Origin: Balamuthia mandrillaris
Lineage: Eukaryota
Length of the DNA: 64,000 bases
Direction of reading: 5' to 3'
NCBI GenBank assembly: GCA_031835245.2
Contig: JAVKOQ020000043.1
Coordinates: 1 to 64,000 of the forward strand
Below are positions 1-64,000 of this stretch, piece by piece. Every line of letters starts with the position of its first letter. Positions within the stretch are counted from its first letter, which is position 1. The notes under the pieces were generated by a model. It was given only the letters and a program-made list of their open reading frames with translations. It had not been told where the DNA came from and did not search any database. The translations under genes were made by a program, and so were the position numbers.

Positions 1-13358: not shown

Positions 13359-14070
13359 TTTTGTTTGGTTCAAGAGAGAATGAAAGGTTGGGAAAAAAGG
13401 AACAACCACAGCTGAACAATGATGAGAAAGGCAATGAAAGATAAGAGAGACAAGGACCAAGACAACAAAACCTGACAAAGAGAGCATAGAACAGAAGAGA
13501 AAGAAGGAAAGGAAACAGGGGCAAGTTTAAACCTCTCCACTATCTATCAGATCAAGCTTCGTTCCCACTAAAATGAAAGGGAGATGCCTGGCATGGTGCC
13601 TCAATTCTGGTATCCATCTGTCTTTTGCGTTAAGCATTGATCTTCTGTCTACCAATGAGAAGCATACCATAAAGCATCCTACACTGGCGAAGCTGTTTGA
13701 TGATTCAAAGTCAGTCGGGTAAGTGAGAGTAAGAGTGAGGAAATGCGAACCTCAAAGTCCGGATACGGTCGTAATCTTCATTGCCTGAGGGTAATGAAGC
13801 GAACAGAAGCAAAAAAAATAAAATAAAATAAAATACTTATAAACTAAAAAATAAAAAAAACAATCTCCACAAAAGAAAAAAACGGTGTATGGTTTGTGGC
13901 AGCGCACCAGAGGTGTTCCACACATTGATACTGAATTCCTGCCCGTTCCAGCAAACTTTCTCACAATAGTTTAAAGCAAACGGTCTCCAGGGTCCTTCCC
14001 TGGCGTGCCAGCATCAACCAGGTCTTTCCCACTGTTTTGTCCCTCACTAACAAGATCCTTCTTTCCTTGC
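13128..14070 (-). pseudogene. Rho/Rac-family small GTPase, degenerate
   Basis: Exons give RILLVRDKTVGKTWLM (P-loop with first G to R), a frameshift at F..NYCEKV, INVWNTSG/NEDYDRIRTL, FMVCFSLVDRRSMLNAKDRWIPELRHHARHLPFILVGTKLDL, and YKECSAKSGAAVEEVF. No CAAX box. Confidence 0.8.
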
Positions 14071-14447
14071 ACATTGCCATGTAGATGTTGTGCTCCCCAC
14101 CAAAACCACTCCATCACCCTCCCCCATGTTTCACTTGAACCAGCCACTCTACCCAAACACCAGTTGGACTGCTGACTTGGGCTAGAGCCAACAGGAAGGC
14201 GAATGGAAGGAAGGGAAAAGATGATTCATTTCTGAGCTCAAGGCTATGAGAACCTTGATAGGGGGGGGATGGGGTGGTCCCGCTCACCTCTCCTCTGGAA
14301 ACAAAAATCTTTTGCAGATACAACCGCTTGCCATTGTTCTTCTATGATTTTTTTTAGTTGCAGCATACCGGTTGTTCCTGACTGGTTCGTTCTTATCTTC
14401 TCTGCTTCTTTAGAAGAAAGAACCTTATTATCAGAGAGAGAAAGGGA

Positions 14448-14488
<41 letters not shown>

Positions 14489-14911
14489 AGAGGGAGGGAG
14501 AGAGAGAGAGAGAGAGGGAGAGGGAGGAGAGAGATGGAAGAGAGACCTATGAGGATAACCTGCTCAGTACCGACACATGTGAAGTGTGTCTTTGCTGAAA
14601 GCCTGCCTGCCCTTTCTTTAGTCCACCAAATGAATAAACGCTCCTTCAAGAAATGAGGGCATGGATGAAATGAATGGAGTAACAATGACAGAGGGACCAG
14701 CGCAGTGCGTGACAAAAGTAAATTAAAAAAAGAACGGAACAAATGAAGGTAAAAAGTGGTAAAACCAGGGTAGAGGGCATTTTAAGTTTTTAATTTGTCT
14801 ATGGATTATGTTTTCTTTTTGTTTTGTTGTCTTATGTTGTTGTTGTTGTTGTTCTTGTTGTTGTAGGTTTATGTTGTCCCATTATTTGGTGTCAACGACC
14901 AGCGAAGAGCC

Positions 14912-15878
14912 CTCTCTACCGGTGGGATAAAGTGGATATCCGTAGATAACTTCTATATAAGGTAGTTATCCACAAAATCTGCTCAGATATCCAATCGCTA
15001 TGCTTATCTGCCCGGATATCGCCACAGGGCAGATAATCCACATCCCAATTAGGAAAGCCAATGGAGGAGAGGAGAGAAGAGAGGGGAGAGGACATGATCT
15101 TGGTGACATGGGAGTTTCTTCCTATTGGTCAGTTTCATGAATCCCCCTCAGATTTTAGTCTTTCTTTCTATTTTAGTTTCTAAAATCTAAATCTTAAAAA
15201 CAAGGCAGGAAAGTGGCACTAGAACAGAGGCCTTAGTCAAAAAGAGGAAGAGCAGTTAGGGAGAGGAAAAAACAATGAGACCCAAAAGATTCTGTTGATG
15301 GTTCCCATAGTTGCTTGACTTGGCAATTGGTACCGTAGGTCCCTCTGTGCGCTTTTTCTTCGTATTTCTGATATTCACACTCACTTTATTCACATTATTT
15401 CACCATTGTGTCACTTGCCTAATGACCATTTCTACTTGGTGCTTTTCACTTTTTCTCTGCATGTCAGTAAGAAGAGGTTTGTAATCACAGCAAAGATAAC
15501 CTTTTCAACTATTTGCTTGTTCTCTTTTCATTCCCCTCTCTGTTCATCTTTCTGTCCCTCCTTGAATCAGGCGGAACCGAGTTCAACCAACAAGAACGAC
15601 GCTGCGGCCAGTACCGTTCCAAAGCAGGTGATGAACCTCAACGGAGCAAAGCGCACAGGAAGTGGCTCTGCAGCGAACGTGATCTAGGCAGCAATGAGCA
15701 GCAACGTATCAAACTCATCCCCTCCTTGTTTTTTTTTTTACTACAATAAAATTAAAATTTTTATTGCACCAATAATAATTTTCTGATAATTATCAACGAT
15801 AATCAAAAAATCAAACGGAGCAGCATGACGTTCTCTCTGCCGGCGGATATATCCATACCGTATATCCCGCCGGCAGAG
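14912..15878. mobile_element. Possible non-autonomous DNA transposon remnant bounded by imperfect inverted motifs
   Basis: CTCTaCCGGtGGGATA (~14914-14929) vs the reverse complement of TATCCCGCCGGCAGAG (15863-15878). Hairpins at 15004-15036 and 15835-15878. No TSD seen. Confidence 0.3.
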
Positions 15879-16069
15879 CTTGCCAGAATTTCTTCTTCTC
15901 TTTCCTCTCTCCTCTCTCCTCTCTCCTCTCTCCTCTCTCCTCTCTCCTCTCTCCCCCTGCCCTCCCCCTCTTTCCGCCCGAATGAGGAATGAAACAAGAA
16001 GAAAGGAAGGCATCATGCACAAGCAGGTAAAAAACTAAACAACAAGAACAGCAGAGTGGCAGAAAGGCT

Positions 16070-16752
16070 TCACATGGTGTTGAGCTTGGTCAAGATTTGC
16101 TCTGCGGTGAGGCGCTGCCATGGATCACGTTCCATGCACCACTCAAACAACTCTCGCAACCGCTTCTCTCCCTTGAGCTTCGCGTTCCTTGGCCACTCCG
16201 GCCGGTTGCTTTGCCCCGAGTGTGCCGTGAACTGGTGCGGAGAGCATGGTCCCTCTTCAGGTTGCTTGAGCGTAATCAGCTCCCATAAGGTCATTCCAAA
16301 TGACCATACTGTTCCCATCCATCCATCCATCCATCCATCAACAAGAGTTGAGCTTTAATGATCAGCAGAGAGAGAGAGAGAGAGAGAAAGAGAGGGAGGA
16401 AGAAGAAGAACAAGAACAAGAACAAGAACAAAAACAAGAACAACAAGAAGAAGAACAAGAAGAAGAAGAAGAAGAAGAAGAAGAAGAGCACGCACCGTCC
16501 GCCTTCACTCCATAACCTCCACCAGACCCTGCCAACACTTCAGGAGCAATGTATCCCACTGTTGCAGCCAGCCAGAGTAAAGGAGAAACAAAGAACCCAA
16601 GAGATGAAGTGTGCAACCAAGCAAGAGCGAGTTGAACGACAAAATCATGAAGGAGGGGAAGGAAGGAAGGAAGGAGAGAAAGGATACAGGTGCCAAGGAA
16701 GGTGAAGGCGCGGTCAGAAGGAGCCAGGCTTTTTGAAAGCCCAAAGTCGCCT
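16070..16752 (-). pseudogene. Ser/Thr protein kinase, copy C (3' exons only: DFG, APE, subdomains IX-XI)
   Basis: Inverted near-identical copy of ~11510-12432 without the LTR; reads DFGLSKS..., VGYIAPEVL...KAD, VWSFGMTLWEL...DPWQRLTAEQILTKLNTM*. Confidence 0.88.
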
Positions 16753-16903
16753 GTTTAAACCAACCAACCAACCAACCAACCAACCAACCAACCACCCAAC
16801 CAACCAACCAACCAACCCAACCACGCAAATATGAACAAAGTGCAAATGGAAAAGAAAAGGAAAGAAAAGAACAGAACATTTATTTTTTTTGAAAAAAAAC
16901 ACT

Positions 16904-17033
16904 GCGATGGCGATGGCGATCATGGCGATGGCGATGGCGATGGCGATGGCGATGGCGATGGCGATGGCGATGGCGATGGCGATGGCGATGGCGATGGCGA
17001 TGGCGATGGCGATGGCGATGGCGATGGCGATGG
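16904..17033. repeat. (GGCGAT)n hexamer microsatellite
   Basis: About 20 tandem GGCGAT units. Confidence 0.95.
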
Positions 17034-18669
17034 ATGATGGATGATGGATGATGGTAACAATAACAGGAGAAGGAACGGTAACAATAAAATCCAAAGCATT
17101 AATTTCTTTAAAAACCTGTCTTCCTGCTTTGTTCATCAAAACTTTCTGTTGTGCTCCCTCCGTTGTTCTTCCCTCTGGTTTGTCTTTGCTTTTTGGCGGC
17201 ACGAAGTACAAATGTCGACATGAATAAAAAAGGATAGATGAGATTAGATAAGAGAGTGGAGAGGAGATTTTACTGAGTGATGAGATTAGATAAGAGAGCG
17301 GAGAGGAGATTTTCCTGAGCGACCGAAAGCAAGTGAAAGCAGAGCATGATAAAGAGAGAGCATGAAAGGACAGAGAGATTGAAAGAACAGAGAGAGAACG
17401 CAACCTTTGAGAAGAGAGCAAGAGAGAGCTGGTTCTTTGCAGCGGATCCAGCGGAGATGGTCGCCGATGGAGAAGCTGAGCCCACCGCCGACCTTCTTGG
17501 TGAGCTGGAGGGCTGCTGTCATCACCGCCGTGGACTTGGCGCGCGTCTATCTATGGGCTTTGTTCTGCTTTTGTTGCCGCCAGAGTGCTCCCTTTTGTTG
17601 TGGTTGATTAAGGGAGGAAAAAGCATGAGAGAAGGAGAGAACCAGACCATATAGTGTTCGCCACTTCTCTCTCTGCTCTCTCTGCTCTCTCTGCTCTCTC
17701 TGCTCTCTCTGCTCTCTCTGCTCTCTCTGCTCTCCCCTCTCCCCTCTCCCCTCTCTCTCGCTTCTGTCTAATTACTAAATTTTCTGTTTGTTTCTTTGCA
17801 TACTTTGCTTTCGACAAGCTTCCCTGCTGCCACGGCTCCTTCTCCTCCTTCCTCACAATTCCCTTCTCCTCCTCCTCCTCCTCCTCCTCCTCCTCCTCCT
17901 CCTCCTCCTCCTCCTCCTCCTCCTTTCCCTTCTGCTGCTGCTGCTGCTTCTGCGTTTTGGACCCAACATCTTTGCATCTCTTCACTGGCCTCTGCTCCTG
18001 CATTGCAGAATGAGGAGGTGGCGAGGAGCTTTCCGCCCGACTTGGAGGATGGGGCTTGTGCGCTTGATGAACAATGTAGAGACGCCTTGGCCCGTTTACT
18101 GCTCATTGAAGGGCTGAGGGAGCGCCCATTGACGGCTGACATGTGTCTGTGCTCCTTCCTTCCTTCCTTCCTTCCAAGCTTCATCATCCACACTGCCGAA
18201 GCAACAAGAAGGAACAATTGGCAGAGGTCTATCCACCAGCGTATCTATCCCCCTTCCTCCGAAAAAGTTTTTTATTTTTTTGAATTTTTGAATTTTTGTT
18301 TATTATGATGAGCATCAAAAGAAAACGTCGGACATTATGCTAAAAAGACATTTAAAGAAGTGCGTCCCTGACAGGTCTGCCTGTAGAACATTCTTTCAAG
18401 ACAGGCCCCTGATATCTTTTGTGGAGCTTGAAGAGCAGATCCACAGCTCTAGGTTGGTATGTTCATCAGCTTGTTGAAACAGGTGGCAGCCTGAGACGGG
18501 AGGCGGGAAGAAGAGCATTTTGATTTGGGAAAAAAGAAAGAGAGAGAGAGATAGAAGAAAGCTGCAAGATGAGAAAGAATACAATGGAGAGAGATTGTGA
18601 AGAAGAGACATTAGCAGTTGTGTCTTTACTCCAGTACAAACAAACCACTCGCCTTCAAACCTCCTCCAA

Positions 18670-19720
18670 GAAAACCACTCTACAAGGAAGGGAGGCACTA
18701 CGCGTGAGCATCCAAACACTTCACAAGGATGCTGGCCTCACACCAGCACAAATAGCTCGACGACGCTTGGGTTGTTCTGCTAGTACAGCCTAAAGATGGG
18801 TCAGAAATATAGGTGATTGCCCCTCTGTAAGAGACAAGCCTCGCCTTGGTCGGCTATGGAAGCAAACACCGGTGTAGTCCAAAAAAAGATGAGGAAGTTG
18901 TCTCATGGAAAGTTCCGCCGCTCAACATGCTGAGTTGCTATGCAGGTGTGCTCAAGAGGGTGTTGTAAAATAAGAACGGGAATGATGGCGGAGACAAAGT
19001 AAGTACGAGACCCGAACTTAATTTACTAAAAGTGAAGAGTACAAGTGATAGTAAAGTATCTTGTGTTTTGTTGTAAGTTGTCCCGAGAGGAAAAAGAAGA
19101 AGAAGCAAGGAGAGGCAGTATTTAAGCTAGAACAATTATCCAAAAAAGAAGAACAGAGAATATCAGCATAAAAGGGCAGAGAGAGAAAACAACAAGAAAG
19201 GAGAAGTTCAAGAAAGGAGAAGTTGGACACCGAGAGGTTTCCTCAGGTCGACAGGCATGAGGGAGAGGTCGACAGGAAGAGAAGAAGGGCTATTATGTTG
19301 GAGTTTTCCAACAAGGGGTTGAAGTTAGCAAGAGCACCAGCCATAATGAGCTAAACAAGAGGAGGAGTTGATTGCACACCGTCAGGTAACACAACAAAGA
19401 CTCCACATCAACTACAACCACAACCACAACCACAACCACAACAACAACAACAACATTAAAAACAAGAAGAAGAATACTCAAGTTTGCACAAGCCTACCCC
19501 AATCACAACTGGGATGCAACTCTTAGAATTGATGAGAAACACTTCCCCTTGTTCGGTGCCTGCCAACTGCAAAATTGATGTAGTTTAGGATTACCCTGGT
19601 GTGGAGTATGTTTTTCAACCAGTGAAGCACCCTCTAACTTCTCGTGTTTGGGGAGGCATTTACAGCTTCAGTGCAACCCCTCTCATACCCTATGAAGGAA
19701 CTGTCAAGACCGAGACTTCT
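18670..19720 (+). mobile_element. Tc1/mariner (IS630-like) transposase relic
   Basis: HTH: IQTLHKDAGLTPAQIARRRLGCSASTA*RWV...VRDKPRLGR. Second HTH-like piece GVEVSKST (~19320). Start of the catalytic domain: RRILKFAQAYPNHNWDATLRIDEKHF (D at 19531) and QPVKHPLTSRVWGGIYSFSATPLIPYEGTV. Multiple stops and frameshifts. Confidence 0.8.
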
Positions 19721-20190
19721 AAGAGCTGGACATCTTATTAATTCCCAACGCCTGTAGTTTCATCTGCACTTTGTTTGAAAATCAAATATGAATGTGGCTC
19801 AAAGATATTTCTACTGTGTAGTGGTCTAATTATATTGGACACCCTTTATAAACACTAAAAGTTCGGAACAGTGTTCAGCCTTCCTAACATTGAATGTTCA
19901 GAAAAGTTCAATCAACCACCAAAGATACTGTGATGGCAAAGAGCTGGTCCAGGTCCTTGCCATCTTGTAGTGTTGAGGGTTGAAACTTGTTTACATAACT
20001 TCCATGAGTTTTTTGTTCAAGCATATTGTTCATAACTTGGAAATGACTTGGCATGGTTACATCATTGTGGGACATGAGTGTGGTGAACCAACCAAAAAAC
20101 CATACTACAGATACATAAATATGGAGGAGGATTGCTCTGCGTCCCTCTTGGGATATCAAGGGAATACTTATTACAATTATTGTGTAATTT

Positions 20191-20357
20191 TAAAGTCTTG
20201 AAGAGGAAGGAAAATAGATGAACTGGGATGGAAATGGCTGCTAACAGATGGATGGTGGAAACTAACTTGCTGTTAAGCAAGTTAGTATTGAATGGTCCAT
20301 CTGTTAGCAGCCATTTCCATCCCAGTTCATCTATTTTCCTTCCTCTTCAAGACTTTA
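20191..20357. repeat. Perfect 62-bp inverted repeat (fold-back) with a nested 11-bp hairpin in its loop
   Basis: 20191-20252 is the exact reverse complement of 20296-20357. The loop contains ACTAACTTGCT-gtta-AGCAAGTTAGT. Confidence 0.95.
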
Positions 20358-20935
20358 CCATTGGTTTTCAGGTAGGTGCCTTGGTTGTGGAGTTTTGCTT
20401 CTTAGAAATCCAAAAACTTCCAACCATAGAGAGATGCATTTCTTTGTTGTGCTGTGTTTCCTTGTCAGCTCATCTGTTTTCAGCCATTTCCATCCAAGTT
20501 TATCTATTTTCCTTCCTCTTCAAGACCTTACCATTGGTTTTCATCCAAGTGCCTTGGTTGCCTAATAAACCTTCTGGACATTTCTAGTGGATTGCTTAGC
20601 TTTTTGGTGATCTCAGCCCCTAATTTTTGACCAGTCCATTGGTTTTCAGCTTTTTGGATGCCAGTTCATCTATTTTCATTTGTTGTTAAAGGCCTGAGCA
20701 TTGGTGTTCATCAAGGTCCATTGGTTGTGGCGTTTTTCATCTCAAATCATCAAAGGCATAGTTTACTTTATAGGCCTTTGCTTTTTTTGACAAGTTAATT
20801 TCCACTCACCTGTTTATCCATGTTCAGCCATTTCCATCCAGGTTCATCTATCTTCCTTCTTGTTCAAGGCTTTGTTATTGGTTTTCAGGTAGGTGCCTTG
20901 GTTGTGGAGTTTTGCTTCCTAGAAACCCCAAAAAG
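20307..20935. repeat. Degenerate tandem repeat, ~170-bp period, about 4 copies
   Basis: cagccatttccatcc.agttcatctattttccttcctcttcaag...ccattggttttca recurs at ~20307, ~20481, ~20660 (more degenerate) and ~20825. Confidence 0.85.
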
Positions 20936-21782
20936 CCTACCTACCACTATAGGCAATTCATTCATTCTTTTATTGTATTTCTCTTTTCTTATCAGCTTAT
21001 CTGTTTTCACCATCAGGACCGATGATTTTACGACGTACTTCAGGCAGCAATCTCATTGCGTAAGCCGCAGCGTAAGCCGCCTCGGTCCACCCACTAACTC
21101 GCGATGATGACTCCACATTCATCGGTTGTGTTGTTGGAGGAGATACTGGGCATGGTCTCCCTCATGTGGTCCCGCTGCTGGTTGTACCATTCATCATTTG
21201 ACTGGTGGAGTGATAGTATCTTCTGAAAGAGGTAAAAAGATGGGTTGAAACGGAAGATTGAAAAACAAAAAGTTGTTGCTTTTGTTGTGTGGTCGATAGA
21301 AAATAATCCACCCACGTTTGGTAGCAGCGTTCGTCAAGGAGTAGATACCAGCAGAGGAAGAGGCTGCTACTTGCATCCAACAAAGACACTCACTTTGGTT
21401 TGCTTCTTTCTCACTTCTTTTTGTTGAATTAATTTCTTTCTGTCTGATCTTTCTTTTTTTGTCGTTTGTTGTCGTTTCTTTCTTACTGGGATTTCTCTCC
21501 TATCCACTCCCTTATCCTCTCTCTTGTCCACTGGGATTTCTCTACTATCCACTCCCTTATCCTTTCTTTTATCCTTCAGTGTTTCCATAGAAACCGATTT
21601 CTTTATTTTAATCTCCCCTTCAGAGGAGGCAGCTCAATGCCACAGCAAACCTCTATAAAATCATTTTTCATTAAACAACTTTTTAAGTAGAATCAATTTC
21701 TTTCCATAAGGGCATTATCTCTGATTTTAAGGTCACTTGGAGGACTCTTTTATCTATCACCACAACTCTTCTATCTTATCTC

Positions 21783-22005
21783 ATGTCTATCAACTCCGAG
21801 TACTGTGCTTTCAAACACTCGTCAGTACCTGACCGAAAAAGGTCCTCACCCATGCTCCATTGTGAATTGTGATCGCTGCCGTGAGTTAGAGGAGAAAAAA
21901 TCTACACGAACAGGCAAAGTCCTATCCCAACCTTTTCCCTGTCATCACAAAGGTTAGCCAAAGACAACATATTTGGAATGCTTTCTGTCTCTCTTCCACT
22001 CCCTC

Positions 22006-22045
<40 letters not shown>

Positions 22046-23943
22046 TTTCTTCTTACTTGAATTGTCCTGTGTTCTTTCTTCTCTCTTTCTCTTTCTCTTT
22101 CTCTTTCTCTTTCTCTTTCTCTTTCTCTTTCTCTTTCTCTTTCTCTTTCTCTTTCTCTTTCTCTTTCTCTTTCTGTTTGTTTTTCTTTAAATAATAACAA
22201 ACCTTTAAAATTAGATGGCTGTTGTAAAACTTTTGGTCAAGAGAGCACCTGCATTACTCATGAGCTGCATGAAGAACACGACTGCAAAGTGGAATTGGAA
22301 TGTGAGCGATGCAAAAATGCACAAACAGCAAAAGCAAAACAAGAACAAAAAAGAAAAAGAGAAGAGGAAGAAAAACAACAAGCAGAAGAAAAAGCAGAGT
22401 CACATGGGAGAAAAATACAAAAATGCATCAACATGATGGCAGAGAAGGATTGAGAGACACAAGTCAAAGAGACAATCAACTTACCTGAAAGTGAGGTACA
22501 AAAGATGCAAGCAGAGGCGTTTTTGTTAAAGCTTTATGAGAAGGAGACTTTAGGTGAATGTTTAGTCACATTGATACAAGAAGACCCAGTACTTATTTGG
22601 TACCTTGTTGATGAGTTGCCCAAGATGAAAGAATTTCTGGAACACCAACACAAACCAACACTAGCAGCATTGTTAGCCTATAAAGACATACTGCAAATAT
22701 CAGACAAAGATTGGCATCATACTGTTACCTTATTTGAACTTGGAGAATATGCTATGTTGGCACACTTGAAAAAGTTGCGAAGTGGTTACTACAACAAAAA
22801 ACACCAGCAACAACAAACATCATTATCAAGTTTGCTTTTGATGGTGCAAATATGACTTCAACAAGAAGAAAGACACAAGCTGATAACAGATGATTTGAGC
22901 CTTGCTGAAGTACAGTCTCCAAACAACTGTCATCAATACATCATCTACATTGGTGGAGAAAGCAAAGAGGAGTTTGAAAGAGAATTGAAAAGCATAGCAC
23001 CGATAATAACATATCTTACCAAGAACAAAGTAAAAATTGATGGCTGTGAATTCAAGCTTGAACCTGTGCTTGTTTGTGACCTCAAGGTGCTTGTGACGCT
23101 TCTTGGCTTGTATAACTGCTACCATCCAAAGTGCTACTGGAAGTGTCCATGGTGCCTTGCCTCAGAAAATACCATTTACGACTTCATGGTGAAAGAATGG
23201 CCTTTACAAGATGAAACAACGATGAAGAGGTTAGCAAAGGAAGCAACAGAGATACCAACAGAAGGAGGAAAAGAAACCTTTGCAAGATATAATTATGGCA
23301 TTACTGGACAATCAGTGCTTCCTTTTTCTTTGGACCACATCATCCCTTATATGCTGCATTGCTTAATGGGTGTGACAAGGAAACTCTTTGAGTTGTTAGT
23401 AGAAGAAGCATATGAGAATGAGGAAATAGGAAAGAGATACCTGACAATACTAGAGGAGATAAACATCAAGCTTATTCCAGAAGAATCAAGCAGCAAAAAG
23501 AAGAAAAAGTGAACACTGCTTGAGCGAGTGAAAAAGTCACGCCTTACTCGTCCTCAACACCAAGCTATTATTGAACATCATCAACGCTTTTTAGAAGTGC
23601 TAAAGCAAGGAGCACAAACATCAAAGCAACAAAAGAAAGTAGCTGATGTTATTGAAGTGTGGACAACATATCATAAGCTTATCTCACTTGCTGTACATAA
23701 TAAAGTAAGTAATAGTTCAAAACAAAATGAAACAAAACAAACTAAAAGAAAAAGAAATCTTTAAAAAAGAAAAAAACAAAGAAAAAAACAAACTAAAAGA
23801 AAAAGAAATCTTTAAAAAAGAAAAAAACAAAGAAAAAAAGCTAAAATAGGTACTTACTTTTTTTGAAGGTTAATATCACAGAAAAAGAGTGGCTTAAAAA
23901 GGCAAAGGTGCTTTGGCAAGGCTTTTACTGCTCGCTATGATAG
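21783..23943 (+). mobile_element. RAG1/Transib-like DDE transposase pseudogene with N-terminal Zn-finger motifs and two introns
   Basis: Colinear motifs: HPCSIVNCDRC; C2H2-like FPCHHK/DGCCKTF..ITHELHEEH across intron 21953-22214; ALLAYKDILQISDKDWHH; IIIKFAFDG (D at 22840); SPNNC..IGGES; LVCDLK (D at 23078)..LLGL..KCPWC; IIPYMLHCLMG; SRLTRPQ; intron 23705-23868; then FGKAFTARY. Stops at 22451 and 23510, several frameshifts, 3' end missing. Confidence 0.75.
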
Positions 23944-23994
23944 TAAAAGAAAAAACAAGAGAGAAAAAGAGAAAAGGGAGAGGGACCAGTATCA

Positions 23995-24840
23995 GACCCA
24001 ACAAAGGAGTGGAACAGAGGAGTGGCCCAGCAGAGGAGCATAGGAGGGCCCAGCGAAGGAGCGTAGGAGCAGCCCAGTGAAGGAACAGAAGAGTGGAGGA
24101 GTGGCCCAGCGGAGGAGTGTAGGAGTGGCCTGACAGAAGAGCAGAGGAGTAGAGGAGTTACCCAACGGAGGAGTGGCCCAGCAAAGGAGCAGCTCAGTGA
24201 AGGAACAGAGAAGTGGCCCAGCAGAGGAGCGTAGGAGTGGCCCAGTGGAGGAGTGTAGGAGTGGCCCAGCAGAGCGGAGTAGAGGTGGCCCAGTGGAGGA
24301 GTGGCCCAGTGGAGGAGTGGAGGAGTGGCCCAGCGGAGGAGTGGAGGAGTGGCCCAGCGGAGGAGTGGAGGAGTGGCCCAGCGGAGCGTAGGAGTGGCCC
24401 AGCGGAGGAGCGTAGGAGTGGCCCAGCGGAGGCGTGAGGTGGCCCAGTGGAGGAGCAGAGGAGCGGCCCAGCAGAGGAGCAGAGGAGTGACGAGTGGCCC
24501 AGTGGAGGAGCGTAGGAGAAGTGCTAAAGCAAAGAGCACAAACATCAAAGCAAGCTGACAAGAGAGCGGAGGAGTGGCCCAGCGGAGGAACAGAGGAGTG
24601 GCCCAGTGGAAGAGCATAGAAGTGGCCCAGTGGAGGAACAGAGGAGTGGCCCAGCGGAGGGGGAGGAGTGACCCAGCGGAGGAGTGGCCCAGTGGAGGAG
24701 CAGAGGAGCGGCCCAGTGGAGGAGCAGAGGAGTGGCCCAGCGGAGGAGCGGAGGAGTGGCCCAGCGGAGGAGCGTAGGAGTGGCCCAGTGGAGGAGCAGA
24801 GGAGCGGCCCAGCGGAGGAGTGGCCCAATGGAGGAGTGGT
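23995..24840. repeat. G-rich minisatellite, unit ~15-24 bp with core GAGTGGCCCAG(C/T)GGAG
   Basis: Roughly 30 variable copies. It produces the spurious WATPPLLR/GHSSAPPL ORFs. Confidence 0.95.
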
Positions 24841-24993
24841 GCTAAGTGTTTCTTCAAATATGATGTATATCACTATTTCTTGCAAAAATACAAACAAAAT
24901 GAAACAACATGAAACAAAAAGAAACAAAAGTAAGTATCACAAAAAAAAAACAAAACAAAACAAAAAAGCAGCAAACAAACAAAAACCAAAAAA

Positions 24994-25437
24994 TTACCTG
25001 AAGGTATAGCTTTCTGGCCACTGAAGCACGTCATGACAATTGTAAACACAGTACTTCAATCTAAGCCGTGTTTTCCCTGTGTTCGTCAAATACTTGACCG
25101 TAATATCAGGGGCCATCACTGCGTAGGAGCCACGTTTGAACTCTCTCTTTGTGTGATGGCCAAACACATCAAAGATCTCTTGCTCTGTACAAAGGGTACG
25201 TTCTTCCAAAGTCCCAAAAAAAGCAGCATGGAAGATAGGGTGAAGAGGAGCAGCAGCCGTCACAGGAAGCTTTTGTGGCTTGCGTTGAATAGCTCGTTTG
25301 ATTGCTGGGCCAAGTGCAGAAAAAACTATGTCTGCTACTGTTTCCCAAGGAATCACCAGTGGTGGTCGGGGTTTTGCCTCAAATTGAGGCGCTCTTATCC
25401 TCTCCTCTTCGTTCTCTTCTTTAATTCTCAGCGCCAT
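24994..25437 (-). CDS. Unknown ~147-aa protein (family shared with ~46.3-46.7 kb)
   Basis: Non-repetitive open frame MALRIKEE...QKLPVT...HAAFFG...REFKRGSYAVM...YCVYNCHDVLQWPESYTFR, colinear with the 46.5-kb ORF. The 3' end may continue through a GTAA donor. Confidence 0.6.
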   Translation of the reverse strand: MALRIKEENEEERIRAPQFEAKPRPPLVIPWETVADIVFSALGPAIKRAIQRKPQKLPVTAAAPLHPIFHAAFFGTLEERTLCTEQEIFDVFGHHTKREFKRGSYAVMAPDITVKYLTNTGKTRLRLKYCVYNCHDVLQWPESYTFR

Positions 25438-25590
25438 AATCCTCAAAAGTAATCTGTGGTTCTTGCTCTCTGGCTGCCCAAAACAAATAAACAAAAATAA
25501 AAAAAAAGTCGACAAAATGCAAATCCCAAAAAAGCTGTTGCTCGGGGCAACAGCTCGGAGTGTCAAGTTTATATGAAGGCAAACTAGTAA

Positions 25591-26760
25591 TTATTCTGGT
25601 GAAAGATAGGAAATCACAGACAAAGGGGTCAACTTTTGGGCAGCTGAGCCACCGTCCCCATCTTCAGCCGAACTGCTTTCCTCCTCACTGCTGGACTCTT
25701 CTCCGTCCTCATCGCTGTCTTCAGGTTGAGCCACAACGCAACGGCCGGAAGAGGCATCGCTGGAGATGGGAATATATCCTTGTGGGCATTCCTCACACAC
25801 CTCTGCCTCGTCGGAAGGACACTCTCCACATTTCTGGAAGGTCATGTCGAGATCGTACAGCTCCATTTGGCTGTTGTCGCATGCCACTGTACGTTTAAAA
25901 ACAAACAAACACATGAACAAAAGGCGTACTCATCATGCCACAAGACAAACAACCAACCAACCAACCAACAAAAATAAAAAATAAAAACAAGGGGAGATGC
26001 TGCACCTTGGATAGAAACAGAACCCATGTTATCCTCGTTGCCCTTCTCTTGGAACGTTTGACAATCATCAGAGGAATCAGACACAGGAACCACGGCGAAG
26101 GAAATTTGCAAAGATGGGTTTCCTCGCGGCTCCAAGGTCTCTTCATCCTCTCCGTCGATCGTCTCTCGTACAAAGCTCAACACCAAGACAACTTGATTCG
26201 CTTGCTCCGGCTCGAGTAACATACTGAAGAAGCAGGCTGCGATGGAGCAGTTGGAAGCTTGCGAACACATGGAGGAAGGAACGTAGGCGGACTGCGTGCC
26301 CTTGCGAATGTAAAGCCCTGCTTCGTTCGTCTCCCTCATGAAGTGGTCACAGACAATACCAGTTACAGGTTGCCCTGGCCAGGCTATCGAAGAAAGGAAG
26401 GTGTTGGCAGGATGCTTCCAGAACACGGCCATGTCCGTAATAGAGCCTCTACAGGTTTTATACTGACCACTTTCATACTTTGGTCTTCAAAGTTAGCGAA
26501 CATACCCCCAAAATAATGAGGAGAAGAAAAGAGAAGAGAGAAGAAAAAAGAGAAAAGAGAAACAAGAAACAAAAGAAGAGAAAAGCAAGAGAGAGAGAGA
26601 GAGAGAGAGAGAACTCTAACAAATAAAAAAAAACTCCGGAAACAGGAACACAAAAATAGCTTACCTCCTCCATGCAGGAACAATCAGGTTCTGCTGTAAT
26701 GTTGTTGGTGACCGCAAATTCCACGTCGAATCTAGTTTCGTCCCTCATCAGCAACGGCGG
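25591..26760 (-). pseudogene. Multi-exon Cys-containing protein with an acidic Ser-rich linker (surface-protein-like), disrupted
   Basis: Exon-like segments with GT/AG borders. A Cys-rich segment (CGECPSDEAEVCEECPQGY) and an acidic S/E linker are followed by a premature stop in a hydrophobic tail. Frame switch near 26440. Confidence 0.4.
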
Positions 26761-27249
26761 AACTGGGTTTGCAAAGCGGACAAGACGAGGCGTTAAACGC
26801 GATTATTATTTGTTTTTTTTTTTTTTTGTTTGTGGAAAAAAAAGAGCGTACCAGCCAAAACGGTAACAGAGAGAGCGACAATGATGTTTCCCATTGTTTG
26901 TTTGTTTGTTTGTTTTTTTTTTTTTAAACTGTCTGTTTTTTTTTTTTTTTTTTTTGCAGGTAGTAAACTTTTCCAGGGGCGGTTTTATTGTTTGTGTGGT
27001 TTGTTGTTTTATGTTTACGAAAGAAGAGACGCGAGGTTTTTTCGACTTTTCTGTTGGCGCGTAATTGCAGTATAATTGGCAGAGATAAATAACCACGTTC
27101 TCCCAAAAAAAACCACGTGTCAGTTCGTGATGGTGTCCCGGTGCGGAGTGTTGATCCATCCAATAGATCAACACGATAATAAAACTGTGGGAAAGGAGAA
27201 GAGAACAAGAAGAACAAGAAGAACAAGAAGAACAAGAACAAGAAGGACT

Positions 27250-28800
27250 TTATGGGGAGCACCAGAGTATTGGCATGGGGGGCTTTGCTCTTGTGGGCTG
27301 CTTTGGATAGCCTCCGCGCGAGTCCGCCTTTGATGTTCCTCTCTGACCCACACAGCACTACCACCAACGATTCCAAGGTTATCAGCATCACTGAGGTCTT
27401 CTTCCTCTTCTTCGTCGTCATCACATCTCCTCCCCCGTCTGGTCGCTCTGGCGTCCTCTTCCTCCTCCTCTGATGCATCGGAGTAATACAGAGGCACAAA
27501 GTCTTACATTCGTTTTTCGGCCACAGCCCAGATGACTTCGGGAAGCACTTCATCCTTCTCTCTAAGCCAGCCCCTGTAGGCGCAACGACAATCCAAATTT
27601 TCAGCCTCTTCTAACACCATCTCTCCCCACCTTGTGCGAGCCTCCGCTTCATCGTAGTGCTGGTAGAATCTGTCTCGAGGCTTGAGGGACCGCGTTGCCA
27701 AACGTAGCTGATAGTCCAGCCACCAAATGCCTGCTTCACTTTCTGTTTCTGCCACTTCCTCCGCGTACCCTAACTCCAGCAGCTGTTCCTTCAAAGGAGG
27801 TTCGCTGTGGTGATCCTCCGTGAATTCGTCGTGGTAAGCCGGCAGCAGAAGCAGTTTCATCAAGCTGTGGTCCGATATAGAAGCGATGGCATCGTTGGAG
27901 GTAGCCACCAGGTCCATCAACAGCAGCCACACCCTCAAACGACGAACCGTTGTGGGAGAGAAGTTGTTCGCCTTGATCTTTTGCACATCCGCCCAGCAAC
28001 TCTGGTCGATATCCTCGTTTTCCGTGGAAGGCAGATCTACGAAACAGTTGCTGCAGAGTTTCTCTCCTTGAAACGCACCCTCTTGCGGCCAGCATTGACC
28101 TTTGCCAAAACTTCTTGATGAATCCGGTCCCCTGGATAGCGTTGCAGAGGAGGAGATCCTGCAACAGCCTTCTTCCTGGATAGCGGGCCAAAGTCGGACA
28201 TCTTGAACTCGCAGTGCAAGTAGAACTCGCAACAGTTCATACGCCCACGATAGTGGTAGCCGGTCCACATGCCCAAAACTCGAGGAATGGCAAAAGGAGA
28301 GAACAGGATGGCTTGCACGTCGTAGTTGCGCAGTTCAAGTCCGCCGTCATGCTCAACCCCCTCCACAGTGAAGTAGAGAGAGGACTTCCACGCCGCTTTT
28401 GAGGCCTCGCTTGGAAGCGTTTCCAATATTGCTTCCAGCCGCTCCTCAAAGACAGAATAAACGTTCGTTGAGACCATTCGTCCTCGTCGTCGTCGTCGTC
28501 ATCGTCTTCGTCTTCGTCCCGCATTCGTGGCTGCTCATACTTTAAGCGTTCCTTATGCAAGCGACTTCTAGCCTCGTAGTACTGTTTCCACTGGTATTCT
28601 GTGCTGCGATTAGCCCTTGGCAGCCGCTGACCACGAGCTCGGCAACTCCACCAGCCCAAACTCCTACGCAGCGCTGTCGCCAGTTCCTTGTGGTGTGTTG
28701 ACTGGAGCTAGCCCCCGCCCCGCTTGAGGTCCTCCGCCCTCCTGCTGCGGAAGCGGTCCCACGCCTTGGCTGTTGCTGCAATAGAAATCCCCTGTTCATC
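27250..28800 (-). pseudogene. Unknown-function gene broken into 3-4 frames
   Basis: GC-rich coding-like ORFs 28237-28659, 28037-28477, 27504-28268 and 27168-27497 hand over through frameshifts and a stop at 27504. Paralog fragment at the window start. Confidence 0.5.
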
Positions 28801-29018
28801 TTCGGCTACTTGCTCTACTACCTACCTCGTTTCGCTACCAAAAGCAAAGCGAAGAAAAAAAGAGGGGCGTAGCGGCCGCTGCTACCCAGTTTCGTGTTTG
28901 TGCCAAACCGACAAATTTGTGAAGAACAAAAGAAGGTAATTCTCTTTTCCATTTTTTTTGTTTTTTTTGTTGTTTTTTTTGTTTTAAACAGCGACGATGC
29001 AGAGAGAAAAAAGAGTAA

Positions 29019-30568
29019 CTAGCTAGTCGTGCTGTTGTGGTGACCTCCTCCCAAATGAAGCTTCATGGGTTGCATCCGATCATCCACATGATCATCGCTA
29101 TCTCTATGCGAGGGGAGTTGCCGTTGGGGGTACAGGTGTTGTTGCTGTTGCTGATCAAACTGAAGGTCCTCCACGACCTCCTCAAACCGTCCCGCCGCAG
29201 AAGGCGCTGCGGACAAAGGTGGCTTGCTATCACAAGGTTCCACGAATGTGGAAGGTATCATGCCGATGCGTCCGTTCAATTCAGCCTCCCACCAGTCCCC
29301 TCCATCCGTTCGGTGCACCTTCAACACATCTCCCGTGCGGAAAGGCAGATCCTCCGGCAACTGCGCCTGAAAGTCTGCCTTCGCTTGCACCATCATCAAT
29401 CCACCTCCAAAAGCATCCTCTGCTTCTTTCATCTTTGCTTCTGCTCCTTCCAATGTGTTCGCGTTGTTCTTCTTAAGAAGGACAGAGGTGAGAGCTTTCC
29501 ATAGTTTGTTGATGATGACAGGACCGCTCAATGCGGCCACTATCAAGAAAAAGACAGGCCATGTTGATGAGTTTTTTGGAGCGTGAGGGTGATGAGGAGA
29601 GGGGAGATTGTTGTTTTGAAAGTTGTCAAAAGCCTTGAGATCTAATGCTGTTGTAGAAGAGGGAGGAAGACCGAGGAGACGTCGGCTAAGTCCACTAACT
29701 CGAGAGAAGAAGCTTTGAAGGAGTTTGAAGAGAGTAAAAGTCTGGAAGAGGAAAAAGAATTCTCGGCGCAGCTGAGCAAAGCTCTCAAAAAGGTGCAAGA
29801 CAGAGGAGAAGGAGCCGTAGAGGGCCTCACAGTTCATGTCCAGAAGTTCAGAGAAGCGGCCAAAGGTGTCCACAAAGCGGCCCAACGTGTCCATCCATGT
29901 CACCATTCCTCCGTTTGGACCCATCATTTGTTGTTGATCTGCGCCCATGGGACCGCCTCGCATGCCACCGTAGCGAGAGCCATACATGCCTCCATAACTG
30001 GAGCCATACCCTCCATAGCCGCCGTAGCGAGAGCCATAGCGAGAGCCGTACATACCGCCGCCGTAGCTGCTGCCATAGCGGGAACCATAGCGAGAGCCGT
30101 ACATACCACCACCGTAACTGCTGCCGTAACCGCCATAGCTGCTGCCGTAGCCGCCGTAGGAACTGCCGTAGGAGCTGCCATAACCGCCTGCTCCGTAGCC
30201 ACCGCCGTAGGAGCTCGTGCCGTAGGTACTGCCGTACCCACCTGTTAAAGAATAACATTCATTCATTGGGGAGAATCAAAGTTAGCTTTGCCATTTAAGA
30301 AGATGAAAAACCAAAAACAAACAGAAGAGGAGAACAAGAAAAGAACCCAACCTGTGCGAGGCGGAAGAGAAGGAGAAGAAGAAAAACTGGCGGAGGCGCT
30401 GGTGGAAGGCAGGACGGAGCTAAGAGAGGAGGTGAGACCTCCAGCGCCAGCGACATCCCTGGAAGCCCTTGCCCGCTCAAACTCGTTCATTCTCTGTGCG
30501 CTGCTCGACGACGTCCCTTTCCTCAATTCATGGGGCTTTGGTGGCGACACATTTCGAGTAGTGGCCAT
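29019..30568 (-). CDS. PEX13: Peroxin-13 (peroxisomal docking protein)
   Basis: N-terminal SPPKPHE, a long Gly/Tyr-rich region, a central FGRFSELLDMNCEALYGSFSSV..FAQLR segment, a hydrophobic WPVFFLIVAALSGP segment and a C-terminal SH3 (AKADF..EDLPFRTGD..DWWEAELNGRIGMIPSTFV). One intron at ~30242-30352. Confidence 0.93.
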
Positions 30569-30831
30569 CTTTCCCTTTGTCTCTCCCCTTTTTTTCTTTT
30601 TTCTTCTCGACGTTTTCCCCCTCCTTAAAATTTTATCCAAAAACGACACTTGATGACCCCTCATAATCCACCTCGGATAAATGGATAAATTCAATTAGGT
30701 GTGAATTTACCAAAAAAAGGTTGCATGGCTGAAATTTTGCCGACACGGTGACGTGGCCACTCGCGCTCATCAACGCCACAGCAAGAGATTAATAGAGGCC
30801 GACCGAGCCACGCGCTCCGTTTGTCCTCCTG

Positions 30832-31155
30832 TTAATGTCTGTGTCGGTGTTTCTCCTTCCCTTCCTTTTCTCCTTTCTGTCGTCTGCTTTTTTCTGGGGA
30901 GCGAGATGTTCTTCGTCTGCGTCGCCGATGGTGGTGATGGCCATCCTCATCGCTGCTGGCGTCTGAGTCACTGCCACTGCTGCTGTCTCGGTGTCGTCGC
31001 TTCCCTTTTCTCTCTTTCTTCTTTTCTTTCTTATGCTTCCGCTTCCGTCTTTCTTTTTTCTCCCTTCTTTTTGCCTTCTCCTGTTCCAATATTTCCTTTA
31101 GCTCTAGTATCCTTTTTCATCATGGATGCGAGTGAGAACATAGAAATGAGTGAAT

Positions 31156-31191
<36 letters not shown>

Positions 31192-31503
31192 GAGATGAGC
31201 CCCAAACCTTGATTCCTTGTAGCTTTGTTCCTGTTGGCTCTGTTCGGCCAGATACTGTGCCATTGGATCCTATTGAAAGAGGCAAATATAATGTAACGCT
31301 AGCCAAAAGAGAGATAGCATAGAATAGAAAACACGAGCGCCGAACGGCAAGGTTAGGTTAATAGTTAACGGACACTGTACCAGACGTGCTTGTCGCTCTG
31401 CTTCTGCTACTGGATTTCCAGAGTTTCGCAAAGGGCACTCTCTGTCACCAGTTCTGTGTCCATAGGACTAGACATGATTTCATTGGCTCAGTTACAGAGA
31501 GAG

Positions 31504-31549
<46 letters not shown>

Positions 31550-32330
31550 ATCATACTTTACAACGCCAGCATTGCATCACTTTGACTTCTCTGTAAGCAA
31601 CAAACCAATGGGTGAGATATACGTGACATTGACAACGAGAGCGGGCAAACTCACTTTCCCAATGGCATCCTGTAGGCAGGGTGTCAGCTCAAGAAGAAGG
31701 AAAGAAGAAAGGAAGGAAGGACAAGAAGGAAAGAAAGAAAGTAAGAAAGAAACGACAAGAAAGAGGAAAGAAGAGGACAAAACAATAACAGCGTCAGAAC
31801 AAGCGAGCAACAACCCATATGAAGCAGTCAAAAAACAAAACAAGAAGAAAAGAGAGTTGAACATCCAACGTACCACAAGCCCTTCGTGGGAGCTTTAGCT
31901 AAGAACTCGCGAGCAGCACGGTTTTCCGGTTTATCTGGAATGCTATCTTCCGGTCGTTCTTCTTCTTCCTCTTTGATCAGTCCCGGAGGAGCTTCATATC
32001 TTTCATTCATCACCAGCAACATTTTTTGTAGAAAGTGGTGAGCAAGTCTTACCAAACCAAACCACAACACGCAAAAAGAAAGAGAGGTACCACTCACAAA
32101 ATATCTACGCGTCCAGACTCTCTAACAAACGCGCCTCCCTCCGCAGCAGCGGTTTTGGAGGAGGCCCGCCCTTCCTCCGCTGTGGAGCTCCTCCCCCTCT
32201 GCTCCCTCCCTTCCCCCTCCCGTCCCTGCGACGATGACTTGCGTCGACCCATTTTGATCTGTGACCTTGCCCCAACCTTGTTGCCTTCTTCTTTCCGTCT
32301 CTCGCTTCTTTCTTGAATGACGTCAGCAGC
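30832..32330 (-). CDS. RP9: RP9/PAP-1-like Zn-knuckle splicing-associated protein
   Basis: Small exons join to YEAPPGLIKEE..PEDSIPDKPENRAAREFLAKAPTKGLWMPLGKEVKVMQCWRCKSYGHRTGDRECP, followed by a Lys/Arg/Ser-rich tail. Start codon uncertain. Confidence 0.88.
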
Positions 32331-32693
32331 ACCTGCAAAGGAAAATTTATCTTTTTTTGGTTATGGTGGAATCAAGAAGAGCACAAATGGAGCAGAGATT
32401 GTGTATTGTTTGAGCAGTTTCTGTGCGCAGCAGGATCAAAAGAGGAGAAGAAAGGAGAGAGGAGAAAGGAAGAGAGAACTTTAGGGTTTCATAATTGTGG
32501 GGTTACTTGCTCATAACACTGTTTTTTTTGGTTGGCCTGTTACGGTTATTGGATAGCGCTGTTCTTCAATTTTGTTGTTTTTAGCCGAACGAAAAAAACA
32601 AGAATCAACAAAAGACCTGCTTTCTTTTTGTGCGTGCGTGCGTTTGTTTTTTTTTAATACAAGCAGTTCAGATTAAGAGAGAGGGAGACAGAG

Positions 32694-33144
32694 ATGACGA
32701 GCGGGCAACGCAGGAAAGAAAAAGATTGGCGGGAGGATTTGGCCCCCAAACGCCGTTTGGAGGTGTCCCAACTGGACGAGTCCGTCTGGCTGCCGCCAGC
32801 TGCTACCAACCCCTTTGATAACAACACCTCCCAGCTCACCTACTATGAAATATTCAAGGTTTGTACTCCTCTCTCATCGCCTCTGCTTCCTTCCGATCAT
32901 GAAACGTTTTTTTTTAAAACAAACATTGCGATAACAGTTGGCAACGTTTGGCTTGGTGGTCGCGCCGCTGCGGTTTTTGATCGCTTTGGTAACTTTGGTG
33001 TTGGCCACGCTGCTGGCCAAGATCGCGTTGGTGGGGTTGAGCCAAGAGGAGCTCTACGCCAAACCTCTTACTCCTTGGAGGAAGCGCTTCATCGACTCTT
33101 ATTAGTACTGCTTCTCTTGCCCTGTCCTCTGTTCTACGCTTCTG

Positions 33145-33188
<44 letters not shown>

Positions 33189-34992
33189 TTTTCTCTCTGC
33201 TTCTCCTCTCTCTCTCCCTCTCTCATTCTGATCACTTCTCTGCTTTGTCATTTGAGCTGTACACTAAAGTAACAAATTATGAACAAAAGCTATCTTGGAC
33301 GTTTCATGTTGCTGGTGCTTGGTTTTTGGTGGATTAACGTGAAAGGCAAACCTGACCCAAAGGCGAAGATCGTTGTTAGCAACCACGTTTCATTCGCGGA
33401 CATCCCATTCTACGTCTATTACCTGCGCCCTGCTCCTTTAAGCCGTATCGAAAACGCCAGCATTCCTATCATTAAGGTTTTTTCTTACCCTTATTCTGCG
33501 TGTTTTGGTTTTTCTTTATATTTGCCCTTTTTGTTTTGTTTTTGTTCTTTTGTGATGAGAACATGGCACTGGCTGAAAGATAACACTTTCATGTGGATAT
33601 CACAGTGAATTCCTCGTTTCTGAGTTGGATGTGTTCTTCTTCTCTGTCTTCTCTTTTTGTTTATTTGTATTTAAAAAAAACAAAAAAAAATACAGGAATT
33701 GCATTATGGCCTGCAGGCTATTCTTGTCTCACGAGATGAGGAAGCTTCTCGTCAAAATGCCAAAAAGACTATCAAAGAGCGTTCCATCCAGCCTTCATGG
33801 CCGCCCACTTTAATCTTCCCCGAAGGAACTACTAGCAACGGCAAATCGCTCATCACCTTCAAGCCTGGCGCCTTCATTCCTGGGGAGCCCGTTCAACCCG
33901 TGGTCTTGAGATTCCCTCACGTTCATTTGGACCTGTGTTGGGTGAATGGCTCGCCCAGCCCTCTCATGCTCGTTTGGCGCATTCTCTCTCAGCCTGTTAT
34001 TCATTTAGAAGTACAGTTTTTGCCGACGCACTACCCCTCCCAAGAGGAGAAACAGGATGCTATGCTATTTGCTGAGAATGTTAGGTATGCTTCTTCTTCC
34101 CTTCCTAGACAACCACAACCTGACTCATTGTATGATAATGATACAGACACAGAATGGCATCAGCTTTGAATGTGCCAGTCACTTCTCATTCTTTCGCGGA
34201 CGTAAAGTTGGGATTGAAGGCTGCTAACTATGGCTTTCCTGGCCAACTTACTTCCACTGTTGAAGTAGATACCGTTCAGTGCGTTTATGCTTTTCTCTTC
34301 GTGCTTTTGCCTTTTTACACTCATCTCGTTTCCTCTCGAAATAGAAAACGTTTGGGTTTAAGCTTTGATGAGATGTTGGCACTAGTGGCCAAGTTTATGG
34401 TGATCAATAAAAGCAAAGATGGCGAAATCAAGCTCGAAGGTAAATAAGCCTCCTTTATTCGTTAAGTGAACTTTTATAAAGAAAAACTAATATTCTATTC
34501 TCCAGAATTTGTTGATCAGTTCAGAGACATGAATGTTAATGAAAATTCTATCAACCAATTCTTCCAGGTACGTTCTTTCCTTGAATTTCCTCTGTGTATC
34601 TTGCCAGTTGTTGCCTTGTTGCTTTCAACTTAATGTTCTCCTTCCTGCCCTCCAATTTTTTCTTACCTGACGCAAACAGGCGTTGGACTTGGACAACTCT
34701 GGAGCAATCGACTACAGAGAGTTTTTGGTAGGCAGCGTCGCCATTGGCAACATTTTGAGCGGCAAGTCCGTTTGCCCACAACCGTTCACCAAGTACTTTT
34801 TTCTTTTTTCTTTCTATTTATCTTTCTGCTATATTTTGTTAGATAAGTAACCGGATTTCTCCTCTTCTTTCGAACAAAAGACTTTTTGAGAACAAGTCCT
34901 TTGTTGCTTTTTGGCAAAAGGATCACAAGAAAGAGGCCGACGAAGAGATTCAACGGCGTCAACAAGAACGCAAAAAAGCCAAATCCGAGTAA
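32694..34992 (+). CDS. Lysophospholipid acyltransferase (LPCAT1/2-like) with C-terminal EF-hands
   Basis: N-terminal TM helix, NHVSFAD (HxxxxD), IFPEGTTSNG..FKPGAF..PVQPV, and EF-hand-like NKSKDGEIKLE and DLDNSGAIDYREF. Multi-exon. Confidence 0.9.
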
Positions 34993-35059
34993 ACCTGTTT
35001 TTTCATTCTTCTTTTGTTTTACATTCAATACGTTTTTATTGTGTTCTTTCCGAAGCTTC

Positions 35060-35639
35060 TCACTCTTCTGCCATCGCAGTTGAGACTTGTGATTGATCCG
35101 CAAGACCGGACAATTGTTTCTCTATTTTATCTCTGCTTTTCTTTTGCCGCATGTTCCTTACTATGACCGCAGCCACAGTTCCAACAACAACCACCAACAT
35201 AACAACAGGCACCACGACAGCAACAGCAATGATGACTGCTTTGTCGCTGTCATCGTCCTCTTTTTGTCCTTCGTCTGTTACCCCATCTTCGGTTGTGCCA
35301 TCTTCTCCATCTTCTCCATCATCTCCTCCTGGAAACAACAATGAAATATCTTTTTTTTTTTCAGAAACAAGTCAGAAGAGAGATACAGCCAAGCAAACAA
35401 ACAAAGGAACAATATTACCAGGATCATACAGCACTTCACGACCACCGATCATTACAACATCAAACTCAAACTCAGAGGCGTGCGGTTCTGAAAGGGATTT
35501 GTCCCAGTTCTCAATGCTAGCATCCATAATCTCAAATCCCCACAATTCCTCTGGCTGGTGCACCAGCGAAGCTGTTGGTGGTTCGTTCACAGAGAATGCC
35601 GCCTTTCACCACTTGTTATTCATTGTTGTGTAACGCAAA

Positions 35640-35687
<48 letters not shown>

Positions 35688-36717
35688 CTGTCCTACACGA
35701 ACTTGAAAGTTTTGAATGGTGTTGATGTATGTTATGAGTTTATCATCACCAACGGTGGAAAGGTCAGGCACGACCGGGTTATAGTACCACAGGTACGGAG
35801 AGGGAATTATCAGCGATGACACTCCCATCTATAAAGCGTGTTTTGCAAAAACGTGTTAGAAACACCTCTCTTCCAAAGAAAGAAGCAAGAGGCAACGCAC
35901 AAAAGTTCGAACGTTGAATTCAGTAAAGACTCCATCCGTTCCATCAAAAAAGTGTTCATCAGGAGACAAAACGTGGGACGTAAAGTTGGAAAAGACCAAC
36001 GAGAATTTAGCCGAGCTAGCTGGAATGTGCAACACTTTTTCTGTTCCTTTGCCGTTCCTGCAAGTTTTGTTGTCGCTCTGTTAGCTTCTTTCTATTCTCT
36101 CTTCTCACTCTCGAACTTACATGAATGTACGATTCTCTGCATGTTGAATGCCTTCTAGGATAAACTCAGAGACAGCAAAAGGCCCACCCAACCCGTTCCA
36201 TCTCAAGCGGAGATAGTTCTCTCGACTTTCCATTATCTCATAGTTTTGAGGGTCCGTCAAGTTGAAGAAGAATGGTTCAACTCCACTGCAACCAGTTAAC
36301 AACGCTGAAGAGAAAAAAAAGCAGTGAACAAGAGAGCAAGCAAAGAGAAGAGGAAAGGTGCAAGCGTTACATCGACCGTCAACTCCGGTGCATTTCCGCT
36401 CCTTAAGGTAGCCCAGAGAAAAGTAAAACCAATAATCCTCCAACACTTCGCCTGAAGGCAAAGCTGGGAAGACGAACATGGAAGGACCCGAGTTGTTTAC
36501 AACTCGAACGTGCAACCCTGAGACTGGATATAGATTATAAATTATGCCACTCATTGTTGTAACAACAAAAGAGAAGGGAGAAAAATAGGAACAAACGTTT
36601 AAACACTGTAAGAGCCTCGTCCTCAGAGATCGGTGTAAGTTCAGCATAGGCAGAACACAGGAGAACGCTCCACAGCGAGAAAAACAGTGCCAAGGTGAGG
36701 GGGTTACAGGATGCCAT
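35060..36717 (-). CDS. Type I single-pass membrane protein, unknown function
   Basis: Signal peptide MASCNPLTLALFFSLWSVLLCSAYA, a multi-exon ectodomain, an acidic linker, TM VIIAVAVVVPVVMLVVVVGTVAAVIV and a short basic tail. Confidence 0.75.
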
Positions 36718-37226
36718 GCCCTCCCTCATTGCCAATGTAGTCTGTTTAATGGAAAAGCATGCGCTCCGGCCAACGAACCCGGCTGATGGCAGTTGTTGCG
36801 CTGTACACCATCTAAAGCAACTATAAATGAACGTTAATGAGGACAAGCTTTTGTCTCTTTCGTTGCTCTCCTAAGCAGAGATCTTCCACGTCCCTCATAT
36901 AATGAGGACCGGAGCCTGGGCGCAAAGACAGGAGATATCGTATTTAGACATGAGAGTAGACAAGAGATGCGTTTGTTGCCTGTCCTCCACGTCGACATGA
37001 ATCTGTCGACAACAAAAGCCAGTCCATCTCCTCAGGCCGTCGACAAAAATACATCCGTGACGGCCAACTCCTCAAACAGATAGGAGAGCAACGTAAACTT
37101 GGCACCACCACCAGAAATTTCCCCCCACCCAACAGTTGGGCCAACACACCAGCCCCTTTTCCCACCCCTCCACGATTCCCCTTTTCCCCTCCCCCAAAAA
37201 AAAGGGGGATCCACCGCCCAACCGAA

Positions 37227-39634
37227 ATGGGGAACGCCGTCTACTACGTGGTGCAAACCCGTGGGGAAGCAGGCCCGACTGCTACCCCCACCTCCCTCCC
37301 CACCCCCACCACTCATACCTCCAAACGGCCCGTCGAGGAAGAGCAAGGAGAGGACGGAACCCTTCTACGCGTTGAAGCGAGGCAGCAGCCACCAGAGTAT
37401 TCTTCCTGTTCTTACAACTGTCAACGGCGGGGCGAGGCCAACGACACTATTCGCAATCATGGGCCTAGTGCTCCTTCTTCTTCTTCTTCGGCTGCCGCGT
37501 CTTCTTCCGTCCCTTCTTCTGCCGCGCAAGAAGTGACGGAACGGTCTGACGTTTTTTATTCCGACGAGAAAAAGAAAGGACAGCAGCAGCAAGCTTTGAA
37601 AGAGGGAGAAGAAGAAAACTCGAATCTCTTAAAATCCGTTGAGCTCAACCACTCGGACCTTTTTCTTTTTGCCTCTTCTTCTTCATCTGACTCTCGCCCT
37701 TCTTCTCCTTCCTCTCCTTGCTCATCATCAGCAGATTCAGTGTACATGTCAGCCACCAATTCTTTTGCTTCTTCTTCTTCTTCTGCCTCCTCTGCTGACT
37801 CTCCTTCTGCCTCTCTCTCAAACTCCTCCTCCATCCCGGAGATCCTGTTGGAGGAGCTACCCCCAACAACTGCCGACTGGTTTCTTCAACCCGCTCACCA
37901 ATTCCTCTTTGATGCCTCTTCTTCCTCCTCCGCTTCCTCTCACAACAAAAACAAGAAAGCGCAACAAAATAGAAAACCTATCCCACAAAAGAGAACTTTG
38001 GATTTGACAAGGGCCAAGAAGAAGTTGGAGGAAAAGTTAGGCTCTCCTTTGGAGGACGGTTGGTTCTTTGTGCATCGTCAAACGAGCGAAGAAGATGGAA
38101 CCGATGAAGAAGAAGGGCCGGTCGGAGAGGAGAAGAAGAGGAAGAAGAAAATGGTGCAAGTGACTTCGATCAGTTTGGAATTGGATGAGGAAGGACAGTC
38201 GCTTCTGTCTCCTCCTAAAATGGCCACCCTTTCTCTCGCTGAAGAGGAGTTGCTTGGAGAAGAACAAGGAAACGAAGGAAAGCAACTACAACAAAACTTT
38301 AAGTGTTATCCTTTTGATCCGCTTTGGAATACAACCGCAACAACCACGACGACAATGATGAAAGAGGATGAAGAGAATGGAAGAAATGAAGGCGAGACAA
38401 CAGGACTGTGGGGAGGTGCCATAAGTCACCTCTTTGGTTATTTCTCTTCTGCATTAAAACAACCTCCTGAAGCAACCAAACCAACTACAACAACGAAAGA
38501 GAACAATCACGAGACAACAGATAAGGAAGATCCAGAAGAAGAGGAGGAAGAAAGAGTGATAACAACATGGAAAACGAATGGCAACAAAGACATTCGATGC
38601 TTGCAAACGCAAGTGTCGATGCTGCAAAGTCAAGTGTTGGAGATGGATGAGCTCAGAGGACAAGTGACTTACCTGAAAGGCCTTTTAGAGGATCTCAGTT
38701 ACAATAGCAATGCTCCAACTCGTTCTTTGTCTACTTCTCTTCTCCCTCCTCCTTCTTCTCATCTTCTTCCCCCTCCTTCTGCGTCTTCCTTAGCTCCCCC
38801 TCCTCCATCTTCACTTCCTCCTCCTCCACCCCCGCCCCCTCTTCCTCCATCTTCTTCCTCCACTGCGCATTCAACAAAAACAACAAAAGATGGAAAGGAA
38901 GAAGGAGGAATTGGAGTAGCGCTAAAAGAACGATCAGCATTGAGAAAGCAGAGTGAGGACGGTGAGAAGAAGCAAAAAGAGGGAGCAGAAATGAAGAAAA
39001 TAACGGAGAAGATGAACAACATGACCATGAACGATTTGGAGAAAGTGATAAGAGAACAGATTCAAGCTTCAGATGTAACATCGGAGAACTGGGAAACAGC
39101 TGTCTCCAACTTTCTCAACTCTTTTCGCAATCACAACGAGCAGCTGCGCAAGTTATGCTCTCTTTACCCATTTCTTATTCGTACGATTTTTCTTTCTTCC
39201 AGCATTTTTGTTTCTTTTTCTTTTTCTGCTATCTTTTAACACAAAAACAAAACAAAACAAAAGGCAAACTTGCCCTAAAGCCAAAGTCGGCTTTCATACG
39301 CATGACGCTCTGGGAGAAGCATCTCTTTGCAGGGATGCCGCCCGCCGAGGCCCAACGATGGCGCCAACGAAAGGCTTTTGAGATTGAAAAGTTGGAGGGC
39401 AAAGAAGCCATTTTGGAGGAAGTGCAAAAGGTGAAGAAAGTGATGGAGGCCCAAAGACAAAAAGAAAAGGAGCAAAAGAAGCAGGAAGCAACAAAGAACG
39501 CCATGAAGGGCATGCTGGAGGAGTTGGAGAAGAGCTTCATGGCGAACCAAATGCGGAACGCACGGCAACAAGCGGAGGCTGAGCTCGAACAGCTCGAAGA
39601 AGGATCCTTGGAGCTGGATGAAGAGGATTTGTGA
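37227..39634 (+). CDS. Low-complexity protein with coiled-coil, polyproline tract and helical C-terminus
   Basis: A 670-aa ORF spliced (intron ~39152-39263) to ORF 39155-39634. A coiled-coil LQTQVSMLQSQV..LKGLLE is followed by PPPPPPPPLPP. Confidence 0.7.
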
Positions 39635-39947
39635 GGAAGATTTCGACCAACTCCCTCTCTCCCTGCTTGGCTCTTTCTTCCTTCATTCCTTACATTTTTG
39701 TACATTCCAATCATGTTCTCTTTGTAAAAAAGGAAAAACGGAAATTTCGACAAATTGAATGGATGAAAATTCCAAGAAGATCTTTTTTGTCGACCGAGAA
39801 AAATACGGCGATAAAAAAAAAGTAGCGGGACTCGCAGCAAAAAAAACGTTCTCTCATTTATTGCTACTGCATTAAACAAATCATACGGCGGCTGTGCTGC
39901 GCTACGCTGGTCTACTACACGAGGCAACCTACCCCCGCAACCCTCCC

Positions 39948-41848
39948 ATGGCCATGCGCGCTTCTACGTCCTCTGGAGGTCAAACCGTTCGCGGAGGTCA
40001 ACAACAACAGTCCACTACAACGCCCACCATGTCCAGAAGGGCGGTAGCTCACGAGTACGTACCACGAACAAACATGCAAACTAACCAAAAAAAAAAAACT
40101 GATTGTTGGAGTGCGATTAACCCCTTTGTTGTTGTTGTTTTGTTGAATGTAGGAGAGGAGAGGAGAAGGATTAGTTTTAAAAAATGTTCTGTGGGAGAGA
40201 AGAGAGCTAAAAAAACCCTCTCCTCCTTCTTTTGTCAACCAAACGAGAGAATGAGGGAGGAGAAGGCGCGTTTGAGGGAAAGTCGAGAGACGTTGTTCAG
40301 CACACAGCGGTTCCCTCTTTTAACTTGGGTTTATTTCTCCACAGCAACAAAAAGGACAAAGAAGTTATTGCAGAGGACGCAGCAAGAGCTCTTCGTTCCT
40401 CTTCATCTGCTTCGCCTTCCACCACAATCGCTACCACTACCAGTTGGCAAGACAGCCCTCCTTCCTCTTCCCGTGGCGAGGATGGTGTTGAAGAGAACAC
40501 CGAAGACAGGACTGACTCCACCACAGACACTTCGGATGAAAGCAGCAAAACAGAGAGAAAGACAAAGACCGGAGGAGAACAGGAAGATGACGCGATGGTG
40601 CCTCTTGATGTCTTTGAGGACAGCGACAGGGAGGACTACCTTCAGAAACAGTTGGACGAGGCCCTGAGCCACATTCCAGGAAAGCGGTGGTACCGTGATA
40701 GCAACGTCTATAGGCTGTTGATCATGTTGTCCATGACCGTCAGCTTTTTCTTTGCGGAGCTGGTAGTCGGTCTCATGACGGACTCATTAGCTTTGGTCTC
40801 TGACGCATTTCACATGGCCTCCGACAGCTTGGCGCTGTTTGTTGGTCTCCTTTCCTTGCAGGTATGTGATGTTTTCTCCTTTCTCTTGCTATTCATTTCG
40901 GGCTGACGTGAAGAGTAAACAATGCAGTTGGCGAAGAAGCGGTCGGGAAGCAACAAGTACTCCTATGGATGGGCCAGAGCGGAAATCATAGGTGGTCTTG
41001 TCAACGGTGTATTTCTGCTCTCGGTAGTGTTTTTCATTTTCCTCGAAGCTATCGAGCGCTTTCTTGACCAACCAGGTTTGTCCCTCACAACGCAACAGAG
41101 AGGAGAGAGCAGGCAACAGAGAATAGAAGGAGAGTAGAGAAGGAGACAGAAGAAAAACAGTTCTCCTAACTTTATCTCTTTAAAGAGGTGGAGAATCCGT
41201 TGTTGATAGTTTATGTTGGAGCAGGCGGTTTAGTGATCAACATCATTGGCGTATTCTTGTTCTTGAGTGCGTTATCCTTTACGTTTATTTTGCTTTTGCT
41301 TTTTATGTTCTTTTTTTTGTTTTAGTTTAAAGTTTTAGTTTTTTTCTCTTTAATGTTGACTCTTTTAACTCTATCTCTCTCACTAAATAGAGCATGCTCA
41401 CTTGCACGGACATTCTCATGGCAGCTCTCACTCCCACTCTCACTCCGAGAGCAATGAAGAACATTCTCATTCCCATTCTCACTCTGGCCACTCCCATTCC
41501 CATCACTCTCATTCCCACAATGAGCATGGAGAACACGATGGTGAGATCGCGGAAGCTGCGTCCGCTAGCCATTCTGGTGCTAAACATAACTTGCATGGTG
41601 TGTTTCTTCACATTTTGGGAGATGCTTTGGGCTCAATCGCTGCTATCGCCAGCGGCCTCCTCATCCATTTTTTGGAATGGGAGCATCGCTTCTACATTGA
41701 TCCCATTTTGAGGTAATTATTTCATCCTGTGTCATGAACCTTGCTTTCTCTCTCCTTACTTTTTTTTTTTTGCGTGCTTGGAAACAAATAGTTGCCTCAT
41801 CGCTATAATCATCCTGTTCAGCTCCATTCCACTCGGTACGTTCTTCTT

Positions 41849-41895
<47 letters not shown>

Positions 41896-42504
41896 GACTC
41901 CATTTTTTCTTTTGTTTCTCTCTTCCATCAGTTTTGTCGTGCATGAGAATCTTGATGCAGAGCGTTCCAGCGGGACTTGACTTGGCTGATCTAAAGACTG
42001 ATCTTGAAAAGGTCATAACCATACTCTCTTCTAGCCTCCCTTCCTCTTCGTCCTCAAAACATTAAACTTGTATTTTTGTACACCCCAACAGATTCCATCA
42101 GTAATTTGTGTGCACGACCTCCACATATGGCAGCTGTTGGACACTAAGGTGATTGCCTCCGTCCACGTCCTCTGCTTCAAAGGAAGCGACTTTATGCAGA
42201 TAGCAAGACAGATCAAGCAGCTCTTCCACAACTACAACATCCACTCTGTCACTATTCAGCCCGAATTTACCTCCTACAGTGCCGTTCCTTCTCAGGTACT
42301 TTCTCTCTCTTTCTTCTCATTCCTCTTCTCTCTCTCTCTCATGCTCTCTTCCTTTCCTGTATGTTAACTTTTTCTAAATCAAAAAAGCAGCAAGACGAGC
42401 ATCAACACTTTGGCTGCATAATGCAGTGCGTGCAAGACTGCGACACAATCCCAGCCGCACAACTGGAGAAAGCTTCTTTGCTCAAAGGCGAAAAGGCTTT
42501 GTAA
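39948..42504 (+). CDS. Cation diffusion facilitator zinc transporter (ZnT1/SLC30A1-, Zrc1/Cot1-like)
   Basis: [34 protein letters not shown], a His-rich loop, [40 protein letters not shown]. Confidence 0.95.
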
Positions 42505-42511
42505 GGCTCTA

Positions 42512-43657
42512 CTAATAAAACCACATGGTAAGCGCATACCTAGGTGCAAAGGAAGGCAACACTTCATGCTCCACCTGTCTGCTTTGGAAGATGACCACCC
42601 GGTCGGGCAACGGCGCCACATCTTCTTCCCTCTCTTCTGCTTCGTCTTCTTTTTCTTCTTCTTTTTCGGCGTCGTGGTAGTATATCCGGAGGTGGCCGCC
42701 ATCCTCTTCCTTCCAGGAGACGTTCATGTAGTAGAGCACCGTTATCCTTCGGGTTGCTCCCCCTTTGAAGGCATCCAAGTGTCTCACATAACGACTTCCT
42801 CCTGTTGCAAGGCCGAGTGAGAAGAGAAACAGAATAGAATTGGGAGCGGACGGTGACAAAATGTTTAGCCAACAAAGAGGAAAAAAGAAACGAACCACCA
42901 GGATAGCAAGCCAGTTGGACTTGAGTGCGGGCGGATGCAAAGTCGCAGGCCTCGTTGAGTTCCTGTTGGAGGGCTCTCATGCGTTCCAGCAGAGCCGAGA
43001 GGTGAGGGTGCTGTTGCTGCTCCTCAGTGCTCCCCTGGTTTGGTTCTCCTCCTCGAGCTTCCTTTTCCTCGTCCTTGTTGGTGCTGTTGCTGTGGTGGTG
43101 GCAGTTAAGCCACATGTGGAGGTCCCCTCGTACTTGGCTTTGCGTCCACTTGGCGTGGCCTTGGTTCATCCCTGCTTGCTTCAGCTTTCCTTGCATGTGT
43201 AACCCTTTTGCCTTCATTTTTTTTTTGGGTTGATGTTCGCTAGGAGGAGAGAAGGAAGAAGAAAGGAGGAAGGAGGGAAAAAGAAGGGAGAAGAAGCAAA
43301 AACAAAACCTCGTCCAAAACGAGTTGAACTTGATCGATGGAGCCGAGAAAGTTGTCTTTCACGATGAAGCCTTTCGCATCGAGAGCTTCCAGGTCGGCGC
43401 GCGTGAAGAACCGCAGAGAAGCGTCCGGCTTGAGGCGAGGCGTGAAGAGGAAAGGAGAGAGGCGCTCATGCGACGGCGTGCGAATGGTTTGCTCCAATGT
43501 GTCGCGGCCCAACAACGACAATGCCTTTTTATTATTATTTGTGTCTATCAACAAAAAAAAACAGAGCTGCAATAGTGCTTGCGTGAGTGCTCGTTACTTG
43601 AAATTTGAATGCTGGAGGCAGCAAGGACATATCTAGAGAGGCACCAGGCCGCCTCAT
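42512..43657 (-). CDS. 2OG-Fe(II) dioxygenase, EGLN/PHD prolyl-hydroxylase-like
   Basis: GFIVKDNFLG, VRGDLHMWL, QLACYPG, YVRHLD..RRITVLYYMN..GGHLRIY, VEHEVLP..RYALTMWF (HxD..H triad and 2OG-binding Arg). Confidence 0.9.
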
Positions 43658-43829
43658 CTTTTCTATTCTTTTATTTGGGTGCTTGTCCCATAATAAAAAG
43701 AAAATAACAAAAAAACTGATTTGCTCAGTTTCTGCACAAAATTTTATTATCCTTCGGAAAGTCACATCAAAAAGTGCTAGGATTTAAATGTATTGTCCAA
43801 GATCAACCTGCACTACATACCTTTTCAAG

Positions 43830-44190
43830 CCTCAACTCATTCACACTGACATCTATGGGCTAATGCAAATTCTCTCCATTGGTGGTTAATGATATTTTGT
43901 AACTTTCACTGATGACTATACAAGACCTATTTCCTCAAAAACAAAAATGAAGTCATGACCAAATTCATCAAGTTTGCTAAACTTGTCACAAACCAAATTG
44001 GTCTTACTAAGACTATTCACAGTGATGGTGAAGGAGAATATTTTGGCTACCAATTTAAAAATGCACTCATCCAACAAGGCATTCATCATCAATGCTCTGC
44101 TTCATATACACCTGAGCAAAACAGTGTTGCAGAATGAAAGACCTGTTCCATTATAGAATAAGCCTTATATTGTTAGTTAAGTCCAACTTA
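43830..44190 (+). mobile_element. Ty1/copia integrase (rve) fragment
   Basis: LIHTDIYGLM..SIGG**YFVTFTDDY..YFLKNKNEV..HSDGEGEY..GIHHQCSASYTPEQNSVAE*K. Confidence 0.9.
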
Positions 44191-45234
44191 ACAAAAGAAA
44201 GGGGCAAATGATCAGAAAGGAGTGTATTTCAGAAGAAAGAAAGAAAAACAATAGGAGGGAATCTTTGTTGTTGCTTTAAAGTACACCAAGGGAAAGGGGC
44301 AAAGGAGAAAAACAGGATGAGGAGATACAAAAGAAAGGAGAGTTGAGGGTCTGGGACAGATTCAACATGAGGAGTCTAGAGATAAGTGTTGGTGATTTAC
44401 CAACAACTATGAAGTAAGAGAAAGAGACAAAGAGAAAGACAGAGAGAAAGAGAAAGACAGAGAGAAAGAGAGAGAGAAGACAGCAAAAGAGAGAGAAAGA
44501 GAAAAAGAGAGAGAGAAAGAGCAAGAAACAGAGAGAGAGAAATGGAAAAATGGAAAAGAGAGAAAGAAAAGAAGAAAGAATGTGATAAAAAAACAAAAAG
44601 TGCAGGTTAGGGCTAGCCAAAACTCTTTTAAAAAGGAAAGTGCTACAAAATAACAAGGTAGTGGACACAAGAGTAACCACAGGTTACTTACCAATAGAAC
44701 TTTGATCTTATTGGGGGTCCTTTTGGAAAACAGAATGAATTTTTGTTTAAGGTGATTCCCATGTTGTCCTTGATCTTCCCATGTCATTCTTCATTCACCA
44801 AAGCAAAAAGAAAAAAAAAGATATGTAATAATACATAATAATACAGAGCCAAGCAAAAGTTATAGCCTTGCTTTTACAAGCTCCATTTTGGTTAAGAAGT
44901 GAACCATTGCCAGGTTTCAAACTGTAGTTTGCATGGTTTTACTATTGTGTGTGCCCCTTCTTCTCTTTTCTTTTGTTTTGAATCTGTGTACCCAGTTTTC
45001 ACAGTCGATTTCTTTTTAATTGGCTTGTAGGAAGGCACCTCTTCTTTTTTGAATGAAGTTCTTCTGCATAAGGGAACAGTTGTGTGGGAAATGTGTAAAT
45101 GAGAGGGAAGATCATTAAGATAGCAAAGGAGATGGCCCAGCTTTACTCTTTGATTGAAGAAAGGCTTTGGAACAAAGAGGAGCATAACTTCAGTCCATGT
45201 CGGAAACCCAACAATTCGCGTCATTTTGACTTCC

Positions 45235-45408
45235 TGTTGACCTTTCCCTGGATACCCCAAATTCTCTCACCCCTTTTTTATTTTCCCTTTTTCCTGGCGA
45301 CACACTCAAAGCACACACTTTGGTCCACACCTCTTTTCTTGTGAATAAACCCAGAGTCGCTTACGTGCTGTCCCTTTCTTGATCTGCAGGGTTTATCCCC
45401 CATCAACA
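45235..45408 (+). mobile_element. Possible solo LTR
   Basis: TGTTGA...TCAACA ends and an internal AATAAA (~45344). The flanks CTTCC/TCTCC do not form a clean TSD. Confidence 0.35.
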
Positions 45409-45423
45409 TCTCCATTGGTGAAA

Positions 45424-45530
45424 TACAGCTGTATAAACAGGTGTCTAGACAGGTTTTTCCTATATATACAGCCCGCCGATCACCAAACAGGTTTTTCTGT
45501 ATTTCTGACGGCCTGTTTAGACAGCTGTAT
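45424..45530. repeat. Cluster of a quasi-palindromic 12-bp unit (CTGT.TA.ACAG/C)
   Basis: tacagctgtataaacaggtgtctagacagg and cctgtttagacagctgtat; same unit as the 52.2-52.4 kb array. Confidence 0.7.
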
Positions 45531-45700
45531 TAATCATTTTTCTGTATGCGATCACAAGATAGATAAGAGCAGGGTTCATATGGAGAGAAGAGATAACATG
45601 ACGGATAGGAGATTGTCTGCAAAAACTTGGGGTTTGAATTCCGTTCAATACATTCAAACCCTCACCTTCAGTTTTTCGCTCTCATCAGGTCTCTCTCTCC

Positions 45701-45782
<82 letters not shown>

Positions 45783-46313
45783 GATTCTTTTGTTGCAAAA
45801 TGTTTATTATTGAAGCATATCATGATGACAAGAGAAGAGTGTGACAGAACAGCTCTCTGTGATCCCCAAACACAAGTATTGCAGTAACTCCCTGGTGAGA
45901 AACAAGACAAGAGACAAGAGGTGAGCAACAAGCTACAAGAATAGAGGTAAGAGCTGAGAGAGGAAAGACGAGAGAGCAGAGAGCAGAGAGAGGAGAGAGG
46001 AGAGAAGAGAGAGAGGCAAGAGGTGAGAAGTGAGAGGAGAGGTAAGAGAAGAGGTGAGAAGAGAGGAGAGAGAGGCGAGGAGAGAGGAGAGGAGAGGTAA
46101 GCAGAGAGAGGCGAGAGGCGAGAGGCGAGCGAGAGGCGAGCGAGAGGCGAGAGGCGAGAGGCGAGAGGCGAGAGGCGAGAGGCGAGAGGCGAGAGGCGAG
46201 AGGCGAGAGGCGAGAGGCGAGAGGCGAGAGGCGAGAGGCGAGAGGCGAGCAAAGCAGAAAGAAGAGGGAGAAAAGAGAACGAGAAGAGAAGAATGAAGAA
46301 GGGAAAAACTAAC

Positions 46314-46740
46314 CTCTCTATCAAACGTGTGTGGCCATTGAAGAGTGCCTTGAGGGTTAAAAACTTGATAATTGACCCAGAGCTTGGTTTCCATCTTCTT
46401 TGGATCGTAGGACACACCGTGACCGCACGGGAGGGAGATGAGAGCATAGCTGCCACCTTTAAACTCTTTCCGACGAGGTACGTGCAGCCAGAATGCTGAT
46501 CCAACAAAATGTTCCTCGCTTGTCCATTCCACAGTACGCTCTCCAAAGATGTGCAAGTGGTACTCAAGAGGAATGGTTGTTTTGACAGATATGGGCAGTT
46601 TCTGTTTTGCCCGCAAAATGCGCTTCCGCAAAATCTGTGAGAGAGTACTGTTGACAAACCAAAGCACTTGTTCTTCAGTTACCACCAACGTTCTTGGTGG
46701 TGGTTGAACAATTTCTTCCTCTTCTCCTTTGACTTCTTTC
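46314..46740 (-). CDS. Unknown protein (possibly a pseudogene), homolog of 24994-25437
   Basis: PPPRTLVVTEEQV...QKLPIS...HLHIFG...KEFKGGSYALI...YQVFNPQGTLQWPHTFDRE. No clear in-frame ATG. Confidence 0.55.
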
Positions 46741-47250
46741 TTTACACAACAGGCCGTCTGCTTCTACCTTCGAATTCTGCTCGTTCTTTTTTTTTAACAG
46801 CGTCGACATGAGAAGCAGTCATTTACCAAAGATAGGTAATTGTCTACAAATACGGCTGGATTTTTCTCCTGCCACGTAAGCTTTTCCGGCGCAGTGGATA
46901 AAGAGTAGAAACGAAAAGTCAAATTCTCATTTCTCAAGGTGGAAAACAGAAAATGTAAAGAGAAAAAACTGTTCAACAACGAAAATCGTTTTTTTGGGCT
47001 TGAGGTCCTTACCTGATATTTTTTGTTTCTCTCGTGATAGTCCTCCTCTCCGTCGCTCTCTGCTCTCTTTACCGCCTACAGTAAGCTTTTCAGTTTTTCC
47101 TCCGTTTTATCTCGCTCTCTTTTCCAGGTTCCACAGGTATGTTCCTCTGCTCTCCCCCGCTTCTTACTACCCACTCTCTGCCCTTCTGGAAAAAGGAGCG
47201 ATGTGAATAAACTAGGTACCATTTCCTTCTCTTCCTCTCCCTCCCTCTCG

Positions 47251-47293
<43 letters not shown>

Positions 47294-47329
47294 GCTCTCT
47301 CTCTTTCGCTCTCTCTCTAAAAAAAAATT

Positions 47330-48963
47330 TCAAGCGCTCGCACGCCACGCGGACAACCTCGTCTACAAGGCCGTGCTCGAGAAGTTCGACCAGCCCTCCG
47401 AGACACCTAATCTAGCATGGCTCAGTCGCTTCAAACGCGAGTGGCCTAACGCCCTCAAGGAGTGCGATCTCTCTGACTCCCACGGGGCCACCGCCAAATA
47501 TTCCACCTTCCTCTCACACGTGCTGACGTCTACTCTATCGCCCCTGCCTCCGACGCGGTGGATCCGAACAGCGGCTGTGAAGACAGCAGCAGCGACGATG
47601 ACACCCTCGGAGACACCGTAGTCAGCTACACCTATAGTGACGATGACGGAAGTGTACTTGAACCCCCCAGCTCTTCCAGGAAGCACCGCCCCTCGTCTCT
47701 CTTGGCCGTTGACGCCAGCATTCGCGCGCTCCGTGACGTTCAAGAGCTTGTCGCCAGCCAAACCAAGCTCTGCTTTGCGCTGTGCGCAGAGTACCTCCTG
47801 GTGGAGCTCCGTGTGGAGTGATGCTGCCAATACACTCTTCACACCCAACGCGCACCCACGCCTGACTGCCGCTCCTGTACCCAACTCCCTTCTCTCTAGA
47901 GCTAAACGACTGGGCTCAACCAGTCAGCACGCCGGCACTGACCAGGACCCCCGTTTCTGGGACAACTAGGACCGCTACTTCGAAGACAACGTCGCTGGCG
48001 GCGTCGCCTTTGAAGGCCTCACCGTCTGCGTCCTGGGCAACATTACGAGTGCCAACATCCTGGCACACCTTGGCGATGAATGCAATAGACTCTTCCACTG
48101 CTATCAACACAAGTGCCACAAGGGTGACGCCTAGTAGGCCTTACCTTCCGCACCAACACAGATGCCAAGCAACTCCTCACGCGTGGTAAGACGTACCTCC
48201 CCGGCGGCTCCATCATGGAGAAGGCCAAGGAACGTTCCAACCTTGTTGTCCTGACCTTCACGATGATGAGGAGACCAGTGATGATGACGGAACCAGTGAC
48301 GGCACTCTGGAAATCAATGCCAGTGACGACGATGATGATGTGCCCACGCCTACCGATAGTCTCAAGCAACCCTGCCCTGCCCTCCTCCTGGCCGTTGACG
48401 CCAGCAACTGCTCACCGCGATGTCATTCATGGACTCGTTGCCAACCAAACACGGCTCCACCAGGAGGTGCTTCGGGCGCAGCGTGAGACTGAAGCCCAGC
48501 CACAGGACGGAGTGCGACCAGTTGGCACGGACCTCCGCTCGCCCACCAGTCTCCGTGTGGAGTGATGCTGCCAACAACACTCTTCACCTCCAATGTATTC
48601 CAGCACCTCCTTGCCCTCCCCCCCCCCCCCCCCCCCTCCTCCTGTCCAACTTGCTGATAGCTGCTCCTTCTGTCTCTGTCTCTGTCTCTGTCTCTCTCTC
48701 TGTCTTTGTCTCTATCTCTGTCTCTGTCTTTCTCTGTCTCTGTCTCTGTCTCTCTCTGTCTCTCTCTGTCTCTGTCTCTCTCTGTCTCTGTCTCTCTCTC
48801 TCTCTCCTCTCTCTGTCTCTGTCTCTGTCTCTGTCTCTGTCTCTGTCTCTGTCTCTGTCTCTGTCTCTGTCTCTGTCTCTGTCTCTGTCTCTGTCTCTGT
48901 CTCTGTCTCTGTCTCTGTCTCTGTCCTGTCTCTGTCTCTGTCTCTGTCTCTGTCTCTGTCTCT

Positions 48964-48996
<33 letters not shown>

Positions 48997-49038
48997 TCTC
49001 TGTCTCTGTCTCTGTCTCTGTCTCTGTCTCTGTCTCTG

Positions 49039-49069
<31 letters not shown>

Positions 49070-49070
49070 G

Positions 49071-49163
<93 letters not shown>

Positions 49164-49490
49164 AGCACCAAAGGCTCCGCAACCATAAACATGGGAGAGG
49201 AACATGGAATACTTGGCGTCTACTCTCGTGGTGTTCCTCTACAAGCAGTGATGATGATAACGACACCACATCCACACCTCAAACAGCTCGGCTATGTGTT
49301 CCGCATGGCCGTTGATGCCAGCATCTGGGCACTGCGTGATGTCACCACCAAGAGATGCTCCGGACACAGCTCGAAACAGAAGCCTGTCACCTCCATGACG
49401 CCTAACACCAAGATTGATTCACTCCTGGTGGAGGTGGCAGCCCTCCGTTCCAACCTTTCGCTCACCCTTCCAGCACCACCCCCAATGTAG
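47330..49490 (+). pseudogene. Degenerate GC-rich coding fragments with a triplicated LAVDASIRALRDV module; possible pogo/CENP-B-like HTH piece
   Basis: ggccgttga(c/t)gccagca recurs at ~47704, ~48389 and ~49307. PNLAWLSRFKREW resembles the CENP-B-type WLxRFK motif. Confidence 0.35.
48670..49160. repeat. (TCTCTG)n/(TC)n simple repeat
   Basis: Direct inspection. Confidence 0.95.
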
Positions 49491-49884
49491 TCAAGCACCG
49501 CTCTGTTGTGTCTGTGCCCAACTTACCACTCTCCCACTCACTCATTTTTCTCTCGTCACAGTGCCGTGAGGATGAGCTCTCGTGCAGAAAACCAATGAGG
49601 AACCAGCAGCCGGTTAACAAAGCATTGAGATGGGAAGCGATTAGGACAAGAAGCAAGCTATTTACAAACTCAGTGTACGATATTTTTTGCTTCTCTTTCC
49701 TCTCTTTTGATGTTCTCTGTCTCTTTTGTCTTTGAATCTGTTTTTCTTTCTTTTTTTTCTCTCTTTCTATGTCAGAGGACCAGTCCAGTCCTCCATGATA
49801 CAACGCCATTAGTATCTTGTTCTTTTTCAACTGCTTCTCTCTTTCTCCCTCATAGTGCCAGTCAGGTCCTCCACCATACATCTT

Positions 49885-51150
49885 GTTCTCTGCTCTCTGC
49901 TCTCTGCTCTCTGCTCTCTGCTCTCTGCTCTCTGCTCTCTCCTCTCTCCTCTCTGCTCTCTCCTCTCTGCTCTCTGCTCTCTGCTCTCTGCTCTCTGCTC
50001 TCTGCTCTCTGCTCTCTGCTCTCTGCTCTCTGCTCTCCTCTGCTCTCTCCTCTCTCCTCTCTCCTCTCCTCTCTGCTCTCTGCTCTCTGCTCTCTGCTCT
50101 CTGCTCTCTCTCCCTCTCTCCTCTCTCTCTCTCCTCTCTCCTCTCTGCTCTCTGCTCTCTGCTCTCTGCTCTGCTCTCTGCTCTCTGCTCTCCCTTCTCT
50201 GCTCTCTGCTCTCTGCTCTCTGCTCTCTGCTCTCTGCTCTCTGCTCTCTGCTCTCTGCTCTCTGCTCTCTGCTCTCTGCTCTCTGCTCTCTGCTCTCTGC
50301 TCTCTGCCTCTGCTCTCTGCTCTCTGCTCTCTCTCTGCTCTCTGCTCTCTCTCTCTCCTCTCTCCTCTCTGTCTCTTCTCTCTCTCTGCTCTCTGCTCTC
50401 TCCTCTCTCCTCTCTCCTCTCTCCTCTCTGCTCTCTGCTCTCTGCTCTCTGCTCTCTGCTCTCTCCTCTCTCCTCTCTGCTCTCTCCTCTCTCTCTCTCC
50501 TCTCTGCTCTCTCCTCTCTCCTCTCTCTGCTCTCTGCCTCTCTGCTCTCTGCTCTCTGCCTCTGCTCTCTGCTCTCTGCTCTCTGCTCTCTGCTCTCTGC
50601 TCTCTGCTCTCTCCCTCTCTGCTCTCTGCTCTCTCCTCTCTCCTCTCTCCCCTCTGCTCTCTGCTCTCTGCTCTCTCTCTCTGCTCTCTCCCTCTCTCCC
50701 TCTCTCCTCTCTCCTCTCTCCCTCTCTGCTCTCTGCTCTCTGCTCTCTGCTCTGCCTCTCCTCTCTCCTCTCTGCTCTCTCCTCTCCTCCCTCTCTCCTC
50801 TCTCCTCTCTCCTCTCTCCTCTCTCCTTTCTCTTGTTCTCCCATCTCCCCTCTCCTCCCGTCTCCCGTCTCCCATCTCCTCCCGTCTCCTGTATTCTGTC
50901 TCCTGTCTCCTGTCTCCCGTCTCCCGTCTCCCGTCTCCCGTCTCCCGTCTCCCGTCTGCCGTCTCCCGTCTCCCGTCTCCCGTCTCCGTCTCCGTCTCCC
51001 GTCTCCCGTCTCCCGTCTCCCGTCTCCCGCCTCCCGTCTCCCGTCTCCCGTCTCCCGTCTCCCGTCTCCGCCTCCCGTCTCCCGTCTCCCGTCTCCCGTC
51101 TCCCGTCTCCCCGTCTCCCGTCTCCGCTCCCGTCTCCCGTCTCCCGTCTC
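49885..51150. repeat. Compound 7-mer satellite: (CTCTCTG)n/(CTCTCTC)n switching to (CTCCCGT)n
   Basis: About 1.3 kb of heptamer repeats; source of the 430-550 aa spurious ORFs. Confidence 0.95.
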
Positions 51151-51626
51151 CTGTATTCTGTCTCCTGTCTCCCATCTCCTCCCGTCTCCTGTATTCTGTC
51201 TCCTGTCTTCTGTGTCCCTCTCGCCTCTCCCCTCTCGCCTCCCCTCTCGCCTCTCCCCTCTCCCCTCTCTTCTCGTCTCCCCTATCCCATCTTCCCTCTC
51301 AGCTCGCCTGTCTCCTCCTGTCTCCCTCTAAGAGATCTCTCCGTCTCTGAGTTGCTTTTCAGTCTATTCTCCTTTGTTTACTGTCTGACACCACTACTAA
51401 CAACTATCACTTTTTTTCCTTTCTTTCTTTCTTTCTTTTATCTGCCTCTCTGTTGTTTTTCCTTATCATCATCAACTGACTCTTTTTGCCTTTAGATTAT
51501 CGTCCAACGCCAGCCATTTACAGCATTGTTGCCAGGTATTTCTTTTGCTCGTTATCTTTCAATTTCTCTTTCTCTCTGTCTCCCTCTTTATCTCTCTCTC
51601 TCTTTTTCTTTCTCTTTCTCTTTCTC

Positions 51627-51661
<35 letters not shown>

Positions 51662-52217
51662 TTCTCTCTCTCTCTCTCTCTTTCTCTTTCTCTTTCTCTT
51701 TCTCTTTCTCTTTCTCTTTCTCTTTCTCTTTCTCTTTCTCTTTCTCTTCTCTTTCTCTTTCTCTTTCTCTTTCTCTTTCTCTTTCTCTTTCTCTTTCTCT
51801 TTCTCTTTCTCTTTCTCCCTTTCTTGCTCCATCTTGCTTTCTCTTTTCATGTTGTTTAAATACTAAATGCTTCATCTTTGTTTTCCTGCCGCTATAGGTA
51901 AGCCAGTGGCATTGCTGAGAACGAGAATGGGAATGAGAACGAGAACAAGCAGGGACGGCGAACGAGAACGAGAACGAGAACAAGAACGAGATGAGAACAA
52001 GAATGAGAACAAGAACGAGAACGAGAACGAGAATGGAACGAGAATGAGAACGAGAAGAGAGCGAACGAAGAGACGAAACGAGAACGCGAAAGCGAACGAG
52101 ACTGGGAACGAGGACAAGAAAAAGAACAGCAGAACAACAGCAGAGGATGTGGATGGGTCTTTTGATTTGGGATTGGTTCGGAAAATAAACAATTTGAACA
52201 CTATTATGGTTCTTTGG

Positions 52218-52412
52218 TGTCTAAACAGCTATCTAAACACCTGTCTGAACACCTGTTTAAACATCTGTCTAAACAGCTGTCTAAACACCTGTCTAAACAC
52301 CTGTTTAGATAGCTGTATAAACAGATGACCATACAAGGAAAAATCGTTCCCTTTTATGCTATATGTCCATACACAGTGTATAGACAGGTGTTTAAACAGG
52401 TGTTTATACAGG
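52218..52412. repeat. Tandem array of a 12-bp unit (CTGTCTAAACAC), followed by about 3 inverted units
   Basis: About 8-9 units at 52218-52324, then tagacaggtgtttaaacaggtgtttatacagg at ~52381-52412. Confidence 0.85.
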
Positions 52413-52917
52413 TCCGATCATCCAACGGAGTATCCATATGAGGCTGATTGGGAAACACAAAAAGCTTTATTCGAAGGCGTAGAAGGTGTATGTGTAGGCG
52501 TAGAAGGCGTACATGGCGTTGAAGGCATCGAAGGTGTTGAAGGCGTATAAGGAGTAGAAGGTGTAGGCGTAGGTGGCATCCATCGTGCACGTTTTTTTTT
52601 TTCTCTGTGACCTTTTTTTCCGCTCGTTTTTTTCTCTTTTTCGCTTGTTCCAACGTCTTTTTCGCTGAGCAGCCAGTTGTCATTGCCTTTCCTCCTTCTC
52701 TTCCCTTTCTCATTTCTTTTTGGCTCGCTCCTGCTCATACACAGCTCGGCTTCGCTTCATCTTCACTTTGAATCATTATTGGCTGTAATAGAATAGTAAA
52801 TCAAAGCATCTGGGCCAATGGCAATGATGGTCGGCAGCAAATGTGCCAATCCCATAAGCAAAGTTCTACTCACTTTTGGATAAATAGTTGTGTCAGAAAT
52901 TTCTACAGACGACAATG

Positions 52918-53322
52918 CAATCGAAGCCAGTTATCGAGATTAAAGAGAACCTCTGGCGTGCCGGTAAAGACGTGCCTGCAACGACCCCACCTTTCTTTCG
53001 CAGAGACGCAAAAGCCACTGACGCCCTCCTTAGCCAATACGGGCCAGTTATCTGTGTGTATGGATGCAAGTCCCAGCTCAAACTTAAACCCACTACCTCA
53101 GAACAACTTCATCATAATCTCAAAAACCCATTTGATAAAACTGTTGAGGAGTTGGATGAAATGGGAAATGTAGATGACTGGCAAGATTATGATGGTTACT
53201 ACAACGATACTGAAGTTGGCTTATTTCAGCGTGGGAGACAAAAGATTGAATTAAAATATGTATTTGCTAGGATGCAAGATTATACTGGCACTTTTAGTGT
53301 GTTTTCAGAACAAAAAAATTAA
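52918..53322 (+). CDS. Hypothetical intronless protein (~135 aa)
   Basis: Non-repetitive open frame within ORF 52888-53322 (..MQSKPVIEIKENLWRAGKD...FSVFSEQKN). No recognisable motif; start position approximate. Confidence 0.35.
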   Translation, partial: QSKPVIEIKENLWRAGKDVPATTPPFFRRDAKATDALLSQYGPVICVYGCKSQLKLKPTTSEQLHHNLKNPFDKTVEELDEMGNVDDWQDYDGYYNDTEVGLFQRGRQKIELKYVFARMQDYTGTFSVFSEQKN

Positions 53323-53719
53323 ATCTTGTGCCTTTCTGAGCCGCTCTCTTTACCACGCCGCGTTGTCTTTGTACACCTCTTCTTCGCCTCGTTTCTCCTT
53401 TATGTATTCCATGATGACTTGCAAGTTCTTAGGTGGTTCGTTGCGTTGTGGCAGCACTTGTTTTGATTGGCTTGGACGCACTCGCTTGCGGCATTTCCAC
53501 TGTACCAGATGCTATGCAAGCTGTCGTTTGGGAAGAGCGACATAGTGGTAGACAGAGGAGAGAAAAAAAGTTGGTCGCCCTTCACCCGAAAAGTTGGCCC
53601 TTCGCGCGCCTCTCTTCCCTCGCCTCACGCCGCTCGCCTCAAATAACTTCCCGAAATTAACCAAAGGATATCAGTACGGTGCGAGAAAGGACAAAGGCGG
53701 GAGAGCGAACAAAGAAAAC

Positions 53720-53755
<36 letters not shown>

Positions 53756-53763
53756 AGAGAGAG

Positions 53764-55074
53764 ATGCAAAGAGGAAAAGGTGGTGCCGCTCAACCAGGGG
53801 GAAAGCGCAAACGCAAAGCCAGCCAACTGGCTGCTCAAGTGGTCTCTGCCGAGGGCACACTGCACGCCTCCGTTGCCTCCTCGGCCGCCTCCGCCGCCTC
53901 CTCTGCGGCGTCCAACCTCTCAAGGAAGAACGCCAAACTGCTGAGAAAAGCGGGAGGACAAGGCACCACCGCCATCAACAAGAAGAAGCAGAAATGGAGC
54001 TTCAAGGTCGTCTTCGACTCCCCTTACGCGCTTCGTTGGCCGCCGCTGGACGAGCCGACCCAAAGGGAGGTCTTGCAGAGGCTGACCCTCGAGTTTGGGG
54101 AGTACAAACGCAAAGCCAACCGACCCAATCGACGCACTCGCCTTCGCAAGAAGCGAAGAAAAGTGTCTCAGCAACCGCAACAACCAACAGAAGCTGCAGC
54201 CTCTGGAGCTTCGGTGGAACAAGTAAGAACGGGGACTGGTGTTGTGGGCTCAGACCCCGTCATACAACCACCACAGCAGCATGCAATGGAAGAGAAGATG
54301 CAGATTGCCTCGGAGAAATCGCAACAAGAAGAGGACAACCAATCTTCTTCTTCTCCTTCTCCTTCAGAGCAACCAAAGAGCAAAGAAAAAGAAGAGGAAG
54401 AACGGGAAGAGCAAGAGAAACAAAAAGAAAAGGCTAAAAGGACACGCAGGCAACAGCTGCTCCGCCGGAAGGTCTGCCTGGGGATCAACGCCGTGACCAA
54501 AGCCCTGGAAAAGGGCCGCCCGTTGCGGCTGCTCGTCGTTTGTCGCGATGTCAAACCGCCGCGTCTCGTGCAGCACCTGCCATCCATGGCCTTTGTCAAC
54601 GACGTCCCTTTGTGCATTCTTGGTGGAGGAGGAGGAGAGGATGCTTCAAGTCCTAGCATTCACTTGGGAAGATGCTTCGGCCTGAGAACGGTTGCCGCTC
54701 TCGCTTTCTTTGCTGATGATAACGAAGGCAAGAATGAGAAGCAGAAAGAAAGTGATGCAACCACGAACGCGAACGATAGTAAAGAGACAACGAGTTCAGG
54801 ACGGGTGACGGAAGAAATAAGCGAAGAAGAGGAAAGAGAAGCAAGAGAGGCAGAGGCACGATTGGAAGAGTTGATAAAATGGTTAGAAGGAAAAGCGGTT
54901 AAGCTGGACATTCCTTGGCTGGAAGGATGTAAGAAGGCAAAGGAGAAAGTGGAGGAAGCATCCTCCGCAACCGAGAAGAAGCGTGATGACGACCACAAAA
55001 GCACAGGAGCAGAGGTTGACGCGAAGCTTTGGCCATTGCAAGTTAAACAAACGGGACCAAAGCGCTCTTCTTGA
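53764..55074 (+). CDS. RPP38: RNase P/MRP subunit RPP38/Pop3-like (L7Ae family)
   Basis: SPYALRWPPL..QREVLQRL N-terminal motif and an L7Ae domain LGINAVTKALEKG..LLVVCRDVKPPRLVQHLP..LGRCFGLRTVAALAF. Confidence 0.8.
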   Translation: MQRGKGGAAQPGGKRKRKASQLAAQVVSAEGTLHASVASSAASAASSAASNLSRKNAKLLRKAGGQGTTAINKKKQKWSFKVVFDSPYALRWPPLDEPTQREVLQRLTLEFGEYKRKANRPNRRTRLRKKRRKVSQQPQQPTEAAASGASVEQVRTGTGVVGSDPVIQPPQQHAMEEKMQIASEKSQQEEDNQSSSSPSPSEQPKSKEKEEEEREEQEKQKEKAKRTRRQQLLRRKVCLGINAVTKALEKGRPLRLLVVCRDVKPPRLVQHLPSMAFVNDVPLCILGGGGGEDASSPSIHLGRCFGLRTVAALAFFADDNEGKNEKQKESDATTNANDSKETTSSGRVTEEISEEEEREAREAEARLEELIKWLEGKAVKLDIPWLEGCKKAKEKVEEASSATEKKRDDDHKSTGAEVDAKLWPLQVKQTGPKRSS

Positions 55075-55183
55075 CAAACTCCTGTTTGTCTTTTTGTTTT
55101 ACTCAAAAAAAAAGCTTTTCTTATTCTGCAAAAGGATCATAGACATTTTTGTTACAGGTCATCGTTCTCTCTCTCTTTGCGGT

Positions 55184-56457
55184 TTACTTTCGGTAAACAT
55201 CCTTTCTCGCTGCGAAACTTCGCGTTTGTGGTTTCGCTTCCGTTGTTTCCTGTTCTTTCTCTCCTCCATTACTTTTACCATCAGCAACAGCAGCGCCGCC
55301 AGAAGAACCCCTCCATTCTGTTCTCTGCAAACTGGCATGTTTACGCAATGCGACTCCTTGTTGGGAGGACGGGAGTGGTTTTGGCGTTTGTTGTTTTGTT
55401 TGAGGTTCAGGCGAAGAGGATGGTGAAGAAGAAGAAGAAGAGGGAGAATGTGGAGAGCCTTTCCATTCGTGCCGTTGTAGACTGGCATGCTTTCTCAAGG
55501 CAGGAGCTGGTTTGGGTGTTTGCTCTTTTTTAGCTCCTCCATCTGCTCCTTCTTCTTGTTTTGTGGAACCAGGACCGCGTGGAGTGCAAGGCAAGGAGAC
55601 GCTCCCGCCTTGTGAAGAGGAGAGGGAGCCTTTCCATTCGTGCCGCTGTAAGCTTGCATGTTTGCGCAGAGGAGCTCCACTGGGCGCTTGTTTCGGGCTT
55701 CCACTTCCTTTTTGGTCCTTTTGCATGGAGTCATGTCGTTGCTTCCATCCTCGAACGTCAGCACCGGAAGTTGAAGTAGAAGAGGAAGAGTTTCGCAACG
55801 CTTCTTCCAGAGAGGATATGGAGTGCACTGCTCTTTCTCTGCCTTTGCTAGGCGATGCAGCGTCATCTCCCTCCTCTTCGTCCCCATCATCATCATTCCC
55901 ACCGGAAGAAGACGAGACAAGAGGCAAGCTGTTCAGCCAACGTCTTCGTTTGCCTCCTCCATGGACTCCTTTGATCTTTCTGTTCTTCTTCTGAAAGGCC
56001 TCCCATTGTCGCAGCTCCTCCTCCGTGAGCGGTGAGGAGAGAGTGGAACGAGTGGGATGACTCCCTCCCGATCCGCTCTCCACAAACTTCTTGAACTCCT
56101 CCGCTCTCTGTTGGGAGATCTCCTCTTTTTCCTTCTCCTCCTCCAGCAATGCTTTCAGCCGCAACTCAGCCTCTTTTTGCAGCTCCAAACGTTCCATTAC
56201 AGACATACCGGAGAGCAAGTTGGAGCGAAGAGATTCCCTGGTTTGGCTTTCGTCTTCTTCGTCTTCCTTGTCATCGACTCCGCTTTTGCCTCGTGTTAAG
56301 GAGAGGGAATGTCCGTGAACTCGTATTTCTGTGTACTTCTCGTCTATGAGTAGCTTTGCTTGCTCTGCTTTCTTCTTTGCGACCTCTGTTAAGTGCTCTG
56401 ATGATGATTTGTTTAAACAACATGAGTAATGCCCACAACAATAGCGAAGAAAGCGTG

Positions 56458-56492
<35 letters not shown>

Positions 56493-57733
56493 CGGGAAGG
56501 TTTAAGTACTGTCTTGCGATTCTTCTTGATGTTTGGTGGCTTGAATGCATTGACGTAGGTCTCGTACCCATTCTTCCTTGTCAGCAGGCGTTGATGCACA
56601 CAACCAATAAATATCTCGAGGAGTTACCAACTTGTTTGCGCAAGAACAGGGTAAGTTCGTGCTTTGTTGTGACGATGAAGAGACGAAAGAAGAAAATGAG
56701 ATAATATACCTCGAAGCCATTTTGCTTGTCTCCATCATCCCCAACGTTAACGACAGACGTTCTGCTGAGACTCAACCGACCTTCAACCTCGACTGTGCTC
56801 TGGGCTAACGCTGCGCGTCGTAAGTTAACCTTGCTGCCACTGGGCTGACCTTTCTTGGAGGCATGTTGTTGCGGAAGTTTGCAGGAGAGAATCATGTCGT
56901 TGAAGAGGATGAACCACTTCTCCACCATTTCGCCTTTCTCGTTGACCAGTTTGAGGGACCCTTCTCGCACGAATCGTCGATGTGGATCTATGATGCTCTA
57001 TATGACATTTGTTTGTTTGGATGGGAGACATAAGGAATTAGGAGAGAGAGAGAGAGAGTGAGAGAGAGAGAGAGAAGACAGGAAGAGAGCAAGTGAAACA
57101 CAAAACAACAGAGAGAGGTGAAGTACCAAGCCTTGATTGATAAGTCCAGACTGTATAGCCATCACTTTCTGTACGCTCTGTGCATCTCTGACCTTCTCGT
57201 TGATGTTATGGGCCGTCTTCTTGATGCTCTCCAACGCCTCCTGAAGGTTGCTGTGATCCAAATGATCCTTCCACGTGTGCTTCAACAGGTCCTGAAGCAG
57301 GAGCTGGTAGCGAGGGATCCGTTGAATGGGAACCACCAAAAGGGTTCCGATCTTGACGCCCTCCATCCCCAAGTCCTTCATTCCTTTCTCCACAAACATG
57401 GAAAAGCGAGATGACTTCTTATAGGTCTGTTTTTGTTTTTCAGTTAGGACAGTAAATAACAACAGAACAAAAGGAAACAAGGAAGGGAATAACAAAAAAA
57501 AAAGATACCTCCAAAAGGTTGATCGCTTCGCCAAAGTGAATGGCATAGTCGCTGTAGACGTTGAGCAAACCCGCTCGTTTGATGAAGATATCGCCTATCA
57601 GTTGGTTTGGGAACCAGTTCTTCTCCACTCGTTCGGCCAAAGCCTCGCTTAGTTCTGTGTTGATCTGAAATATCACCTCTATCTTTGAGAAAATGATTTT
57701 TGTCTGTTTTGAAAGAAAGCAATAAGAGCTGGT

Positions 57734-57775
<42 letters not shown>

Positions 57776-57875
57776 GAGAGGGAGAGAGAGAGGGAGAGAG
57801 AGAGGAGAGAGAGAGGAGAGAAAGAGAAAGAGAAAGAGAAAGAGAAAGAGAAAGAGAAAGAGAAAGAGAAAGAGA

Positions 57876-57917
<42 letters not shown>

Positions 57918-58531
57918 GAGAGAATAAAAAAAGGGATGAAAGATAAAGAAGAAGAGTGCAAGTACCTCGGATTCGCCGAGGAGAGGCCGGCCTTGCTGGG
58001 CAGCTTCTTTCAGCGGGTTTAGAAAGACCTTCAGATAAAAAGGGGTTGGCAGAGTAAATACGTTTAATAAGAGAGAAGAGAGAAAGAGAGAGAAGACAGG
58101 AAGAGAGCATGGAGAAGGAAAAAGAGAGAGGAGAAGAGAGAGAAGCAAAGAGAAACATAGAGGAGCAAAGAAATGAGAGAGATTGAGAAGACATACGTCA
58201 ATGACTTGTTTGAGTTGCTGCAAGTAGGAGCGCTCCGTGGCCAACATCTCCTGCACGATCAATGTGCGATACTTGTGCAACTTCACTGTTATTTTCACGA
58301 CCAACAACAACAACACATAACGTGGTTAACGGATGGATTAACGATAAAAATAAAAAGCTCGTTATAGGCAGGGCTTGTCATTATTTTCACTTTTCGGTCG
58401 GTCGGGGGGAGAGGGAAGCCACACGCACCTAGCTTGCGGTACTCTGTTGTCAGGGCATAGCGACGCCAGGCCGATTGTATGGTCTTGGCGGCTTTGGTCT
58501 GGTGCCACTTGGTGTCTCTGATTTGACTCAT
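55184..58531 (-). CDS. IQ-DH-PH Rho guanine-nucleotide exchange factor
   Basis: IQ motif AAKTIQSAWRRY; DH IVQEMLATERSYLQQL, IGDIF, LLVVPIQRIPRYQLLLQDLLKHT, INEKVR; PH RRFVREGSL..FILFNDMIL..DKEEWVRDL. Confidence 0.93.
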
Positions 58532-59040
58532 TCTTCCTTCCTTCCTTTCTACTCCACCACCGTTATTTTATTATTATAATAATGTGTTTTTTTTTTTGTG
58601 TTTTTTTTCGGGTCCTTCTCTATATATAAATTATTATTATTATTTCAATTCAATATGATGATAATAGTTATTATAGACTTCCCCTCCAGCGCTGCCTCTT
58701 GAGGGCAGTTCGTTCCGTTTTTGCTTCAAACACTTTCTATCAACGCCTTTTCGATAAAGACACAACAACAGTTGTTTTTTCTTTATCGCATTTTCCGACC
58801 TTTTTTTTTATTATTTTTATTTTATATTGTTTCTCCTGTCGACATCTTTCATGACGACATGAATATTTCTTGTATAATTGAATGACGGAAACCTCATATT
58901 GTGACACAAACGAGACCAGTATCCAGAAGAAATTTGCCCAACCGGTACCGCTAAACATTCGGACAGAGCCTTCTTGCCCTTTTCTTTCTCTGGCAGCATC
59001 AGGGAATAGAACAAAAAAAATACTGGTAAAGCCAAAGGGA

Positions 59041-60106
59041 ATGTCGTTCCTGTCGGCGCAACACGCGGCCAAAGTCGTTCAGATGAACGGCTTCTACCAC
59101 CTCGAAGGTGCCTTTGACCCCCGCTACATCGCCCACCTTCACGCCGAGTTCATGCAGCACTTTGAGCATCACCTCCGCTCCCGCCCGAAGCCCAATCGCG
59201 GTCCCCATCGCTATCAGCTGCTCCTCCCCCTCAACGAGCTCTTCACGGCGGAGCGCCTCCTCTGCAACCCGGCCTTCTTCTCCGTCGTTCGCCTGCTCCT
59301 GGGAGAGGACTGCATCTTGGGGCTGATGTCCGCGCATGTGGCACTACCCGGCTGCGAGGAGCAGAACGCCCACATCGACTACGAGCCGCTCTTCGACACC
59401 TTCTTGCCCTTGCCTCCTTACTGCATCTATGTGCATGTGCCGTTGGTTGACATCACTGCTGAAAACGGTCCCACTGAGTTTTGGCAAGGTTTCTATTGTT
59501 CTGTAACCTCTTTGCTCTCCTCTGCTTCTTATATATTTTTTTATTCTTCATGTTCCAAAGGTTCACCGCATTTGGCGATAAGCTCGACCATCTCATCCCT
59601 GTCAGAGTTTCACACGTTGCCGCTTTCGGAGCTGCCCTCCACCGCGGTGTTGGCCAAGGCCGGGGATGTCATCATCAAGGACATGCGTTGCTTCCATAGA
59701 GGAACCGCCAATAAAAGCCAGCAACCGCGGCCCATGCTCAGCCTTGTTTATTGCAAGAAGTGGTATCGCATTCCTTATGGTTTGTTTCCTCCTTTCTTTC
59801 TCGTTGTTTCTTCTTCTTTCTTTCTTGCTTTCTTTCTTTCTTTCTTTCTTTGTTTCGGCCGTATCTTTCTCTTCGATGTGTTGATGGACGCGTCAAACAG
59901 AGAAACTGTACAGAGAGGAAGGCTATCCGGTCCATCGGATCCCCACCAGCTTGCAGCTCTCCTCCCAAGTGCGTTCGTTGCTGCGGTTCTGCGACCATTC
60001 CTCCCTTTCCTCCCTTGACAACAAAGAAGAGCAAGCACAAGAGCAGGACAAAATAGAGGAGGGCGAGGCGCATGCCAAGCTGGCCGAGCAACAGCAGCAA
60101 TATTGA
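59041..60106 (+). CDS. Phytanoyl-CoA dioxygenase (PhyH) family 2OG-Fe(II) enzyme
   Basis: GFYHLEGAF, QNAHID (HxD), VPLVDITAENGPTEFW, AKAGDVIIKD..FHRGTANKS..RPMLSLVY..W. Two introns at ~59489-59560 and ~59780-59899. Alternative start at 58882. Confidence 0.88.
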
Positions 60107-60277
60107 ACGACGCCTTTTCTTTCTTGTCGTTGTTGTTTTGTTTATGTCGTTTTGTTGAATACTTTTATTCAAATTTCTTTCTTTATTCATTCATATTTCT
60201 GTTTAAAACTTTTTATTTATTTTAATTTTACATTTTTAAAAGTATTAAAAAAACAAAACAACAAAAGTGAAGAGGGA

Positions 60278-60704
60278 ATGTCAGTCTATCCCTTGGACAA
60301 GAACAGAGAACTGCTGAAGCAGTACACCGACGAGGAGGGCGTCATTCATAAGATCTTCCGCCTCTACAGCCCTCAAGGCGAGCACATCGACATCGAGTAC
60401 GCTCTCTCTCACCTTTTCGCTTCTCTCCTCTCCTCTCTTCGCTCCTCTTCGCTTCTCTGCTTCTCTGCCTCTCTCTTCTCTGCTTCTCACAAATAACAAA
60501 CCACAAAGTGTGGAAGAGAAACTGCCACCCTCCATGCGACCAGAGCCAGAGAAGAGGCCATTCCTGGAGGGTGAGTACAGGCGGGTGATCTCGGAGGAGC
60601 AGCTGGAAGGGGGCTACCTCTACAAAACCGTCCTGGTGGACCGCACGGACGGCTGGCACGAGTATCGCATCACCGAAAAGATTCCTTCTAAAAAAGAAAA
60701 ATAA
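60278..60704 (+). CDS. Small two-exon hypothetical protein (~104 aa)
   Basis: GC-rich codon-like exons joined in frame by a GT..AG intron at 60397-60508: MSVYPLDKNRELL...HIDI-D-VEEKLPP...EKIPSKKEK*. Confidence 0.7.
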
Positions 60705-61040
60705 TGAAGAAAAGTTATCTTATGTTTTAAAAAAAATGTGTTTAGTGACTTTGTGCATTCAAAAAAATAATTAAAAAAGAATAAATAGGTGGTGGTGGTG
60801 TTGTGTTCATCAGCAACGTATGCAAAAAACAAAAACGAAGAGAGAAAGAGAAATGAATGAAGAAGAAGAAAAATACTATGCCATAAAGATAATAAAAAAA
60901 AGAGAGACGGATAAACTAAAGAGGCATCGCCCACAAAAAAAAAGTAATATACCGTTCCGCCCATTCTAGCTAAAGTTTTTTTTTTGAGGCATCTGCATCC
61001 AACGTCGTTATCGTCGTCGTCGATATTGTTGTTGTTTTTT

Positions 61041-63346
61041 TCATAATTGTTTTGCTGTCGCCATCAAAGAAGAAGGGTGATCTTCCTTTTGTCGTCTATC
61101 CTTTGCTCGTTTGTTTTGGAACCAGTTCTTCACCTTTTGCTCCCTCATTCGCAACTGCTGCGCCGCTTTTCTCACGACGCGCGGCGAGGGGAAGGGTCCA
61201 TGAGAGTAGATCTCCTCCAGGATGGCCACTTGCTCGGGGTTGGCCCTCTTCCTCTCCAACGGGCGGCGTCGCTGTCTAGGCTTCCATCCGCCAGATGTCT
61301 TTAGGAGTTCAATGCCGCCGTCCCCGATGCTAATCGTTAACTTTCGGTTGCGTCGCGGTTTCTTGGAAGGAGGAGCAGAATTCTTTTTCTTGGAGTAAGA
61401 AGAAGGAGAGGAGGATTCGTCGGCGCTGCGATCGCCACCTTCGACCATGAGGTCTGATTCTTGGTCATGATGATCGACATCGCTGTTATCGCTCATGATT
61501 TGGGCGGCCTTTCTCTTGATGCGTTGTTTGTCTTCCTCAGTCCAGCTCGAAGTTGTCGTAGAGTTATTGGACTTCTCCTTAGATTGTTGTGGTTTCTTCT
61601 TTCGTCGGAGAAGAGAAGATGAAAAGGAAGAAGAGGATTTTGCGTTCTTCTTGTTTTTGTTCTTCTTGGAGTCAGAGGTAACAAAGCTTTGCTTCTTTCC
61701 CCCGTTACCAAAAGCTTTGTGTACTTGGACATCTTCCTCATATTCATCGTCGTCGTCATCCTCATCGTCATCTTCCTCATCATCTTCATAAAAATCTGGT
61801 TCCAGATAAGATGTGGAAGAAGAGGGGTAAGACATAACGGGGGAAGCTGGTGGAGATGAATAGGGAGAACATGTAGGAGTCGTCGAACCAGAGGAAGATG
61901 CTGATGTACAAGAAGTAGAAGAAGTACCAAGTGATGATGGAGAGGCAGGAGAAGAAAATAAGTCTGATGAAGAGCCGGAGGAAGAAGAGGCCGAAGGAGG
62001 GCGTTTGCGAAGATTATGAGTGGCAGCTTGGGTCAGCTCATCGTGTAGAGTCATTGGATTAGCGCTGTTCTTGTTGTTGTTGATTTTCTTCTTGTTAGAG
62101 AGCGAAATGGTGCCATCATTTGGTGCTGGTAGGAGATCAGGAGCGAGGCTGTGGCGAAGGTGCGGCTGGGTTAACTCTAAAAGCAGCATGGCGTGCATTC
62201 TAATCTCGGGCGGGTCTTCGTTGCTGGTGAGAAAGGGCAAAGTCAGAAGAAAGCAACAGAAATACATATACAACGGGCTTTGCTTTAGAAAGGACATACT
62301 CAGGAGAGCAGAAACTGGCATTTGCGTCGCCAGGAGAAGAAGCAACCATGGACGTTTGGTAGGAAACCGCGGAGCTGTCGTTCTTCTCCAACCACCTAGC
62401 AGCAATGAGCTTCTTCGGAGTCGGCACTACCACCGTCTTCTTGGTAACGATTGCTCTCGCTCGCTTCTGTAGGCCAGGGTCCTCTCGGAATACCTCCATT
62501 TTGACTTTTTGTTGCGGTTGCCCTTGTGTAGAAACAACGAGATCCATTTTCATTCCCTCCTGCTGTTGTTGTGAAGACAGCGACGAATTGGCTTCTCTGA
62601 GCGCTGTTGAGGAAGAAGGCGAAGAAGGCAATGATGACGGCGCAGTGAAGGATAAGGAGCGTCCGGAGGAACAAGTACAACTGCTACTGCTATTGCTATT
62701 GGCGTGGTGGTGGTGATGACCCACAATGGCTATCGTGGCTCTTCCTCGTCCTCCTCCTTCCGAAGCAGAAGCGGTCGCTGACGATCCCTCTGAAAAAAGC
62801 AGAAGAACGGAGTGTTATAGAGGTGTTATACTTGTGTTATGAGTGAAAAAGATAGGAATGAAAGCGAGAGGCAGCGAAAAAAAGAGAACGCGCTATAGCA
62901 CCACGAATGCAATAACGGCCAGCACCACCTAACCGGAGATGTCAGGAGGGCGGTTGCCGCATTTTCGTGTTTCTCTTTATTAATTCTCTCCTATTACACT
63001 CCCTCCGCCAATAATTTTTTCCCTGCGCCTCTTAAAAAAAAAAAGAGAGGAAGAAAAAGAAAAGCAAAGGAAAAAGAAAGAAGATAGAACATAACAGAAG
63101 AGAGAGAGATAACAAAAAATAAAAAAGGAGCAAAAAAAAAGAAACAGGGACGAAAAAAAAAAGGCAGGAAAAATAAAAATACATACCCATGCGTACAGGC
63201 TGTTGAGGCAGGCTATGGTGGCTATGGAGGTGAGAATGGTGGTGCAAATGGAAGGCATGCTGAGGATGGTGGTTACAACATCCAAACGCGGTGGCGGCAG
63301 TCGACGTTCGTCGTGAAAATAATGTGTTCGCGGCAGTGCCGTACAT
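61041..63346 (-). CDS. Homeobox transcription factor (C-terminal homeodomain)
   Basis: RKRANPEQVAILEEIY..PFPS..AQQLRMREQKVKNWFQNKRAKDRR. The exons splice in frame (first intron 63186-62790, second ~62276-62227). Confidence 0.9.
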
Positions 63347-64000
63347 CGTATCTCTCCAGAAAAAGAAACGATTTTTGTTTCAGTGGTTGTCGTTACCCCA
63401 ACAACAACAAAAAAAAAAAAAAACACAAAGGAGAGGAGGAGGAAGAGGAAGAATTTCGGTAGCAAGCGACCGGTCCTTCTTTAGTGGCAGCAGTGTATCG
63501 CTACTGTTTTTTTTAAAATAAACAAAATAAGAGAAAAAGAGAAGAGTAACAAATAAAAAAAAAATATATTCCTCAGCGGAAGAGGTAGCTGGCAGCTGGC
63601 GAAAAGAAACCTTCTAACAAGCGTGTCAAGTGATAGATACTCCGAACATGCACAGAGCCACCACCCACAGCACGCACACACAAAAAAATAATGAACAACA
63701 AACGGGTTGTTGTGAGTTGTCGAACGCTTTGAAAGAAACGCGCGGTTACACCACTTCGCATTCGTCAACGGTTGGTTCCGACGAGCGCCGCCACCGCCGC
63801 CGCGGGTGACACGTAGTGACACATCACTATGGTTTGAACCCGCAAAGAAAAAAAATTTCAAACGTTGTGAATGAGCACCTTGTATGCGTGAGGCGCGGAG
63901 GCACAGATAGGACGAAAAAAGAAAACCAAGAACAACTTCACGGGTGCCTGTCATCGTGTCTGTCATCTGCATCAGCATCCACCTCACCGTCGTCGCCCAT

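What the first reader, a model, noticed from the sequence alone, without database searches (positions are those of the whole stretch)
21783..23943. Intron-containing RAG1/Transib-like transposase with N-terminal zinc fingers in a protist genome
Seen: joining frames across two clean GT-AG introns, two stops and several frameshifts gives a protein of roughly 600 aa. Its motifs in order are HPCSIVNCDRC, a C2H2-like finger, CxxxxxCxxC, ALLAYKDILQISDKDWHH..LAHLKK, IIIKFAFDG, SPNNC..GES, FKLEPVLVCDLK..LLGL..WKCPWC, YGITGQSVL..IIPYMLHCLMG, SRLTRPQ and FGKAFTARY. Established (recalled from memory): the RAG1 core has, in the same order, CLAIRVNTFLSCSQYHK..LHALR, VVKESCDG (catalytic D600), PNSELCC..DES, YDEK (D708)..EGL..YICTLC (ZnC2), KGVSAKPF..DALHCDIG, RMNGN and RFAELLSTKF. 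Transib shares this core. Inference: this is a member of the Transib/RAG1/Chapaev-related clade. Extra N-terminal Zn modules recall RAG1 or Chapaev rather than minimal Transib. These elements are best known from animals, so a spliced amoebozoan lineage would bear on the origin of the V(D)J recombinase. The ZnH2 His pair and catalytic Glu are missing from this copy, which is dead.
Basis: partly seen in the sequence, partly recalled or inferred. Interest (0 to 1): 0.92.

Follow-up and report, generated by a model that had tools for sequence, protein, structure and literature searches.

The report
Amoeba RAG1-like transposon with partner gene
This is a broken copy of a jumping-gene enzyme from an amoeba lineage whose intact relatives are predicted to fold like RAG1, the enzyme that shuffles our antibody genes; it faces a second gene of no known family that likely travels with it, so it widens the RAG1 kinship without being a RAG1-RAG2 ancestor.

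Summary
Confirmed, and larger than reported. Window 21783-23943 is a decayed, intron-split transposase of Balamuthia mandrillaris. Intact relatives occur in that species (13 proteins, three subfamilies), Planoprotostelium and four dictyostelids. A family profile hits ProtoRAG RAG1L (E 1.4e-7) and RAG1 in the PDB. An AlphaFold model of an intact relative (pLDDT 88) matches RAG1 (Z 25.7), ProtoRAG (23.8) and HzTransib (23.5), well above P element (12.8) and Hermes (8.2). The D-E-D-E residues and C2H2 zinc ligands are conserved. The N-terminal zinc modules are not RAG1/Chapaev-type (0 of 18). No TIR or TSD was found. New here: a convergent 147-aa gene (24994-25437, minus) faces the transposase in the window and in metagenome contig L001; in a Logan relative it is fused to a TET/JBP-like domain. 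It is not RAG2-like. The locus also yields a spliced, non-coding antisense RNA (8 of 8 CT..AC joints). Placement against Transib, Chapaev and ESTA was not testable. Verdict: new variant of a known kind.

The parts
21783..21952 (+). Transposase exon 1: ATG at 21783, frame broken near 21843; remnant of zinc module 1 (HPCSIVNCDRC) and start of module 2
   Evidence: the copy in run X3 has about 257 more letters at 21843 (table 8)
21953..22214 (+). Intron 1 (GT..AG, microsatellite-filled), phase 1
   Evidence: junction matches uninterrupted relatives; no sense-strand spliced read seen
22215..23704 (+). Transposase exon 2: zinc module 2, coiled linker, helical region, RNase H core (D 22840, E 22958, D 23078), CPWC 23144, LH 23354; stops at 22451 and 23510; deletions near 22782 (79 nt) and 22880 (17 nt)
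   Evidence: 69% identical to P0007 over 417 aa; CpG obs/exp 0.22
23705..23868 (+). Intron 2 (GTAAGT..GAAG)
   Evidence: flanks continuous in P0003 and P0006
23869..23943 (+). Remnant of exon 3 (VNITEKEWL..FGKAFTARYD) with one frameshift; the rest of the gene (His pair, last Glu, about 115 aa) is missing
24011..24839 (.). GC-rich tandem array (8/24-bp units) in place of the transposase 3' end; holds a 37-bp copy (24517-24553) of 23593-23629
24994..25437 (-). Convergent partner gene X, 147 aa from ATG 25437 (or last exon of a longer gene); no Pfam, PHROG or PDB family
   Evidence: 43.5% identical to L001 6176-6613, which faces a related transposase; family searches nil
21614..23690 (-). Spliced antisense RNA across the dead transposase; minus-strand introns at about 21939-22202, 22282-22484, 22532/22548-22603, 22661-22728, 22945-23019, 23202-23277, 23386-23440; longest ATG frame 74 aa
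   Evidence: run X6 contigs identical to the window, 8 of 8 joints CT..AC; 2 RNA reads of run X15 show one joint
21485..21574 (+). Two 45-bp direct repeats upstream of the ATG; possible subterminal repeat, not shown to be an element end

Best explanation
The stretch is a decayed copy of an intron-containing transposase whose intact relatives keep the RAG1/Transib catalytic and zinc residues and are predicted to share the RAG1 fold, and it likely belongs to a two-gene cut-and-paste DNA transposon of amoebae in which a second gene faces it tail to tail. Shown: the residues, the fold match of the model, several copies in one species, the same two-gene layout in a second organism, and a spliced antisense RNA. 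Inferred from RAG1/Transib biochemistry: a transposase dimer binds the element ends, probably through the N-terminal zinc modules and helical region, nicks and excises through hairpins on the flanking DNA, and inserts with a short target duplication, without a RAG2. Inferred from the TET/JBP-like fusion in relatives and from fungal TET+ transposons: the second gene counters methylation silencing; in this copy only domain X is left. The copy died recently, by deletions, two stops and loss of its 3' end, in a CpG-depleted region. The antisense RNA is probably read-through from the facing gene, spliced at cryptic sites.
For: Profile to PDB: the 4 best of 6 hits are RAG1L/RAG1 (E 1.4e-7 to 2.9e-4), aligning D, CxxC, LH, HxxxxH and E (E 4.6e-8). 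Model of P0008, pLDDT 87.9: Foldseek RAG1 8.5e-16, ProtoRAG 1.2e-11, HzTransib 1.1e-10, P element 3.5e-4; VIA Z 25.7 (rmsd 4.2, 447 aligned), 23.8 (4.7, 455), 23.5 (4.4, 426), then 12.8, 10.1, 8.2. Conservation among rows covering each site: D 68/70, E 67/77, D 65/67, C 74/77, C 73/76, H 63/63, H 80/81, H 79/80, E 74/79. 13 proteins (16 accessions) of the same species on 13 different contig lengths. Layout repeated in L001, with the two stop codons overlapping; transposase 47% (to P0004) and X 43.5% identical between the two organisms. P0165 fuses a domain with HxD..H..R to X; its only 2 PDB hits are Naegleria Tet (E 0.023, 0.033); Pfam Tet_JBP E 0.001-0.009. The copy in run X3 (about 98% alike) lacks four of the lesions.
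Against: No TIR pair or TSD in the window or L001, and no empty site seen, so mobility is inferred. The two-gene layout rests on two loci read as DNA, plus P0004 and P0165 both lying on a 5195-bp Logan contig (same contig not verified). A third X homologue (46314-46721) has no transposase beside it. The TET hits are below Pfam's cut-off, and the window has no TET part. The link between X and the antisense RNA was not observed. 0 of 137 members hit any transposase family in Pfam singly; identity to RAG1 is only about 15%. Some of the 16 accessions may be alleles.
Confidence: 0.7

Rival explanations
1. A single-gene transposon of the same clade. X (with or without TET) is a host gene or a separate element that lies next to it by old linkage or insertion preference.
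For: An X homologue without a transposase lies at 46314-46721. In the window X follows a cysteine-rich, host-like gene rather than a TET domain. X has higher CpG obs/exp (0.58) than the transposase core (0.22). Only two loci were read as DNA.
Against: Same orientation and position in two organisms whose transposases are about 47% alike, matching divergence of both genes, and overlapping stop codons in L001.
Confidence: 0.15
2. A domesticated, non-mobile nuclease family of Amoebozoa; this locus is a host gene lost in one isolate.
For: No termini found; long-branched single representatives in dictyostelids, some with extra domains such as SWIM; the copy in run X3 lacks four lesions.
Against: At least three subfamilies with several near-identical or broken copies in one species; the L001 copy is broken too; strong CpG loss in the coding region.
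Confidence: 0.08
3. A true RAG1L/ProtoRAG-type element in which X is a RAG2 counterpart that binds the transposase.
For: Convergent layout as in ProtoRAG (PMC10629977 passages); second-Asp-to-Glu spacing median 265 aa in 29 members, 254 in P0008, near RAG1 (253) and above insect Transib (206-214) (PMC1131882); RAG1 tops the fold lists.
Against: X is about 146 aa, too short for a six-bladed kelch domain, with no kelch or PHD hit; no RAG1 N-terminal, RING, GRP or CTT motif in 18 long members; the long spacing is also reported for subgroup I Transib (PMC9435367).
Confidence: 0.07

Closest known systems
RAG1 / ProtoRAG RAG1L (PDB 4wwx, 6dbo, 6b40)
   Same: Predicted fold over RAG1 residues 460-1008, D-E-D-E tetrad, S-x3-CxxC, LH, HxxxxH, long zinc-binding insertion, and a second gene facing tail to tail.
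   Different: About 15% identity; first-to-second Asp 86 aa, not 108; no NZD, RING, GRP or CTT motif; two tandem CxHxxC..H..H/CxxC modules instead; partner is not a kelch RAG2; no RSS-like ends found.
Transib (HzTransib, PDB 6pqx; subgroups I and II of PMC9435367)
   Same: Same core fold (Z 23.5, 426 aligned), FDG at the first Asp, no RAG2.
   Different: Second-Asp-to-Glu spacing about 265 aa rather than 206-214; introns; N-terminal zinc modules; carries a second gene; CAC-starting TIRs and 5-bp TSD not found.
ESTA and other TET+ fungal CMCT transposons (PMC12730594)
   Same: Transposase with C(2)C and H(3-4)H motifs, similar to RAG1 by profile; a TET/JBP-type gene carried beside it (in relatives L001 and P0165).
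   Different: Reported from fungi (no 'amoeb' in the main text); TA duplication not testable here; TET fused to the unknown domain X; direct sequence comparison not run.
Chapaev / Chapaev3
   Same: CMCT motifs; N-terminal zinc region plus DDE core (Chapaev core motifs recalled, from no call).
   Different: Chapa/NZD-type motifs absent; no structure or Pfam model was there to compare.

Membership tests
[quoted passage not shown] | [quoted passage not shown] | tested here: met
   His pair and E seen in P0003, P0004, P0007, lost in the window copy
[quoted passage not shown] | CA..TG termini and a 2-5 bp target duplication | tested here: inconclusive
   only chance-level pairs in the window and L001, both broken copies
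Transib | RAG1-core fold | tested here: met
   VIA Z 23.5 to HzTransib 6pqx, rmsd 4.4, 426 aligned
Transib | RSS-like TIR with CACAATG-type heptamer, 5-bp TSD | tested here: inconclusive
   none found; ends may be lost; the trait is labile per bioRxiv 2026.08.26.747230 passages
Transib | Transposase groups with Transib in a tree | not testable with these tools
   no Transib or RAG1 sequence could be fetched as a stored protein; trees hold family members only
Transib | Second D to E spacing 206-214 aa (insect, subgroup II) | tested here: not met
   median 265, lowest 236, in 29 members; subgroup I is reported to keep the longer region
RAG1L / ProtoRAG | DEDE tetrad and four ZnB ligands | tested here: met
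   first Asp matched by position at the end of the first core strand, not by a residue-level superposition
RAG1L / ProtoRAG | N-terminal C1-C3 motifs (NZD) and RING | tested here: not met
   0 of 18 long members by pattern; the N-terminus was not searched by fold on its own
RAG1L / ProtoRAG | Linked RAG2L with six-bladed kelch and PHD | tested here: not met
   facing gene is 146-147 aa (275 aa with TET-like part), no kelch or PHD hit
RAG1L / ProtoRAG | GRP(R/K) NBD motif or CCGHC tail | tested here: not met
   0 of 18 by strict pattern; one distant member, P0128, has a looser CxxC..H..C tail
Chapaev | N-terminal Chapa (NZD-like) domain | tested here: inconclusive
   RAG1-type motifs absent but no Chapa profile or model was available
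TET+ transposons (ESTA and kin) | TET/JBP dioxygenase gene inside the element | tested here: inconclusive
   HxD..H..R domain beside the transposase in L001 and fused to X in P0165, weak hits only; absent from the window; ends unknown
TET+ transposons (ESTA and kin) | TA target duplication and grouping with ESTA | not testable with these tools
   no ends, no stored ESTA proteins

The most novel reading that the evidence does not exclude
An undescribed, amoebozoan-wide branch of the CMCT clade that is sister to RAG1L plus Transib, keeps the long RAG1-type zinc-binding insertion, and reached the ProtoRAG-like tail-to-tail two-gene layout on its own, with a TET/JBP-X anti-silencing gene where RAG2 would be. 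The overlapping 3' ends would build an antisense RNA, and so self-silencing, into the element.
Probability: 0.3. Interest if true: 0.82.

Novelty: new variant of a known kind. Interest (0 to 1): 0.62.

Why it matters
Models of RAG origin rest on animals, a few fungi, one alga and bacterial records (PMC9435367). A large, divergent amoebozoan family with the full RAG1 active site would be a new outgroup for rooting the RAG1L/Transib tree and for asking which RAG1 features predate RAG2. Intact members exist in harmless amoebae, so the chemistry can be tested. A TET/JBP-like passenger would extend the anti-silencing strategy known from fungal transposons to amoebae. It also corrects annotation: members are filed as hypothetical proteins, myosin-VIIb-like or caldesmon.

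Tried and rejected
Pfam on window pieces, on P0002-P0005 and on 22 long relatives: no transposase family; 0 of 137 members. Single-sequence and 5-row PDB searches: 0 hits. Single-sequence AlphaFold of P0004: pLDDT 36.8, not used. Viral fold library: nothing at E<=0.001. Related loci: none in viral contigs for the transposase or X, none in prokaryote genomes; these pattern scans find close relatives only. Search for longer X homologues: none; it excluded proteins under 245 aa and missed P0165, so it is weak. Complex prediction of transposase with X: no answer, score 0.00, alignments not used, partner fold uncertain; not evidence either way. TIR/TSD scans: only short chance-level pairs. Sequencing error as the cause of the breaks: rejected, because contigs of runs X1 and X6 match the window letter for letter while paralogues and run X3 hold the missing letters. 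A protein-coding antisense gene: rejected, longest ATG frame 74 aa in both splice forms. RAG2 identity of the facing gene: rejected on length and lack of hits. The careful tree did not finish, and its window row had 13 residues in the wrong frame; redone with FastTree on 25 of those 31 rows with the same placement. No whole genome was held. Earlier scan findings: none returned.

Full report
1. The observation. Exon 1 starts at ATG 21783, intron 1 is 21953-22214, exon 2 is 22215-23704, intron 2 is 23705-23868, and a remnant of exon 3 ends at about 23943. The intron 1 junction is open in 1 of 3 frames and reads like uninterrupted relatives (SQPFPCHHK|DGCCKTF against SKLLPCRHHNGCCRSF in P0014). 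Both sense introns rest on sequence and homology: none of the 4 runs laid shows a sense-strand joint for intron 1, and intron 2 was not spanned.

2. Host and copies. The closest database protein is a Balamuthia mandrillaris hypothetical protein, 95% identical to the read-through. The same species holds 13 related proteins under 16 accessions on 13 different contig lengths; some may be alleles. They fall into at least three subfamilies. P0007, 69% identical to the window copy over 417 aa, has the whole core, including the His pair and last Glu that the window lacks. A profile of 5 close rows finds 921 of 1.84 billion representatives at E<=1e-3; only the best 150 were returned. I looked up 18 of them by name: 3 Balamuthia, 1 Planoprotostelium, 4 dictyostelids (Acytostelium, Heterostelium, Synstelium, Tieghemostelium), and 10 with no organism. 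The host range of the other hits is unknown, so 'amoebozoan' describes the named members only.

3. How this copy broke. Against paralogues and the copy in run X3 (9 other letters in 594 over exon 2), the window lacks about 257 letters at 21843, 79 near 22782 and 17 near 22880, and has TGA at 22451 where X3 reads TGG. It also has TGA at 23510 where paralogues have Arg, a frameshift near 23908, and no last exon; a tandem array that holds a 37-bp piece of the transposase stands there. Contigs of runs X1 and X6 match the window exactly, so these are real lesions. X3 gives little depth beyond 23050, so I cannot say that its copy is whole. CpG obs/exp is 0.22 in exon 2 against 0.73 over 26500-64000, which suggests methylation-driven decay (inference).

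4. What the protein is. Single sequences hit nothing in Pfam or the PDB. The ESM Atlas gave RAG1 clusters first for two queries (0.97 and 0.95), a lead only. A 150-row profile hits ProtoRAG RAG1L at E 1.4e-7 and zebrafish RAG1 at 1.2e-4, aligning the second Asp, S-x3-CxxC, LH, T.Y.HxxxxH and the last Glu (4.6e-8 with a second alignment). An AlphaFold model of intact P0008 (pLDDT 87.9) ranks RAG1, ProtoRAG and HzTransib first in Foldseek, then P element. VIA Z-scores are 25.7, 23.8 and 23.5 for RAG1, ProtoRAG and closed-form HzTransib, 12.8 for P, 10.1 for ISCth4 and 8.2 for Hermes. So the fold is RAG1/Transib-type, but it does not separate RAG1 from Transib, and no Chapaev, EnSpm or ESTA structure appears in the lists to compete. 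The nine key residues are 87-100% conserved among rows that cover them. The second-Asp-to-Glu distance has a median of 265 aa in 29 members, near RAG1 (253) and longer than insect Transib (206-214; PMC1131882). The N-terminus has one or two CxHxxC..H..H/CxxC modules (13 of 18 long members) and none of the RAG1 N-terminal, RING, GRP or CTT patterns (0 of 18).

5. A second gene. Metagenome contig L001 carries a broken transposase 94% identical to P0004 and, facing it, a 146-aa gene whose stop codon overlaps the transposase stop. Its homologue lies in the same position in the window (24994-25437, minus; 43.5% identity, E 2e-38). Upstream of it in L001 is a domain with HxD, H and R, and in Logan protein P0165 that domain is fused to X. 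It hits Naegleria Tet (E 0.023), Pfam Tet_JBP below cut-off and a 2OG-Fe(II) PHROG (E 1.7e-4). P0165 and P0004 both come from a 5195-bp contig, probably the same one. The window has no TET part, and a third X homologue at 46314-46721 has no transposase nearby. X has no known family and is not RAG2-like.

6. Antisense RNA. Contigs of run X6, labelled 'DNA?' by guess, match the window exactly but skip 8 segments, all CT..AC, that is GT..AG on the minus strand. The chance of all 8 fitting, given the slack, is about 2e-15. The DNA-type runs X1 and X3 show none of them; RNA run X15 shows one in 2 of its 41 laid reads (3 in 100 of the run was read). One intron has two acceptors, and the spliced product has no ATG frame over 74 aa. 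I read this as non-coding read-through from the facing gene, spliced at cryptic sites; the link to X was not observed.

7. Mechanism. Shown: residues, predicted fold, several copies, repeated layout, antisense RNA. Inferred from RAG1/HzTransib biochemistry (PMC10629977 passages): nick-and-hairpin excision and insertion with a short duplication. Inferred from PMC12730594: the TET-like passenger counters silencing. Not shown: termini, target duplication, an empty site, or any activity.

8. What is in print. [quoted passage not shown] No amoeba name occurs in the readable supplement, but 5 of 21 pages are pictures and may list some. PMC12730594 (abstract, passages, supplement parts 1 and 20; tree file cut) defines the CMCT clade and TET+ ESTA elements in fungi. 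I saw passages only of PMC10629977, PMC1131882, PMC3417536 and bioRxiv 2021.09.26.461848, 2026.01.24.700457 and 2026.08.26.747230; preprint supplements were not seen. Nine literature searches listed no title or abstract start on such a family in amoebae; most listed papers were not opened, and Repbase and subscription journals were not searched.

9. Verdict. A real, dead copy of a CMCT-clade transposase with the RAG1/Transib fold, from a divergent family named so far only from amoebozoans, probably in a two-gene element. It works like Transib; it is not a RAG1L/ProtoRAG member, and Transib membership is untested. New variant of a known kind; interest 0.62.

Noticed in passing
window 46314-46721 (-): Second homologue of partner domain X (31% identical, E 2e-13) with no RAG-like transposase beside it.
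   Followed up: partly
window 25594-26760 (-): Multi-exon, cysteine-rich gene just upstream of X; no Pfam or PHROG family; unclear whether it is spliced to X.
   Followed up: partly
window 20190-21010: High-copy repeat with an internal 167-bp palindrome (20191-20357) and internal duplications; summed contig depth 1500-3800 in run X1 against about 50 for neighbouring sequence. Probably a separate non-autonomous element.
   Followed up: no
window 1-26000: CpG-depleted (obs/exp 0.2-0.6 against 0.7-1.0 in most bins further right) and full of recent inverted duplications, such as 11574-12231 with 16115-16772 (99%) and duplicated kinase exons near 1600-2088 and 10931-11359.
   Followed up: no
window 20952-21458: A contig of run X6 also covers this stretch exactly, so transcription may run on to the left of the transposase; run X3 has almost no depth at 21062-21345, which could mean a different left flank in that sample or a filtered record.
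   Followed up: partly
window 43800-44170: Looks by eye like a decayed copia-type integrase fragment in a CpG-poor bin (motif recalled, not searched).
   Followed up: no
L001 7900-7930: Read on the minus strand it starts CACGGGATTT with three GGGATTT repeats, resembling CACTGGGATTT in the window's 45-bp duplicate at 21529; possible element ends, no partner end or TSD found.
   Followed up: partly
L001 900-2100: Old decayed element with CpG obs/exp 0.02, piggyBac-like by eye; no Pfam hit on two frames tested.
   Followed up: partly
P0010, P0126, P0041/P0092: Family members with extra domains: Ulp1 protease (E 9e-19), SWIM finger (E 0.001), and a long insertion inside the zinc-binding region.
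   Followed up: no
P0008 cluster: Intact 782-aa members are annotated as unconventional myosin-VIIb-like and caldesmon; P0008 and P0157 differ by one residue by eye and lie on contigs of different length.
   Followed up: partly
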